A DNA stretch of 64,000 bases from the NCBI GenBank assembly GCA_041640575.1, contig JBEPZZ010000004.1:5392-69391 (forward strand). Reading direction: 5' to 3'. The DNA is from Pseudothermotoga sp. GTDB lineage: Bacteria; Thermotogota; Thermotogae; Thermotogales; DSM-5069. Each line of letters begins with the position of its first letter. Position 1 is the stretch's first letter. Shown in pieces: positions 1 through 64,000 of the stretch. The position numbers were made by a program, and so were the translations under genes. The notes beneath the pieces were generated by a model. That model saw only the letters and a list, made by a program, of their open reading frames with translations. It was not told the DNA's origin and did not search any database.

Positions 1-849
1 CGTATGTTGACCGGGTGTTGTTTCAATCTGCAAAGGAGTCAAACCAATGAAAACACCATCCAGGAAGACCTGTGCTTCACTTGGAGTTGATTTGATATCT
101 AGCATTGTTCTTACAAGTCTTCCTGTCACTGTTATGGTCCTACCGGCAACAACCGTAAAAGCTTCGTAAACTACCTGACCGTCAAAATAAAAAGTAGCAA
201 AATGTTGACCTTCATCCAGAGTCACTGTTTGTGGAGTTCTACCTATGTACCTTCCATCAACGTAGACATGTGCACCAGTCGGTACAGATTGCAGATTAAC
301 AGTCCCAGTTCTTGGCGCTCTGCCCACGTAGAAATAGGTTATATCCGTCGACCATTCACCAGTGAGATATGGAATCAACTGCTGTGAAACATATTTCTCA
401 GCGTCTTCAGTGAGGATGGGGAATTGTTGTTGCGTCCCAAGTTCTTTGAGCTGTTGAAGCAAAGGTATAATCCCAGTGCTTGCTATTATTTGTATGAACT
501 CTTTACCTTCTGGAGGACTAACTTTAAAAGAGTACTTGGTGGAAATTGGAATCTTGTAGTTTACATTTGGTGCTATGTAGTTATTTGTATCGTATTTGTT
601 TGGAAAGAGAAGGGTGATTTTCCCGTCAGTTCTGATGTTGTAAATTGCAACGTAGCAACTTTTGTTTGCTCTAAAGAATATCTCAATATTCTCGCCAGGC
701 TGATAAACAGAACCCTCCGGTTTGTTCAGCCATATTTTTACCTCAAGTCCTGAAGGCTGTGGAACAATTATGATGTTTCGTAGGTTCATCTCCGCAAAAA
801 CAAAAGCGGCAACAATTACCAAAAGCAGCAGAACAACATTTCTCTTCAT
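1..849 (-). CDS. Secreted DUF4384 + PEGA domain protein (3'-truncated by window edge)
   Basis: Read manually; absent from the ORF track because it runs off the edge. ATG at 849 after GGGGG RBS; signal peptide MKRNVVLLLLVIVAAFVFA; DUF4384-like LEVKIWLNKPEGSVYQPGENIEIFFRANKSCYV; PEGA-like repeats VNLQSVPTGAHVYVDGRYIGRTP and LDIKSTPSEAQVFLDGVFIGLTP. Confidence 0.75.
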   Translation of the reverse strand, partial: MKRNVVLLLLVIVAAFVFAEMNLRNIIIVPQPSGLEVKIWLNKPEGSVYQPGENIEIFFRANKSCYVAIYNIRTDGKITLLFPNKYDTNNYIAPNVNYKIPISTKYSFKVSPPEGKEFIQIIASTGIIPLLQQLKELGTQQQFPILTEDAEKYVSQQLIPYLTGEWSTDITYFYVGRAPRTGTVNLQSVPTGAHVYVDGRYIGRTPQTVTLDEGQHFATFYFDGQVVYEAFTVVAGRTITVTGRLVRTMLDIKSTPSEAQVFLDGVFIGLTPLQIETTPGQHT

Positions 850-865
850 TCAAATCCCCCCTTGA

Positions 866-1540
866 TTAAGGAATTAAAACTAAAGCATCAACAACTTCAT
901 CGTCCTTAATTTTGAAGAAAACATAGCCCTTATGCTCGAAAAGAATTTTTCCTTTCAAAGCGCTTATATCAATATTATTCCAGTCATCTTTGAATTGCAC
1001 CTTTGTAACCTTGTACAAGCGGTTAGTCCCCGAAATTGGTATTTTTTCAAGTTCGATAAAAGCATAGTTAAAAAAGGAAACTTTTGTCGACGTGCCTTCC
1101 CCAATGTATAAGCTCCATGTGAGACCAATTGGATCATCCGGATCAAGATACATTGTCAGTTTCGGCACAGGCGGATTGCTTAAATCCACAAGCTTATTCG
1201 TAATTGCAGTAATGATGCTGCTTACACTTTGACTCTCATAATTTCCAACATATTCCCAGTTGACGTAAACATTTTTATCAGCTGGCGTAACCGAAAATTC
1301 ATAATCATCAAAGCCAGTTGGTGGATTGTTAAAGTCATACCACAAGAAAATAACTCTGTTATTGTAGTTTGGATAATTTGCATTCGCAATTTGCTTCATA
1401 GCATCGGTCATATCATTTGCTACAATTTCAACAACATTAGTCCAAGTTGCTAGTTTTCTTACAAACAGAGGTGCACAGGAGGCCAAGAATACTATTAAAA
1501 CTAAACTTAAGAAGGTGGCCAAAAACCACTTACCCTTCAT
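866..1540 (-). CDS. Hypothetical lipoprotein
   Basis: Likely start ATG 1540 (MKGKWFL) after GGGGTGA RBS; hydrophobic stretch ending in lipobox LASC; no recognisable family. Confidence 0.6.
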   Translation of the reverse strand: MKGKWFLATFLSLVLIVFLASCAPLFVRKLATWTNVVEIVANDMTDAMKQIANANYPNYNNRVIFLWYDFNNPPTGFDDYEFSVTPADKNVYVNWEYVGNYESQSVSSIITAITNKLVDLSNPPVPKLTMYLDPDDPIGLTWSLYIGEGTSTKVSFFNYAFIELEKIPISGTNRLYKVTKVQFKDDWNNIDISALKGKILFEHKGYVFFKIKDDEVVDALVLIP

Positions 1541-1588
1541 ACCATCACCCCATTCTAGATGTGGCTGGCCATCGCCAGCCACCTAGAA

Positions 1589-2953
1589 CTACCTATACGT
1601 AAAGCTATAAATCATCTTCGCACCCTTTCGATAAACAAAAATCGCGACAAAATCTCCTTGCTTGATTCTTTCCACCACGTTGTTCCAGTCCTTAACTGAG
1701 TTAATTTGATGAGTTCTTCCGCTCACGGCAATCTGATAGATTACATCTCCAACTTGAATCTGTGAAGTTCTCTTCACCTGTCTAACAATAACACCATTGA
1801 TCGAAGCTGGAATTTGGTAATTTTCTCTGTCTGCGTTAGTTATTTCATCAACAACCAAACCCGCGAATTCGCTCGCCTGATATGTTGATGAAGGTGTTTC
1901 GTCCGCTGAGCTACCGAGAGTAACCCTAAACGTGATTTCTTTCCCAGAACGGTTGACTACAATCGTTACTATGTCACCTGGGGCGTGGTTTCTTATCAAG
2001 CTTACAAGCTCTGAATTTGAAGTTACAGACACGCCATCAAACTTGATCACGACGTCATTTTCTTGAAGTCCTGCCTTCTGTGCTGGTGAATTTTCCAAGA
2101 CTTGAACAATTAGCACTCCTTTGTCAACCTTCAAACCTAAGGCTTTCGCAAGATCTGGCGTGACTGTTTCAACTCTAACCCCAAGATATGCCTTCTGAAC
2201 TCTACCTTTTGTAATCAACTGATCTATGAACCTCTTTACTGTGTTTATGGGTATTGCAAAACCAAGGTTGATTCCCTGTTCTGGATTCACAATGGCTGTG
2301 TTAATTCCTATAACCTGTCCATGAATATTCAACAAAGGCCCTCCGCTGTTCCCAGGGTTAATAGCAGCGTCAGTTTGAATTAGGTTTGTGTAATAACCTG
2401 AACCACTCGGTTTTGGAATCTTTCTACCAGTAGCGCTTATAACACCTATCGTGACAGTGTGCTGAAACCCAAGCGGATTTCCAATTGCAATTGCCCATTC
2501 ACCTATTTTGACTGCATCCGAGTCCCCAAATTCCAAGGTTGGCAAATCCTTCTTAGCATTTATCACCAAAACGGCAATGTCAAGCTCTTCATCTCCGCCA
2601 ATGTATTCTGCCTTGTAAGTTGTGCCATCTAGCAGTGTAACAGTTATTTCTTTTGCACCACTCACCACATGCTCATTGGTAAGAATGTAACCATCTTTGC
2701 TGAAAATGAAACCCGAACCAAGGCTTGTAGCCTGCTGACCACCAAATGGTGAATATCCAAACCATCTTTTGAAAAATTCTTCCATCAAAGGGTCATACAA
2801 CGGTGAGGTCAACTGTTTTACCGCTTCGATTTTGACAACAGCCGGTGCTGCATACTCAACTACCGCAACAACTGGGCTTTGATAATCTGGATTTACCAGA
2901 GCAAAAGCACTCAGGCTCAAAACCAATGTTATTAGAACAATCACTTTTTTCAT
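1589..2953 (-). CDS. htrA: HtrA/DegP-family serine protease (trypsin domain + 2 PDZ)
   Basis: Triad motifs LTNEHVV, DIAVL, TDAAINPGNSGGPL; signal peptide; two PDZ-like C-terminal domains. Confidence 0.93.
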   Translation of the reverse strand: MKKVIVLITLVLSLSAFALVNPDYQSPVVAVVEYAAPAVVKIEAVKQLTSPLYDPLMEEFFKRWFGYSPFGGQQATSLGSGFIFSKDGYILTNEHVVSGAKEITVTLLDGTTYKAEYIGGDEELDIAVLVINAKKDLPTLEFGDSDAVKIGEWAIAIGNPLGFQHTVTIGVISATGRKIPKPSGSGYYTNLIQTDAAINPGNSGGPLLNIHGQVIGINTAIVNPEQGINLGFAIPINTVKRFIDQLITKGRVQKAYLGVRVETVTPDLAKALGLKVDKGVLIVQVLENSPAQKAGLQENDVVIKFDGVSVTSNSELVSLIRNHAPGDIVTIVVNRSGKEITFRVTLGSSADETPSSTYQASEFAGLVVDEITNADRENYQIPASINGVIVRQVKRTSQIQVGDVIYQIAVSGRTHQINSVKDWNNVVERIKQGDFVAIFVYRKGAKMIYSFTYR

Positions 2954-3910
2954 GTGAACACCTCCCTTGTTGAATCTCCAGGTGATTTGACAACATCATC
3001 TTTACAGCTGTTCATTAAAAGTTCATTAAAAAAGGTGTGAACCATCTCATGCATTTCCTGGACAGATGCTGTTTTCATAAACCTTTCTCTAAGAATTCTT
3101 GCACCATGCATTCCATAGGTATAACCAGCTACAAATTGTCTCATTTTATAAGCACTCTTTTCACCTTCCAGATCTGTTTGCATTTTGAGATGCAGTAAGA
3201 ACATTTCTTTGATTTCTTCAACACTTGGTTTAATGCCTTTCAGTTGTGCAAAAATCCAAGGCTTTCTCAAAGCTCCTCGAGCCACCAAAACCGCGCAAGC
3301 TTCGGAAATCATCAACGCCTTTTCGAAGTCTTCTGGCTCATATATATCTCCACTTATAGCTGTTGCAATGGGATACTGCGACAATTTCAAATCCCAAGCA
3401 GCTCTTCCAGTGTAACCTTGAATAACAGTTCTTCCATGAACTTCCACACCACTTGCACCAGCTTCTATACAAGCTTTCATAATCTTTTCAAACTCATTCT
3501 TCTCAAAACCAATTCTAACCTTGACAGTAACATGCTTTTGAACAGTATCTTTAATTAGGAATATTATGTCTCTCAACCTTTCAAGATCCTTAAGTAATGC
3601 ACCACCAGAACCTCTTTTCAAAACTTTTTTCACAGGGCAAGCTGCATTGATATTTATCCATGCAGCAAAGGGCTCAACAATCTTTGCTGCTTCAGCCATT
3701 GTTTTTGGGTGATTTCCGAAAAGTTGCACTGCAACGTTCTTTTCCGAAGGATCTGGCAACATTTTATTGACTATCTTAAAGTTTCTCAAAGCACTTTCGG
3801 CACTGATCATTTCCGTATATGAAAACTCAGCTCCCCAAAGAAAACAGATCTTTCTGAATGCTCTATTCGTGATACCAGCCATTGGCGAAAGCCCAACTTT
3901 TCCAGGGTAC

Positions 3911-3933
<23 letters not shown>
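2950..3933 (-). CDS. dusB: tRNA-dihydrouridine synthase (Dus family)
   Basis: LSPMAGITN, YTEMISA, VQLFG, NAACPVKKV, GGALL, KVRIG, VHGRT motifs. Confidence 0.88.
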
Positions 3934-5822
<1,889 letters not shown>

Positions 5823-5982
5823 CTACTACTTAGTTTGTTAACAACATAGCGTTCATCCTCAAAAATTGATGAATGATGTAGATATTTAAAAAAACAAAAA
5901 GCAACAGTGAGAAATAACGAGAATATCTACTAGAAATGGCAATCTGTCACTTTATATTTGGACTTTTACGCCATAGTATAGT

Positions 5983-6041
5983 TTGATATTTCTATGAACA
6001 AAATTGTATTATAAGTGTGAACTTTTTGAGAAAACGCTTGA
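5983..6041 (+). promoter_or_regulatory. Candidate sigma70 promoter and LacI-type operator-like site for the sugar cluster
   Basis: TTGATA (5983-5988), 18 nt spacer, TATTAT (6007-6012); GAAAACGCTTGA (6030-6041) resembles the LacI-family AAnCG|nTT core. Confidence 0.3.
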
Positions 6042-6068
6042 CCACCTTTTAGAAACGGGGGAATGTAG

Positions 6069-7058
6069 TTGTCATCTTTAAAAGATTTGGCAAAATTGAC
6101 CAACACCTCTATTTCCACGGTATCAAAGGTGCTTAATGGTAAAGGGCGAGTCAGCGAAAAGAAACGCAGAGAAATTCTAGAAGCTGCGAAGAAGCTTGGA
6201 TATACACCAAACTATCATGCCAGATCAATTGCAACCAAGAGACGAGTTCTAACAATTGGTCTGATAGTGCCAGATATAGTCAACCCATTTTTTGCAATGC
6301 TAACGCGTGGTGTACAGAAAATGTGTGGTGAGGATATTCTTGTGATCCTGATGGATTCTTTTAGAGATTTGGAAAGAGAAGAAAAACTGATCAAGAAAGC
6401 AAGATTTCAGGGTGCAGAAGGCTTAATAATAGGCAATTCACGTGTCAACGATGAACTTATAAAAGAAATTTCACAATACATACCAGTTGTTGTTTTTGAT
6501 AAAGAATACGATTATGAAAACGTGGTATCTGTTGTGTTAGACAACTATTACGGTGCTTATCTTGCGACAAAACATCTGATTGAAGTTGGATGTAAGAAAA
6601 TCGTCCACCTTGGTGGTACGCATGAACTGTACGTCTCTATAAAGAGAATGGAAGGATACGAAGCTGCAATGAGAGAAGCTGGTTTGCAATCAAAGGTATA
6701 CCCAGTTGGTTACGATGAGAAAAAAGGTTATGAACAGATGAAAAAACTTCTCAGTAGAGGGGAACAAATAGATGGGCTCTTTTGCATGAATGACCTTGTG
6801 GCAATTGGTGCAATCCGAGCGATAAAAGAAAAAGGTTTGAGGATACCTGACGATATAGCTGTTATAGGTTTCGACGATGATCAAGAACTATGCGAGATTC
6901 TTTCGCCATCCTTGTCGTCAGTGCACCAACCCGTGGTTGAAATGGGTGAAGTAGCTGCTCGACTTCTATTTGAACTGATAAGAAAAGAAATAAAGATAAA
7001 ACGATACATCTTCACTCCAAGGCTTGTCATCAGAGAGTCAAGCCTAAGAAAAAGGTGA
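6069..7058 (+). CDS. LacI-family transcriptional regulator
   Basis: N-terminal HTH SLKDLAKLTNTSISTVSKVLN, YTPNYHARS hinge, IPDDIAVIGFDD, LSSVHQP. Confidence 0.93.
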   Translation: MSSLKDLAKLTNTSISTVSKVLNGKGRVSEKKRREILEAAKKLGYTPNYHARSIATKRRVLTIGLIVPDIVNPFFAMLTRGVQKMCGEDILVILMDSFRDLEREEKLIKKARFQGAEGLIIGNSRVNDELIKEISQYIPVVVFDKEYDYENVVSVVLDNYYGAYLATKHLIEVGCKKIVHLGGTHELYVSIKRMEGYEAAMREAGLQSKVYPVGYDEKKGYEQMKKLLSRGEQIDGLFCMNDLVAIGAIRAIKEKGLRIPDDIAVIGFDDDQELCEILSPSLSSVHQPVVEMGEVAARLLFELIRKEIKIKRYIFTPRLVIRESSLRKR

Positions 7059-7063
7059 TCAAC

Positions 7064-7693
7064 ATGAAAAAAGTTCTCGTCGTTGGTGCTCACAGTGATG
7101 ATCCAATCATCGGTGCAGGTGGGACAATAAAGGAACTTGCTAAGCTTGGCCATCAAATTGTAGTTGTCAGTGTTTGTGGCGATAGAATTGACGGTTATGT
7201 GGACGCGATAAGATTCCTCGGTGCTGAACCAGTCTATTTTGAATTTTCGTACGGAAAGATTTGTGAAGAAGACTTAGCTCGATTGCTAGAGGATCTCTTC
7301 AAGAAGGTCAATCCGACTTTTGTTTTCACCCACTGGGAGAAAGAAATCCTTTACGACCATGGTTTAGTATCTGAAAAGGTCCTTAAACTTACCAGACTCT
7401 ATGAAAAGGAGCTTTTCTACTTTGAAATACCAGCCTCTTCTTTGGATTTTACTTTCGATCTTGCCGTTGATATAACCAATTCATACACATATAAGAAGCA
7501 AGCAATAGAGATGATGAGAAAAGCTTTTGATGAAAGAGTTTTTGTTGAAGAGATTTATCCATCGATAATCTACCCGTCTGGTTTCAGAGGAATACAAGTT
7601 GGCTGCAATTTTGCTGAGGTTTTCAAGCATGCCGGATCCAGATTCCCGTTATCACCATTTCGAAGAAAACTTGTGGATCCGGTAGATCTCTAA
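7064..7693 (+). CDS. PIG-L/LmbE-family N-acetyl-sugar deacetylase
   Basis: VLVVGAHSDD metal motif, VFTHW...YDH motif; ATG 7064 after AGGTGA. Confidence 0.8.
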   Translation: MKKVLVVGAHSDDPIIGAGGTIKELAKLGHQIVVVSVCGDRIDGYVDAIRFLGAEPVYFEFSYGKICEEDLARLLEDLFKKVNPTFVFTHWEKEILYDHGLVSEKVLKLTRLYEKELFYFEIPASSLDFTFDLAVDITNSYTYKKQAIEMMRKAFDERVFVEEIYPSIIYPSGFRGIQVGCNFAEVFKHAGSRFPLSPFRRKLVDPVDL

Positions 7694-7709
7694 TCCGGAG
7701 GTGACAAAA

Positions 7710-8744
7710 ATGAAAAAAGTTAAACTCGCAATAATTGGGGCGGGAAAAATAGCAGAGGTTTTGCACATACCAAATGCTTTGATATCTGAATTTGCTGAAC
7801 TCATTGCGATTTCAGAGAAAAATCAAGACAGGCTTGAATACATCAAAAGAAAATTTGATGACGGTAAAATTCATTTCTACACAGACTATCTGGATCTTTT
7901 GAAAAGCGAGAACATCGATGCAGTCATTGTTACTGTTCCAAATTTCCTGCACGCAAAGGTTAGCATAGATTCCTTGAAAAGTGGTAAGCACGTTTTGGTT
8001 GAGAAACCAATGGCAACAACATCGAAAGAGGCAGTGGAAATGATTGAAGCAGCAAAACAAAATGCAAAAATTCTGATGGTGAACCAATCTCAGAGATTTT
8101 TCCCACACCACCAAAAAGCGAAGGAAATTATTGATTCAGGGCTGATTGGTAACATTCGACTTGTGAAAACCATGTTTGGACATTCTGGGCCCGAGAATTG
8201 GTCTCCCAACGCTTCTTGGTTCTTTCAGAAAGAAACTGCTATGTTTGGAGCACTGGGAGATCTAGGCGTTCACAAAGTCGACTTGATAAGATTTCTAACA
8301 AATCTTGAAATCGTTGAATGCGCTGCGTTTTTGGGAACACTCGAAAAACAAGCTTCTGTTGAAGATATTGCTAGCGCTATACTTAAGTTATCTAATGGCG
8401 CATTTGCTACCTTGGATGCAAACTGGATTACAAAGGGGCTTGAGGAAAACTATATTGCAATTTATGGAGAAAAAGGTACGTTGAAGATAGGACAAACCGA
8501 TCCAACGAAAATAGACATATACTTGTCAAAGCCTGTAACCTTCCATGGCGAAATCGTCGTGAAACCACTTTTCACAAATGAGGATCCTTACTGGAAAATG
8601 CCCATTGTTGATCATTTTGCAAAGGTTTGTTTGGGACTTGAAGAACCAGTAGTTAAAGCTGAAGATGGCTATGTAGCAATCAAAATAGTGGAGAAGCTTT
8701 TTGAATCTTTCGTTAAAAAGGAGTTTGTTGTAGTAAATGAGTGA
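7710..8744 (+). CDS. Gfo/Idh/MocA-family NAD(P)-dependent sugar oxidoreductase
   Basis: IIGAGKIA, TVPNFLH, GKHVLVEKPM, GALGDLGVHKVD. Confidence 0.9.
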   Translation: MKKVKLAIIGAGKIAEVLHIPNALISEFAELIAISEKNQDRLEYIKRKFDDGKIHFYTDYLDLLKSENIDAVIVTVPNFLHAKVSIDSLKSGKHVLVEKPMATTSKEAVEMIEAAKQNAKILMVNQSQRFFPHHQKAKEIIDSGLIGNIRLVKTMFGHSGPENWSPNASWFFQKETAMFGALGDLGVHKVDLIRFLTNLEIVECAAFLGTLEKQASVEDIASAILKLSNGAFATLDANWITKGLEENYIAIYGEKGTLKIGQTDPTKIDIYLSKPVTFHGEIVVKPLFTNEDPYWKMPIVDHFAKVCLGLEEPVVKAEDGYVAIKIVEKLFESFVKKEFVVVNE

Positions 8745-10245
8745 CAAAGTTGTTCTGACCGCAAGAGGAATATGCATGGATTTTTCTGGGGTAAGAGTTT
8801 TACACAATGTTGATGCTGAATTCAAAGCCGGGAAAATCTACGGCATAATTGGTGAAAACGGTGCCGGAAAGTCTACTTTGATGAGGATACTGTCTGGTTT
8901 TCTGCAACCTGTAGAAGGTGAAATACACATAGATGGTCAAAAAGTAGTCTTAAATCCTCTAAAAGCGAAAGAACTTGGGATAATCATTGTGCCTCAAGAA
9001 CTCAATTTGGTTGAAAGTTTGAGAGTCTACGAAAACATATTCCTTGGTGACGAGGAAACCTCAGCAGGGCTCTTGAAGAAACGCTCGATGATAGAAAAGG
9101 CCGGACAGATAATCAGACAACTTGGTTTAGATGTTGACCCAAAAAATTTTGTTGAGCAATTATCTCCCGCACAGAAACAAATGGTTGAGATCGCTAAAGC
9201 CGTTTCCAAAAAGGTGCGAGTGCTCATAATGGATGAACCTACGTCATCCTTGAGTGAAGAAGAAGTCTCGAAGTTGTTCGAAATTGTCAGAAACATGAAA
9301 AAGGCAGGAACAACTGTTGTTTTCGTATCCCATAGGTTGAAAGAGATAAAAACTATCACTGATCATTTAATTGTTTTGAGGGATGGTAGGAAAGTTTACG
9401 ATGGTGAACTAGGAGATCTCACAGAGCGAGAAATGGCTGAGCTTATGATAGGTAGAAAACTCAGTGACATGTATCCGCAGAAAAAAGCACAAGTCGATGA
9501 ATATGTCCTGCAGGTCAAAGATCTAACTACCGAAGATGAAAAAGTAGTGCAAGTCTCCTTCGATCTTAAAAGAGGAGAAATACTAGGATTCTACGGGCTA
9601 GTTGGCTCAGGCAGAACTGAGTTGATGCAGGCACTTATAGGTGTTAGGAAAATCAAAACTGGAGAAATTTTACTTGAGGGGAAAAAAGTTGAGCTGAAAT
9701 CGCCAAAGCAAGCTAAAGACCTTGGTATTGTTTATCTACCAGAAGACAGGAAAAGTGGTGGAATTATAGCGGAAATGGAAACTTTCAAGAACTCGACTAT
9801 TATGACTCTTAACAAAATTTCAAGGTTCTTCACAAATTTGAGGAAAGAAATGGATGTTTTTCAAAAATACGTCAAGAACTTTGACATAAAGATTCGTCAT
9901 CCATCACAACCCATTAAAACCCTCAGCGGTGGGAATCAACAAAAGGTTGTCATATCGAAACTTGTTGAGACTGGTGCAAAGATTTTTATCTTTGACGAAC
10001 CAACACGGGGTGTAGATGTAAACACCAAAAGGCAAATTTACCAGATAATCCACAGCATGGTCGAGGAATTCAATGTTAGTTTCATAGTCGTATCCTCAGA
10101 ACTCCCGGAAATCATAGGTCTTTGCAACAGAGTAATTGTTATGAGATGCGGTCGCGCCATTGGAACTTTGGATAAGGAAGAAATCAACGAAAAGAACTTG
10201 ATTTACCTTGCTACAGGTGTAAAAGGAGGTGACCAAGATAAATAG
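8737..10245 (+). CDS. Monosaccharide (CUT2) ABC transporter ATP-binding protein, RbsA/MglA-like
   Basis: Two NBDs; GENGAGKST, DEPTSSL, LSGGNQQKV, DEPTRGVD. Confidence 0.93.
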   Translation: MSDKVVLTARGICMDFSGVRVLHNVDAEFKAGKIYGIIGENGAGKSTLMRILSGFLQPVEGEIHIDGQKVVLNPLKAKELGIIIVPQELNLVESLRVYENIFLGDEETSAGLLKKRSMIEKAGQIIRQLGLDVDPKNFVEQLSPAQKQMVEIAKAVSKKVRVLIMDEPTSSLSEEEVSKLFEIVRNMKKAGTTVVFVSHRLKEIKTITDHLIVLRDGRKVYDGELGDLTEREMAELMIGRKLSDMYPQKKAQVDEYVLQVKDLTTEDEKVVQVSFDLKRGEILGFYGLVGSGRTELMQALIGVRKIKTGEILLEGKKVELKSPKQAKDLGIVYLPEDRKSGGIIAEMETFKNSTIMTLNKISRFFTNLRKEMDVFQKYVKNFDIKIRHPSQPIKTLSGGNQQKVVISKLVETGAKIFIFDEPTRGVDVNTKRQIYQIIHSMVEEFNVSFIVVSSELPEIIGLCNRVIVMRCGRAIGTLDKEEINEKNLIYLATGVKGGDQDK

Positions 10246-11188
10246 CCACACACTGAAGTTTAACTTTTCGAAGTACGGTATTGTATTAGCTCTTGCTGCC
10301 TTGGTTACAATTTCTGGGATCTTAAGCCCGGCATTTTTGAAACCAAGGAACATTTTAAATATTTTCTGGCAAACTTCGTACGTTGGAATTATAGCCATCG
10401 GCATGACCTTTGTAATGATAGCTGGAGGGATAGATCTTTCAGTAGGTTCAATGCTAGCCTTCGTGGGTTCTTTTGCCATTCAGATGGTGAACAAATTTGG
10501 CCAGGGTTCGAACGCGACCTTTATTGCAATTCTTCTGGCATATGGTTTAGCTGCATTGCTTGGATTGGGTACAGGCTTGTTGATAACAAAAACAAAGATT
10601 CCCGCTTTTGTAGCTACTCTTGGTGGTATGGCAATCTACAGATCATTGACTTTAAACTTCGCAAAAGGCGGCGTTTATATGACCTTTTCGAGGCAATACT
10701 CGAAAATAGGAATGATGTCCATAGCGGAAGTACCATTGACAATGATAATTTTCATAGCATACGCAATAATTGCACACATCCTTCTGGACAAAACCAAGTT
10801 CGGTAGATATGTTTATGCAGTAGGTGCAAACGAAACTGCTGCTGTTTATTCTGCAATAAATGTCAATCTTATTCGAACACTTACCTACGTTATAAGTGGG
10901 ATTTCTGTAGCTACTTCGGCAATATTGTTGTCATCAATGATGGCATCGGTGAGTTCAACTTCAACTGGAAGTGGTTTCGAACTCGATGCAATTGCTGCGG
11001 TAGTTATTGGAGGGACGAGCCTAAGTGGGGGAAAGGGCAGTGTACTCGGTACTTTCTTTGGAGCATTGATTTTGGGAGTCATAAACAACATGCTTGTTAT
11101 GCTTAACGTTGCTGTTTATTTGCAAGGAGCAGTTAAAGGCTTGATCATAATCGCTGCTGTAATTCTTCAAAATCTGAGAAGAGCATGA
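10229..11188 (+). CDS. Monosaccharide ABC transporter permease, RbsC-like
   Basis: [39 protein letters not shown]. Confidence 0.93.
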
Positions 11189-11233
11189 ACACAATCTCCC
11201 CGTATGGGGGTTAATATGAGGAGGTGTTATCTT

Positions 11234-12184
11234 ATGAAGAGGTTGTTAGTGCTAATCATGCTAGCAACAGTTATCTTCAGTTTTGCGGCTCAGAAAATCA
11301 GAATAGGCGTCGCAATTCCAGCAGCTACACATGGTTGGACCGGTGGGATGGTTTGGTGGGCACAGTATGCAATTAACCAGTACAAGAACGATCCAAACGT
11401 TGAGTTTACGCTTGTGACAGCAAGGGAACCAAGTGAACAGATTGCGCAAGTACAGGCTCTAATGGCTAAAGGTATTGATGCCTTGGTCATTAATCCTTTT
11501 GAATCTGCACCACTGACACCAATTTGCGTTGAAGCATTCAGAAAAGGCATATTCACAGTAATTGTCGACAGAGGAATTTTGTCTGAAGAGTACAACGTTT
11601 ACATCGCCGGCGACAATTACATGTATGGTTATCTTGCTGGCAAACACATCGCCGAGAAGCTTCGTGGCAAAGGCAATGTTGTTATAATCGAAGGTATACC
11701 CTCCCCAATCAACGAAGAAAGGGTTAAAGCGTTTAAGGACGCCATTGCACCATATCCAGATATAAAGATTCTTGCTCAGCAGCCAGGATACTGGAACAGA
11801 GAAAAAGCTTTTGAAGTTATGCAAACATTGTTAACTAAATTCCCGAAGATTGATGCTGTATGGACCGGCGACGATGACATGCTATATGGTGTCCTTTTAG
11901 CTCTTCAACAAGCTGGAAGAGCTAAAGATATAGTCCTTGTTGGCGGTGCCTGTGAAAAGAACATGGTTAAAAGAATTATGGATGGAGACCCATTAATTGA
12001 GGTTAACTTTACATACCCACCTAACATGATAGCTACTGCCGTTAACTTGGCTGTGATGGCTCTTCGTGGGGAAACGCTGAATGGTTTTTATCAGAGAGGT
12101 ATTCCAAGAAAAATCATACTCGCGACAGAAAAAGTTACGAGAGAAAACGCCCACCTCTACTACTTCCCGGATTCGGTGTTCTGA
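11234..12184 (+). CDS. Monosaccharide ABC transporter substrate-binding protein, RbsB-like
   Basis: Signal peptide MKRLLVLIMLATVIFSFA; IAGDNYMYG, DDDMLYG; ATG 11234 after GGAGGTG. Confidence 0.88.
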   Translation: MKRLLVLIMLATVIFSFAAQKIRIGVAIPAATHGWTGGMVWWAQYAINQYKNDPNVEFTLVTAREPSEQIAQVQALMAKGIDALVINPFESAPLTPICVEAFRKGIFTVIVDRGILSEEYNVYIAGDNYMYGYLAGKHIAEKLRGKGNVVIIEGIPSPINEERVKAFKDAIAPYPDIKILAQQPGYWNREKAFEVMQTLLTKFPKIDAVWTGDDDMLYGVLLALQQAGRAKDIVLVGGACEKNMVKRIMDGDPLIEVNFTYPPNMIATAVNLAVMALRGETLNGFYQRGIPRKIILATEKVTRENAHLYYFPDSVF

Positions 12185-12191
12185 TCTTCAA

Positions 12192-12220
12192 AAAGGCAGG
12201 GGGTAAATCCCCCTGCCTTT
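12192..12220. terminator. 12-bp perfect hairpin after the SBP gene (mRNA stabiliser or attenuator)
   Basis: AAAGGCAGGGGG-TAAAT-CCCCCTGCCTTT; only a short U-tract, directly followed by the RBS of the next gene. Confidence 0.6.
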
Positions 12221-12232
12221 GGGGGTGAAAGT

Positions 12233-13150
12233 GTGAAAATCGGTTTCTTAACCGTGGCTTTAGGAAATACAAAATTGGAAGATATTGTACCATGGGCTGC
12301 AAGCGTGGGATTTGAGGCTTTAGAAATCGCTGCATGGCCTCTTATAAACGAGAGGGATTTCTCATCGACAACCATAGATGCTGAAAAATTAAACGAAAAC
12401 GAAGCCGAAAAAATCAAAGCACTTCTTGAAAAATATGGAGTTATCATTTCATCCTTGGCTTACTACGACAACAATCTTGATGCAAATGAGGAAAGAAGAA
12501 GAGTAGTTAACAATCATCTGAAAAAAGTCATAGATGCTGCTAGTATGTTAAATGTCGAATTGGTTGGAACATTTATTGGTAGGGACATAAGAAAGAGTGT
12601 TGAAGAAAACATTGACGAATTTGAGAAAGTATTTAAACCCATTATCACCTATGCAGAAAATAAGAACGTGAAATTGATGATAGAAAACTGTCCAATGGTG
12701 GGTTGGCAACAACAAGAAAAAATCGGCAACATATTTTATTCACCACAACTTTGGCGAGAAATTTTCAGGATAACACCAAGTTCATTTGGTTTGAACCTTG
12801 ATCCTTCTCATTTACATTGGCTCGGGATTGATTACATCAAAATAATCGAAGAATTCAAAGGCAGAATTTTCCATGTTCACGCAAAGGATACTGAGATAAA
12901 TCGAGAAAAGTTAAATGATCAAGGAATATTCGGATATTTCGGTACAAACTCGCATGACAAAAGCTGGTGGGTGTACAGGCTACCCGGTTTTGGCGAAATA
13001 AATTGGCAAGGGTTTCTAAAAGAAATCAAAAAGATTGGATATGACTTTGTCGTAAGTATTGAACACGAAGACCCAGTCTGGACAGGAACTGTTGAGAAAT
13101 CAAAAAAGGGGCTTGTTATTGGATTAAACTACTTAAAGCAATTTGTTTGA
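12233..13150 (+). CDS. Sugar phosphate isomerase/epimerase (AP endonuclease 2 / IolE-like TIM barrel)
   Basis: LMIENCP, GLNLDPSH, FHVHAKD, PGFGEINW, SIEHED metal motifs. Confidence 0.85.
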   Translation: MKIGFLTVALGNTKLEDIVPWAASVGFEALEIAAWPLINERDFSSTTIDAEKLNENEAEKIKALLEKYGVIISSLAYYDNNLDANEERRRVVNNHLKKVIDAASMLNVELVGTFIGRDIRKSVEENIDEFEKVFKPIITYAENKNVKLMIENCPMVGWQQQEKIGNIFYSPQLWREIFRITPSSFGLNLDPSHLHWLGIDYIKIIEEFKGRIFHVHAKDTEINREKLNDQGIFGYFGTNSHDKSWWVYRLPGFGEINWQGFLKEIKKIGYDFVVSIEHEDPVWTGTVEKSKKGLVIGLNYLKQFV

Positions 13151-13173
13151 ATCTGAATCAATTGTCCGTTGAG

Positions 13174-13197
13174 CAGAGCCACTTGGCTCTGTTTTTT
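13174..13197 (+). terminator. Rho-independent terminator of the sugar cluster
   Basis: CAGAGCCA-CT-TGGCTCTG followed by a T-run. Confidence 0.7.
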
Positions 13198-13333
13198 TGT
13201 TTTGCAATTTTACTTAATTATGGTTTTTCTCTTCTTACTTTGCTTTGACAGTAACTGTAATGTTTGCATTCTTGAATTTTAAACAAAATCTACTTCTTCA
13301 CTTCAAAAGACTGCAAGACTATCCATAATATTT

Positions 13334-13373
13334 CGGTATGCTTGGTTATACTTCAGTATGCTTAAGTATACGA
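13334..13373. repeat. Four 10-bp-phased imperfect direct repeats upstream of pckA
   Basis: CGGTATGCTT / GGTTATACTT / CAGTATGCTT / AAGTATACGA, directly upstream of TTGACA (13380-13385). Confidence 0.5.
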
Positions 13374-13461
13374 TGACTTTTGACATTTAATCCAAAGATG
13401 TTCAAATAGTAAAATTGTATGCACCGACAGCAACTTCTTATTTCACCGGTGGAGGGGTTAG

Positions 13462-15096
13462 ATGGCAACCAAAGGATTTTGGGAGATTAACGAAATTAAT
13501 CCTAAAAATTTCTCAAGAATTCGAACTACCATAGAAAGTGCCTTTTATGGAAACAACGTTGAATTGCTGACATCTCGCCGCGAGGCTTACAAGAAAGCAA
13601 AAATGTCTCCAGGTACGGTAGTTCTTGATATGAATATTTACAAACCTGAACTTCAGAACCTAGATGAAGGCACAAAAGTTCTGCTATTTAACGATGGTGC
13701 TACAGTAGGAAGGTTCTCAGCCGCGCGTAAGATTGTTGGCATTCCAGGTGTTGATCCGACAACGCTTGCAGAACTTTTGAGAGAGGCAGTATACAATACG
13801 AGGTCAAAACGTATGTATCATGCTGTTTCTTACACTGGGCTTGACAAAGATTTCATGGTAAAGAATCATATCCTTATTCCAGAAGGTTTCGAAAACACAG
13901 TATATAATTGGTTACTGAATTTCCAAGATCTTACGCCAGAATATTCTATGATGTACGAAAATTCAAAGTTTCTGAACGAGCCAGACATCTATATCTTCAC
14001 TGATCCAGATTGGTCCCATCCATCCTTTCCGGGTGGACTAGCGTTTTTCGATCCTCAAAATAATTGTGCCGCGCTACTAGGAATGAGATATTTTGGAGAG
14101 TTTAAAAAAGGAACCCTTACACTAGCTTGGTCAATTGCAAACAGACAAGGATATGTTTCATGCCACGGTGGATTGAAAAAATACGAAAAGAACAACAAAA
14201 GCTTTGTGGCTGCTTTCTTTGGACTGTCTGGTTCTGGAAAATCAACGCTGACACATGCAAAACATGATGGTAAATACCAAATAACAGTGCTTCATGATGA
14301 TGCATTGGTGATAAACCTGGACGATCTTTCTTCGATTGCACTTGAACCATCCTATTTTGATAAGACCTCGGATTATCCTCTTACAAGCGAAGACAATAAA
14401 TACCTGCTCACAATACAAAACTGTGGTGTAACCACCGACAGCCTTGGAAGAAAACTACCGGTCATGGAAGATATTCGAAATGGCAACGGAAGGGCAATCA
14501 AATCCAAATTGTGGTCACCAAATAGGGTTGACAAGATCTCTGAGCCACTGAACGCGATATTTTGGATAATGAAAGACCCTGCATTGCCTCCAATTTTACA
14601 CGTCAATGATCCCATCACAGCCTCAACCTTGGGAGCTACACTGACAACTAAAAGGACTACTGCCGAAAAGTTGGAACCTGGCTTCGATCCAGATACGCTT
14701 GTCTTTGAACCATATGCTAACCCATTCAGAACTTATCCACTTTCGGAAGACTATTTCAAGTTCAAAACCTTGTTTGAAAGAGGTATTGATTGCTTTATTA
14801 TAAACACGGGGTTCTTCATTGACAAAAAAATTCCAAAAGAATTGACGTTAGAGATACTAGAAAAATTAGTTGGTGGAAATGGAGAATTCAGAAGATTTAT
14901 TGGTTGCTTGGACTACATGCTTTTGGATAAGTTTCAGCCATTGATGGAAAGTACAGAATACAAAAGGATCATACGTGAGTCTTTGGAGAAAAAGTTAGAG
15001 TGTTTGAAGAAAAAAGATACTGAAAATGGTGGGTACGATAGTTTGCCTGAAGAGTGTAAAAATGCGATCTTGCAACTCACAGAACAAGTGAGATAA
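13462..15096 (+). CDS. pckA: Phosphoenolpyruvate carboxykinase (ATP)
   Basis: YFGEFKKG, SCHGG, FFGLSGSGKST (kinase-1a), LHDDA (kinase-2), YFDKT, NGNGR, PYANPF, INTG. Confidence 0.88.
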   Translation: MATKGFWEINEINPKNFSRIRTTIESAFYGNNVELLTSRREAYKKAKMSPGTVVLDMNIYKPELQNLDEGTKVLLFNDGATVGRFSAARKIVGIPGVDPTTLAELLREAVYNTRSKRMYHAVSYTGLDKDFMVKNHILIPEGFENTVYNWLLNFQDLTPEYSMMYENSKFLNEPDIYIFTDPDWSHPSFPGGLAFFDPQNNCAALLGMRYFGEFKKGTLTLAWSIANRQGYVSCHGGLKKYEKNNKSFVAAFFGLSGSGKSTLTHAKHDGKYQITVLHDDALVINLDDLSSIALEPSYFDKTSDYPLTSEDNKYLLTIQNCGVTTDSLGRKLPVMEDIRNGNGRAIKSKLWSPNRVDKISEPLNAIFWIMKDPALPPILHVNDPITASTLGATLTTKRTTAEKLEPGFDPDTLVFEPYANPFRTYPLSEDYFKFKTLFERGIDCFIINTGFFIDKKIPKELTLEILEKLVGGNGEFRRFIGCLDYMLLDKFQPLMESTEYKRIIRESLEKKLECLKKKDTENGGYDSLPEECKNAILQLTEQVR

Positions 15097-15425
15097 ACCC
15101 ATGATAAAGTATCATTCACCTTCTTAGTAAACGGTTCGGCAAACTACAGTTCAACAAAGATTTTAGTTTGATATGCTTTGTACTCAAAAAGTATTGAGTA
15201 AACTTATACAAATTGCATTCATTTTAGCCAAAAAATTGCTGACCAAAAGCAAGCTTCTCTTTAAATCTTTTCAGTTCATTGATCTGCTATAAAAAATTTT
15301 ACAAGCTATACCACACTTCAGTTCAAAAAGCAAAGTTAAGGTCAAATTTAGGCATTTGAAACCGCGCTAAGGTAACTTCTTGCAGACCAAAACTTAGTTT
15401 ATAATATAAAAAAGGAGAATTCCTC

Positions 15426-15845
15426 GTGAAGTTTTTTGCAGATAGAATGCTTGGAAAGCTTGCCAAGAAGCTAAGATTACTTGGGTTTGACACAATGTAC
15501 ATTTCACAAATTGACGAGTCAGAGATTCTCAAATTATGTACTGAAACGGATCGAATTTTGATAACAAGGGATAAAGAACTTCATTCCAAGGCTCTTAAAA
15601 AAGGAATAAAGAGTTTTTTGCTTAGAACTGACTCCTGGAGACAGCAGCTTACTGAGCTTTCAAAAATAGTTGAGCTCAGAAATTCGACAGCAATGACGCG
15701 CTGCAGTCTTTGTAATGCCGAGTTGAATCGTGCAAGTCCAGAAAAAGTGAGGCAAAAAGTGCCGCTTTATGTTCAGCAAATACGCGAGGAATTTTACGAA
15801 TGCCCAGTTTGTGGAAGGTTGTATTGGAAGGGAAGCCATATATAA
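15426..15845 (+). CDS. Mut7-C RNase (DUF82/PIN-like) protein with Zn ribbon; possibly truncated by 12 codons
   Basis: KFFADRMLGKLAKKLRLLGFDT, ILITRD, RCSLCN...CPVCGRLYWKGSH; the frame continues to TGA 15881 after TAA 15843. Confidence 0.8.
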   Translation: MKFFADRMLGKLAKKLRLLGFDTMYISQIDESEILKLCTETDRILITRDKELHSKALKKGIKSFLLRTDSWRQQLTELSKIVELRNSTAMTRCSLCNAELNRASPEKVRQKVPLYVQQIREEFYECPVCGRLYWKGSHI

Positions 15846-15877
15846 CACGCCATGGAGGAATTCAGGAGGTTAAATTT

Positions 15878-18538
15878 GTGAAACTTCTCGATTTGGTCGC
15901 TGAATTCTTTGAAAACGGTTATGAATCAGGGGCAATGTCCAAGGTGGCTGAGGATATTCGTCAGCTGTGTCAGGCAGAAAGCTGCGACATTTTTTTCTTT
16001 GAATATAGAAAAGAGAACCTTAGACTTGTTGGAACGACACGAGACAAATCTCTGGTTGGAGTTACAAAGTTAGAACCGAAAGATCTTAATGTTGAACAAA
16101 ACACGTACGTGTTTGATCTGAAACATAACAACAAATTCCTTGGAATCGTTGCGTTAACAAAACCAAGAAAACTGGAAGGAATCGAAAAGCTAATCGAAGA
16201 ACTTTCCTTTTCGCTTGAATGGTTGCAAAGGTATGTTCAAATCTATGACGATTTTGAACGCTACAAGAACATGAGTTACCTTACCGAACTTTTCTATGAT
16301 TGTAACGAGCTGCAGCAACTTAAGGAAGAATTCGTGAAAGGTATTTCGCATGTTTTAAAAGCTGAGGTTGTAATGCTCTTTGAAAAAGTTGATGATCACT
16401 ATGTGTTTTCTTCTGGTCACGGTGTTGATAAAAGTCAACTATTATCGGATAGGATATCCTCCACAAATCCACTTTTAGGAAAACTTCAGAAAAATCAGAG
16501 TGGTATACTTCAGATTAAACCAAAACTTGATTTTGTAAATCTGGAATGCAAATCGTTAATCGCCGTTCCTGTTATTTTGTCGGACCAAGTTTTTGCTGCA
16601 CTAATTGCCATCAACAAAATTCAACCAAAAGGATACAGATCAAATCACAGCTTTGACAAGACGGATTTAGCAATATTGTCTGAGGCAGCACGAAGGTTTT
16701 CTCTTGCGTATACAAGATTGATCTACCATCATGATTTGAAAAAACAAATCGAAACACTCACCAAATACACTAAAGATTATGAAAAACTCATTGAAGAACA
16801 AAGAATTTACCTCAAAAAAATGGATTTGGTTCATGCCATAAGTAATGCTATGCGTTCCAGTTACGATTTGAACAATGTTTACAAGATTCTATTGCTTGGC
16901 TTGACTTCTGGTAGAACACTTGGGTTTAACAGAGCCATGCTGCTGATAAGAAACAGAAAGATCGACGCCCTCGAAGGAAAGATTTGGTTAGGACCATCGG
17001 AAACCGATAATGTTGAACAAATCTGGAAAGAAGCTGAACGGCGAGCAATGAGTTACGGCGATTTATCTCAATATCTAAGGGAAGAAGCAATGATGCTAGA
17101 TACAAGCAAAGGACTAACTGATAAAGTTTCGAACAAAATTTTTTACTATAAGGAACATCCGATCTTTGAAAGAGCAGTTTTAAGAAGAAAGTTGATACAC
17201 ATTACCCCTGAACTTGCTCACACTTTGAAGGATATGATAAAAGACCTGTTAAGACTCCTGGATGTAGACGAATTTATCGTTGTACCTTTGATAGGAAAAT
17301 GGGATACAATAGGCGTTTTGATACTTGACAATAAATTCACCAGAGCACCAGTTTCGCAGACAGATATTGAAATACTAAAACTCATAGCCGACAGTGCAGG
17401 ACTAGCCATAGAAAATGCTATGAATTATGAAGAACTGAGAAAGAAAACGGAAAGTTTAGAGCAACAAAAGAACATGATAGATTATCTTCGCAAATTCAGT
17501 GAAAGCATCCTTCAAAATCTGAGTACAGCCATAGTTGTTTTGGACAAGGCTGGAAAGATAATCGAAGCTAACAAGAAAGTGGAATCTGTCCTTGGACTAC
17601 CGAGGGAAACCGCTATTGGACGCAACTATGATGAGTTTGGAATTGCTTATCAGGATCTCTTTGGCGTAGGAATGAAGGTTTTCGAAACAGGAGAAAGCAT
17701 TTCGCTTTCAAAGTACATGATTGAAACATCCAGTGGGGAGAAGTACTTTGATGTAAAGTATTCGCCACTTTGGGACAGCTCTGGAGAAACTCTGATGGGC
17801 GTCATAGTGACACTAGACGATGTAACTGAACAGTACAGAGCAGAACAGGAAAGAAAGAATAAGGAAAAGCTTATCCTGCTTGGTGAGGTTGCTGCGCGTG
17901 TCGCGCATGAATTGAGAAATCCTATAACCGTCTTGGGAGGATTTCTGAACAGGCTTAAGAAAAACATATCTGATCCTGCTGCGCGCGAAAAATATTTAGA
18001 AATACTGAGCAGAGAAATTGATAGCCTGCAGACCATTGTTAACGAGATACTCGATTTCAGTAAAGCTTCGGTAAAGATAGATCGTATAAAATTTCAGTTA
18101 AATGAACTCATCAATGAAGTTATAATTCTGATGGCTGAAAAAACGTCTAAAAAAGGAATAGCAATGGAGTTTTATCCTTCGCCAACTCCTGAAATTTTTG
18201 CTGATAGAAATAGGATAAAAAGAGTGCTGATAAATCTTATACAAAACGCAATTGAGGCCTGTCCAGAAAACGGAAAGATTATCGTAAAAACTGCTTACGA
18301 ACAGGATAAAATTGTGACGTCGGTTTTTAACACCGGCGAACCAATAAAGGACGATGTTGCAAGAAAGCTTTTCACTCCATTTTTCACAACGAAAACCTAC
18401 GGCACAGGACTTGGTTTACCAATATGCAAGAAGATTATTGAGGATGAGCATGGAGGAAAAATCTGGGTTGAACCCAGGTTGAATGGTACAGAGTTCTTCT
18501 TCGAACTGCCAATGGAAGGAGAGGGTAACAATGGTTAA
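15878..18538 (+). CDS. GAF/PAS sensor histidine kinase, ThkA-like
   Basis: GTG 15878 after AGGAGG; GAF- and PAS-like segments; H-box VAHELRNP, NLIQNA, FTPFFTTK, GTGLGL; precedes a TrrA-like regulator and ileS. Confidence 0.88.
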   Translation: MKLLDLVAEFFENGYESGAMSKVAEDIRQLCQAESCDIFFFEYRKENLRLVGTTRDKSLVGVTKLEPKDLNVEQNTYVFDLKHNNKFLGIVALTKPRKLEGIEKLIEELSFSLEWLQRYVQIYDDFERYKNMSYLTELFYDCNELQQLKEEFVKGISHVLKAEVVMLFEKVDDHYVFSSGHGVDKSQLLSDRISSTNPLLGKLQKNQSGILQIKPKLDFVNLECKSLIAVPVILSDQVFAALIAINKIQPKGYRSNHSFDKTDLAILSEAARRFSLAYTRLIYHHDLKKQIETLTKYTKDYEKLIEEQRIYLKKMDLVHAISNAMRSSYDLNNVYKILLLGLTSGRTLGFNRAMLLIRNRKIDALEGKIWLGPSETDNVEQIWKEAERRAMSYGDLSQYLREEAMMLDTSKGLTDKVSNKIFYYKEHPIFERAVLRRKLIHITPELAHTLKDMIKDLLRLLDVDEFIVVPLIGKWDTIGVLILDNKFTRAPVSQTDIEILKLIADSAGLAIENAMNYEELRKKTESLEQQKNMIDYLRKFSESILQNLSTAIVVLDKAGKIIEANKKVESVLGLPRETAIGRNYDEFGIAYQDLFGVGMKVFETGESISLSKYMIETSSGEKYFDVKYSPLWDSSGETLMGVIVTLDDVTEQYRAEQERKNKEKLILLGEVAARVAHELRNPITVLGGFLNRLKKNISDPAAREKYLEILSREIDSLQTIVNEILDFSKASVKIDRIKFQLNELINEVIILMAEKTSKKGIAMEFYPSPTPEIFADRNRIKRVLINLIQNAIEACPENGKIIVKTAYEQDKIVTSVFNTGEPIKDDVARKLFTPFFTTKTYGTGLGLPICKKIIEDEHGGKIWVEPRLNGTEFFFELPMEGEGNNG

Positions 18539-18893
18539 GCAAGCTCGTATCCTAGTTGTTGAAGATGAAGAAAACGTCAGATTGCTCATAAGCGAAGAAC
18601 TTCAAGACTCAGGCTACATCGTTGAAACTGCGGCTAATGCGGAAGAAGCCTTGAAAAAGTTAGACAAAAACCGTTTCGACTTAGCAACAATTGATGTCGA
18701 GATGCCTGGTATGAACGGCATAGAGCTAGCTGGTTTGCTAAGGCAAAAGTTTCCTGGTATAAAAATAGTTTTGTTGACGGCATATAGTCACTACAAGTAT
18801 GACCTTGCCTCCTGGGCTGCCGATGCCTATATAGTGAAATCGGCAGATTTGGAGGAACTCAAAAGAACCATAGCTAAACTCATGAGTATGTGA
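18531..18893 (+). CDS. Single-domain response regulator, TrrA-like
   Basis: ILVVEDE, IDVEMPGMNG, LLTAYSHY...SWAAD.YIVKS resembles T. maritima TrrA (from memory). Confidence 0.88.
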   Translation: MVKQARILVVEDEENVRLLISEELQDSGYIVETAANAEEALKKLDKNRFDLATIDVEMPGMNGIELAGLLRQKFPGIKIVLLTAYSHYKYDLASWAADAYIVKSADLEELKRTIAKLMSM

Positions 18894-18905
18894 GGAGGTA
18901 TTAAC

Positions 18906-21638
18906 TTGGAGTACAAAGACACACTCAACTTACCAAGTACAGATTTTCCTATGCGTGGAAATTTGGTAGAGAAAGAACCGAAAATTTTGGAGAAGTGGCG
19001 GAAACTTGGTGTATATAACTACATACTTAAGCAAAGGGAGAACCGTCCAGCTTTCATTTTGCACGATGGACCACCGTATGCAAACGGTGCGATACATATA
19101 GGCACAGCTATGAACAAGATTCTGAAAGATATCGTCGTGAAATACAAAACTTTTCAAGGTTACAGATCTCCATACATCCCAGGATGGGACACACATGGTT
19201 TACCAATTGAACACAAAGTTACTACAGCGCTTGGCGAAAAAGTGAAATCAATGACACCGATAGAGATTAGGAAAGCTTGCGAGGAATTCGCTTTGTCTCA
19301 GATTGAGATGCAAAAAAGGCAGTTTGAGAGACTTGGTGTTATAGGAGATTGGGAAAACTACTATGCCACATTGACTCATGAATACGAATACAAGATTTAC
19401 GAAGTTTTTGAAAAACTTGTCGAGGACGGTTATGTATATAGAACCAAAAAACCTGTCCTGTGGTGTATGCATTGTCAAACCGCATTAGCTCAAGCTGAAA
19501 TTGAATATTATGATCATTCTTCTCCTTCCATCTACGTGAAATTCAAGATGAAGGATTCTAGCGAATACATAATTGTGTGGACCACAACACCTTGGACTTT
19601 ACCAGGAAACACTGGCATCGCGGTTCATCCTGAACACAACTACGTCAGGGTAAAAGTTGGGAACGAAGTTTGGATTGTTGCAGAAAAGTTACTAAACAAC
19701 ATGATGAATACCTTAGAGATAGAAGAATATGAGATTCTGGAAAAATTCAGTGGAAAGCAACTCAATGGTAAGCTCGCTATTCATCCACTTTACGAAAGAA
19801 TTTCACGCATAATTGTCGCCGAGTATGTTGATATGGAAACTGGAACTGGTTGTGTGCATATCGCACCTGGCCATGGAGAGGAAGATTATGAATATGGCTA
19901 TCTGATTCACGGATTAGATTTACTCTCACCAGTTGATGAAACAGGTCATTTCACAAAAGAAGCAGGCAAGTACGCTGGAATGAACATCATCAAAGCCAAT
20001 GATGTGATTATAGAAGATCTGAGAAGGAATGGAGCATTGCTGAAATCCTCTGAGATATCTCATTCCTATCCACATTGCTGGCGGTGCAAGAAACCCGTAA
20101 TATTCAGAGCAACAGAACAGTGGTTCATTTCTATCGACAAAAATAGCCTGAGAAAAAAGATTATGGAACAGATTGAAAAGGTCAAATGGGTACCTGAGTG
20201 GGGAAAGAATCGAATCAGCGCTATGATTGAAGAACGTCCAGATTGGTGTATCTCCCGCCAAAGAGTCTGGGGCGTGCCAATACCAGCTTTCAGGTGTAAC
20301 GATTGTAGTTATGTTGCTTTGACGCCGCAAACTATAAGGCATTTTGCAGAAATTGTCAAACACAAAGGAACTAATGCCTGGTTTGAGATGGATGTTAAAG
20401 ACCTTGTCCCAAATGACTTTGTCTGCCCCAACTGTGGATCGAAGAATCTTTCAAAAACGCTTGATACTTTGGATGTCTGGATAGATTCTGGGGCATCTTT
20501 CGAAGCCGTTTTGAATAATAGACCCGATCTTTCCTTTCCTTCAGACATGTATCTTGAAGGAAGTGATCAACACCGTGGTTGGTTCAATTCATCAATCGTT
20601 TTATCTGTCATCAAGCATGGTATAGCTCCGTACAAAATTGTGTTGACACACGGATTCATAAAGGATGAAGAAGGAAGAAGAATGAGTAAATCTCTGGGTA
20701 ATATAGTCGATCCCTTGGAGGTTTGCTCAAAATATGGCGCCGATGTCCTAAGATTGTGGCTCGCGAGCAGTGACTACTTTAACGACATAAGGATCTCTCA
20801 AAAAATCATATTGCAGCAGGTAGAAGTTTACAAAAAGCTGAGAAACACTATCAGATATCTGCTTGCGAACCTGAATGACTTTTCTGAATCACAAAGAGTA
20901 CCATATGAAAAACTTTTACCAATTGATAAGTGGGCGCTTGGAAGATTACAGCAAATAATAAAATCTGTAACGGAAGCCTATGAAGACTTCGAATTTTCGC
21001 GAGCTTATAACATATTGGTGAAATACTGTTCAGTGGAACTGAGCTCCGTATATCTTGATATAATTAAAGATAGGTTATACGTAGAGGGTAAAAATTCATT
21101 GAAGAGGAAATCAGCTCAAGCAGTTCTCTACGATATCCTGCAATCAACTTTAATCATGCTGGCTCCAATTTTGTCCTTTACTTGCGAGGAAGCTTATGAA
21201 CATTTTAGCGGAAAGCGGTATCAAACGATCTTTGCCGAAACGTGGCCAAAATATCGTCAGGAATATGTGGATGAGCAACTGCTGGCGGAATTTGATAAAC
21301 TGTTAGAGGTCAGAGAAATTGTCCTAAAGAAACTTGAAGAAGCAAGGCAAAGCGGTTTGATTGGTCATTCACTCGATGCGAAAGTTTTAATAAAAACTTC
21401 CTCAAGAGAATACTTTGAAGTGTTAGAAAAATATTCCCGACAACTTGAAGAGTTCCTTATCGTTTCGCAGGTACATTTTGACAAGAACGCAGATGAGTCA
21501 ATTATTGAAGTCAAGGTCGATAAAGCTGACGGGCAGAAATGTGAAAGATGCTGGAAATATCATCCACTCACTGGCGTCAATCCAAACTTCCCTGGTGCTT
21601 GTCCGCGATGTGTCGAAGTTCTAAGTTCGGGAGAATGA
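18906..21638 (+). CDS. ileS: Isoleucine--tRNA ligase (type 1)
   Basis: [45 protein letters not shown]-terminal Zn finger CERCW...CPRC. Confidence 0.97.
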
Positions 21639-21642
21639 TAAT

Positions 21643-22701
21643 ATGATAGACATTTTTGCTCTGATAGCCGATGCCTTTTCGAAGAAGGCATCGGATGTTC
21701 ATCTTTCAGCTGGGTGTAACCCAATATATCGAATAAACGGGCTTCTTGAACTGCAGAAGAATTTTCCAGTAATTACTGAAGGAGATCTTTTAGAAAGCAT
21801 TGAAAGGCTCTTCGAGAAAATTGATTTCCATGCTTTTGATAACAAGAAGGAAACAGACTTTGCGTTTGATGTCGGTGATGAAATCAGGGTACGTGGAAAT
21901 TTGTATTTCGAGCGAAGGAAACCAGCTTTGGCTCTGCGATTGATAACTAGGAAAATCCGTACTTTTGATGAACTGGGCTTGCCACAAATACTTAAAGAAC
22001 TCACTGAACGTGACTCAGGTTTAGTATTGGTCGCTGGACCAACGGGAAGTGGCAAATCAACAACTTTGGCCGCGATGATTGACCACATAAATTCCAATTT
22101 CCCGTATCACATAATCACTATAGAAGATCCGATTGAGTACGTTTTTACAAATAAAAAATCCATTGTGCACCAAAGAGAATTAGGGCAGGATACAAAAAGC
22201 TTTTACGATGGTCTGAAATACGCTCTTAGACAAGACCCAGACGTCATACTCGTTGGAGAAATGAGGGATCTTGAAACGATGGCTTTAGCTTTGACAGCTG
22301 CCGAAACGGGACATTTAGTCTTCAGTACCATTCATACAAACAGTGCCGCATCGGTCCCAGAAAGGGTAATTGATGTTTTCCCTGCTAGTCAGCAAAAGCA
22401 AATCGCTTTGCAACTCGCAAATACCCTGGTTGGTGTCATATATCAAAGGCTTTTGAGACGAGCTGATGGAAAAGGCATGGTACCTGTGCTGGAAATTCTT
22501 GTTGGTACTCCTGCGGTAAAGAACTTGATACGTGAAAACAAACTGCATCAGATAGAATCAATAATGCAGACAAGCGCTAAGCAGGGGATGGTTCTGTTCG
22601 ATGATGCCTTGTTTAAGGCTTATGTCAGTGGGCTTATTGACAAAACACAAGTTTACGAATACACTAGAAATCCTGAAGAAATGAGGAGGAAGATAGGATA
22701 G
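21643..22701 (+). CDS. pilT: PilT/PilU-family type IV pilus retraction ATPase
   Basis: ASDVHL, GPTGSGKSTT, TIEDPIE, LRQDPDVILVGEMRD, AETGHLVFSTIHT. Confidence 0.92.
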   Translation: MIDIFALIADAFSKKASDVHLSAGCNPIYRINGLLELQKNFPVITEGDLLESIERLFEKIDFHAFDNKKETDFAFDVGDEIRVRGNLYFERRKPALALRLITRKIRTFDELGLPQILKELTERDSGLVLVAGPTGSGKSTTLAAMIDHINSNFPYHIITIEDPIEYVFTNKKSIVHQRELGQDTKSFYDGLKYALRQDPDVILVGEMRDLETMALALTAAETGHLVFSTIHTNSAASVPERVIDVFPASQQKQIALQLANTLVGVIYQRLLRRADGKGMVPVLEILVGTPAVKNLIRENKLHQIESIMQTSAKQGMVLFDDALFKAYVSGLIDKTQVYEYTRNPEEMRRKIG

Positions 22702-22702
22702 A

Positions 22703-23761
22703 ATGATCGAAGTTGTTGAAACCGTTGTATCGGAATTGAGAGAAAAGCTTGGGAAAATAGAAACTCAACTGAGTGACCCAAATCTCACAGCTGACCAAAT
22801 AAGAGAGCTTTCTGTGGAATACTCAAGGATAAGAGAAATCCTTCAAACTTACGAGGAACTTAAAAACTGTGAAGAGGAAATTGAATTTTGGGAGCAAGCG
22901 ATAAATGAAGATCCCACGCTCGAAGAAGAAGTAAATAAAGCAAAAATGCGCTATGAAAAAACTCTTTCACAGCTTATATCCTTGCTGTTGCCTACAGAGG
23001 ACCATACCAATGTGATAATGGAGATTCGCGCTGGAACCGGTGGCGAAGAAGCGGCTCTCTTTGCGGCTGATCTATTTAGAATGTATAGCCGATATGCTGA
23101 ACGAAAAGGTTGGAAGGTTGAACTTCTTGATTTTCACGACACAGGCCTAGGTGGGTTCAAGGAAATTGTATTTTCTATAACTGGTCAATCAGCATATAAA
23201 ATCCTACGTCTTGAAAGTGGTGTTCACAGAGTTCAAAGGGTTCCTGTGACCGAATCTTCAGGAAGGATACACACCTCAACAGCAACAGTAGCTGTCCTTC
23301 CGGAGGTCAGTGAAGTAGAAGTGGTCATAGATCCTAAGGATATCAAAATGGAAACTTGCAAAGCATCTGGTCACGGTGGTCAGTATGTTAACAAAACCGA
23401 ATCTGCAGTCAGAATAACTCACATTCCAACGGGAATAACTGTGGCTTGCCAGTCAGAAAGATCACAGCATCAAAACCGAGAGCGAGCTTTAGCAATCCTT
23501 CGTTCAAAACTGTACGAGATTAAGCTACTAGAAGTAAGCAGTGAAATTTCTCAACAAAGAAAGAATCAGATTGGAACCGCCGAGAGAAGTGAAAAGATTA
23601 GAACATACAACTTCCCACAAAATCGAGTTACGGATCACAGAATTAATTACACAACTTACCGACTCCAAGAAGTACTAGACGGTGATCTGGACGAACTTAT
23701 AACCAAACTGCTGGAAAACGAACTTGTCCAGCAAATGAAGCACAAGATCAAATCAGCTTAA
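22703..23761 (+). CDS. prfA: Peptide chain release factor 1
   Basis: EIRAGTGGEEA, GVHRVQRVPVT (PxT motif), GHGGQYVN, IRTYNFPQNR. Confidence 0.96.
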   Translation: MIEVVETVVSELREKLGKIETQLSDPNLTADQIRELSVEYSRIREILQTYEELKNCEEEIEFWEQAINEDPTLEEEVNKAKMRYEKTLSQLISLLLPTEDHTNVIMEIRAGTGGEEAALFAADLFRMYSRYAERKGWKVELLDFHDTGLGGFKEIVFSITGQSAYKILRLESGVHRVQRVPVTESSGRIHTSTATVAVLPEVSEVEVVIDPKDIKMETCKASGHGGQYVNKTESAVRITHIPTGITVACQSERSQHQNRERALAILRSKLYEIKLLEVSSEISQQRKNQIGTAERSEKIRTYNFPQNRVTDHRINYTTYRLQEVLDGDLDELITKLLENELVQQMKHKIKSA

Positions 23762-24024
23762 CGGCTATAAGTTTGTTTCGCAAGATTCTGATAAATCATG
23801 TTTACCAGCGGTTTGAGGTTTTCTCTAGCAGCCACTTTTGAATACTCGTAAAAGAGCATTTCCTTGAACCATTTTTCGCCAGAACTTTCCGGCAGAAGGT
23901 TGGACTTTGGAATGGAATGGTACATTTTTTTGAAAACATCATAGAAAATCGTCCCGACAAATTCAGTGCAAGCATCCCAAAGTCTGTCGTTACTTGATCT
24001 CAGGCTCGTAATTGAATAAAGCAT
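23758..24024 (-). CDS. flgJ: Short rod-binding (FlgJ N-terminal-like) protein
   Basis: 88 aa directly after flgI; pattern similar to the Rod-binding domain (FKKM...KWFKEML..EYSK). Confidence 0.6.
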   Translation of the reverse strand: MLYSITSLRSSNDRLWDACTEFVGTIFYDVFKKMYHSIPKSNLLPESSGEKWFKEMLFYEYSKVAARENLKPLVNMIYQNLAKQTYSR

Positions 24025-24025
24025 C

Positions 24026-25021
24026 TCACATCACCACCAGATCAGCCAACAATACCCCTGCTTTATGCATGGTCTGTAGAATCGCAACTATATCCTGAGG
24101 AGATGCACCCAAACTTTTCAAAGCGTTTATCAAATTACCAACAGTTGCTTCAGCTTCTTTGTCGGACAAAACTTTCCCATTTTTGACTGTTATGTTGAAA
24201 ACACCATAGGAGAGCGTGAAATCCAAAATTTTGACATTTCCACCAAAGACAACGGTACCGGTTCGTTCGTTAACAACAACCCTCGCGGGTAGATCAACCA
24301 TTACCTCGATTTCCTCTAAAAGAGAAAGAAAAGTGACAACATCATCTTCAAACGCTGATGGAATTTCAACTCTTACACTTGCTCCGTCGACTGCTTTTGA
24401 AATCCTCCTTGCAAAAGTTCTGTTGATAGCTTCTGCAACTCTTGCAGCAGTCGTAAAATCTGGCCTTGATATCAGTATTGTCACAGTATTTGATTCAACA
24501 AATTCGAATGGGATTTCTCTCTCAATTATTGCACCATTTGGTATGTAACCAACTATTCTGTTCTTCGTTTGCAAGTTTGCAGAAACCTTTACATTTGTAC
24601 CACCTATGCTTACGTTTCCTTGAGCCACCGCGTAAACATTTCCATCAGCCCCATAAAGTGGAGTTTGAATAAGCACACCACCTTCTAGTGATTTAGCATC
24701 TCCAATTGAAGCAACAACTACATCAAGCCTCATTCCTTCCTTGTAAAAAGGAGGAATGTCTGCTACAACCATGACTATTGCTGCATTTCTTGCCTTAAGA
24801 TCGTTTTGACTGATCGTAACGTTGAAAGCTTTTATCATGTTGGCTAGAAGTCCAGAATTTACGTTTCCAGAATCACCTGTACCGTTCAAACCTACAACTA
24901 AACCTATACCAAACAGCTGGTTATCCCTGGCTCCCCTAAAGGTGGCTATATCTTTTATTCGAGTCGTGCAAAGTGAAAATGTGGAGAGCAAAACCAAAAA
25001 AAACACAAGGTACTTTTTCAT
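24026..25021 (-). CDS. flgI: Flagellar P-ring protein
   Basis: RIKDIATFRGARDNQLFGIGLVVGLNGTGD, SIGDAKSLEGG, VVVNERTGTVV. Confidence 0.95.
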   Translation of the reverse strand: MKKYLVFFLVLLSTFSLCTTRIKDIATFRGARDNQLFGIGLVVGLNGTGDSGNVNSGLLANMIKAFNVTISQNDLKARNAAIVMVVADIPPFYKEGMRLDVVVASIGDAKSLEGGVLIQTPLYGADGNVYAVAQGNVSIGGTNVKVSANLQTKNRIVGYIPNGAIIEREIPFEFVESNTVTILISRPDFTTAARVAEAINRTFARRISKAVDGASVRVEIPSAFEDDVVTFLSLLEEIEVMVDLPARVVVNERTGTVVFGGNVKILDFTLSYGVFNITVKNGKVLSDKEAEATVGNLINALKSLGASPQDIVAILQTMHKAGVLLADLVVM

Positions 25022-25031
25022 AACCGTCACC

Positions 25032-25625
25032 TCACAAGAAGAACCTTGCCAAAGCTGAAAGTATGTAGTCCAACCATGACTCTTCACCAGGTCTCTGACT
25101 GAATACAAGCTGTCCATTTATCCATATTTGGCTGTTCGCAAGTTTTGAAGATTCTATCATGTTTCTCCCATCTATATCTTCATACCTAGCTATTCCTCGA
25201 ATAATAATTTCACTTAGTTGATCTCCTATTTTTATCTTTTTACTTCCTTCAAGAGTCAATTTGTTACCATCAACCGACACAACGACAGTAGAAACAGTGA
25301 AACTCACATTACTACTAATCTTTGCGGAACGTTGTTGAGCTGTATTGTTGTTAATGGGTATGAATTGGGAAAAGTCGAACTGTGTAATACCTTTAATTGT
25401 ACCTGTGACAAAATTTACCAATGCTTTTGCTAAAGAATCATATTCGCTCGAAGAGCTCATGTTTGGTGCTTCTCTCACAACAACTGTAACTATATCTCCA
25501 ACTTTGCTTGCCTTCTTATCAGCAAGTATATTCTTAAACGAACTGTTTGCCGAACTGTTCCAAAGCGACGTAGCATTTACTAAACAAGTTAAAAGTACCA
25601 TCAATATGATTAAAGATCTCTTCAT
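25032..25625 (-). CDS. flgH: Flagellar L-ring protein
   Basis: ADKKASKVGDIVTVVV, LEGSKKI, IIIRGIARYEDI...SSKLAN; lies between flgA and flgI. Confidence 0.82.
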   Translation of the reverse strand: MKRSLIILMVLLTCLVNATSLWNSSANSSFKNILADKKASKVGDIVTVVVREAPNMSSSSEYDSLAKALVNFVTGTIKGITQFDFSQFIPINNNTAQQRSAKISSNVSFTVSTVVVSVDGNKLTLEGSKKIKIGDQLSEIIIRGIARYEDIDGRNMIESSKLANSQIWINGQLVFSQRPGEESWLDYILSALARFFL

Positions 25626-25629
25626 TTTC

Positions 25630-26304
25630 TCAACTCCCTGAAACATAAATCTTATAATCACGACCAAGTATTCCTTGAATTAGAAATCCTGTTGACAAAT
25701 TTCGAGCCTTTACGACCTCTCCGAAGCGCGCATCTTGCATAACTCTTACCATTGCTGTTACAACAACTCCACCTATTTCTGCAACCGCCATCAAAACTTC
25801 TCCAGCTTTTACATCGGGCGGATATTGAACGTAAAAAAGATCTATTGGTTCATCTTCCCGAAACATCTTTTTGCTTATTTTGCCGACAATTTCATCGATA
25901 TTTTCCACGAATTTTCCTTTCTTCCCGAAGACGTTCATTTCTACAATTTTCAGATCCTCTGGTCGAATGATCTGTCCGCTTTTTATTATTCTCTTCGCAA
26001 CGACCACTTTCCTGTAGACAGCTACTTTTGCAAGAATTTGACCATATCTTAAAAAAGATCCATCTTTTGAAAGTCTCACAAGAAATCTTACATTATCCGA
26101 AGATACAAAATGAGAAAGTATATCGAAGCTATCGGCATTTTCAAAACTGAATTTGATTTCAAATGAGGTTATTGTGATGGAATCTCCATGATGAGAAACC
26201 AGGTAATTTTGAACGGCTTCCTTGAGTGCAGTTTCAAAATCAAAAGCAAAAATTACTGTAGAAATAATAAAAATGAGAAGGACGAACAAAGTCGACCTTC
26301 TCAT
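25630..26304 (-). CDS. flgA: Flagellar P-ring chaperone
   Basis: SAF-like VVVAKRIIKSGQIIRPEDL; C-terminal QDARFGEVVKARN; gene context. Confidence 0.82.
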   Translation of the reverse strand: MRRSTLFVLLIFIISTVIFAFDFETALKEAVQNYLVSHHGDSITITSFEIKFSFENADSFDILSHFVSSDNVRFLVRLSKDGSFLRYGQILAKVAVYRKVVVAKRIIKSGQIIRPEDLKIVEMNVFGKKGKFVENIDEIVGKISKKMFREDEPIDLFYVQYPPDVKAGEVLMAVAEIGGVVVTAMVRVMQDARFGEVVKARNLSTGFLIQGILGRDYKIYVSGS

Positions 26305-26324
26305 CACCAATCACCCGTCAAAAA

Positions 26325-27110
26325 TTATCTCTTCAACGTGCTTACGGTTCCGAGCATGTTGTCTGCTGTTTGAATCGTCCTAGCATTCAGTTCGTAAGCA
26401 CGCTGCGCAATTATCATATCCACCATTTCTTTCACAACATCGACGTTTGATTTTTCAAGATATCCTTGCTGAATGGCTCCAAAACCCTCTTGGTTTGGTA
26501 TGCCCTCTATCGGTGCACCTGATGCTGATGTCTCTACAAACAAGTTATCACCTATGGATTTCAAACCAGCTGGATTGACAAAGCGAACTAAAGTTATAGT
26601 TCCAAGGTTCTGTACCGTTCCATCTTGCATCTCAGCCGAAAAAATACCATCAGGCGAAATATTTATAGCAACAGCATCTGAAGGAACAACTATGTTTGGA
26701 ATCAAGGCAAGGCCATTCGCGGTTACAATTCTTCCTTCACTGTCCATCTTGAAAGTTCCATCTCTGGTGTACGCAGTTCTGCCATCTTGAAGTTGTATCT
26801 GGAAAAATCCATCCCCCATTATTGCAAGATCAAGCGCATTACCCGTGTGTTCGATGTTTCCAATAGTGAAGATTCTATTAGTTGCACTGAGTCGAGTCCC
26901 ATGCCCCACGTATATTCCTGTTGGTATTGTCGAATTCACAGCCGTCGGAGCCCCTGCATTCTTGTAATACTGGTAAATCAGATCTTGGAATTCTGCTCTG
27001 ACCTTTTTATAACCTGTTGTATCAACGTTGGCCAAATTGTTTGAAACAACATCCAATTTGTACTGCTGTGCCCACATTCCAGTTGCCGCTGAATAAAGCG
27101 AGATCATCAT
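26325..27110 (-). CDS. flgG: Flagellar distal rod protein
   Basis: SLYSAATGM, SNNLANVDTTGYK, TGNALDLAIMGDGFF, YTRDG, LEKSNVDVVKEMVDMI. Confidence 0.95.
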   Translation of the reverse strand: MMISLYSAATGMWAQQYKLDVVSNNLANVDTTGYKKVRAEFQDLIYQYYKNAGAPTAVNSTIPTGIYVGHGTRLSATNRIFTIGNIEHTGNALDLAIMGDGFFQIQLQDGRTAYTRDGTFKMDSEGRIVTANGLALIPNIVVPSDAVAINISPDGIFSAEMQDGTVQNLGTITLVRFVNPAGLKSIGDNLFVETSASGAPIEGIPNQEGFGAIQQGYLEKSNVDVVKEMVDMIIAQRAYELNARTIQTADNMLGTVSTLKR

Positions 27111-27123
27111 CTCAAATCGCCTC

Positions 27124-27873
27124 CTATCTCAAAGTTCCGACCTGAGAAATGAGTCTTGCCACAAGTTCGTCCTGAACAATAACTGCTTTCTGTGAAATCT
27201 CAAAATGTCTTTGCGCTTCAATCAAATTCACCATTTCTCTTACAGCGTTGACATTAGATAATTCGACATAGCCTGTCAGAATCCTAAAGTTCTCCGCGGC
27301 AACCGGTTGTCCACTTTCCTCGGTTTGTTGGAACAGTGTATATCCAAATTTTCTCAGATCTCTTGCAGATTCAAAATTGTAAACAGCAATCCTCGTGATT
27401 GGTTGATTCAAGGAATCTCTCACATATCCCTGTTCATCTACAGTGTATCCGTACTCAAATCTAATCGCTTCACCGTTGAAATCTAACAACCTTAATCCAT
27501 CAGCATTTACTAAGTATCCTTCTGCATCAAGCTTGAGATTTCCAGCACGAGTGTAAAAAGTTTCCTCTCCCCTTTGGACTGCGAAAAAACCTTCTCCTTC
27601 TATCGCCAAATCCAAAGGATTCCCTGTGTATTGAATTGTCCCCTGTGAAACATCGTTGTAAACCCTATCCAAAACGGCGCTATAAACAAACGTTCCTATT
27701 GGTTGTTTCTTGTTTGGTAGTGCATATATTTCTCTTTCGTGATAGGCTCTGAAGGCCAATTTGTCCTTTTTGTAACCAATGCTATCAACATTAGCAAGGT
27801 TGTTCGCCGTTGCATCAATTTTGCTCACATCTAGGAGCATACCCATTGCGGCTGTGTAAATTCCTCTTATCAA
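27124..27873 (-). CDS. flgF: Flagellar rod protein FlgF/FlhO-like
   Basis: IRGIYTAAMGM, ANNLANVDSIGYK, TGNPLDLAIEG, YTRAG, VELSNVNAVREM; probable TTG start 27873. Confidence 0.8.
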   Translation of the reverse strand: MIRGIYTAAMGMLLDVSKIDATANNLANVDSIGYKKDKLAFRAYHEREIYALPNKKQPIGTFVYSAVLDRVYNDVSQGTIQYTGNPLDLAIEGEGFFAVQRGEETFYTRAGNLKLDAEGYLVNADGLRLLDFNGEAIRFEYGYTVDEQGYVRDSLNQPITRIAVYNFESARDLRKFGYTLFQQTEESGQPVAAENFRILTGYVELSNVNAVREMVNLIEAQRHFEISQKAVIVQDELVARLISQVGTLR

Positions 27874-27878
27874 TCCCA

Positions 27879-28889
27879 TCACCTCGTGTACGAAATAGCA
27901 ACAATTTTCAGCAACTCTTCGTCCTCAAGCAATATACCTGTGCCCTTAGCAACACAAGTCACTGGATCCTCAGCAACTATAACCTTAACACCTAGCTCTT
28001 CAGCCATCACCGTATCCAAACCTCTTAATAAAGCTCCACCACCGGTTAAAACAATTCCCTTGTTGATTATGTCCGCTGCCAGTTCTGGAGGAGTTCTCTC
28101 AAGAACCGCTTTGATTCGTCCTAAAATGACCGTCACCAGTGGTTGCAAAGTTTCCATAACATCTTCTGACGATATTTTGTCTGTTCTTGGCAATCCCGTG
28201 ACGGCATCTCTTCCTTTGATTTCCATTTCATATGTTTCCATGTTTGGGTGGACCTTTCCTATTTTTATTTTCACCTGTTCCGCAGTTGGTTCACCTATTA
28301 CCAATCCATACTTTTTTCTGACAAAGCGTACAATAGCTTCATCCATAGCGTCTCCAGCAATCTTTATCGAATCTCCAACGACAACACCGCCAAGACTTAT
28401 CACCGCTATATCTGTAGTTCCACCGCCTATATCCACCACCATACTACCTTCTGATTTCGTCACGTCAATGCCAGCACCTATTGCGGCAGCTAACGGCTCT
28501 GAAACAACATGAACCTGCCTTGCACCAGCATTTAAAGCAGCTTCAAAAACCGCTCTCCTTTCGACGCTGGTTGCTTTCGTTGGAATACCTATCACCAGTT
28601 CTGGCTTGAAAAAGAAGGATTTTTTCACTGTTCTCTTGATAAACTCTTTTATCACCGCTTCTATAGTTTTGTAATCAGCTATCACACCATCCTTCATAGG
28701 TTTCACAGCTTTGTAGTACTCTGGGGTCTTACCTAACATTTTCTTGGCTTCCTCACCAATGGCAACTATTTCTCCGGTTTTCTCGGATATTGCAACAACA
28801 GAAGGTTCAAAGATTACTATACCTTTTCCTCTTTGATAGACAATAAAACTTGCCGTACCAAGATCTATACCTAAATCACCTTTTGACAT
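27879..28889 (-). CDS. mreB: MreB/Mbl actin-like rod-shape protein
   Basis: GIDLGTA, EPSVVA, VSEPLAAAIG, VDIGGGTTD, LTGGGALL; ATG 28889 after GGAGGTG (the ORF-track extension runs through the tRNA). Confidence 0.95.
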   Translation of the reverse strand: MSKGDLGIDLGTASFIVYQRGKGIVIFEPSVVAISEKTGEIVAIGEEAKKMLGKTPEYYKAVKPMKDGVIADYKTIEAVIKEFIKRTVKKSFFFKPELVIGIPTKATSVERRAVFEAALNAGARQVHVVSEPLAAAIGAGIDVTKSEGSMVVDIGGGTTDIAVISLGGVVVGDSIKIAGDAMDEAIVRFVRKKYGLVIGEPTAEQVKIKIGKVHPNMETYEMEIKGRDAVTGLPRTDKISSEDVMETLQPLVTVILGRIKAVLERTPPELAADIINKGIVLTGGGALLRGLDTVMAEELGVKVIVAEDPVTCVAKGTGILLEDEELLKIVAISYTR

Positions 28890-28920
28890 TCTTTTGCACC
28901 TCCCTTTTGTTTGAAAAACC

Positions 28921-28997
28921 TGGTGTGCCTGGCGGGAATCGAACCCGCAACCTCTGGATCCGGAGTCCAGCGCTCTATCCATTTGAGCTACAGGCAC
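28921..28997 (-). tRNA. tRNA-Arg (anticodon CCG)
   Basis: 77 nt; acceptor GTGCCTG/CAGGCAC + ACCA, D-stem GCTC/GAGC, anticodon arm CTGGA-CTCCGGA-TCCAG, T-arm GCGGG-TTCGATT-CCCGC. Confidence 0.96.
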
Positions 28998-29626
28998 ACA
29001 AGCATTCCATTCTTCGAAAGAAAAGGTTTAAATTGGTCACATCTTTGTTCAACAACAATCATATCAAATGGACTTTGTTTTTCCAGTTCCTTAAAGCTTT
29101 TCTCCACAGAAAAACCCAATTTGTAGAAAAGATAAGCATAATAAGGATCTGTCTGGAAAATTATGGCATCATTTGAAGCTGCTCTCACATCAGAAACCTC
29201 AGCCAATAGGATCTTGCCACGGTAATTTTTAATCGTGTCCAGAATTTCTTCTGGCAGCATCTTTGCTGGTTTGATCTCGTATAACACCATTTTCGAAGAC
29301 ATAAACTCCTGAAAAAGCTGTGTCGCAACCAGTTGATCTATATTACTTCTTCCTTTGAAAAGTTTACTTGTCAGTCTCTCATCAATCATATAGACCTTTT
29401 TATTCAATCTCTTTTCAAGCTTTTCTGCAAATTCAACTGTTTCAAAAGTTTGCAATGAATACCGACCACTCATGGAAAATGGCAACCCAATAACTATTGC
29501 TTCAACATCAAGCCTTGAAAGTTCTTCTATCACTTTCTTTGGGGAAGTAATGAAAACTTTCGATGGAATTTTGTTCCCTATGGCCACTCCACACCTCGTC
29601 CTACCATAATCTATTGCCGCAATCAT
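28988..29626 (-). CDS. yqgF: YqgF/RuvX pre-16S rRNA nuclease-like protein with ~90-aa C-terminal extension
   Basis: IAAIDYGRTRCGVA, IVIGLPFSMSG, IDERLTS, IDQLVA. Confidence 0.85.
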   Translation of the reverse strand: MIAAIDYGRTRCGVAIGNKIPSKVFITSPKKVIEELSRLDVEAIVIGLPFSMSGRYSLQTFETVEFAEKLEKRLNKKVYMIDERLTSKLFKGRSNIDQLVATQLFQEFMSSKMVLYEIKPAKMLPEEILDTIKNYRGKILLAEVSDVRAASNDAIIFQTDPYYAYLFYKLGFSVEKSFKELEKQSPFDMIVVEQRCDQFKPFLSKNGMLVCL

Positions 29627-32571
29627 TACATCACCGCTTTGGGGTTCATCAAGACTTTACATATTCCTTTTGCTCTCTGAACCAAATAAGGCTTGGTTAT
29701 TGCTTCAAAATAAATGATGTCGAGTTCTCCTTCGAACATTCTAGAAGATTGACGTGAAATGTCCACCTTTGACAGATCTATCCGACCATCTTTCACAGTT
29801 GCACCCAGTTCTTTCAAAACATTCAAAAGAACTTTACCGTAAGAAATACTTTTGAGCAAGCCATTTCTAACTAATTCTTCTAAAAACCCTTTTTCTTCCA
29901 TTTCCTTATCACCAAAAATTTTCAAAACTTGTTCCACCTTTTCATGATTTGGAAAAAGCTCCTTTAGCTCTTCCTTTCTGACTTCAATATCCTTCGTATC
30001 AAAGCATAGGTCTATTACTTGGCTTGTTCCGTCGAGCGAAAGACTATCAAGAATCTCAAAGAGACTGAGCGGAACATCGCCAACAGCTATTTCGACGTCT
30101 TGCCACAACATTGCTGGTATTCCGTCGGTATTTGTGACACACAGCAACTTTTTGAATTTTCTCTTCTTTATTTGATTTATAATTGTAGCCTTTTGCTGAG
30201 GTTTGAGATTATGTGTGTATACCAAGAAGTCGGTCGGTTTCCAGATTTGAGATACTTTGGCGTAAAAGCTACTCATATTGGATTTCGATGAGAATAGAAA
30301 ACATGAAGCATCATTCAAAACAGAATCTAAACCTGTTGTAACGTCAACCAATCCAAAAGCTGGTTTCATACTCTTTTGGTAGACCAGGTAAAACCCAACT
30401 TCACGCGCAAAGTCGTAAAGATCATCAGGGCACTTAACACTTATTGCGATAAATTTGTTCGAATTTTTTCTAATAATATCTAGAAACTTCGACACATAGG
30501 GATTTTCACGGAAAGTCCTAAAAAGTGCCAGCTCGTTTACAATTACAAGATCATAAGCACGTAATATTCTTTCAATGTGTTCAACAAAATAAACAACAGT
30601 TGCAAAAGCAAACCTACTGGATGGAATTTTATTCAAGGAATTAAGATAATCAACAGATGTTGTAGCATGTCTCAGCAAGCTCTGGTAGCTTTGAAGTGTA
30701 ATGACATTGTTTGGTGAGACAACAACAGTTCTAAATTTGGCATTTTCGAGAATCCACTTGAAAATAGCATTTCTTGTTCTTATATCCACCACAAAGAATT
30801 CGTGTCCCTTTAAGTTCATTAAGACTTCTTCCAGATGCGATGGTCTACGAGTAGAAACTGTCTTTCCTGTAACAACTGCCAATTCAGATCTTTCGAAGGA
30901 AGCATCTAAAACATTCAGAACAGGCTGTTGACCATTCCTTTTGATCGTAAAAACCAAATCAACTTTTGCGGTTCCATTCCGCAAACCTTCTTCAAAGAAT
31001 TGACCTAAACCAAAGCCAAGAGCTTCAAATTTCTTGCTGCCAGAAATAACAGAAAACCTGACATTCGCATCATTTGGTCCGAAAATCTTCGCGTTATCAA
31101 TGGTAACGTCTTTTGCAACAAAAACTGGTTCGGGGTTTCCATTACCAAAAGGTTCTAACACCTTTAACTGCATCAAAAACTCTTCTCCAATTTCTTGTAG
31201 GCTTATCTCACTGTCAATCACTATATAATATCCAGGATCCTCAACAATTGGGATTTCATAGTCTTTAAGCTTTTCGATGAAAGAATCTATGAGTTCAAGA
31301 TCGATCGTGAACCCAACAGCAAGAGGATGACCACCAAATTCTTTGAAATAGGGTGAAAATGGCTCCAAAATTTCTATTAAATTTATGTTTTCTGGGCTTC
31401 TCGCTGACCCTCTAGCCTCGTCCTCACCAATCGAAATAACCAAGACAGGTTTCCCATATCTCTGGCATAGTCGTGTAGCGACGATCCCAAGAACTCCAAC
31501 ATGCCAGTTCTCCCCATAAACAGCTATAATCGAATTTCTGTAAAGTTCGTGTTCTTCTATTTGTTCAACAGCCATGGAATAGATTTCGCCTTCGATTTCT
31601 TGTCTTGTTGTGTTGTATTCAAACAAAAGATTCACCAAATCCATTGCGACTTGACGATCTGTGACCGTCAAAAGCTTGTATGCATCCTCAGCGTAATCAA
31701 GTCTCCCGGCAGCGTTCAACTTTGGTGCAACTCGATAACCGATATCTCTTGAGTCCGGGTAGTCTATGCCGAGCCTAAAAAGTAAAGTTTCCAGCCCAGG
31801 TCTTCTCGTGCTCTTCATTAGCTCAAGACCCTTCTTGACGATGAATCGATTTTCATCCACAAGCTTGACCATATCAGCTATGGTTCCCAGGGCAACAAGA
31901 TCGAGATATTCATATACTTTTTCCTGAGGCAAGTTAAGTTTTCTGGCAAGCGCACAGACAACTTTGAACGCCACGCCTGTACCAGCCAAATCTTTGAAGG
32001 GGTATGTATCGTCTGATCTTTTTGGGTTAACAATTGCTTCCGCACTTGGTAAAACAGCACCAACCTCGTGATGGTCTGTTATTATGACCTTGCAGCCCAA
32101 AGACCTTGCAAGGTTTATGGATTCGACAGCTGTTATGCCACAATCCACAGTGATTATCAACTTTCCACCATTTTGGACGAATTGCTTGACCACTTCTGGC
32201 TGGATTCCATATCCTTCGTCTAATCTCTTCGGAATGTAATGTTCAACAATCCAGCCATTACTTTTTAGAAATTCTTCTAAAACAGCAGTACCCGTTATAC
32301 CATCAACGTCATAGTCGCCATAGATAAGCACAGAAGAACCTTGCGCTCTCGCTTCTAGGAGCAAATCGCAGGTATTTTGCATATCAGAAAGAAGCATCGG
32401 ATCATGCAGATCTTCTGAAGTTGGGTTGAGGAAACGTTTAACTTGTTCTGGATCTGTAATACCTCGATTTACAAGCAACTTCGCCAAAAACTCACTTACG
32501 TTAAGTTCCTTGCTCAGAAGCTCAACTTGCGATTGAGCTGCCTGCTTTACTATCCACCTCACAATCTCCAA
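29626..32571 (-). CDS. recJ: ssDNA exonuclease RecJ with long C-terminal extension
   Basis: IYGDYDVDG, ITVDCG, ITDHH, ALGTIADMV, RGSARS, FGGHPLAVG in the first ~550 aa; 981 aa in total. Confidence 0.92.
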   Translation of the reverse strand: MEIVRWIVKQAAQSQVELLSKELNVSEFLAKLLVNRGITDPEQVKRFLNPTSEDLHDPMLLSDMQNTCDLLLEARAQGSSVLIYGDYDVDGITGTAVLEEFLKSNGWIVEHYIPKRLDEGYGIQPEVVKQFVQNGGKLIITVDCGITAVESINLARSLGCKVIITDHHEVGAVLPSAEAIVNPKRSDDTYPFKDLAGTGVAFKVVCALARKLNLPQEKVYEYLDLVALGTIADMVKLVDENRFIVKKGLELMKSTRRPGLETLLFRLGIDYPDSRDIGYRVAPKLNAAGRLDYAEDAYKLLTVTDRQVAMDLVNLLFEYNTTRQEIEGEIYSMAVEQIEEHELYRNSIIAVYGENWHVGVLGIVATRLCQRYGKPVLVISIGEDEARGSARSPENINLIEILEPFSPYFKEFGGHPLAVGFTIDLELIDSFIEKLKDYEIPIVEDPGYYIVIDSEISLQEIGEEFLMQLKVLEPFGNGNPEPVFVAKDVTIDNAKIFGPNDANVRFSVISGSKKFEALGFGLGQFFEEGLRNGTAKVDLVFTIKRNGQQPVLNVLDASFERSELAVVTGKTVSTRRPSHLEEVLMNLKGHEFFVVDIRTRNAIFKWILENAKFRTVVVSPNNVITLQSYQSLLRHATTSVDYLNSLNKIPSSRFAFATVVYFVEHIERILRAYDLVIVNELALFRTFRENPYVSKFLDIIRKNSNKFIAISVKCPDDLYDFAREVGFYLVYQKSMKPAFGLVDVTTGLDSVLNDASCFLFSSKSNMSSFYAKVSQIWKPTDFLVYTHNLKPQQKATIINQIKKRKFKKLLCVTNTDGIPAMLWQDVEIAVGDVPLSLFEILDSLSLDGTSQVIDLCFDTKDIEVRKEELKELFPNHEKVEQVLKIFGDKEMEEKGFLEELVRNGLLKSISYGKVLLNVLKELGATVKDGRIDLSKVDISRQSSRMFEGELDIIYFEAITKPYLVQRAKGICKVLMNPKAVM

Positions 32572-32749
32572 CTGCCTTTTTCAGACTTTTAAATATATTA
32601 AATCACAAAAAGTTCGGTTCGTGAAGAAGCAAAAGTGCTAAAACTGACAATTACACGGCATAATCTGAATACTTTACTGTAAAAGGTATAGCAAAGATAA
32701 AAATTTTGTAACCAGAAGATCATACAGATATATTTCGGAGGTGAGATTC

Positions 32750-34024
32750 TTGACACTTGACGAATTGGTGGAAAAGGCTGTAACATTCAGAGAACAGAGA
32801 ATACTTTTATTAATTAGCTCTGTTGCCTGGTGTTTTGACGCGGCTGGTGTCATGGTTCTGTCGTTCACACTTCCCTCGATTTCACGCGAATGGGGGCTCA
32901 CACCGCAAGAGGCAGCTCATCTTTCCAGCGCAACATTCATTGGCATGCTGATAGGTGCCTTGTTTGTAGGACTTCTAGCAGATTTATTTGGCAGAAAAGT
33001 TTCAAACGTTTTTTATCTGCTTTTCACCGTTACTTTTACCACTGTCCTTGGATTTTCAAAATCCCAGTCCCAGTATTTCCTGGTCAGGTTACTTGCAGGT
33101 ATAGGTTATGGCGGATTGATGCCGTCAATTAACGCGTATTTATCGGAGTTCACTGGCAGACAAATTCGTGGAAAATATCTGGTTATACTTGAAGCAAGTT
33201 GGGCAATTGGAAGCATACTGATAGGCTTGTTCTCAGTACTTACATTGAATAAACTTGGTTGGAGGTGGAGTTACTGGATTTTCGGCGCAGGCTTTGCCCT
33301 AGTACCGATTTTTCTCTTCATCCCCGAATCTCCAAAGTTTGCATTCCTCAAAAAAGGCAAGGATGGCTTACTAAAAGTTTTGCGTGTGAAAATTGATGAA
33401 GAGATAACTTTGAACAGCAACCCTAAAAATCCTGTGATTTCTGTGATTTCAAGACAGTATTTGAGGGTAAATTTAATGATTTGGACATCATGGTTTGTAG
33501 TCAGTTTTGTTTATTATACTCTTTTCACATGGGCGCCAAAAATTTTTGCGCAACAAGGAGTTGGTGCTGTTAGATCGCTTTGGTATACCTTTTTCATGAT
33601 GTTAGCGCAACTTCCTGGCTATCTATCTGCAGCTTACTTCATAGAAAAACTTGGTCGAAGGCCTTCGCTATCCATATACTTTTTTGGAACAGCCTTGAGT
33701 GCCGTTCTTTGGACTTATGTTTCAAACACAGTTTTACTGATAATTATAGCCTTAGTTTTATCTTTCTTTACACTCGGCGTGTGGGGACTTGTTTATGCTT
33801 ACACACCCGAGCTATATCCGACCTCAATAAGAGGCTCTGGAAATGGCCTTGCTGGTGTGATTGCAAGAATTGCTGGTATTTTGGCACCACAATTTGGAGG
33901 ATTTATGCTGCAGAGTAATGCCTCATTACTTCAGATCTTCTTAATCCTTGCAGCTCTATCTGTAATCGCAGGGCTGGTGGTCGCAATCTATGGAGTAGAA
34001 ACTAAAGGCAAGGAAATTTCATGA
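32750..34024 (+). CDS. MFS transporter, NiaP/YceI-like
   Basis: WCFDAAGVMVLSF, GLLADLFGRK (motif A), AYTPELYPTSIRGSG; TTG 32750 after GGAGGTGA; substrate (niacin?) is inferred only. Confidence 0.8.
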   Translation: MTLDELVEKAVTFREQRILLLISSVAWCFDAAGVMVLSFTLPSISREWGLTPQEAAHLSSATFIGMLIGALFVGLLADLFGRKVSNVFYLLFTVTFTTVLGFSKSQSQYFLVRLLAGIGYGGLMPSINAYLSEFTGRQIRGKYLVILEASWAIGSILIGLFSVLTLNKLGWRWSYWIFGAGFALVPIFLFIPESPKFAFLKKGKDGLLKVLRVKIDEEITLNSNPKNPVISVISRQYLRVNLMIWTSWFVVSFVYYTLFTWAPKIFAQQGVGAVRSLWYTFFMMLAQLPGYLSAAYFIEKLGRRPSLSIYFFGTALSAVLWTYVSNTVLLIIIALVLSFFTLGVWGLVYAYTPELYPTSIRGSGNGLAGVIARIAGILAPQFGGFMLQSNASLLQIFLILAALSVIAGLVVAIYGVETKGKEIS

Positions 34025-34028
34025 AAAG

Positions 34029-34052
34029 AAAGGCAGCCCTCTGGCTGCCTTT
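34029..34052. terminator. Bidirectional terminator hairpin between convergent transporters
   Basis: AAAGGCAGCC-CTCT-GGCTGCCTTT with A-rich and T-rich flanks. Confidence 0.75.
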
Positions 34053-35345
34053 TCACAAAATAACCCAGGCAACTGCTGTTGCAATTATTAAAGACAGTAT
34101 GGTTCTTTCTAACCAAATTATCAAGAGTTCAGGGATGCTTATTGGAATCTCAGTTGAAAGAATGCACGGTATAGAAGCAGAAAAGAACAACACCGCAGAT
34201 ATTGAAACAATGCCAACGACAAACCTACTGATAAGCGGTGCATTCACAGTAAGTAACGCTGGCAAGAACATTTCAGCAATTTCAACTGCAGAAGCTTTCG
34301 CAACCAAGAATGCTTCGGGCAGCCTCAGTAATGCCGTAAATGGGTAAAAGATCCAACCTAAAATGTCGAAAACAGGAGTGTATGTAGCTAAGATCAATCC
34401 AATGAATCCAACGGACATTATCGTTGGAAGTATGGTCAAAGCCATTCTGAAACCAGCCTTTAAATTTTGCCAAATTCCAACGAAAAACCTTGGAGCTTTA
34501 CTGGCTGCAGCTATAGCCTCATTCCAAGCTACAGCAAGCAGATTTTCACGAACTTCCTTTTCTGGATTTGGTGTTCCAACATAATCATCCCTTTTTCCCG
34601 AAAGCGGCCACAATCTTGCAGTGATAGCGGTGACAGCAAAAGTTACGAAAGCTGATGCCCAAAAGAATTTGTTCCATATATCCATCAGTTTTAGCGTTCT
34701 TGCAACAATTATCATGAACGTAGCGGAAACTGTGGAAAATCCAGTTGCTATTATGGCGGCTTCTCTTATCGTGTATTTCCCCTCTTTGAAAACCTTGTTG
34801 GTTATGAGTAAAGCAATCGAGTAACTACCAACGAAAGACGCTACAGCATCGATAGCTGATCGTCCTGGCGTTTTGAACAAAGTTCTCATAACTGGTCTCA
34901 TCAAAGAACCGACAAATTCCATCAAACCGTAACCAACCAAGAATGCCAAAAAAACAGAACCTATTGGAACAATCAGACCTACTGGTACAACTAATCTGTT
35001 AAGCAAAAACGGTCCTATGTCAGGTCTCATCATCCATTTTGGTCCTATTTTGAAATATACGAGGATTACGATAACTGCACCGAAGATTTTGAGGAAAGCA
35101 AAAACGAACTCAGTTTTTGACTTCTTGTATGCCTTAGTAATCCATGGAAAAACTGCTCCAACAAGTGTGACTAACAGTCCGTAAATGACTGCAACACTTG
35201 CGAGATTGTTTCGGATCCATGTGACAATGTGATCTAGCGGGATCGACGTTGTACTGTTTAACCTGATAGGTATGAAGAACATAAAGATACCAACAGCACT
35301 TAGCAACAAAAACTTCAACGCAGCGCCCGTTCTTGCCACCAGCAT
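34053..35345 (-). CDS. YjiH-family (GATE domain, COG3314-like) membrane transporter
   Basis: MRPVMRTLFKTPGRSAIDAVASFVGS, EAAIIATGFSTVS, EIAEMFLPA, FFSASIP; ATG 35345 after AGGAGG. Confidence 0.8.
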   Translation of the reverse strand: MLVARTGAALKFLLLSAVGIFMFFIPIRLNSTTSIPLDHIVTWIRNNLASVAVIYGLLVTLVGAVFPWITKAYKKSKTEFVFAFLKIFGAVIVILVYFKIGPKWMMRPDIGPFLLNRLVVPVGLIVPIGSVFLAFLVGYGLMEFVGSLMRPVMRTLFKTPGRSAIDAVASFVGSYSIALLITNKVFKEGKYTIREAAIIATGFSTVSATFMIIVARTLKLMDIWNKFFWASAFVTFAVTAITARLWPLSGKRDDYVGTPNPEKEVRENLLAVAWNEAIAAASKAPRFFVGIWQNLKAGFRMALTILPTIMSVGFIGLILATYTPVFDILGWIFYPFTALLRLPEAFLVAKASAVEIAEMFLPALLTVNAPLISRFVVGIVSISAVLFFSASIPCILSTEIPISIPELLIIWLERTILSLIIATAVAWVIL

Positions 35346-36006
35346 CCCTCCTTTTAAAAAGTATGAAAAACCCCCAACGTTGACTGGTGTAAAAACAAGC
35401 TGTATTTTACAAAATATTATCAAAAAACAACCAAGGAAAGCAACAAAATAAGTCCAATTAGTTAAGTAAGAAAATATAGAATAGTGGCTTTGGTCACAGC
35501 AATTTAGGACGATCTTTTGACATTAGTTTAAACTATGAGTTGATGCAATTAGAACTTTTGCTGAATTACACATCAATCATATCGAGGATGTGTTCATAGT
35601 TTCCTTCTTTACGTAAAAAACTGTTGAAAACCACTACATTTGTTTCTCGAAAAACCTCAAAGAAAGCCAACTAATCTGTGAAAGATGATTGTCTAAGAAC
35701 AATAATCATACAGTCAGATAAGTACAACAATCTTGTGAAATTGGAGCTCGAAAAGAGTCAGTCACAAGTCATAAAAAATTAATTCGATGAAAATTGTGTA
35801 TGAATTATAAATACAAAAGATGAATAAGAAACTTCTTGCTTGAAGATGTAGAAAATTTGCTGTGTGTTTTTTCGAAACATTACTTTCGCATGTATAGCAC
35901 TTTTATAATTATGCAATTTGCAAAATCTTAGCTAAACCTTTCGTTCAATGCGATAAGATACTTAGTGCAAACAAAAATCAAACTAACGTCTTTGGGGTGT
36001 TTCGCT

Positions 36007-36684
36007 TTGAAAATCAAAAAAATTCTTGAAGAAGATTACCACTTGTACTTTCCTGACAAAGTCTTAGAAACTATTGACAAATACCTTCAACTCTTACTCA
36101 ATGCTCCATTGAATCTCACAAGTATCAACGATTATGCTGAAGCTGTTCACAAACATGTGGCTGATGTTTTAGTACCGATAGACCAAATTAACGGGTCTGT
36201 TTTAGATGTTGGAACAGGAGCGGGAATACCTGGCTTGATAATCGCCATTGTCTTTCCAGTCACAGTAACGCTGTTAGATTCTTCTGAAAAGAAGGTTGCT
36301 TGGTTAAGAAAAACAATTGAAAAGTTAGGCGTGCTGAACGTTGATACTGTTGTAGCAAGAGCTGAGGATCTGGCGAGGAATTTGGTGGAAAAGTTTGACT
36401 TCGTAACTGCTCGTGCGGTCGCAGAACTCAGGATCTTGCTTGAGCTTTGTGCGCCATTCTGCAAGATTGGTGGACAGCTTTATTTTTACAAAGGCCCAAA
36501 TTGGAAAACAGAGTACGAAGTTTCGAAAAATGCCGAAAGGATTTTGAATGTTAGACTAAAAGATGTGGTCAAATACAAACTCGCCAGTGGTGAACAGAGA
36601 GCTTTGCTGATCTTCGAAAAAATTGGCTCAACTGATCAAAAATTTCCGAGAAAATACAACCAAATTCTCAAAAAGCCTCTTTGA
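36007..36684 (+). CDS. rsmG: 16S rRNA m7G527 methyltransferase
   Basis: NLTSI, KHVAD, VLDVGTGAGIPG, RAEDL, VTARAVA, KFPRK; probable TTG start 36007. Confidence 0.92.
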   Translation: MKIKKILEEDYHLYFPDKVLETIDKYLQLLLNAPLNLTSINDYAEAVHKHVADVLVPIDQINGSVLDVGTGAGIPGLIIAIVFPVTVTLLDSSEKKVAWLRKTIEKLGVLNVDTVVARAEDLARNLVEKFDFVTARAVAELRILLELCAPFCKIGGQLYFYKGPNWKTEYEVSKNAERILNVRLKDVVKYKLASGEQRALLIFEKIGSTDQKFPRKYNQILKKPL

Positions 36685-36694
36685 GGTGAAGGAC

Positions 36695-37429
36695 ATGAAA
36701 GTCTTGAGGACTTGGAACTTGGATGGAAAACTGAATATGTCTTTGGATGTAGTACTTTCGGAGTGTGCAGAAGAACCCATTTTGAGATTTTACACATGGG
36801 CCAAACCGACACTTTCACTGGGAAGGCATCAAAAAAGGGTGGATTTAGATTTTGAATATCTGAAGAGAAAGGACTTTGACTGTGTGGTTAGACCAACAGG
36901 AGGAAGAGCTGTCCTTCACTGGGAGGAATTGACTTATAGCATAATCATTCCTGCGAACCATGAACTTTACAAAAAAACTGTTTTGGAGCGATATCTTTTG
37001 ATAAGCGAATGCATATGTACCGCACTTGAAAGCCTTGGTTACAATGTAAACCTTGAGAAAACCAAGCACTCAGCAAACACCCCAGCTTGTTTTGATTCTC
37101 CTTCAATTTATGAATTGACAATCGATGGAAAGAAAATTGTTGGGAGCGCGCAAATGAAAACAGAAAAGGCAATCCTTCAACACGGATCAATAATCTTAAA
37201 ACCACACTTGAAAGAATATGCAAGACTTTTAAAAATAAATATGAATGCACTCGAAAACAGAATGAGTGGTTTATATGAATACAAATACATAGACATTGGA
37301 AAACTCTGCCTGGCTCTTGAAAACGAATTTGAAAAACTACTTGGCAAAGCCGTAAACTTAGTAATGAGCAATGAATTGTTCCTTAAAGCTTGGCAGCGAA
37401 GGGATGAGTTCATTTGGCTGGGAAGCTGA
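36695..37429 (+). CDS. Lipoate-protein ligase A / LipM-family protein
   Basis: NMSLD, LRFYTWAKPTLSLGRHQ, VRPTGGRAVLH, CF...S.YE, KIVGSAQ, LQHGSI. Confidence 0.85.
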   Translation: MKVLRTWNLDGKLNMSLDVVLSECAEEPILRFYTWAKPTLSLGRHQKRVDLDFEYLKRKDFDCVVRPTGGRAVLHWEELTYSIIIPANHELYKKTVLERYLLISECICTALESLGYNVNLEKTKHSANTPACFDSPSIYELTIDGKKIVGSAQMKTEKAILQHGSIILKPHLKEYARLLKINMNALENRMSGLYEYKYIDIGKLCLALENEFEKLLGKAVNLVMSNELFLKAWQRRDEFIWLGS

Positions 37430-38085
37430 TAATAGTTGGAACACCAATAGGTAACATGATGGATATCACGATAAGGGCTATTAAAGCGCTGAGGAATGCT
37501 GATGTAATCTTAGCTGAAGACACAAGAAGAACGTTGAAACTTTTAAAATTCTTTAGAATTGAAGGAAAACCTGTTTATTCCTATGGGGTGCACAACGAAG
37601 ATAAGAGTATTCCAATGATACTTAAAATGCTCCAAGAGGGCAAGACAATCTGCCTCGTAACTGACTCTGGAATGCCATGTGTCTCAGATCCTGGAGCTTT
37701 GCTTGTGGATGCATGCTGGAGAAAAGGAATTGAGCTTGATGTCATGCCTGGTCCAAGTGCCCTAACATCCGCACTTGCGCTTTGCGGTTTCAACGTATCT
37801 CGAGTTCATTTTGTGGGGTTTTTGCCAAGGGGAAAAAGGCGCAGAAGACTTTTTAGGAATCTAAAAGATGAGCATGGAGTTTTAGTCTTTTTCGAAGCAC
37901 CTGTTAGAGTATCCGAAACCTTGAAGGAAATTCTTGAAATAATAGGAGACAACGAGATTTTCATAGCAAGGGAATTGACAAAAGCTTTTCAACAGCTTTA
38001 TCGAGGAAAAGTAAGTGATGCTGTAGAATTGTTCAAGGAAACAAAAGGTGAACTTACACTTGTTCTGAAACTCCAAGGGGGTTAA
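37414..38085 (+). CDS. rsmI: 16S rRNA 2'-O-ribose C1402 methyltransferase
   Basis: LIIVGTPIGN, AEDTR, TDSGMPCVSDPG, PGPSA, GFLP, ARELTK. Confidence 0.92.
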   Translation: MAGKLIIVGTPIGNMMDITIRAIKALRNADVILAEDTRRTLKLLKFFRIEGKPVYSYGVHNEDKSIPMILKMLQEGKTICLVTDSGMPCVSDPGALLVDACWRKGIELDVMPGPSALTSALALCGFNVSRVHFVGFLPRGKRRRRLFRNLKDEHGVLVFFEAPVRVSETLKEILEIIGDNEIFIARELTKAFQQLYRGKVSDAVELFKETKGELTLVLKLQGG

Positions 38086-38088
38086 AGA

Positions 38089-38514
38089 ATGAGAGAAAAC
38101 TTGGAAAAAATCTTAAGAGAAATCTGTTTTATTGTGAAGGTTGAAGGAAGACTAGTCCTAAAGGACTATCCAATAACACCAGCACAATTCGATCTGCTGC
38201 AAAGGCTTTATTTTCGCGGCCCAATGAGGATGACAGAACTTAGTACTAATCTTGGAATAGCAAAGAGTACTCTAAGCGGAATTGTAAAGAGACTCGAAAC
38301 TATGAAGTATGTAAAAAGAGAGCGAGGGACAGACAAACGCGTTTTCCTTATCTCAATTACAAACAAAGGCGAAGAAATTGTTCAAGCCGTGATTCAAAAG
38401 AGAGTTGATTTCATAGGAAAGGTTATCGAGACGTTTGGCGAGAAGAAAACCAAACAGCTTTATTCCATACTCCTAGAATTCAAAGAAGGGATCGAAAAAT
38501 GCAGAAGTTCGTAG
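38089..38514 (+). CDS. MarR-family transcriptional regulator
   Basis: ITPAQFDLL, TELSTNLGIAKSTLSGIVKRLE, DKRVFLISIT.KG. Confidence 0.88.
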   Translation: MRENLEKILREICFIVKVEGRLVLKDYPITPAQFDLLQRLYFRGPMRMTELSTNLGIAKSTLSGIVKRLETMKYVKRERGTDKRVFLISITNKGEEIVQAVIQKRVDFIGKVIETFGEKKTKQLYSILLEFKEGIEKCRSS

Positions 38515-39896
38515 TTCTCATTCTGCTTGTAACCAGTATAAGTTTCGGGGTTTACATTCAAACTAATGTTCCTTACGTTGAGATAAGGCAGAACAACGTT
38601 TTGCTTGCAATAACGGACAGAAGCGGTTTTGCGAAGATCGATCTTCAGATTCCTGGCAAGGTCGTACTCTCAAAACCAGGATATTTCCCGAAGGAACTTG
38701 ATATAACAAATCTAGAAGCCACCTACTATGTGCAACTGACACCTGCAGCGATTATTTTTGTTCAATCTGATCCAGATGGAGCAGAAGTTTTTCTTGATAA
38801 TACAAAGATAGGCACAACACCAATTCAATTGGATGTGTCACCTGGAGTTCATACTGTGAGAATTGAGAAAGAAGGTTTCTGCGTATACGAAGAAAAAGTT
38901 GCAGTTGAGGTGTTTGACAAAGTTCAGATTAATGTGAATCTTTCTAAGACCCCAAAAGTAAGGATAGTCTCGACCCCAACTGCAGACGTCTACATAAATG
39001 GTAGGGCTTTCGGCAAGACACCTGTGGAAGTCGAACTTAATCAAGGGAAACACAGCATTGAACTCAGAAGGGAGAACTATTTTGATTTGTCGCAAACAAT
39101 AGAGGTGAATAATTTTCAAAACCAATTCTTCGAATTCACGCTTCAGCCATGCGCATATGTCAAAATCACTGCAACACCTAGTCATGCATTTGTACTGCTT
39201 GGCGATGAACGAAGACTTCAGTCTTCAGTTTTTGGACCACTTGATTTGACCGACAAAACTTTCTTTATTGACGCACTTGGGTATAAGAGGGAAGCTATCG
39301 TTGTGAAACCAAAACAAGGACTAAATGAACATCACGTTGTTCTTGAACCTTCCGTTTACGAGATTGATTTGCAAATTGATGGGAATGCTACTGCTACTTT
39401 GGATGGGATGATGCTTGGAGAAGGACCGAGACGCTTACGACTTAATGGGGAAATTCATTTTGTCGAAGTTCAACAAGGCAGCAAGAGATGGGCAGGGATA
39501 GTGAACCTTTCCCAACAGACAACAATTGTGCCGGATTTCAATTACGCAACAGTTATAATGCTTGGGGATAAATTGAGAAGATACGTAATACAAAATGTGG
39601 AATACCGTCCACCTGCGATCGTCTATTTGCCAGCCGGAGTTTATAAAATCAAAGTAGATGAATCAGAAAGAACACTGGAACTTCAGGCTGGTACTGTAAC
39701 CTATCTCAAACAGGAAGGTTATGGATATCTGAATGTTTTCAACTCGCTTGTTGTAGAGGCAACACTTAATTCACAATTTATTGGATTAACTCCTGTGCTA
39801 TTCTATCCACTGAAGCCTGGCAGATACAACTTGAATTTTGGAGATAAGAACATTTCAGTGATTGTATCAGAAGGGCAGATTTTAGTAGTTCGATAG
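38499..39896 (+). CDS. Secreted PEGA-repeat protein
   Basis: Signal peptide; repeats VQSDPDGAEVFLDNTKIGTTP...GVHTVRIEKEGF and VSTPTADVYINGRAFGKTP. Confidence 0.8.
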   Translation: MQKFVVLILLVTSISFGVYIQTNVPYVEIRQNNVLLAITDRSGFAKIDLQIPGKVVLSKPGYFPKELDITNLEATYYVQLTPAAIIFVQSDPDGAEVFLDNTKIGTTPIQLDVSPGVHTVRIEKEGFCVYEEKVAVEVFDKVQINVNLSKTPKVRIVSTPTADVYINGRAFGKTPVEVELNQGKHSIELRRENYFDLSQTIEVNNFQNQFFEFTLQPCAYVKITATPSHAFVLLGDERRLQSSVFGPLDLTDKTFFIDALGYKREAIVVKPKQGLNEHHVVLEPSVYEIDLQIDGNATATLDGMMLGEGPRRLRLNGEIHFVEVQQGSKRWAGIVNLSQQTTIVPDFNYATVIMLGDKLRRYVIQNVEYRPPAIVYLPAGVYKIKVDESERTLELQAGTVTYLKQEGYGYLNVFNSLVVEATLNSQFIGLTPVLFYPLKPGRYNLNFGDKNISVIVSEGQILVVR

Positions 39897-39910
39897 CGGA
39901 GGTGATTTGC

Positions 39911-41077
39911 TTGCGTAAACATTTAATATGGCTATTGGTAATTTGTTCTATGTTTGTTTTTGCGCAAGAGACACGAATTAGAGATGTTTCGCCTGTTCTT
40001 GACATTTACGAACCTGTCTCATTCGTCGTTGAAAAGCAAATAATGGAAATCGACGAAAACAACAATTTCAGAGGGGGGCTTTTGACAACTAGATTTGATA
40101 TAGCCCAGTATTTGTACAGATTGATAAAGAATTTCAAACTTGAACAACTCGTTGTAGACGTCGGCAAGTTGAAAACTGATTCAGAAAAGTTTTCAGCCAG
40201 ATTTTCTGGTCTGGAATCAGCTTACAAGGTTACCGAGGATAGACTAAAGCAGCTTGAAGCAATTTTGACCACTTTGATCACCAAAGTGGATGAGCTTTCA
40301 AGTGACTTAGCCGCGAAGATCACCAAAGAAATTCAAAGTGTTCTAGAGCAATTGGCACAAATGCAAAAATTTGAAGAGCTCTTCGACAGAATCAGTTCTT
40401 TGGAGCAACAAATGACAGACTTGCAGAAACAAACAATGGATTTGACAAATCAACAGCAAAGTTATCAATCTAATTTACAATCTCTTTCTAATAAGATCTC
40501 ACAGCTCGAAACCAAGCATGCATCGGTGGTAGATGATCTTTCAGCCTTAAAGTCAGAGGTTGGCTTACTGAAAAACAATATTGATGAACAAATTGCAACA
40601 GTTGAGAAATTGCGAAAAGATGTTGAAACCAAGATTTCCATTTCCGAGAAGCTCATGGATGATAAACTTTCAAGTGCTTTAGGCAAGTTTGACAACAATT
40701 TGAAGAACCTTGCAAGCGATCTTTCCATTCAAAGAAAAGAAGTAGCTGACTTAACCCAGAACTTGTTAGGGCTTAAAGGACAGATTGATGTGCTCCAAAG
40801 AACTATTTCTGCTCTTGAGATAAACGCGACCAAGCAACAGGTACTCGAACTCCAAGCCTTGGCAGCAGAAATAGGCAAAAAAGTTGAGCAAACAAATGTG
40901 AACCTGAAAAAAATGGAAGAAAAAATCGCTACAATGGATATCAGTGCTTTGGAGAAAAGAATCAGCGAACTTGAAATGAGACAAAAAACCATAGAAAGCG
41001 GTATCATGACAGCTTACCTACTTGGTGGAATCAGTGTAGTTGTCGGAGTCTTGGCTTTAATCATGGCATTACAGTAA
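39911..41077 (+). CDS. Omp-alpha-like toga spacer protein (SLH-like domain, long coiled coil, C-terminal TM anchor)
   Basis: Signal peptide; SLH-like IMEIDENNNFRGGLLTTRFDIAQYLYR; ~280-aa heptad-rich region; terminal hydrophobic AYLLGGISVVVGVLALIMAL. Confidence 0.7.
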   Translation: MRKHLIWLLVICSMFVFAQETRIRDVSPVLDIYEPVSFVVEKQIMEIDENNNFRGGLLTTRFDIAQYLYRLIKNFKLEQLVVDVGKLKTDSEKFSARFSGLESAYKVTEDRLKQLEAILTTLITKVDELSSDLAAKITKEIQSVLEQLAQMQKFEELFDRISSLEQQMTDLQKQTMDLTNQQQSYQSNLQSLSNKISQLETKHASVVDDLSALKSEVGLLKNNIDEQIATVEKLRKDVETKISISEKLMDDKLSSALGKFDNNLKNLASDLSIQRKEVADLTQNLLGLKGQIDVLQRTISALEINATKQQVLELQALAAEIGKKVEQTNVNLKKMEEKIATMDISALEKRISELEMRQKTIESGIMTAYLLGGISVVVGVLALIMALQ

Positions 41078-41088
41078 GGTGATTCATC

Positions 41089-41715
41089 GTGAAAAAAGCG
41101 ATATTGGTCATCCTATTGATCTGTATTTCAACTTTAACTCTGGCAAAGACAATTCATATCGTATCAAAATACGTCAAGCCAGAAAAGGATCAAGCTTATT
41201 ACGAAGGAAATGTCAGAGTTGAGGTGCCTGATGACAAGCTGAGACTTGAGAGTGAAACAATGACTGTTACGAAATTTCAAAATGAGTGGAGAATAGTTGA
41301 TGCAAAACAGGTGAAAGTATTCTTCGAAGACGGTGAAGCAGCTGCGAAAGCTTTACGCTACGATCTGAAACTAAAGGCAGGAACACTGAGTGAATCAATA
41401 CAGGCAAAGGTTAGGGACAAAGAAAGCCAGGATGTTATTGAGGTAACTTCCGACAAAATGAGCATTGATCTTGAAAATGACGTTTTCACAGGCGAATCTT
41501 TAGGCAAGGTATTGATAATTAAAGGTAAAATTGAGGCAAAGGCAAAGAAATTCTTATACGACAGAAAGAATGGCTTGATAAAACTTGAAGGCGAAGTTGA
41601 GCTGATCGATCTTGAGAAAAACATTAAAATGTGGGCAGACAGTGTTCAAATAACCACGGTAGATGATAAAATGGTTGCAACAAATGCCAAAGTTGAACTA
41701 GTTGTGGAGGAGTGA
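41089..41715 (+). CDS. LptA/OstA-like periplasmic beta-jellyroll protein
   Basis: Signal peptide; repeated beta-rich units (YEGNVRV, FTGE..GKV.IIKG, LEGEVELID) typical of the OstA fold. Confidence 0.6.
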   Translation: MKKAILVILLICISTLTLAKTIHIVSKYVKPEKDQAYYEGNVRVEVPDDKLRLESETMTVTKFQNEWRIVDAKQVKVFFEDGEAAAKALRYDLKLKAGTLSESIQAKVRDKESQDVIEVTSDKMSIDLENDVFTGESLGKVLIIKGKIEAKAKKFLYDRKNGLIKLEGEVELIDLEKNIKMWADSVQITTVDDKMVATNAKVELVVEE

Positions 41716-42996
<1,281 letters not shown>

Positions 42997-43674
42997 TTGC
43001 CTCATATCTTTTATGCAAAGAAAACAGGCGATTTTGTCGAACTGGACGAGAGAGAGACACATCATTTGAAAGTAGTACGTCATAGAGTTGGAGATATTAT
43101 CAAGGTCACGGATGGAAAAGGTGTTCTCTATGTATGTGAACTGGTAGAAGTTGGGAAAGAAAAATCCATAGCCTCAATCAAGCAGTCTAATGTAATGGAA
43201 GCGCAACAAAAGGAAGCAATAACTTTGTGTGCTGCTTCGGAGAATTGGGACAGGCTTAGATGGCTAATTGAAAAATCAACAGAGGTTGGTATCGACCGAA
43301 TAGTCATCTACAAAGCTAAAAGATCTAGATCATACGTTCAAAAAAAAGACAAAATTGAGTTAATAGTCCGTGAGGCGGCAAAACAATGCGAAAGAGTTCT
43401 CTTCCCAGAGGTCAAAGTCTGCGACGAACTTGATTTTAAGGATTTAAACGGCAGAACAGTGATTCTTCACAAAAGTGGAAGACCGGCAAATATACAAGAT
43501 TTCCAAGCCCCAATTACGATTGTTGTAGGACCAGAGGGCGATTTTGAAGAGGACGAGCTTGAAAAATTTAGACAAAAAGCAGAGTTCTTGAGCCTGGGAA
43601 AAAAGATTCTGAGATTTGAAACAGCGGCTTTTTTAGCTCTTTGCTTATCTGGATTTATTAATAGCCGCATTTGA
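42997..43674 (+). CDS. rsmE: 16S rRNA m3U1498 methyltransferase
   Basis: HHLKVVR, EKSTEVG, EAAKQCER, VGPEGDF, LGKKILRFETA. Confidence 0.92.
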   Translation: MPHIFYAKKTGDFVELDERETHHLKVVRHRVGDIIKVTDGKGVLYVCELVEVGKEKSIASIKQSNVMEAQQKEAITLCAASENWDRLRWLIEKSTEVGIDRIVIYKAKRSRSYVQKKDKIELIVREAAKQCERVLFPEVKVCDELDFKDLNGRTVILHKSGRPANIQDFQAPITIVVGPEGDFEEDELEKFRQKAEFLSLGKKILRFETAAFLALCLSGFINSRI

Positions 43675-43687
43675 AAGGGGGCGCTTT

Positions 43688-44071
43688 ATGAAAAAGGGTA
43701 AGAAAGTTCTTTCACACGTAAAATATGAAAAAGAGCTTGAAAGTGCCTACCGTGAAAGACTTTCCTTAATCAAAAAGCCGGAAGAAATTGGAAGGGTTTT
43801 TGTCGAGTTTGCGTTAATTTTGCTTGAAAAAATTGATCAAAGAATCGACAAATCTTTTTCTGATCAGATCTTCTTCGACCCGACAAACGAAAACGGTTAC
43901 CGTCTGTCTGCATCGTTGACAAATCTTTTGTCTGAACATCTTGCAAATAGCGATTTACCAGCGATTTTGAAAAGGATGGCTTCAACAGCAGCTCATAGAT
44001 ACAGATCATTGACATCAGACAACGAAAGAACGAATTACTTTCGTTTGCAGGAGCGTCCGGATCAAAGATAG
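43688..44071 (+). CDS. Hypothetical cytoplasmic protein (127 aa)
   Basis: ATG after GGGGG RBS, co-directional with the operon and followed by a terminator; no family recognised. Confidence 0.6.
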   Translation: MKKGKKVLSHVKYEKELESAYRERLSLIKKPEEIGRVFVEFALILLEKIDQRIDKSFSDQIFFDPTNENGYRLSASLTNLLSEHLANSDLPAILKRMASTAAHRYRSLTSDNERTNYFRLQERPDQR

Positions 44072-44083
44072 AGAAACCATTCA

Positions 44084-44116
44084 AAAATAGCGCAGGGGTT
44101 CGACCCTGCGTTTTTT
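44084..44116. terminator. Bidirectional terminator
   Basis: CGCAGGG-GTTCGA-CCCTGCG followed by TTTTTT, with an A-run upstream; lies between convergent operons. Confidence 0.75.
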
Positions 44117-44130
44117 CACTACTTATCTTC

Positions 44131-45270
44131 TCATTCTTCACAATATATGCCAGTAACAAGTGATCCAAAAATCATTGCGCAACCCATTACAATAAACATC
44201 AGTCTGAATGAAATTTCAGAGAGCAAGCCAGTTATCAAGGGGCCAAACAAACTCCCAAACATGCGAACAGATGTGAGCAAACCAAGAAATTCCGCTTTTC
44301 TGTTATGTGGGGAGTTTTCAGAAACAAAGTAAGTTGCGCCATTTATAAACGCACCAAATCCCATGCCAGATACCGCATATCCAAGAAAAACCATAATGTA
44401 ATCACCAGGCCTTGCAAAAGCAAACAAAAATGCACCCAGACCAGATAAAAACATTCCCATCGTTGCAACAAACTTTGACGAAATTCTTCCAACAAGCCAA
44501 CCAAAAAGTAAATGTGAAGGCACCTGCATAAAGGGGTTACTTGAAGCCAAAAGCAAAGTTTGGCTCTTGGTTAGTCCAACTATTTCGTTCAGATATATAC
44601 CTATTACTGCAAAGGTTCCGCCTATACCAAGCTGTCTCAAAAACGAACCCAAATACATTGCCCAGAGATTCTTCTTTTTAAGAACTGTTTTTGAAGTTAT
44701 TGCTGAGAAAATTCTTTGAAGGTTCGTTCTTGTTATTTCATATTTAACATGAGGAATGCTTGGAGTTAAAGCAATCATAAACAAAGAAACCAACGAAACT
44801 GCGTACAGAATTAGCATTACACTCGTAACGCTTGCTGAGTTCATAAGGGGAGATATGATTAATCTTCCTATGGCTAATCCAAGAGATCCGGATATGTTGG
44901 ACAAAAGGATGATCACATTTGTTCTAAACAATGTGCTTTCTATGAGTATCGCTGTGACTATCGGATCATAAGCCGATGAAAGAAACGCGAAAATAATCGC
45001 TACCAGGAAGAATTCCCATGCTTCTTTGACGAAAGAATAAAAAAGAAAGACAACAGAGCTTGCTATCAGAGGCAGCATAAGTGTTTTTTTTCTTTCCCTC
45101 ATCTCATCGCTCAGAGCTCCCCAGAATGGTGCAGCTATGCTTCCCACGCCACTTGTAATTGTTGACAGGAAGCTGATTGAAAAGATGTCAATTCCTAGTT
45201 CTCTCATTTTGAACTGTAAAAGCATATCATAGTTTCCTATGGTGAAATTTCTTATAAAAGTTGAACCCAA
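44131..45270 (-). CDS. MFS transporter
   Basis: Multiple TM helices; PFWGALSDEMRERKK (motif A-like); second half GWLVGRISSK. Confidence 0.8.
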   Translation of the reverse strand: MGSTFIRNFTIGNYDMLLQFKMRELGIDIFSISFLSTITSGVGSIAAPFWGALSDEMRERKKTLMLPLIASSVVFLFYSFVKEAWEFFLVAIIFAFLSSAYDPIVTAILIESTLFRTNVIILLSNISGSLGLAIGRLIISPLMNSASVTSVMLILYAVSLVSLFMIALTPSIPHVKYEITRTNLQRIFSAITSKTVLKKKNLWAMYLGSFLRQLGIGGTFAVIGIYLNEIVGLTKSQTLLLASSNPFMQVPSHLLFGWLVGRISSKFVATMGMFLSGLGAFLFAFARPGDYIMVFLGYAVSGMGFGAFINGATYFVSENSPHNRKAEFLGLLTSVRMFGSLFGPLITGLLSEISFRLMFIVMGCAMIFGSLVTGIYCEE

Positions 45271-45280
45271 AAGTTTGAGA

Positions 45281-46795
45281 CTATTCCCATTCGATAGTTG
45301 CTGGTGGTTTTGAGCTGACGTCGTAGACTACCCTCCCAATTCCTTTAACGCTATTCAGAATTCTTCTTGCAGCAAGATCAAGAACTTCGTGAGGAATCTT
45401 TGACCAGTCGGCGGTCATACCCTCCGAGCTATCAACAGCTCTCAGAGCAAGAACATAATCGTAAGCTCTTTTGTCCCCTCTTACACCAACGGACTTCACA
45501 GGCAAAAGTACACAAAAAGCTTGCCACACTTTTTCATACCATCCGGTTTCCTTAAGTGTCTCGATGAATAAGCTATCTGCTTCTTTCAAAATCTCAAGTT
45601 TTTCTTCCGTTACTTCTCCAATTATTCTAACGGCGAGTCCAGGGCCAGGAAAAGGATGGCGGTAAAGTATCTGCCTTGGAATTCCCAACATTTCTCCAAC
45701 CAACCTAACTTCATCTTTGAAGAGGTTTCTAAGTGGTTCAACAATTTGCAAATTCATCCTTTCTGGAAGACCACCAACATTGTGATGACTTTTTATCGCA
45801 GCTGTTTTCTTTCCAGATTTTGCGCTCTCTATGACGTCCGAATAAATCGTCCCCTGAACCAGATGAGTTGCGCCATACTCTTCAGCTTGCTTCTCAAAAA
45901 CTCTTATGAATTCCTCTCCAATTATTTTTCGCTTTCTTTCCGGATCTGATACACCACGCAATCTCTCCAAAAATCTCTTTCTAGCATCTATCTTTACCAA
46001 GTTGAGGCCAAGAAGTCCCTTGAAAACCTTTGGTACATCATTCTCTTCACCTTTTCTCAAAAGTCCATGATCGACAAAAATGCTCAATAAATTTTCACCA
46101 ACAGCTTTATGAGTCAAAACACAGGCAACGGAAGAATCAACGCCTCCCGAAAGAGCCGCAATCACCTTTTTCTCAGCCAAAACTTCTCTAAGTTCTTCGA
46201 TCTTTCTTCTCACAAAATCTTCCAGATTCCAATTCGGCGTAAGACCACAAATTTTTGCAAGAAAATTGTGCAGAATATCCCTTCCTTTGACAGTATGTCT
46301 GACCTCTGGATGAAATTGTAAAAGCCAGAACCTCTTTCCATCGGTCGCAGCGGCAATCATCTCGTCAGTTGACTTTGCCAAAACTTTGAAACCTTTTGGC
46401 AGAACTTTAACATGATCTCCGTGACTCATCCAAACCGTTGTCTGATCCTCTATACCTGAGAAAATTGGATCCTTCTCAAGGATTCTTATCACAGTTCTAC
46501 CGTATTCAGCTTTCTGCCCTGGTTCAACCTTTCCATTCAACGAGTAAGCAACTAGTTGCATTCCATAGCATATTCCAAGAACTTTTCCATCGTACATTTC
46601 AAACCACTTTGGCAGCTTTGGAGCATCATTTTCGTAAACACTCGCTGGACCACCTGACAGTATAATTGCTTTCGCATCCTGTAGTTCAACTGGTTCATCG
46701 TATTGAACAACCTGGCTGTAATAACCAAGTTCCCTAACCAAGCGAGCTATTAATTGCGTATACTGAGAACCATAATCCACAACTAAGACTTTCAT
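45281..46795 (-). CDS. guaA: GMP synthase (glutamine-hydrolysing)
   Basis: DYGSQY, GICYGMQ, QFHPEV, SGGVDS, IKSHHNVGG, KPPATIEWE. Confidence 0.97.
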   Translation of the reverse strand: MKVLVVDYGSQYTQLIARLVRELGYYSQVVQYDEPVELQDAKAIILSGGPASVYENDAPKLPKWFEMYDGKVLGICYGMQLVAYSLNGKVEPGQKAEYGRTVIRILEKDPIFSGIEDQTTVWMSHGDHVKVLPKGFKVLAKSTDEMIAAATDGKRFWLLQFHPEVRHTVKGRDILHNFLAKICGLTPNWNLEDFVRRKIEELREVLAEKKVIAALSGGVDSSVACVLTHKAVGENLLSIFVDHGLLRKGEENDVPKVFKGLLGLNLVKIDARKRFLERLRGVSDPERKRKIIGEEFIRVFEKQAEEYGATHLVQGTIYSDVIESAKSGKKTAAIKSHHNVGGLPERMNLQIVEPLRNLFKDEVRLVGEMLGIPRQILYRHPFPGPGLAVRIIGEVTEEKLEILKEADSLFIETLKETGWYEKVWQAFCVLLPVKSVGVRGDKRAYDYVLALRAVDSSEGMTADWSKIPHEVLDLAARRILNSVKGIGRVVYDVSSKPPATIEWE

Positions 46796-47616
46796 TTTTT
46801 CACCTTCAAACCAAGAATTTCACGCGCACGTTGTGGTGTAGCTATTTTTCTTCCAAGCTCCTTTGCAATTCTTACAACTTTTTCAACAAGTTCAGCATTC
46901 GATCTAGCAAGAACTCCTTTTTCAATATAAATATTATCTTCCAATCCAACTCTAACATTTCCACCCATAGCTATGGCCATCGCGGCCATTTGAAATTGAT
47001 GCCTTCCGATCCCAGCAACTGTCCAAGTTGCATCTTTTGGAAGACTATCAACCATTGTAACTAAGTTCCTTGCGTTTGCCGCTATCCCGCCCGGTACTCC
47101 CATTACAAAATCAAAGTGTAGATGACTTTCAACCAAGCCCTTTTTAACCAACTGAATAGCGTTGTTAATATGACCAAGGTCAAAACACTCAAATTCGGGC
47201 ATAATCCCCTTTTCTTTCATAGCTTTTGCAAAACTTTCTACCATTGGCATACTGTTCATAAAAACGTCATTTCCAAAGTTCACTGTTCCTGTAGTTAACG
47301 TTGCCATATCTGGATCCGCTTCCAAAGATTGCAATCTTTCTTCTGGTGTCATCCAAACTGCTCCACCCGTCGACACTTGGACGATAATATCTTCGCATTT
47401 TTCTCTTATCAAATTGACGACTTTTTTGAAAATTTCTGCATTTTGAGTTGGATTCCCATTCTCGTCTCTCACATGTAAATGAACAATTGAAGCACCAGCC
47501 ATATAAGCATCATACGTTTGCTGCGCAATCTCTTCAGGAGTTATTGGTATATACGGCGTATCCTTTCGTGTCACTTCTGCTCCACACACCGCAACAGTTA
47601 TTATAAGTTCATCCAT
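46792..47616 (-). CDS. kce: 3-keto-5-aminohexanoate cleavage enzyme (BKACE family)
   Basis: [45 protein letters not shown]. Confidence 0.88.
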
Positions 47617-48007
47617 CTTTCTTCACCTTCCTTTGCTTATCCTTAGGCACAACACAAACAGCAATTGCCCTAGCAACCAAAACCGGCGGATCCAATACAT
47701 CGCAAGCTGATTCTTGACCAGGTATTCTTGCATTTGTTATAATTTTGTACACCTCAAACGTCATCTTTCTTGAAGTATTGCCGACTTCGGTTATCTGGCC
47801 GTGAATTTCCAGAAAATCTCCTGCGAAAACTGGTTTTAGAAATTCAACCGATTCATAAGCCCTCAATAAACCTTCATCACCATCATGTCTTATCAAAAGT
47901 TCAGTTGCAACATCACCCATCAATTGCAATAGCTTTGCTCCGTCAACAAGTCCACCGGCATAATGTGCGTCATGTTCGCTCATTCTTACTCTTAGAAAGG
48001 CTTTCAT
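47609..48007 (-). CDS. kal: 3-aminobutyryl-CoA ammonia-lyase (hotdog fold)
   Basis: [42 protein letters not shown]...[11 protein letters not shown] matches the Kal family; adjacent to kce. Confidence 0.88.
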
Positions 48008-48848
48008 TGAAAATCCCCCTTTCGAAAACATTGAATAGCCACAAACCGAGTACCACCAAAATTCCTCCTAGTATGGTGTACAAATTTGGTGGGTTCTTCA
48101 AAAGAATAGTTTCTGAGACACTAGTTATGACTGGTATAAAATATATTGTATTGGTCGTGTAACGTGTTCCAACACGCTTCAAACCTATATTCCAAAACAC
48201 ATAAGCAATCCCAGAGCAGACTATTCCAAGGTAGAGAAGCCCAACCACGACTGGAAGCGAGAAAGAAATAGAAGATTTGTCTTCAAAAATCGAAAATGGT
48301 ATCAAAGTTAATAGGCCCCAGATGTTTATCGCCAAAACACCTTCTAATGAATCAGCGTTCGGCATTTTTTCAACATGGTAGGTGTAAAAAACCCACGAAA
48401 AAGCCGCTCCAAGAAGCATTAGATCGCCAATCGGACTTACCTTTAAAACGAATCTCCCATTCATTATAACAATGGCAACACCAAGGAATGCGAGAAGTGA
48501 TGAAAAATATTGCGCGATAGTTGTCCTTTTTCTTTGAATAAAATGCGTAAAAAGTGTGTAAAATATTGGAGCGCTTGAGACAATTAACGAAGCGTTGGTT
48601 GGATACGAATACACCAAACCTGTATTTTCAAAGAAAAAATACATTGTAACTCCCCAAAAACCCGCAAAAAAAGTATGCCAGTTGAGAAGTTTGGGAAATT
48701 TTTTCGTAAACAAATAAAGCGCAACGCAGGCTATGGCGAATCTAATCAAAGCCGCTGTAGATGGTGGTATCGATAATACTACAACTCTAGTTGCAACAAA
48801 AGAAATTCCCCAGAAAAAGACAACTGCCCAGACTAAACCTTTGAACAA
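47970..48848 (-). CDS. DMT/EamA-family transporter
   Basis: [41 protein letters not shown]. Confidence 0.88.
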
Positions 48849-48948
48849 GGTAGCACCTCCAACAAAAATTTTGACACAAAACTATGATATCTCCAAGAAA
48901 TTGTATAATCAAACAGAAGTTTTAGCAAAGTACGTTGGGGGGATAGTC

Positions 48949-50595
48949 TTGGAAAAAAAACAAATTAAGGCAAATTCAGTTGAAGCATTGCTTAATCAGC
49001 TTGCTAAAGATTATGGCTCAGACTGGTATCAAAAGGTGAAAATTACATTCATCAAAGATAGTCCCTTTGAAGTAATAGTTGAAGTATCCGAAATAGGTTC
49101 AGAGGGTTTCGAGCAACAGACTAAGGAATCAATCCACAAAGACAAACCAAATATCGCAATTCCAGTGCTTCCAGACATTTCAGAAATCGAGAGAAAACAT
49201 TCTGAACCAAGGGTCATGGTCTGGATATCTGAAGATAAAATGATTGCCAGCATTTCTGTAATTCCTGGTTTAAGAAGGATCGTACCAACCGTTGATGAAG
49301 TCGTTGAAGCACTTAACAACGCTGGTGTGAAATATGGAATAAATCGAGAAAGAATTGAACAAATAATAAGAGAACAAAGATTTTTCACTTCCATACCGGT
49401 TGCTTCAGGGAAACCTCCTAAGTCAGCAAAGGACGCACAGATTCAATTTCTCTTCCCATTGAGTGGATATGTCTCAGCAAAACCCGATGAATCGGAAAGA
49501 ATAGATCCAGCCTCGCTCTACAAAATTTTCACATGTGAAAAAGATCAGCTTCTTGCTTTGAAAGTGCCATCTGTTGAAGGCGAGGATGGTTTTACAGTTA
49601 CCGGAGAAACAATAAAAGTCGAAAAAGCTAAGGATATCAACTTGAAAAATTACCTAGGAGAAAACGTTTACCTTTCCGAGGATGGAAATAAGATCTTTGC
49701 ATCATGTGCTGGTCAACCTTTTTTCAAAAATTCCATGGTTCATGTGAAACAAGTGTTCGTTGTCGAGGGAGATCTTAACTACACCGTAGGAAATATAAAC
49801 TTCAACGGTACAGTGATTATACGAGGCAACGCCGAAGGCCCATTCAAAATATCCGCAAAGGGCGATGTTGTAATCGAAGGAATCTTGGGAGAAGTTCAAG
49901 TGTCTTCTGAAGGCTCATTGATGGTCAAGGGTGGGATCTTTGGAAGATCAAAGGGGATTGTAAAAGTGAGGAGGGATCTTTTCGCCAAATTTGTAAATGA
50001 AGCTCGCATTTTTTGTGAAGGAAAAGTTCTTATTGAGGATTACATAATGAATTCAATTTTGGTTTGTAATAGTGACGTGTTTGTAGGAGGCAGAGGAATA
50101 ATAGTGGGGGGAATTGTAAAGGCAAGAGGTAACATAACTGCTAAAGAACTTGGGACGAAAACTGGAATCAAAACTTTGGTAAGTTGTGGAATAAATTACG
50201 AGATTGAAGAAAAATACGAACAGTGCGAGCTTACTGTTTCCCAAATTGTGAAGGAGATTACGAAAATTTCTGAAAATGAGCAAAGGATCAAAGGAAAGCT
50301 TCTTCAAACAAGAGATTTGAAACAAAGGGAGATGCTGAGAAACTCTTTGTTTGATCTAGAACGACAAAGGCAGGCTTTATTGAAACAACTTTTCAGGTTG
50401 AAGCAAGCTATGGAGATCATTTTGAGGATCAGAAGATTTGAAAATATTTCTACCACGTCCAGAATAATTCTAAGAGGGGTTTGCCATCCAAACGTTAAGA
50501 TTACCATTGGATATGAAACTTTTCATGTTAAAGAGCAAATGACTGCAAAAGAGTTTTACATAGACAAGGATACTGGAAAAATTACCTGGCAGTGA
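48949..50595 (+). CDS. FapA/DUF342-family protein
   Basis: SEDKMIA, AGVKYGI, VASGKPP, VVEGDLNYTVGNINFNG; probable TTG start 48949 after GGGGGGA (the longer ORF-track start overlaps the DMT gene). Confidence 0.82.
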   Translation: MEKKQIKANSVEALLNQLAKDYGSDWYQKVKITFIKDSPFEVIVEVSEIGSEGFEQQTKESIHKDKPNIAIPVLPDISEIERKHSEPRVMVWISEDKMIASISVIPGLRRIVPTVDEVVEALNNAGVKYGINRERIEQIIREQRFFTSIPVASGKPPKSAKDAQIQFLFPLSGYVSAKPDESERIDPASLYKIFTCEKDQLLALKVPSVEGEDGFTVTGETIKVEKAKDINLKNYLGENVYLSEDGNKIFASCAGQPFFKNSMVHVKQVFVVEGDLNYTVGNINFNGTVIIRGNAEGPFKISAKGDVVIEGILGEVQVSSEGSLMVKGGIFGRSKGIVKVRRDLFAKFVNEARIFCEGKVLIEDYIMNSILVCNSDVFVGGRGIIVGGIVKARGNITAKELGTKTGIKTLVSCGINYEIEEKYEQCELTVSQIVKEITKISENEQRIKGKLLQTRDLKQREMLRNSLFDLERQRQALLKQLFRLKQAMEIILRIRRFENISTTSRIILRGVCHPNVKITIGYETFHVKEQMTAKEFYIDKDTGKITWQ

Positions 50596-52689
50596 TCATG
50601 AACTCGAAGTTTCATTTAGAATTTCTAGCATTATTCTTACAACCTGTGGATCGAATTGACTACCAGAACACCTAAGAAGTTCTTGCTTGGCTTCTTCTAA
50701 CGTAAAGGCTTTTCTATAAGGTCTATCTGTTGTCATCGCGTCGAAACTATCAGCAACACATATAATTCGAGAAAGAATAGGAATTGTTTCGCCACTCAAA
50801 CCATCGGGATAACCTTTTCCATCAAACCTTTCATGATGATGCCTTACTATAGCAGCAATTTCTGGCAGATCTGCAGCTATCAGCCATTCATACCCTTTTA
50901 TACTGTGAAGCTTCACCAATTGATATTCTTCGGGAGTCAAAATACCATTCTTGTTCAAAACATGCTGTGGCACATAAATTTTGCCGATATCATGCACCAG
51001 GGCGGCCCAGTAGATTCTCTTAATATCTTCATTCGCCAGGCCCATTCTTTCGGCTATCATTGAGGAATAACGGGCAACATTCTCAGAATGTCCCTTGGTG
51101 TAATAGTCATAACTTTCTAGTGCTTTCACAGCAAAAAGAATCAGTCTTTTGTGAAAGATTCCTTCTTCTTTCACATAGTTTCTAAAGGCTGAAAGATGCG
51201 CAACCAGCTCACCTAATCTTTCTATCACCTTCTTTACGAAATTGCTTATATGAGGAACTAAGATAAAAAGATAACCAAAATCTTCCTTGCCATTTGACAA
51301 ATTTGCATATATAAACTCGTTCTCTGTGAATGTGTTTAAATCAAAATGATTCCTCAGCAGACTAACCAAATCTTGTTCATCGTAGATCTCGGCAAAACGA
51401 GTGTCGGTATCTAAATAGCTGCATTTGGAATCCTCGCCCTTTAGGTTTGCGCACAAAATTATTGGTGGGCCCTTTAATAACATTCCAACAAGCTTTGCAT
51501 CGCTTACCAGAGATCGAACCACAGTTAATACTCTATGGGCAAACTCTTTTTCACTGGAAGTTCTTGCGAGCAAATCTGAGAAAATTTTGAGCATGTCAAA
51601 AATCGAGTTTTGCAAAAGCGCATTTTCGACATTAATCGACTCTAGTTCTTCATTTTTACGTGCTAATTCTTCGTTCAAAGCATTCAATTCTTGATTCTGA
51701 GCATTCAGTTCCTGGTTCATTGCTTCCAGTTCTTCATTGTTAGCCGTAAGTTGTTCGTTCATTGCTCTAACCTCTTCGTGAGCCGCTTTCAGTTCTTCAT
51801 TAGCTTTCACAAGCTGAAGCGTTCGTTGGTTAAGAAGCTTCTTTAGATAATAATTAAATAAGGACAAGATAACCAAAAATAATAAAACGCCAATCGCAGA
51901 AATTAAGCCAACCCAAAGAATCCACGGTGGAATGCGAAATGCCATGGGTATGAAAAGTGATGTTATTTTCTCTAGTTCCGACTTATCAATTTCCTTCAAA
52001 GTTTTGTTCACCAAATCAGCTAAGTTCTTGTTTGCAATGTAAAACGCGAAGTGAAGATCTTTGGTCTGCAGCGAAATGGATTCAAAACGGTAAAATAAAT
52101 CGTATTTGATAAGGTAGTACCTCGCCGTGTAATCTTCCATAACAAAAACATTAATTTCGTTGTTTCGAACTGCCTTTATCAAAGTTTCAAAATCATCATA
52201 GTAAACGACATGTGCCTTTGGATAAGAACTTTGGAGTATCCCAACGGAAGCATCCCCTCGAACAGCTCCTACAACGTATGCAGAAATGTCATTTTTGTTT
52301 TTCAATCCTGTATCTTGCCTATAATAAAGATTCACTGTGACGGAGAAGATTGGATCAGAGAATAAAAGATACTTTTGTCGTTCACTGGTTTTGAATATGA
52401 GATTGATCATATCTGCTTCGCCTTTTTCAACTTTTTCCAACGCAACGTAAAATGGTAGAACTTCGATTTTAAACTCAAGACCCGTCTTTTTCATAAGCAG
52501 TTTTATTACCTCAACACTAATACCGACAGGTTCTCCTTGTTCATCCAACCATATAAAAGGTGGGTAAAAATCGCCAGTGACAACTTTCACGGTTTTTTTA
52601 AGACCAGGAATAAATTCCGCACTGGATGCAAAATTAATAGAGCATAGTAATAACGAGAGCAATAAAATCGTAAATTGTTTCAAACTCAT
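50596..52689 (-). CDS. Membrane HD-GYP c-di-GMP phosphodiesterase with periplasmic amino-acid-binding (SBP family 3) domain
   Basis: GDFYPPF SBP motif, one TM helix, heptad coiled coil, YTKGHS, HDIGK, HHERFDGKGYPDGL, ADSFDAMTTDRPYR. Confidence 0.88.
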   Translation of the reverse strand: MSLKQFTILLLSLLLCSINFASSAEFIPGLKKTVKVVTGDFYPPFIWLDEQGEPVGISVEVIKLLMKKTGLEFKIEVLPFYVALEKVEKGEADMINLIFKTSERQKYLLFSDPIFSVTVNLYYRQDTGLKNKNDISAYVVGAVRGDASVGILQSSYPKAHVVYYDDFETLIKAVRNNEINVFVMEDYTARYYLIKYDLFYRFESISLQTKDLHFAFYIANKNLADLVNKTLKEIDKSELEKITSLFIPMAFRIPPWILWVGLISAIGVLLFLVILSLFNYYLKKLLNQRTLQLVKANEELKAAHEEVRAMNEQLTANNEELEAMNQELNAQNQELNALNEELARKNEELESINVENALLQNSIFDMLKIFSDLLARTSSEKEFAHRVLTVVRSLVSDAKLVGMLLKGPPIILCANLKGEDSKCSYLDTDTRFAEIYDEQDLVSLLRNHFDLNTFTENEFIYANLSNGKEDFGYLFILVPHISNFVKKVIERLGELVAHLSAFRNYVKEEGIFHKRLILFAVKALESYDYYTKGHSENVARYSSMIAERMGLANEDIKRIYWAALVHDIGKIYVPQHVLNKNGILTPEEYQLVKLHSIKGYEWLIAADLPEIAAIVRHHHERFDGKGYPDGLSGETIPILSRIICVADSFDAMTTDRPYRKAFTLEEAKQELLRCSGSQFDPQVVRIMLEILNETSSS
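51622..51804 (-). repeat. 21-bp (heptad) intragenic repeat encoding N-E-E-L-type units
   Basis: AGTTCTTCATT-like units at 51644, 51665, 51686, 51707, 51728, 51749, 51770 and 51791. Confidence 0.7.
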
Positions 52690-52770
52690 TCTATATTTTG
52701 GACTCAGAGGGTGTCCCCCCAAGATAGTTTGATTTTTTTAACTCGTTCTAATTATACTACAACGTAATGT

Positions 52771-52779
52771 TGATATAAT
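52771..52779 (+). promoter_or_regulatory. Extended -10 promoter for proS-ftsY
   Basis: TGATATAAT (TGnTATAAT), 29 nt upstream of the proS ATG. Confidence 0.5.
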
Positions 52780-52807
52780 GATTAAGATAAAAATGGAGGT
52801 GTTGTTG

Positions 52808-54532
52808 ATGAGATTTAGCCAACTTTATGCGCCTACTTTGAAAGAAGCTCCAAGTGATGCGGAGGTTATAAGCCATGCTTTGCTTTACAGAGCGGGGTTT
52901 ATAAGAAAAGCCTCGGCTGGAATTTATAATTTTCTGCCATTGGGTAAGAGGACTCTATCAAAGATCGAGAAAATTGTCAGGGAAGAAATGGACAAAATTG
53001 GAGCGCAAGAGGTTTCGATGCCTATCATTCAACCGGCAGAGCTTTGGCAGATAACAGGAAGATGGGATGACTACGGTCCAGAAATGATGAAACTCAAAGA
53101 CAGACATAGTAGAGATTTCACACTTGGCCCTACCCACGAAGAAATGGTTACATTCCTGATAAAGGACGAACTTCGTTCTTACAAACAGTTACCAGTTTTT
53201 CTATACCAAATAGGTTTGAAATACAGAGATGAAATTCGCCCAAGATTTGGTTTGCTTCGTGCGAGAGAATTCATAATGAAGGATGGATACAGTTTTCATA
53301 GCAATAACGAATCTTTGAACGAGACATACGAAGCTTGCAGACAAGCATACAGTAAGATTGTTGAAAGGATTGGTTTGAAATATACAATCGTTGAAGCTGC
53401 CTCTGGAGCTATTGGTGGGAATGAATCTCACGAATTCGTCAGTTTCGCACCAGTGGGTGAAACAAATCTTTTGAAATGTGAAAAGTGTGGTTATTCTTCG
53501 AACGATGAGCAAGCTCCATATAAGGGGGAATATGAGAAATACAGCGAGGGTGAGAAACCTCTTTCACTTGTTCACACACCCGCTGTTCGCACAGTTGAAC
53601 AAGTTGCAGATTTCCTTGGAGTAAAGCCATCAAGGATTGTCAAATCGCTGTTGTTCGTTGGAAGAAATGGGTTCGTGATGGCTTTGATTCAAGGAGATAA
53701 AGAATTAAATGTCGAAAAGCTTAAGGTTCATATGCAAGATCAGTCTCTAAGGCTTGCAGAACCAGAGGAAGTACTGGAAGCTTTCAAAGTACCGATAGGA
53801 TTCATTGGCCCAGTAGGATTGAACAACGTAACAATTGTGGCGGATCACGGTGTGAAGTACATGAAAAATGTCGTTGTAGGAGGAATGAAAACTGATTATC
53901 ACTATACGAATGTAAATCTTGGACGGGACTTTTCTGTACAGTCTTTCTTCGACTTGAGAGTTGTAGAACCAGGTGATCCATGTCCAGTGTGTGGTAGTCA
54001 ACTTACTGGCTCAAAGGGAATTGAACTTGGTCATGTTTTCAAGCTTGGTACAAAGTATTCAAAAGCAATGAATGCTCTGTACATGGACGAAAAGGGTGAA
54101 CTAAAACCTTTTATAATGGGTTGCTACGGTTGGGGAGTTTCAAGGACAATGGCTGCCGTAGTTGAACAGCTAAACGATGAAGATGGAATAATTTGGCCAC
54201 AGTCAATAGCGCCATATGAAGTTGTAATCACAGTTGTCTCAAGCGTTGATAACCAACAAAAGAATTTTGCTGAGAAGCTTTATAAAACATTTAGTGGAAC
54301 ATTTGATGTCATCCTTGATGATCGAGATATTTCACCAGGTATGAAGTTCAAAGATGCTGATTTGATAGGGTTCCCACTGAAAATCACTGTGGGCAAAAGT
54401 CTTGCCCAAGGTTATGTGGAATTGAAACTACGGAACTTGAAGAAACAAGAAAAAGTTCTGGCAGATCCAGAAAAAGTGTTGCAGACTGCAACCAAAATGT
54501 TAGAGGAATACGATCCGCACAAGAAGGTGTGA
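52808..54532 (+). CDS. proS: Proline--tRNA ligase (bacterial type with INS editing domain)
   Basis: [52 protein letters not shown]. Confidence 0.96.
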
Positions 54533-54534
54533 AC

Positions 54535-55419
54535 ATGGGATTTTTTGAAGGACTAAAAGCGAGATTAGAGAAAACAAGAAAGAACCTTTTTGAAAGTTTG
54601 GGTAAGCTTCTTAAGGGAACAAAAGTTGACAAAGAATTACTTGAACAGCTGGAAGAAAAGCTGATAACAGCTGACATTGGTTACGAAACAACCCAGGAAA
54701 TTCTTGAGAAACTTCAAGAAAGACAGAATCGCGATGCTCTTGAAGCTCTTAAAGAAGTTCTTATCGAAATCTTATCCGGTGAGAATAGTTTGCACACTCC
54801 TACAGATAAACCCTTTGTAATAACCGTAGTTGGAGTTAATGGAACTGGTAAAACGACAACTGTAGCAAAACTTGGAGCCTATTTTCAAAACCTTGGCAAG
54901 TCAGTAGTGCTCGCAGCCGCGGATACGTTCAGAGCAGCTGCGATAGAACAATTGCATGAATGGGGGAAAAGAATAAACTGCACAGTCATTTCACACGGCG
55001 AAGGTGCCGACTCAGCAGCTGTTGCCTTTGACGCAGTAAACCATGCAAAATCGAGAAACAAGGATGTAGTTATAATCGATACGGCTGGTCGATTACATAC
55101 AAAGAAGAACTTAATGGAAGAGCTGAAGAAGATTCACAGGGTAATTCAAAGAATTGTTGAGAGTTCTCCGCACGAAGTGCTGCTTGTTGTAGATGCAACA
55201 ACGGGCCAAAACGGGCTTGTTCAGGCGAAAGTTTTCAAGGAAATGGTCAACATTACCGGGATAGTCCTAACTAAACTAGATGGCACAGCCAAAGGTGGTA
55301 TTGCACTATCAATCAAAAAGGAACTCGGTATTCCAATAAAGTTTATTGGAGTAGGAGAAGGTGTTGAAGACCTTAAGCCTTTCAATCCAAAGGAATTTGT
55401 TGAAGCCTTGCTGGACTAA
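54535..55419 (+). CDS. ftsY: SRP receptor
   Basis: GVNGTGKTTT, DTFRAAA, DTAGRLH, TKLDGTAKGG. Confidence 0.96.
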   Translation: MGFFEGLKARLEKTRKNLFESLGKLLKGTKVDKELLEQLEEKLITADIGYETTQEILEKLQERQNRDALEALKEVLIEILSGENSLHTPTDKPFVITVVGVNGTGKTTTVAKLGAYFQNLGKSVVLAAADTFRAAAIEQLHEWGKRINCTVISHGEGADSAAVAFDAVNHAKSRNKDVVIIDTAGRLHTKKNLMEELKKIHRVIQRIVESSPHEVLLVVDATTGQNGLVQAKVFKEMVNITGIVLTKLDGTAKGGIALSIKKELGIPIKFIGVGEGVEDLKPFNPKEFVEALLD

Positions 55420-55482
55420 CCTAACCAACTAAAAATTCAGAGAAAATTAATCCAATTGGCACGGACAAGGATAAACTATGAA

Positions 55483-55491
55483 TGGTATAAT
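55483..55491 (+). promoter_or_regulatory. Extended -10 promoter upstream of the DUF2225 operon
   Basis: TGGTATAAT in the 104-bp intergenic gap, upstream of RBS GGAGGGG. Confidence 0.5.
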
Positions 55492-55523
55492 CTCAAACAG
55501 TAAAAGATTTGGAGGGGTTTTTA

Positions 55524-56186
55524 TTGCCCACATTTTGGAAAAAGTCGTTAACATGTCCAATGTGTACGGCAGAATTTCAAGCAGTACGAGTTTTCACGGA
55601 TGCGGTAAAGATAAAAGATCGTGACAGTGATCTAAAACCAACTTATGAAGGAGTAAATTACAGTTTGTTTCAACCAATAACATGTCCGGTGTGTTTCTAT
55701 TCAACTTTCGAAGACGATTTTTCTAAGGCTCCAAAGCCACAAGAAGCTGAGAAAATAAGAAAATTCTTAGCAAAGATAAGAGAAAGTGTGAAAATAGACC
55801 TGAGTGAAAACAGAACCTTGAAAGATGCTGCATCAATTTATGCGATAACAGCTGCTATTTATACAATACTTGGTAAACCGCTGAAAATCGCAGAAGCATA
55901 CCTGAAACTAGCCTGGATTTATCGTGATATCGCAAACGATGATGAGGAAAGAAAAGCCTTGCAAAATGCTTTGAGATTTTTCTTAGAAAGTTATACAAAA
56001 GAATCTTTATCCGAAGAACAACAAGTTATGGTTTTATTCTACCTTGGTGAAATAAACAGACGACTGGCAAACAAAAAAGAAGCCGTTAAATGGTTTTCTA
56101 AACTTCTGCAGTCTTATGGTAATTCAAGTTCGCCATACGTCAAATTAGCGAGAATGCAGTGGCAGGAGGCCGCTACAGAAAGGTGA
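55524..56186 (+). CDS. DUF2225-family protein (CxxC pairs + TPR-like helices)
   Basis: CPMC, DRDSDLKP, CPVCFYS, YLKLAWIYR, YLGEINRRL; probable TTG start 55524. Confidence 0.78.
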   Translation: MPTFWKKSLTCPMCTAEFQAVRVFTDAVKIKDRDSDLKPTYEGVNYSLFQPITCPVCFYSTFEDDFSKAPKPQEAEKIRKFLAKIRESVKIDLSENRTLKDAASIYAITAAIYTILGKPLKIAEAYLKLAWIYRDIANDDEERKALQNALRFFLESYTKESLSEEQQVMVLFYLGEINRRLANKKEAVKWFSKLLQSYGNSSSPYVKLARMQWQEAATER

Positions 56187-57895
56187 GACCAAAACGATTA
56201 CTTTTCCTAGTCTTGCCGGTTGTTTTAATCTTAAGTTCCTGCATGCAGCCTGACACAAGCTTGCTTGAGAAGGTTAATCGAAGACTTGATGACCTTGAAT
56301 ACAGATTGATGCAGATTGAAAAAAACCAAAATAGTACCAGACAGGATATTCAAAAGCTTCAAGAAGAGGTCGCACGAATAAATAACGAAGTTGCAACTGC
56401 TAAAAGAATGATAGAAACTCAAAGGGAACTTCCAACTGTTTCGCGGGATGATATTGACAGAATCTTGGCACGCCTGAATTCACTAGAAATGAAATACAAC
56501 CAACTTTCAGTTGCTCTAAACATATCAGACATTAGGGAACTCATATATAAGCTTGGAGATCTCGAGGTTTCTCAGAAACAACAGCAACTTAATTATGAAA
56601 AGTTTGTGCGCGACACACAGGCACTTCTTGAACAAGTCAACGCACGTGAAATAGCTCAAAGACTTGACAGCTTGACTAATTCAGTTGCATCAATTAGAAA
56701 CCAGATAGACCAAGCTTTGGAGCTTGAGACAAGACTCAGGACTCTGGAAGCGTCAGTAGAAACTCTGATTATAAAAGCTGATGGTTCGCCTGCAAATCTA
56801 TCAAAAGTTGAAAACGAAATCGGACAGTTAAGATCAAGTGTGAAGGATTTAGAAAGCGTCATTCGCAAAGAAATGGACAAAAGATTTTTCGAATTACAAC
56901 AGCGACTTTCCTCAGGTGGTACAAGTGCAGACCTTCAAAATTACATAGCGAATACAACTGCTCTTGTCAGACAACTAACAAACGAACTTGAGTATTTGAG
57001 AGGATTAGTTAAGGAATACGACAGGGACAAATTTCTTAGACTCGATCAAGGTTACATAAGTTATGTTGTCAAAACCGGTGACACACTGTCAGCAATTGCA
57101 AATGCTTATGGTTTAAAGGGCGAGAAAATTAAACAGCTTATGGAGATAAACCAGATTCAGGATGCAAATCGCTTGCTTGTGGGGCAGAGAATAAAAATCC
57201 CCATTGATGATCCATCTTCATTGTTCAAATATCCGTTGGACATTCAAATAAACCCAAATGATATCCTTTCCACGTATGGCCAACCGTATGGTGGTGGCAT
57301 TAAAACCGGTGTCGAGATTTACGTTGCAACTCCAACCAAAGTTAAAGCCATTCTGCCTGGGAAAGTCGTGAGTATTCTGAAAGATGAGGGATATTGGGTT
57401 CGTGTTGATCATGGAAATGGTATCTTGGCTGTTTATGGAAATCTTTCAACTATAGATGTTTCCCAAGGTCAATGGCTAGGTATCGGACAGTCCATAGGTA
57501 TGGTGAACCGAATCCTTCATTTTGAAATTTGGATAGACGGCGAACCAAGAGACCCACTTAGAATAATTCTCAAGTATCTTGGGCAATTTGAAGCAACCTA
57601 TTATACAGAATGGGAAGATGGAAAACTTCCAGAGCATCCAACTTTCAGGATTACGACGGCAGGTACAGTGCCAAAAAGCTGGTGGACATTGGCTGCTGAT
57701 CCAAATCTTTTGCCGCTTGGTACTATTGTTTACATACCACAATTTTCCGATAAACCAAACAATGGGTTTTTCGTTGTCGAAGATACCGGATTGGCCATTA
57801 AAGGAAGAATTGTGGACATTTATTTGAGTGATCTTGCACAGGCTCGCACAAATATGCGGTCTCTAGTCGATGTATACATTGTTTCCAATCGTTGA
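56183..57895 (+). CDS. Lipoprotein with coiled coil, LysM, degenerate M23 and 3D domains
   Basis: Lipobox LSSC; LysM YVVKTGDTLSAIA; M23-like VRVDHGNG..AVYGNL; 3D motifs LAADP, VEDTG, VDIY. Confidence 0.8.
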   Translation: MRPKRLLFLVLPVVLILSSCMQPDTSLLEKVNRRLDDLEYRLMQIEKNQNSTRQDIQKLQEEVARINNEVATAKRMIETQRELPTVSRDDIDRILARLNSLEMKYNQLSVALNISDIRELIYKLGDLEVSQKQQQLNYEKFVRDTQALLEQVNAREIAQRLDSLTNSVASIRNQIDQALELETRLRTLEASVETLIIKADGSPANLSKVENEIGQLRSSVKDLESVIRKEMDKRFFELQQRLSSGGTSADLQNYIANTTALVRQLTNELEYLRGLVKEYDRDKFLRLDQGYISYVVKTGDTLSAIANAYGLKGEKIKQLMEINQIQDANRLLVGQRIKIPIDDPSSLFKYPLDIQINPNDILSTYGQPYGGGIKTGVEIYVATPTKVKAILPGKVVSILKDEGYWVRVDHGNGILAVYGNLSTIDVSQGQWLGIGQSIGMVNRILHFEIWIDGEPRDPLRIILKYLGQFEATYYTEWEDGKLPEHPTFRITTAGTVPKSWWTLAADPNLLPLGTIVYIPQFSDKPNNGFFVVEDTGLAIKGRIVDIYLSDLAQARTNMRSLVDVYIVSNR

Positions 57896-57915
57896 CAGAA
57901 TGGAGGTGCTAAATT

Positions 57916-58341
57916 GTGGGTATAACAATCAAGAGTGAGTATGCCATGAGGATAATGATGCATCTTGCAGGCTGTGGCCAAAACAATCCTGTTTCACTGA
58001 CAAGCATTTTGAAGGAAGCAAAAGTTCCGAAGGAATTTGCGGAGAAAATTGTATCTGATTTGAGAAAAGCAAAACTTATAGCTTCGGCACGAGGAAGAAA
58101 GGGAGGATATCAGTTAACTAAACCACCGAGTCAAATGACTGTTTTTGAGATCATGGAAGCTGTTGATGAACCACGCAAAATAATCAAATGTAATTTTAAC
58201 GAAGAATGCTGTAGTGATCCGGAAAGCTGTGCGATCAAGAATATTGTTTGGCAAAATCTTTGGAATAGCATCGTTTCGACACTTAAATCAATAAGCCTTC
58301 AGGAACTTGTGAATTATTGCCATCAAGGGGTGGAAAAATGA
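57916..58341 (+). CDS. Rrf2-family transcriptional regulator
   Basis: SEYAMR, SARGRKGGYQL.KPP..MTVFEIMEAVD, C-terminal Cys cluster. Confidence 0.9.
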   Translation: MGITIKSEYAMRIMMHLAGCGQNNPVSLTSILKEAKVPKEFAEKIVSDLRKAKLIASARGRKGGYQLTKPPSQMTVFEIMEAVDEPRKIIKCNFNEECCSDPESCAIKNIVWQNLWNSIVSTLKSISLQELVNYCHQGVEK

Positions 58342-59288
58342 GAAACATAGTTGAAAACATCACCGAAGATTTCTTTGAAATGCTCAGATATGATAAAAAC
58401 GACTGGCTTAACTACTGGAAAAGTTATAGAAATAAATATGAACCTTTAATTGAAAACTACGAGAAACTCTTTAATATTGACGAAGAAATTTTGAAGAAAA
58501 CCTTATTATCTCTTGAACGCCGCTTTCTGGACCGATTTATGCAAAAATGGCACACTGTTCAACGCGAAAATAAGCTTCTCTCTTCACATTTAGTTTCACA
58601 CAAATCAGATTTGTTCCAGCTTGAAAACGAAGATTTCACGATTTTACTTGCTGGACTTTTGGGGATAAGCGATTGGGCTGTTGTGAATGGAAAGAGAGAA
58701 TCAGTTATAATGATAGACATTCTTTCACTTGAAAAAAAGGGAATTTTAGACCAGCTGCCACATGTTGCTTACCAGGCTGCTCTGGGATTTAGACGTGGAG
58801 AGAAATTTGGGAACTTGATCGGTAAAAAGGAAGCTTTTGATAAACTGTTGCCTTTAGTTACCCAAGTAATTGAAGAAAATTCGCTACATAAAGCTATGGA
58901 AAAGATTTGTGAAATCCTTTATGAAAACATATCTTACTACAACTGGGTTGGATTCTACCTTGTTGATGAAAGACAAACAAATGAACTCGTTCTAGGTCCT
59001 TTTAAGGGTGAACCAACTGAACATGTAAGGATTCCTTTTGGAAAAGGTATTTGTGGTCAAGCGGCTGCAACTGGAATGACCTTTGTAGTTCAAGACGTGT
59101 CAAAGGAGACCAACTATCTTTCTTGCAGCCCAAAAGTCAAGTCGGAGATCGTTGTTCCAATCAGAAAGGATGAAAGAATCCTTGGTGAACTTGATATCGA
59201 CAGCCATCTTCTTAGACCGTTCGATGAGGCAGATGAAATGTTCTTAAATAAAATTTGCGAAAAACTTTCCAAAAAGGTGGAGGAGTGA
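58338..59288 (+). CDS. Protein with unknown N-terminal domain and C-terminal MsrC/YebR-like GAF domain
   Basis: YNWVGFYL, LGPFKG, GKGICG, NYLSC, SEIVVPI, LDIDS. Confidence 0.8.
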   Translation: MRNIVENITEDFFEMLRYDKNDWLNYWKSYRNKYEPLIENYEKLFNIDEEILKKTLLSLERRFLDRFMQKWHTVQRENKLLSSHLVSHKSDLFQLENEDFTILLAGLLGISDWAVVNGKRESVIMIDILSLEKKGILDQLPHVAYQAALGFRRGEKFGNLIGKKEAFDKLLPLVTQVIEENSLHKAMEKICEILYENISYYNWVGFYLVDERQTNELVLGPFKGEPTEHVRIPFGKGICGQAAATGMTFVVQDVSKETNYLSCSPKVKSEIVVPIRKDERILGELDIDSHLLRPFDEADEMFLNKICEKLSKKVEE

Positions 59289-59293
59289 TTGGT

Positions 59294-60424
59294 GTGGAGA
59301 TAACAGATGTAGTTCGCAAAAGTGCGCGGAGTTTCGAAACACCGTTTTTGATAATGGATCTGAATATTGTCGAAGAGAATTACAGAAGGCTTCAAAACGC
59401 CATCCCGGGTTGTAAGATTTTCTATGCCGTCAAAGCGAACAGCCATCCGAGGATCATTGAGAGACTCAGAGATTTAGGAAGCAATTTTGATGTCGCTTCC
59501 ATAGGTGAAATTAAAAAGCTTCTAGGCCTTGGAATAACACCAAATAGAATGATCTTCGCCAACCCCATGAAAAAAGAGAAAGACATAGTTGAAGCTTACA
59601 AAATTGGTATAAACCTTTTCGTTGGAGACTCACCAATGGAACTTGAGAAAATTGCTACTAACGCACCAGGTTCGCAGATCATTGTTCGTGTTGCAGTGGA
59701 AAATAAGCATAGCGATTGGCCTTTATCAAGAAAATTCGGAGCAGATCTTTTAGTGGCTGTTGATTTACTTGGATACGCCCAGAAGTTGAATCTCAAGCCC
59801 GTTGGTGTCAGTTTTCATGTTGGTTCTCAAAATTACGATCCACACAGCTGGTCAAACGCTATTGAAAGCGTTGCGAAAGTCTTTTATTGGGCAGAGAGAA
59901 ATTTCAACATTAAGCTCCACGTCCTGGATGTTGGTGGAGGAATACCTGTAAAGCACCTGAAACCAATTCCAACAGTTGAAGAAATCGGAGCAACAATTAT
60001 GCAGTCTGTAAACGAATATCTTCCTCACGTTAAAGATTTAACCATCTTTGCTGAACCTGGTAGATCAATGGTTGGAAACGCTGGCATATTGGTCAGCAAA
60101 GTTATCTTAAGATGCCAAAGAGGAAGCGAAGAATGGATTTACCTAGATACCGGAGTATTCCATGGACTTATGGAAACCATTGAAAATTTCAGATATGAAC
60201 TCGTTGTTGAAGGAAAAGAAAATGAAAAGAAGATACCCTTTGTCCTTGCTGGTCCAACGTGCGATAGTGTAGACAAAATATACGATGATGCAATGCTTCC
60301 GTACAATATTACCCTTGACGATATTGTATATTTCATTAATTCCGGTGCTTATACCGTTGAGTACGGTACTAACTTCAACGGAATACCTTCGCCAAAAGTA
60401 TATTTCGTTCAGGATTTAGAGTAA
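59294..60424 (+). CDS. Fold-type III PLP-dependent ornithine/lysine decarboxylase
   Basis: FYAVKAN, FDVASIGE, SFHVGSQ, LDVGGG, AEPGR, GPTCDSVD, GAYT; start GTG 59294 (59285 also possible). Confidence 0.9.
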   Translation: MEITDVVRKSARSFETPFLIMDLNIVEENYRRLQNAIPGCKIFYAVKANSHPRIIERLRDLGSNFDVASIGEIKKLLGLGITPNRMIFANPMKKEKDIVEAYKIGINLFVGDSPMELEKIATNAPGSQIIVRVAVENKHSDWPLSRKFGADLLVAVDLLGYAQKLNLKPVGVSFHVGSQNYDPHSWSNAIESVAKVFYWAERNFNIKLHVLDVGGGIPVKHLKPIPTVEEIGATIMQSVNEYLPHVKDLTIFAEPGRSMVGNAGILVSKVILRCQRGSEEWIYLDTGVFHGLMETIENFRYELVVEGKENEKKIPFVLAGPTCDSVDKIYDDAMLPYNITLDDIVYFINSGAYTVEYGTNFNGIPSPKVYFVQDLE

Positions 60425-60433
60425 ATCGTATCC

Positions 60434-60829
60434 TCAGCCTTGGACAATCTGGATGTACACCATTCTCGATCTTGGGCCATCAAATTCACAAAGAAAGATT
60501 TTTTGCCAGGTTCCAAGGCTGAGTTTTCCGTTTGAAACAGGTAAAGAAACTGAATTTCCCACCAAAGAAGCCTTTATGTGAGCGTCGGAATTACCTTCGG
60601 AATGTCTGTATTTGTCGCGCATAGGTACTAATTGAGCCAATTTCTCAAGTATATCAACTTTAACAGAATCATCATAACCCTCATTGATCGTGATTCCAGC
60701 AGTTGTATGTGGAATAAAAACAAGGCAGATGCCTTCTTTAACACCGGATTGATCAACTACTCTTTGTATAGGTTCAGTTATATCGACAAATTGTTCTCGT
60801 TCAGAAGTCCTAACACTCAACATTTTCAC
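60434..60829 (-). CDS. yjbQ: YjbQ/UPF0047-family protein
   Basis: PHTTAGITINE, HSEGNSDAHIKASL, LGTWQKIFLCEFDGPR. Confidence 0.92.
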   Translation of the reverse strand: MKMLSVRTSEREQFVDITEPIQRVVDQSGVKEGICLVFIPHTTAGITINEGYDDSVKVDILEKLAQLVPMRDKYRHSEGNSDAHIKASLVGNSVSLPVSNGKLSLGTWQKIFLCEFDGPRSRMVYIQIVQG

Positions 60830-60843
60830 AGCTTGTTCCCTCT

Positions 60844-61116
60844 TTATTCGAACATAACATTGGTTATTATCACAATATAACCGTTATGTTCTTCGAAATC
60901 GACCTTAACTTTTTGTGGATCAACTTTAAAAGTATCGCTCACCCAATCGACAATTCTTTGCCTGATCTTTTCAGAATTTTCTTCAAACTCACTCTTTGGT
61001 ATAACCTCAGTCACAGCAACTGGTCTACGGCGTTCCAAGATCGTCTCCAATCTTTTATAAGCCGTTTCTCTACTTTTCTCCCTCTTTTTTCTTTTGAACA
61101 ATCCAAAGAACCACAT
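60844..61116 (-). CDS. Probable divergent MinE-like protein
   Basis: 90 aa directly after minD; N-terminal amphipathic MWFFGLFKRK, then SRETAYKRLETIL resembling the MinE anti-MinCD helix. Confidence 0.55.
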   Translation of the reverse strand: MWFFGLFKRKKREKSRETAYKRLETILERRRPVAVTEVIPKSEFEENSEKIRQRIVDWVSDTFKVDPQKVKVDFEEHNGYIVIITNVMFE

Positions 61117-61122
61117 CGTCTC

Positions 61123-61938
61123 TCATCCCCTTTTCCTTCCGAAGAGGTTCTTGAAGAAGGATAAAAGACCCTTTCCAGACATCTGAGCTATATCTTCTTC
61201 CACAGGAATATCTTCTCCCTTTATCCTCTTTGCGATGTTTTCGAAAACCTTTGATATACCAAAGTCCCCATTTAAAACCACGGGAAGACCTTTGTTTGTT
61301 GCTATAATGACCTCTTCGGAATCCGGGACAACACCAATAATCTCAAGTGCAAGCGTAGATTGTACGTCGTCCTGTGTTAACATTTCGCCAGCTTTAACCA
61401 TTTTTATTTTGAATCGGTTCAAAATAACCTTCATTGATTTTTCAGTGAAACCAAAATTTTCCAGTAATCCCACCACTCTGTCGGCATCTGAAAGCGCTGG
61501 AAGTTCAGGTGTAGTTACAATCAAAGCTAACTCAGCTGGTGCTACCGCGTTTCTAAATCCTCTTTCTATACCTGCAGGAGAATCAATAATGATGTAATCG
61601 AAATTGGGATACAAAGCTTTCACAATTGCTTTCATATCCTCTGGGGAAACCATTTCCTTTGTTGCAACTTGAGATGCAGCAAGCAAATAGAGATTTCTGA
61701 GTTGTTTATGTCGAACCAATGCCTCGTGAGGATTTACCTTCCCATTAACAACATCAAGCAGAGTATAAACGACTCGATTCTCAAGACCAAGTACTACATC
61801 AAGATTTTTCAATCCGATGTCGGCATCGATAAGGCATACCTTTTCACCAAACTTAGCAAGCGTACAACCAAGGTTTGCTACTACTGTTGTTTTCCCCACA
61901 CCACCTTTCCCGGACGTTACAACAAAAACCCTTGCCAC
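61123..61938 (-). CDS. minD: Septum site-determining ATPase
   Basis: VTSGKGGVGKTT, DADIGLKNLD, IDSPAGIE, C-terminal amphipathic LLSFFKNLFG; GTG start 61938. Confidence 0.96.
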   Translation of the reverse strand: MARVFVVTSGKGGVGKTTVVANLGCTLAKFGEKVCLIDADIGLKNLDVVLGLENRVVYTLLDVVNGKVNPHEALVRHKQLRNLYLLAASQVATKEMVSPEDMKAIVKALYPNFDYIIIDSPAGIERGFRNAVAPAELALIVTTPELPALSDADRVVGLLENFGFTEKSMKVILNRFKIKMVKAGEMLTQDDVQSTLALEIIGVVPDSEEVIIATNKGLPVVLNGDFGISKVFENIAKRIKGEDIPVEEDIAQMSGKGLLSFFKNLFGRKRG

Positions 61939-61977
61939 ATTACCACCACCTTTGTTTCGGAAGATCCTTTTTGAATA

Positions 61978-62374
61978 AATTCTACCACACACATTATCGC
62001 TATTTTCACAGTTTACCACCACAAGATATTGTGGTGGTAAATAACTTCGTCAACATATTGATAAGGTGGTAGAAAACTTTCGAAGCGCTCATAAATAAAG
62101 CATTTTTGGTGGTAGAAATCTCTAAAGATACGATTTAGAAAGAATTTTCTTTGCTCAAATATATGTTAGACAAATTCAATAGATAGATGATTTTGCTCTA
62201 TTTAAGAGTCAAAGAAGTTTTCTACCACCAATTTTTGCTTTTCTGAAGCATGTTTTAGAAGTTATCTACCACTTATCTACCAGTTTTCTACCACCTTTTC
62301 TACCACCCCTTTTACAGTCGTTTCCTCACACTGCAAGCTAATTTTGAAATACTATACTTGAGTTTTCTACCACC
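61978..62374. other. Candidate chromosomal replication origin (oriC): Thermotoga-type DnaA-box cluster with AT-rich core
   Basis: Perfect TTTTCTACCACC at 62065(-), 62218, 62284, 62296 and 62363; variants at 61978, 62108(-), 62262 and 62273; AT-rich stretch 62120-62215; similar to the T. maritima DnaA box AAACCTACCACC. Confidence 0.72.
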
Positions 62375-62438
62375 CTATATATTTTCAACTACTAAGTAAA
62401 AGATTGGAGTAAAATATCATTTAGTAGAAAGGGGGATT

Positions 62439-63194
62439 ATGATGAGAAAACTTTTCTTATTTGTCATTCTAACAGCTGTTCCTATGATCCTCAGTGCTAC
62501 AAATTCTGTTGAATTGGAAAACATGTTAGTTCACTACCGCTCCTTAAGACTTGAAGAAGAAATGCTTCAACTCATAGATGTTCTTGAAGATGTTCTTGAA
62601 AAAACACCTCAAGATGGCTACATTTTGGCTATGTTGTGTGAAGCGTTAACAGAATATGAGATATGGGCAAAAATACCAGAAAGTGAGAAAGTAAAGTTTT
62701 ACGAAAAAGCTGTGGTAACTGGGAAGAAAGCAGCCGAAATGTTACCAAGTAGCTCTTACGCCAACTTTGTTGCAGGAGCTGCAATAGGAAGGTTAGCACA
62801 ATTTAAAGGAATAATTCAAAGTCTTTTTATGCTTGGTGACTTTGACAAGTACATTCAAAAAGCAATAGAACTTGATCCGAAGAATTACAGGGCTTTAATC
62901 GCAATGGGAATGAGATACAGAGATACGCCTTGGCCTTTTAGGGATTTAAAGAAATCAGAAGAATATTTTTTGAAAGCAATAGAAGCTGAACCTGGTTACA
63001 TAAACAGTTACTATGAATTAGCACTATTGTATGAGGAAATGGCAAAAGCATCAAGAAGCAAAGAAGAAAAGGATAACTACCTTACAAAAGCAAAGGAGCT
63101 GTACGAGAGAATACTTGAAATGGAACCTCATCCACAATGGATAAAGCAAGGACTTGAAACGAAGGAGATAGTTGCCAAAAAAATAGGGAAATGA
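62439..63194 (+). CDS. Secreted TPR-repeat protein
   Basis: Signal peptide; TPR-like KAIELDPKNYRA, KAIEAEPGYINSYYELA. Confidence 0.78.
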   Translation: MMRKLFLFVILTAVPMILSATNSVELENMLVHYRSLRLEEEMLQLIDVLEDVLEKTPQDGYILAMLCEALTEYEIWAKIPESEKVKFYEKAVVTGKKAAEMLPSSSYANFVAGAAIGRLAQFKGIIQSLFMLGDFDKYIQKAIELDPKNYRALIAMGMRYRDTPWPFRDLKKSEEYFLKAIEAEPGYINSYYELALLYEEMAKASRSKEEKDNYLTKAKELYERILEMEPHPQWIKQGLETKEIVAKKIGK

Positions 63195-63216
63195 TCCAAA
63201 TAGAGGAGGCGATTAA

Positions 63217-63819
63217 ATGCTAGCGAAGTACTGGATGAATCCGGATTTTCCATACGTGAAACTGGGAACAACGGTTCAGGAAGCTCTTTCAGTTATGAGA
63301 AAAAGTAGAACACCCTATTGTGTACTTGTAGACGAGAGCATGGTCTTCCAAGGTTTTATTTACCGAAATAACCTGGCGGAGGTTCAAATGGAAGCCTCTG
63401 TTGATGATTATGTCACTTTTCCCGATTACTACGTCTATGAAGACAGTTATATTGAAGAAGTAGCTTTGACATTTCGCGAGTCACAGGAAACTTGTTTAGC
63501 TGTTGTAGATAAGAATCTTGTTATGAAAGGTGTGTTAACTCTGGCAGAGATTCTTGATGCATTTGTTGCAATGACTGCTATGGATGAACCTGGCACACGA
63601 ATCCTTCTCAAATTAGAAGATAAACCTGGCGAACTAAAAAAGGTTTTCGATGTTTTGGCACTCAACAAGATGAACGTTTTAGCTGTTAATACTGTAAGGG
63701 GAAATGGATATAGAAAAGTGTCGATAAAAGTTGATACTCCAAACCCAAAGGATGTCGAGAAAGTACTACAAACCTTTGGAGTTAATTTTGACTTGCTGGC
63801 AAAGGAGGAGGGATTCTGA
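63217..63819 (+). CDS. CBS-pair + ACT domain protein (AcuB-like)
   Basis: Two CBS-like repeats; ACT motif LEDKPGELKKV. Confidence 0.82.
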   Translation: MLAKYWMNPDFPYVKLGTTVQEALSVMRKSRTPYCVLVDESMVFQGFIYRNNLAEVQMEASVDDYVTFPDYYVYEDSYIEEVALTFRESQETCLAVVDKNLVMKGVLTLAEILDAFVAMTAMDEPGTRILLKLEDKPGELKKVFDVLALNKMNVLAVNTVRGNGYRKVSIKVDTPNPKDVEKVLQTFGVNFDLLAKEEGF

Positions 63820-64000
63820 GTAAATTTTTATTAGCAGCTGTACAAGGTGCAACTGAGTTCTTGCCAGTCTCTAGCTCAGGGCATATTGCTTTGCTTGGAC
63901 ACTTAATAAATATCGAAACAAATCTTTCCCTGGTAGCTTTGCTTCATTTCGGAACGTTGTTTTCTGTTCTAATTTTCACTTTAAAGGCAGTTTTGAGAAT
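63816..64000 (+). CDS. uppP: Undecaprenyl-diphosphate phosphatase (5' part; truncated by window edge)
   Basis: Manual translation: LLAAVQGATEFLPVSSSGH...LHFGTLFSVL; the apparent start codon is CTG. Confidence 0.9.
   Translation, partial: MSKFLLAAVQGATEFLPVSSSGHIALLGHLINIETNLSLVALLHFGTLFSVLIFTLKAVLR

Follow-up and report, generated by a model that had tools for sequence, protein, structure and literature searches.

The closest described system is the replication origin of Thermotoga maritima, tma-oriC, which spans nt 156,992-157,474 and contains ten DnaA boxes (PMC10316083). The T. maritima DnaA box was described as the 12-mer AAACCTACCACC and later shortened to the 9-mer ACCTACCAC (PMC10316083, PMC13643167). 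A first-pass annotation of the DNA studied here had named a non-canonical 12-mer for this protein, in agreement with these two papers. Minimal tma-oriC is 149 bp long and comprises a 24-bp DNA unwinding element (DUE) plus boxes 1-5, with box 2 inverted (PMC10316083). Within the DUE, a block of three TAG repeats is essential, and scrambling it abolished unwinding (PMC10316083); a TTATT motif and the box-proximal DnaA-trio assist in unwinding (PMC10316083, PMC13643167). Our literature search found no paper on the oriC of Pseudothermotoga or Fervidobacterium.

We analyzed a 64-kb window of Pseudothermotoga sp. DNA, corresponding to positions 5392-69391 of contig C4 in a 123-contig, 1.97-Mb draft genome. 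Relatives retrieved with MinD identify the organism as Pseudothermotoga-like. The first-pass annotation had listed five perfect copies of TTTTCTACCACC and four variants in the region between minD and a TPR-repeat gene, and had interpreted them as the chromosomal origin. Sequence reading of 61700-62700 and a 12-mer pattern search confirmed the five perfect copies at the same coordinates and all four variants (Table 1). The variant at 61978 is probably no member of the array and coincides with an extended -10-like element of minD. The same TGTGGTAAAAT / TGTGGTA(A/G)AAT element is found 45-60 nt upstream of minD in L001-L008 and in the complete same-genus genome G092, including genomes that carry no array at that place. 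Because it is conserved upstream of minD in relatives without the array, the 61978 element is probably the minD extended -10 and lies outside the array. Two weaker boxes, TTATTTACCACC and CAGTTTACCACC, had been overlooked. There are approximately 11 asymmetric boxes with a CTACCAC-type core in 62009-62374, the left group on the minus strand and the right group on the plus strand, such that both are directed away from the 98-bp spacer, as had been described.

Table 1. Features of the candidate origin and its flanks, in window coordinates. Negative offsets are distances from box 1.
Feature	Coordinates	Strand	Remarks
minE	60844-61116		Follows minD; Pfam MinE
minD	61123-61938	-	Probable GTG start at 61938; Pfam CbiA/ParA/MinD-type ATPase; left flank, transcribed away from the candidate origin
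Intergenic region	61938-62439		Probable GTG start of minD (-) to ATG of TPR gene
minD extended -10-like element, TGTGGTAGAATT	61978-61989	-	Reads as box variant AATTCTACCACA; TGTGGTAGAAT on the minD strand
Palindrome TTTACCACCACAAGATATTGTGGTGGTAAA	62009-62044		Holds weak boxes CAGTTTACCACC (+) at 62009 and TTATTTACCACC (-) at 62033
Left box group, TTTTCTACCACC and ATTTCTACCACC	62065-62076 and 62108-62119	-	-298 and -255
AT-rich spacer, 98 bp	62120-62217		Between the opposed box groups; from box spacing, alignment and stability profile
Box at -145, TTTTCTACCACC	62218-62229	+	Counterpart of T. maritima box 6 (-142)
Four head-to-tail boxes, TTATCTACCACT, TTATCTACCAGT, TTTTCTACCACC and TTTTCTACCACC	62262-62307 (starts 62262, 62273, 62284, 62296)	+	11-12 bp spacing; -101, -90, -79, -67
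Box 1, TTTTCTACCACC	62363-62374	+	Abuts candidate unwinding element
Candidate DNA unwinding element	62375 to ~62420	-	Homology to T. maritima DUE; duplex stability
TPR-repeat gene	62439-63194	+	Pfam TPR families; between candidate DUE and CBS-ACT gene
CBS-CBS-ACT gene	63217-63819	+	Pfam CBS and ACT; blastp synteny

The array is unique in the genome. With up to two mismatches allowed, the 12-mer has 19 matches in the 64-kb window compared to 6.9 ± 2.2 in shuffled sequence, and none of 100 shuffles reached 19. Genome-wide counts bear out the unique clustering that had been anticipated, with no denser cluster elsewhere: five of the six perfect 12-mer copies in the 123-contig, 1.97-Mb draft fall in the array, and the CTACCAC core occurs eight times within 500 bp at the array and at most twice in any other 500-bp stretch. 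A second cluster is absent from this genome and from G092, indicating that the array is single-copy.

We then compared the array with its relatives by measuring box starts from the outermost box (box 1), with all loci turned the same way and inverted boxes marked by <. The T. maritima genome in our set (G138, a 1,860,725-bp contig) carries its array at 157.03-157.44 kb, matching the published tma-oriC. Box starts in the window are -67, -79, -90, -101, -145, <-255, <-298 and <-330; those of T. maritima are <-64, -78, -89, -100, -142 and <-249; and those of three genomes of genus group g4 are -66, -78, -89, -100, -144, <-254, <-298 and <-331. In the common layout, about 65 bp separate box 1 from three tandem boxes set 11 bp apart; box 6 follows after about another 42-44 bp, and the opposed box 7 stands about 107-110 bp past box 6, measured between box starts. 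The first three tandem boxes of the window correspond to T. maritima boxes 5, 4 and 3 (-100, -89, -78), the box at 62108 is the counterpart of box 7 (-249), and the weak minus-strand box at 62033 (-330) is the counterpart of the -331 box in the g4 genomes. The fourth tandem box (-67) is a direct copy at the place where T. maritima has the inverted box 2 (-64). The relative positions of boxes 1 and 3-7 agree with T. maritima to within 1-6 bp, and this layout is common to every Pseudothermotoga-like genome examined. Our main argument for regarding the array as the orthologue of tma-oriC is that the agreement is box for box, and that footprinting and in vitro unwinding have been achieved with the T. 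maritima origin. The stretch 62009-62420 is very probably oriC, the single chromosomal origin of this organism.

We searched 151 genomes of the class Thermotogae for three TACCAC cores lying close together, and 37 of them carried such arrays. Of the 58 genomes of the same order searched, 33 gave matches, usually with a single locus in each genome; matches also occurred in 4 of the 93 genomes from other orders, and none of the latter resembled the arrays described here. The other orders were searched and lack such arrays, and therefore their origins presumably use another box. Tandem TACCAC arrays were limited to one order, which comprises the families of Thermotoga and of the Pseudothermotoga-like genomes.

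Several other sequence features accompany the boxes. The palindrome in the window has 13-bp arms (TTTACCACCACAA-GATA-TTGTGGTGGTAAA). A ACAAnATATTGT motif is kept beside the outermost left-hand boxes in all Pseudothermotoga-like origins (the window and six further loci); it may serve as a promoter directed toward the origin or be bound by another protein. T. maritima, G139, G091, G092 and g4 genomes share a (G)CATCAGAA / GATTAGAA motif in the interval from box 1 to the tandem boxes, and it recurs after box 7; in a comparison of four loci, CACTGCAAG stands instead of this motif at 62308-62362 of the window. The isolated boxes have a TTT(T/C)AGAAG upstream flank in common. An Rfam scan of 61500-62900 gave no RNA family match at E ≤ 1, and the result of a sigma-70 promoter and terminator scan was not above chance.

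We next considered where the DNA would open. On its minus strand, the stretch past box 1 reads ...TTAC TTAGTAG TTGAAAATATATAG and then box 1, and the corresponding order in T. maritima is TTATT - TAGTAGTAG - AAATAATA - box 1. A CTA/TAG run follows box 1 in all the relatives aligned, with two TAG repeats in the window, three in T. maritima and 3-5 in relatives. The lower number in the window weighs against the origin assignment, given the loss of unwinding on scrambling of the three-repeat block in T. maritima. Read as trios from box 1, the sequence is TAG TAG TTG AAA ATA TAT, in which three of the first four triplets fit 5'-[T/A]A[G/A]-3' and the rest do not; the register relative to the box varies between genera. 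In a nearest-neighbor scan of the whole intergenic region, duplex stability was lowest next to box 1, both for 24-mers (62376-62399) and for 40-mers (62377-62416). Because the T. maritima DUE lies past box 1 and the least stable stretch is found there, we place the DUE, with reasonable confidence, at 62375 to about 62420. This candidate element overlaps the promoter/RBS region of the rightward operon. Separately, 62421-62430 (TTAGTAGAAA) was considered as a decayed inverted box matching an extra box in G092, and was rejected when alignment placed the stretch in the RBS region.

The first-pass annotation had instead called the AT-rich stretch 62120-62215 a core, implying that it is the functional center, which corresponds to a bilateral origin that unwinds at a central DUE. 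The stability values are close: the least stable 40-mer of the spacer (62155-62194) was reported at -41.7 kcal/mol and ranked near second, nearly as unstable as the outer 40-mer at -41.3 kcal/mol. The spacer also contains TAGATAGATGA, and its conserved length (box starts 107-110 bp apart across genera) points to some constraint. However, the homologous 95-bp spacer of T. maritima lies outside the 149-bp minimal oriC, and specific unwinding there needs the DUE past box 1 with its TAG repeats. Moreover, the spacer is poorly conserved in sequence, whereas the CTA/TAG run stands beside box 1 in every relative. Central opening is therefore improbable, and the AT-rich stretch is not supported as the functional center. 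The 98-bp spacer, constant in length but free in sequence, may instead have a structural role, being wrapped or looped so as to link the two DnaA subcomplexes.

The first-pass annotation had also predicted that a cumulative GC-skew minimum would map to the array. In G092, the raw cumulative GC, AT, RY and MK skews and the cumulative gene orientation show no V shape. Across the window (1-64000), the sign of the raw GC skew changes at intervals of a few kb as genes switch orientation, the coding strand being G- and A-rich. Because raw GC skew follows gene orientation, the replication skew is fully masked unless orientation is corrected for. We therefore took, for each long ORF, third-codon-position G-C+T-A minus the genome-wide coding-strand mean, and projected this value onto the plus strand. 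The corrected statistic holds one sign over whole contigs elsewhere in the same genome, which indicates that it is a real signal. In T. maritima, we sampled 20 bins of 20 kb over 0-904 kb. A GC3 version took negative values in each of the four bins before 157 kb and positive values in 14 of the 16 beyond it; this control recovers the published origin and thereby validates the method. On C4, the cumulative corrected skew drops steadily from 0 to -938 up to minD and reaches its minimum of -969 at the TPR gene, just to the right of the array. It then flattens and climbs to -835 at the contig end, a weak slope over the 27 kb available. Thus, the raw skew was uninformative, but the corrected third-position skew has its minimum at the array, in what the draft assembly permits as a local test only. 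Together, the tma-oriC box layout, the uniqueness of the array and the turn in corrected skew strongly support the proposal that the array is the chromosomal origin.

The corrected skew of G092 has a local minimum exactly at its own array, at 273 kb. As assembled, this genome shows no genome-wide V at the array, and its plus strand is leading-like from ~1,513 kb through zero to ~1,083 kb, or about 75% of the chromosome. An IS-like repeat, which has about 25 copies with a 114-bp conserved end in G092 and is absent from the genome of the window, occurs as inverted copies next to both anomalous switch points, at ~250-255 kb and ~1,511-1,513 kb. When a single inversion is undone, G092 yields a plain V with a best-fit origin at 1,494.7 kb, 1.5 kb from the array at 1,493.2 kb. 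This inversion was proposed post hoc, after the data had been seen, and is the likeliest explanation for the G092 skew; the anomaly would reflect an assembly error or else an inversion of 1.26 Mb that arose very recently.

We also attempted to order the contigs of the draft on G092 as a pseudo-chromosome. This was dropped, given ~73% nucleotide identity, many rearrangements and a breakpoint 9.5 kb to the left of the array. That synteny breakpoint lies at 52590-52800 of the window (C4 ~57,984-58,185): C4 1-58 kb corresponds to 1,668-1,748 kb of G092, and C4 58-94 kb to 262.7-299 kb. In G092, the IS-like repeat is present at 1,748.5 kb and at 265.6 kb, next to both synteny breakpoints. The third-position skew of the G092 1,668-1,748 kb block has the opposite sign in the genome of the window.

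The genes around the array vary more than the array itself. The minD gene is 92% identical to G092 minD at the syntenic place, and in genus groups g1, g3 and g4 of this family the origin has the CBS-ACT gene as its conserved right-hand neighbor. The order minD - origin - CBS-ACT is found in g1 and g3; g4 keeps CBS-ACT and has minD elsewhere. The minD-side location does differ from T. maritima, as had been noted, since yceD and a LUD-domain gene flank oriC there. As a clade-wide feature, however, adjacency to minD fails: among the loci of relatives compared, it holds in g1 and g3 but not in g4, Thermotoga or g5. Because the arrangement changes between genus groups, minD adjacency is a local feature and no property of the origin. 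The TPR gene (GC 36.4% vs 39.5%) is missing at this place in G092, where the CBS gene directly follows the origin, and its nearest G092 homologue (44% identity) is found at 1,515 kb. That homologue lies 2 kb from the G092 global skew minimum at 1,513 kb. The TPR gene encodes an N-terminal signal-like segment and apparently uses the promoter/RBS region of the CBS-ACT gene. An intact dnaA gene (440 aa) lies on contig C74 and the array on C4, in keeping with the earlier view that the origin is not beside dnaA, and in every relative dnaA is 90-790 kb from the array.

The location between two divergent operons, with one box-like element overlapping the minD -10, is also what could be expected of a DnaA locus that is not an origin, either a titration or regulatory site of the datA/DARS type or DnaA-controlled promoters of minD and the CBS operon, with the origin lying elsewhere. 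The absence of a genome-wide skew turn at the array in G092 as assembled is in line with this possibility. However, each genome has one box cluster and thus offers no second candidate, and DnaA opens the orthologous T. maritima sequence in vitro. In addition, skew turns at the array both on its own contig and in the T. maritima control, and the array is kept while flanking genes change between genera. We therefore regard a non-origin DnaA locus as highly improbable. Least probable of all is a reading of the repeats as iterons or as binding sites of some protein besides DnaA, such as one belonging to an integrated plasmid or phage replicon, or the CBS-ACT protein. In favor of it, 11-12-bp direct-repeat arrays look like iterons and the CBS-ACT gene is a conserved neighbor in three genus groups. 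However, no rep, integrase or mobile-element gene is adjacent (ORF list and Pfam), and the core matches exactly that of the T. maritima DnaA box defined by footprinting. The array also occurs once per genome of the order with differing neighbors, with no CBS-ACT gene beside the Thermotoga array.

For the array as oriC, homology to described origins suggests the following sequence of events. ATP-DnaA, encoded on another contig, would bind the boxes, and its subunits would line up head to tail in an oligomer over the tandem four (62262-62307) and box 1. The oligomer would then melt the neighboring least stable stretch, 62375 to ~62420, and the TAG-bearing minus strand would be held as single-stranded DNA (ssDUE recruitment), leading to helicase loading. 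The opposed left boxes (62033-62119), past the 98-bp spacer, are candidates for a second DnaA subcomplex outside the minimal unwinding unit.

The boxes themselves have diverged from those of T. maritima. The window consensus, TTCTACCAC, matches the published 9-mer at seven of nine positions, which counts against an identical box but not against orthology. Positions 1 and 2 of the 9-mer differ consistently in g1, g2 and g4, and a TT[T/A]TC flank replaces AAACC throughout the clade, so the idea of a lineage-specific variant of the T. maritima box is upheld. We aligned DnaA residues to E. coli D433-H439 through PDB 1J1V and compared them with the boxes. Groups g1, g2 and g4 pair the box TT[T/A]TCTACCAC with the helix SHPTVSH, g3 pairs AAAT[T/C]TACCAC with SHPTVSN, and Thermotoga pairs AAACCTACCAC with SHPVV[V/A]D. 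In g5, the box is AAA[C/T]TTACCAC and the helix varies by genome (KTHPSVINS, KSHPAVISA, KSHPTVLSS). The residue aligned to E. coli H439 is His in g1, g2 and g4, Asn in g3 and Asp in Thermotoga. Box flank and DnaA helix change together, in only three to four independent transitions, and the outermost positions of the T. maritima box were reported to have no effect on affinity (PMC10316083). Because the transitions are few and the outermost positions lack an affinity effect, we raise only tentatively, and as rather unlikely, the idea that the g1/g2/g4 clade re-tuned DnaA specificity together with its boxes. If this were true, the DnaA proteins of T. maritima and of this organism would not be interchangeable on each other's origins, and naturally graded variation across the order could be used to dissect how DnaA reads the 5' half of a 12-mer box. 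The box versions that bear on such co-variation are TTTTCTACCACC, AAACCTACCACC and AAATTTACCACC.

The window origin is a Thermotoga-type oriC with a clade-specific box flank, and involves no new mechanism. This assignment would fix the origin of a Pseudothermotoga-like lineage, in which neither the location of dnaA nor raw GC skew nor TTATCCACA-based searches give an answer. The comparison also indicates that at least three families of Thermotogales retain the architecture of the T. maritima origin, with its boxes alike in number, order and phasing, while the flanking genes and the 5' half of the box drift. These loci offer natural variants for the T. maritima in vitro system: box 2 can be direct or inverted, the TAG repeats number from two to five, and each of three types of box flank goes with its own type of DnaA helix. 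In annotation work, a search for clusters of CTACCAC or TTACCAC cores would locate the origin throughout the order.

Two other known origins share parts of this organization. As in E. coli oriC, with its Left-DOR and Right-DOR, the window has two opposed DnaA-box clusters with the candidate DUE at the outer end of one, and its box shares the CCAC portion of TTATCCACA. Unlike the E. coli origin, the window has no known IHF site and uses a 12-mer box with another 5' half, and box spacing and number differ. In the basal unwinding system of B. subtilis oriC (boxes 6-7 and DnaA-trios; Richardson et al. 2016/2019, PMC6669920), a box is likewise followed directly by 5'-TAG-3'-type trinucleotides on one strand, in the least stable stretch. 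The presumed mechanism, in which a box-seeded DnaA oligomer captures one strand, would also be alike. In contrast to B. subtilis, the window box is not TTATCCACA, the window origin is not beside dnaA, and its trio run (TAG TAG TTG AAA ATA...) is short and eroded.

The closest counterpart is T. maritima oriC. The two differ in the 5' flank of the box (AAACC in T. maritima, TT[T/A]TC in the window), at the box 2 position (an inverted versus a direct copy), in the number of TAG repeats (three versus two), in their flanks (yceD and a LUD-domain gene versus minD and TPR/CBS-ACT) and in the DnaA recognition helix (SHPVVVD versus SHPTVSH). They have in common the asymmetric CTACCAC(C) core, the full set of boxes 1 and 3-7 placed alike to within 1-6 bp, and an opposed second box group behind a spacer that sets box starts 107-110 bp apart. 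In both, an AT-rich unwinding element with TAG repeats, a candidate in the window, lies directly past box 1, and the array is unique in the genome and remote from dnaA.
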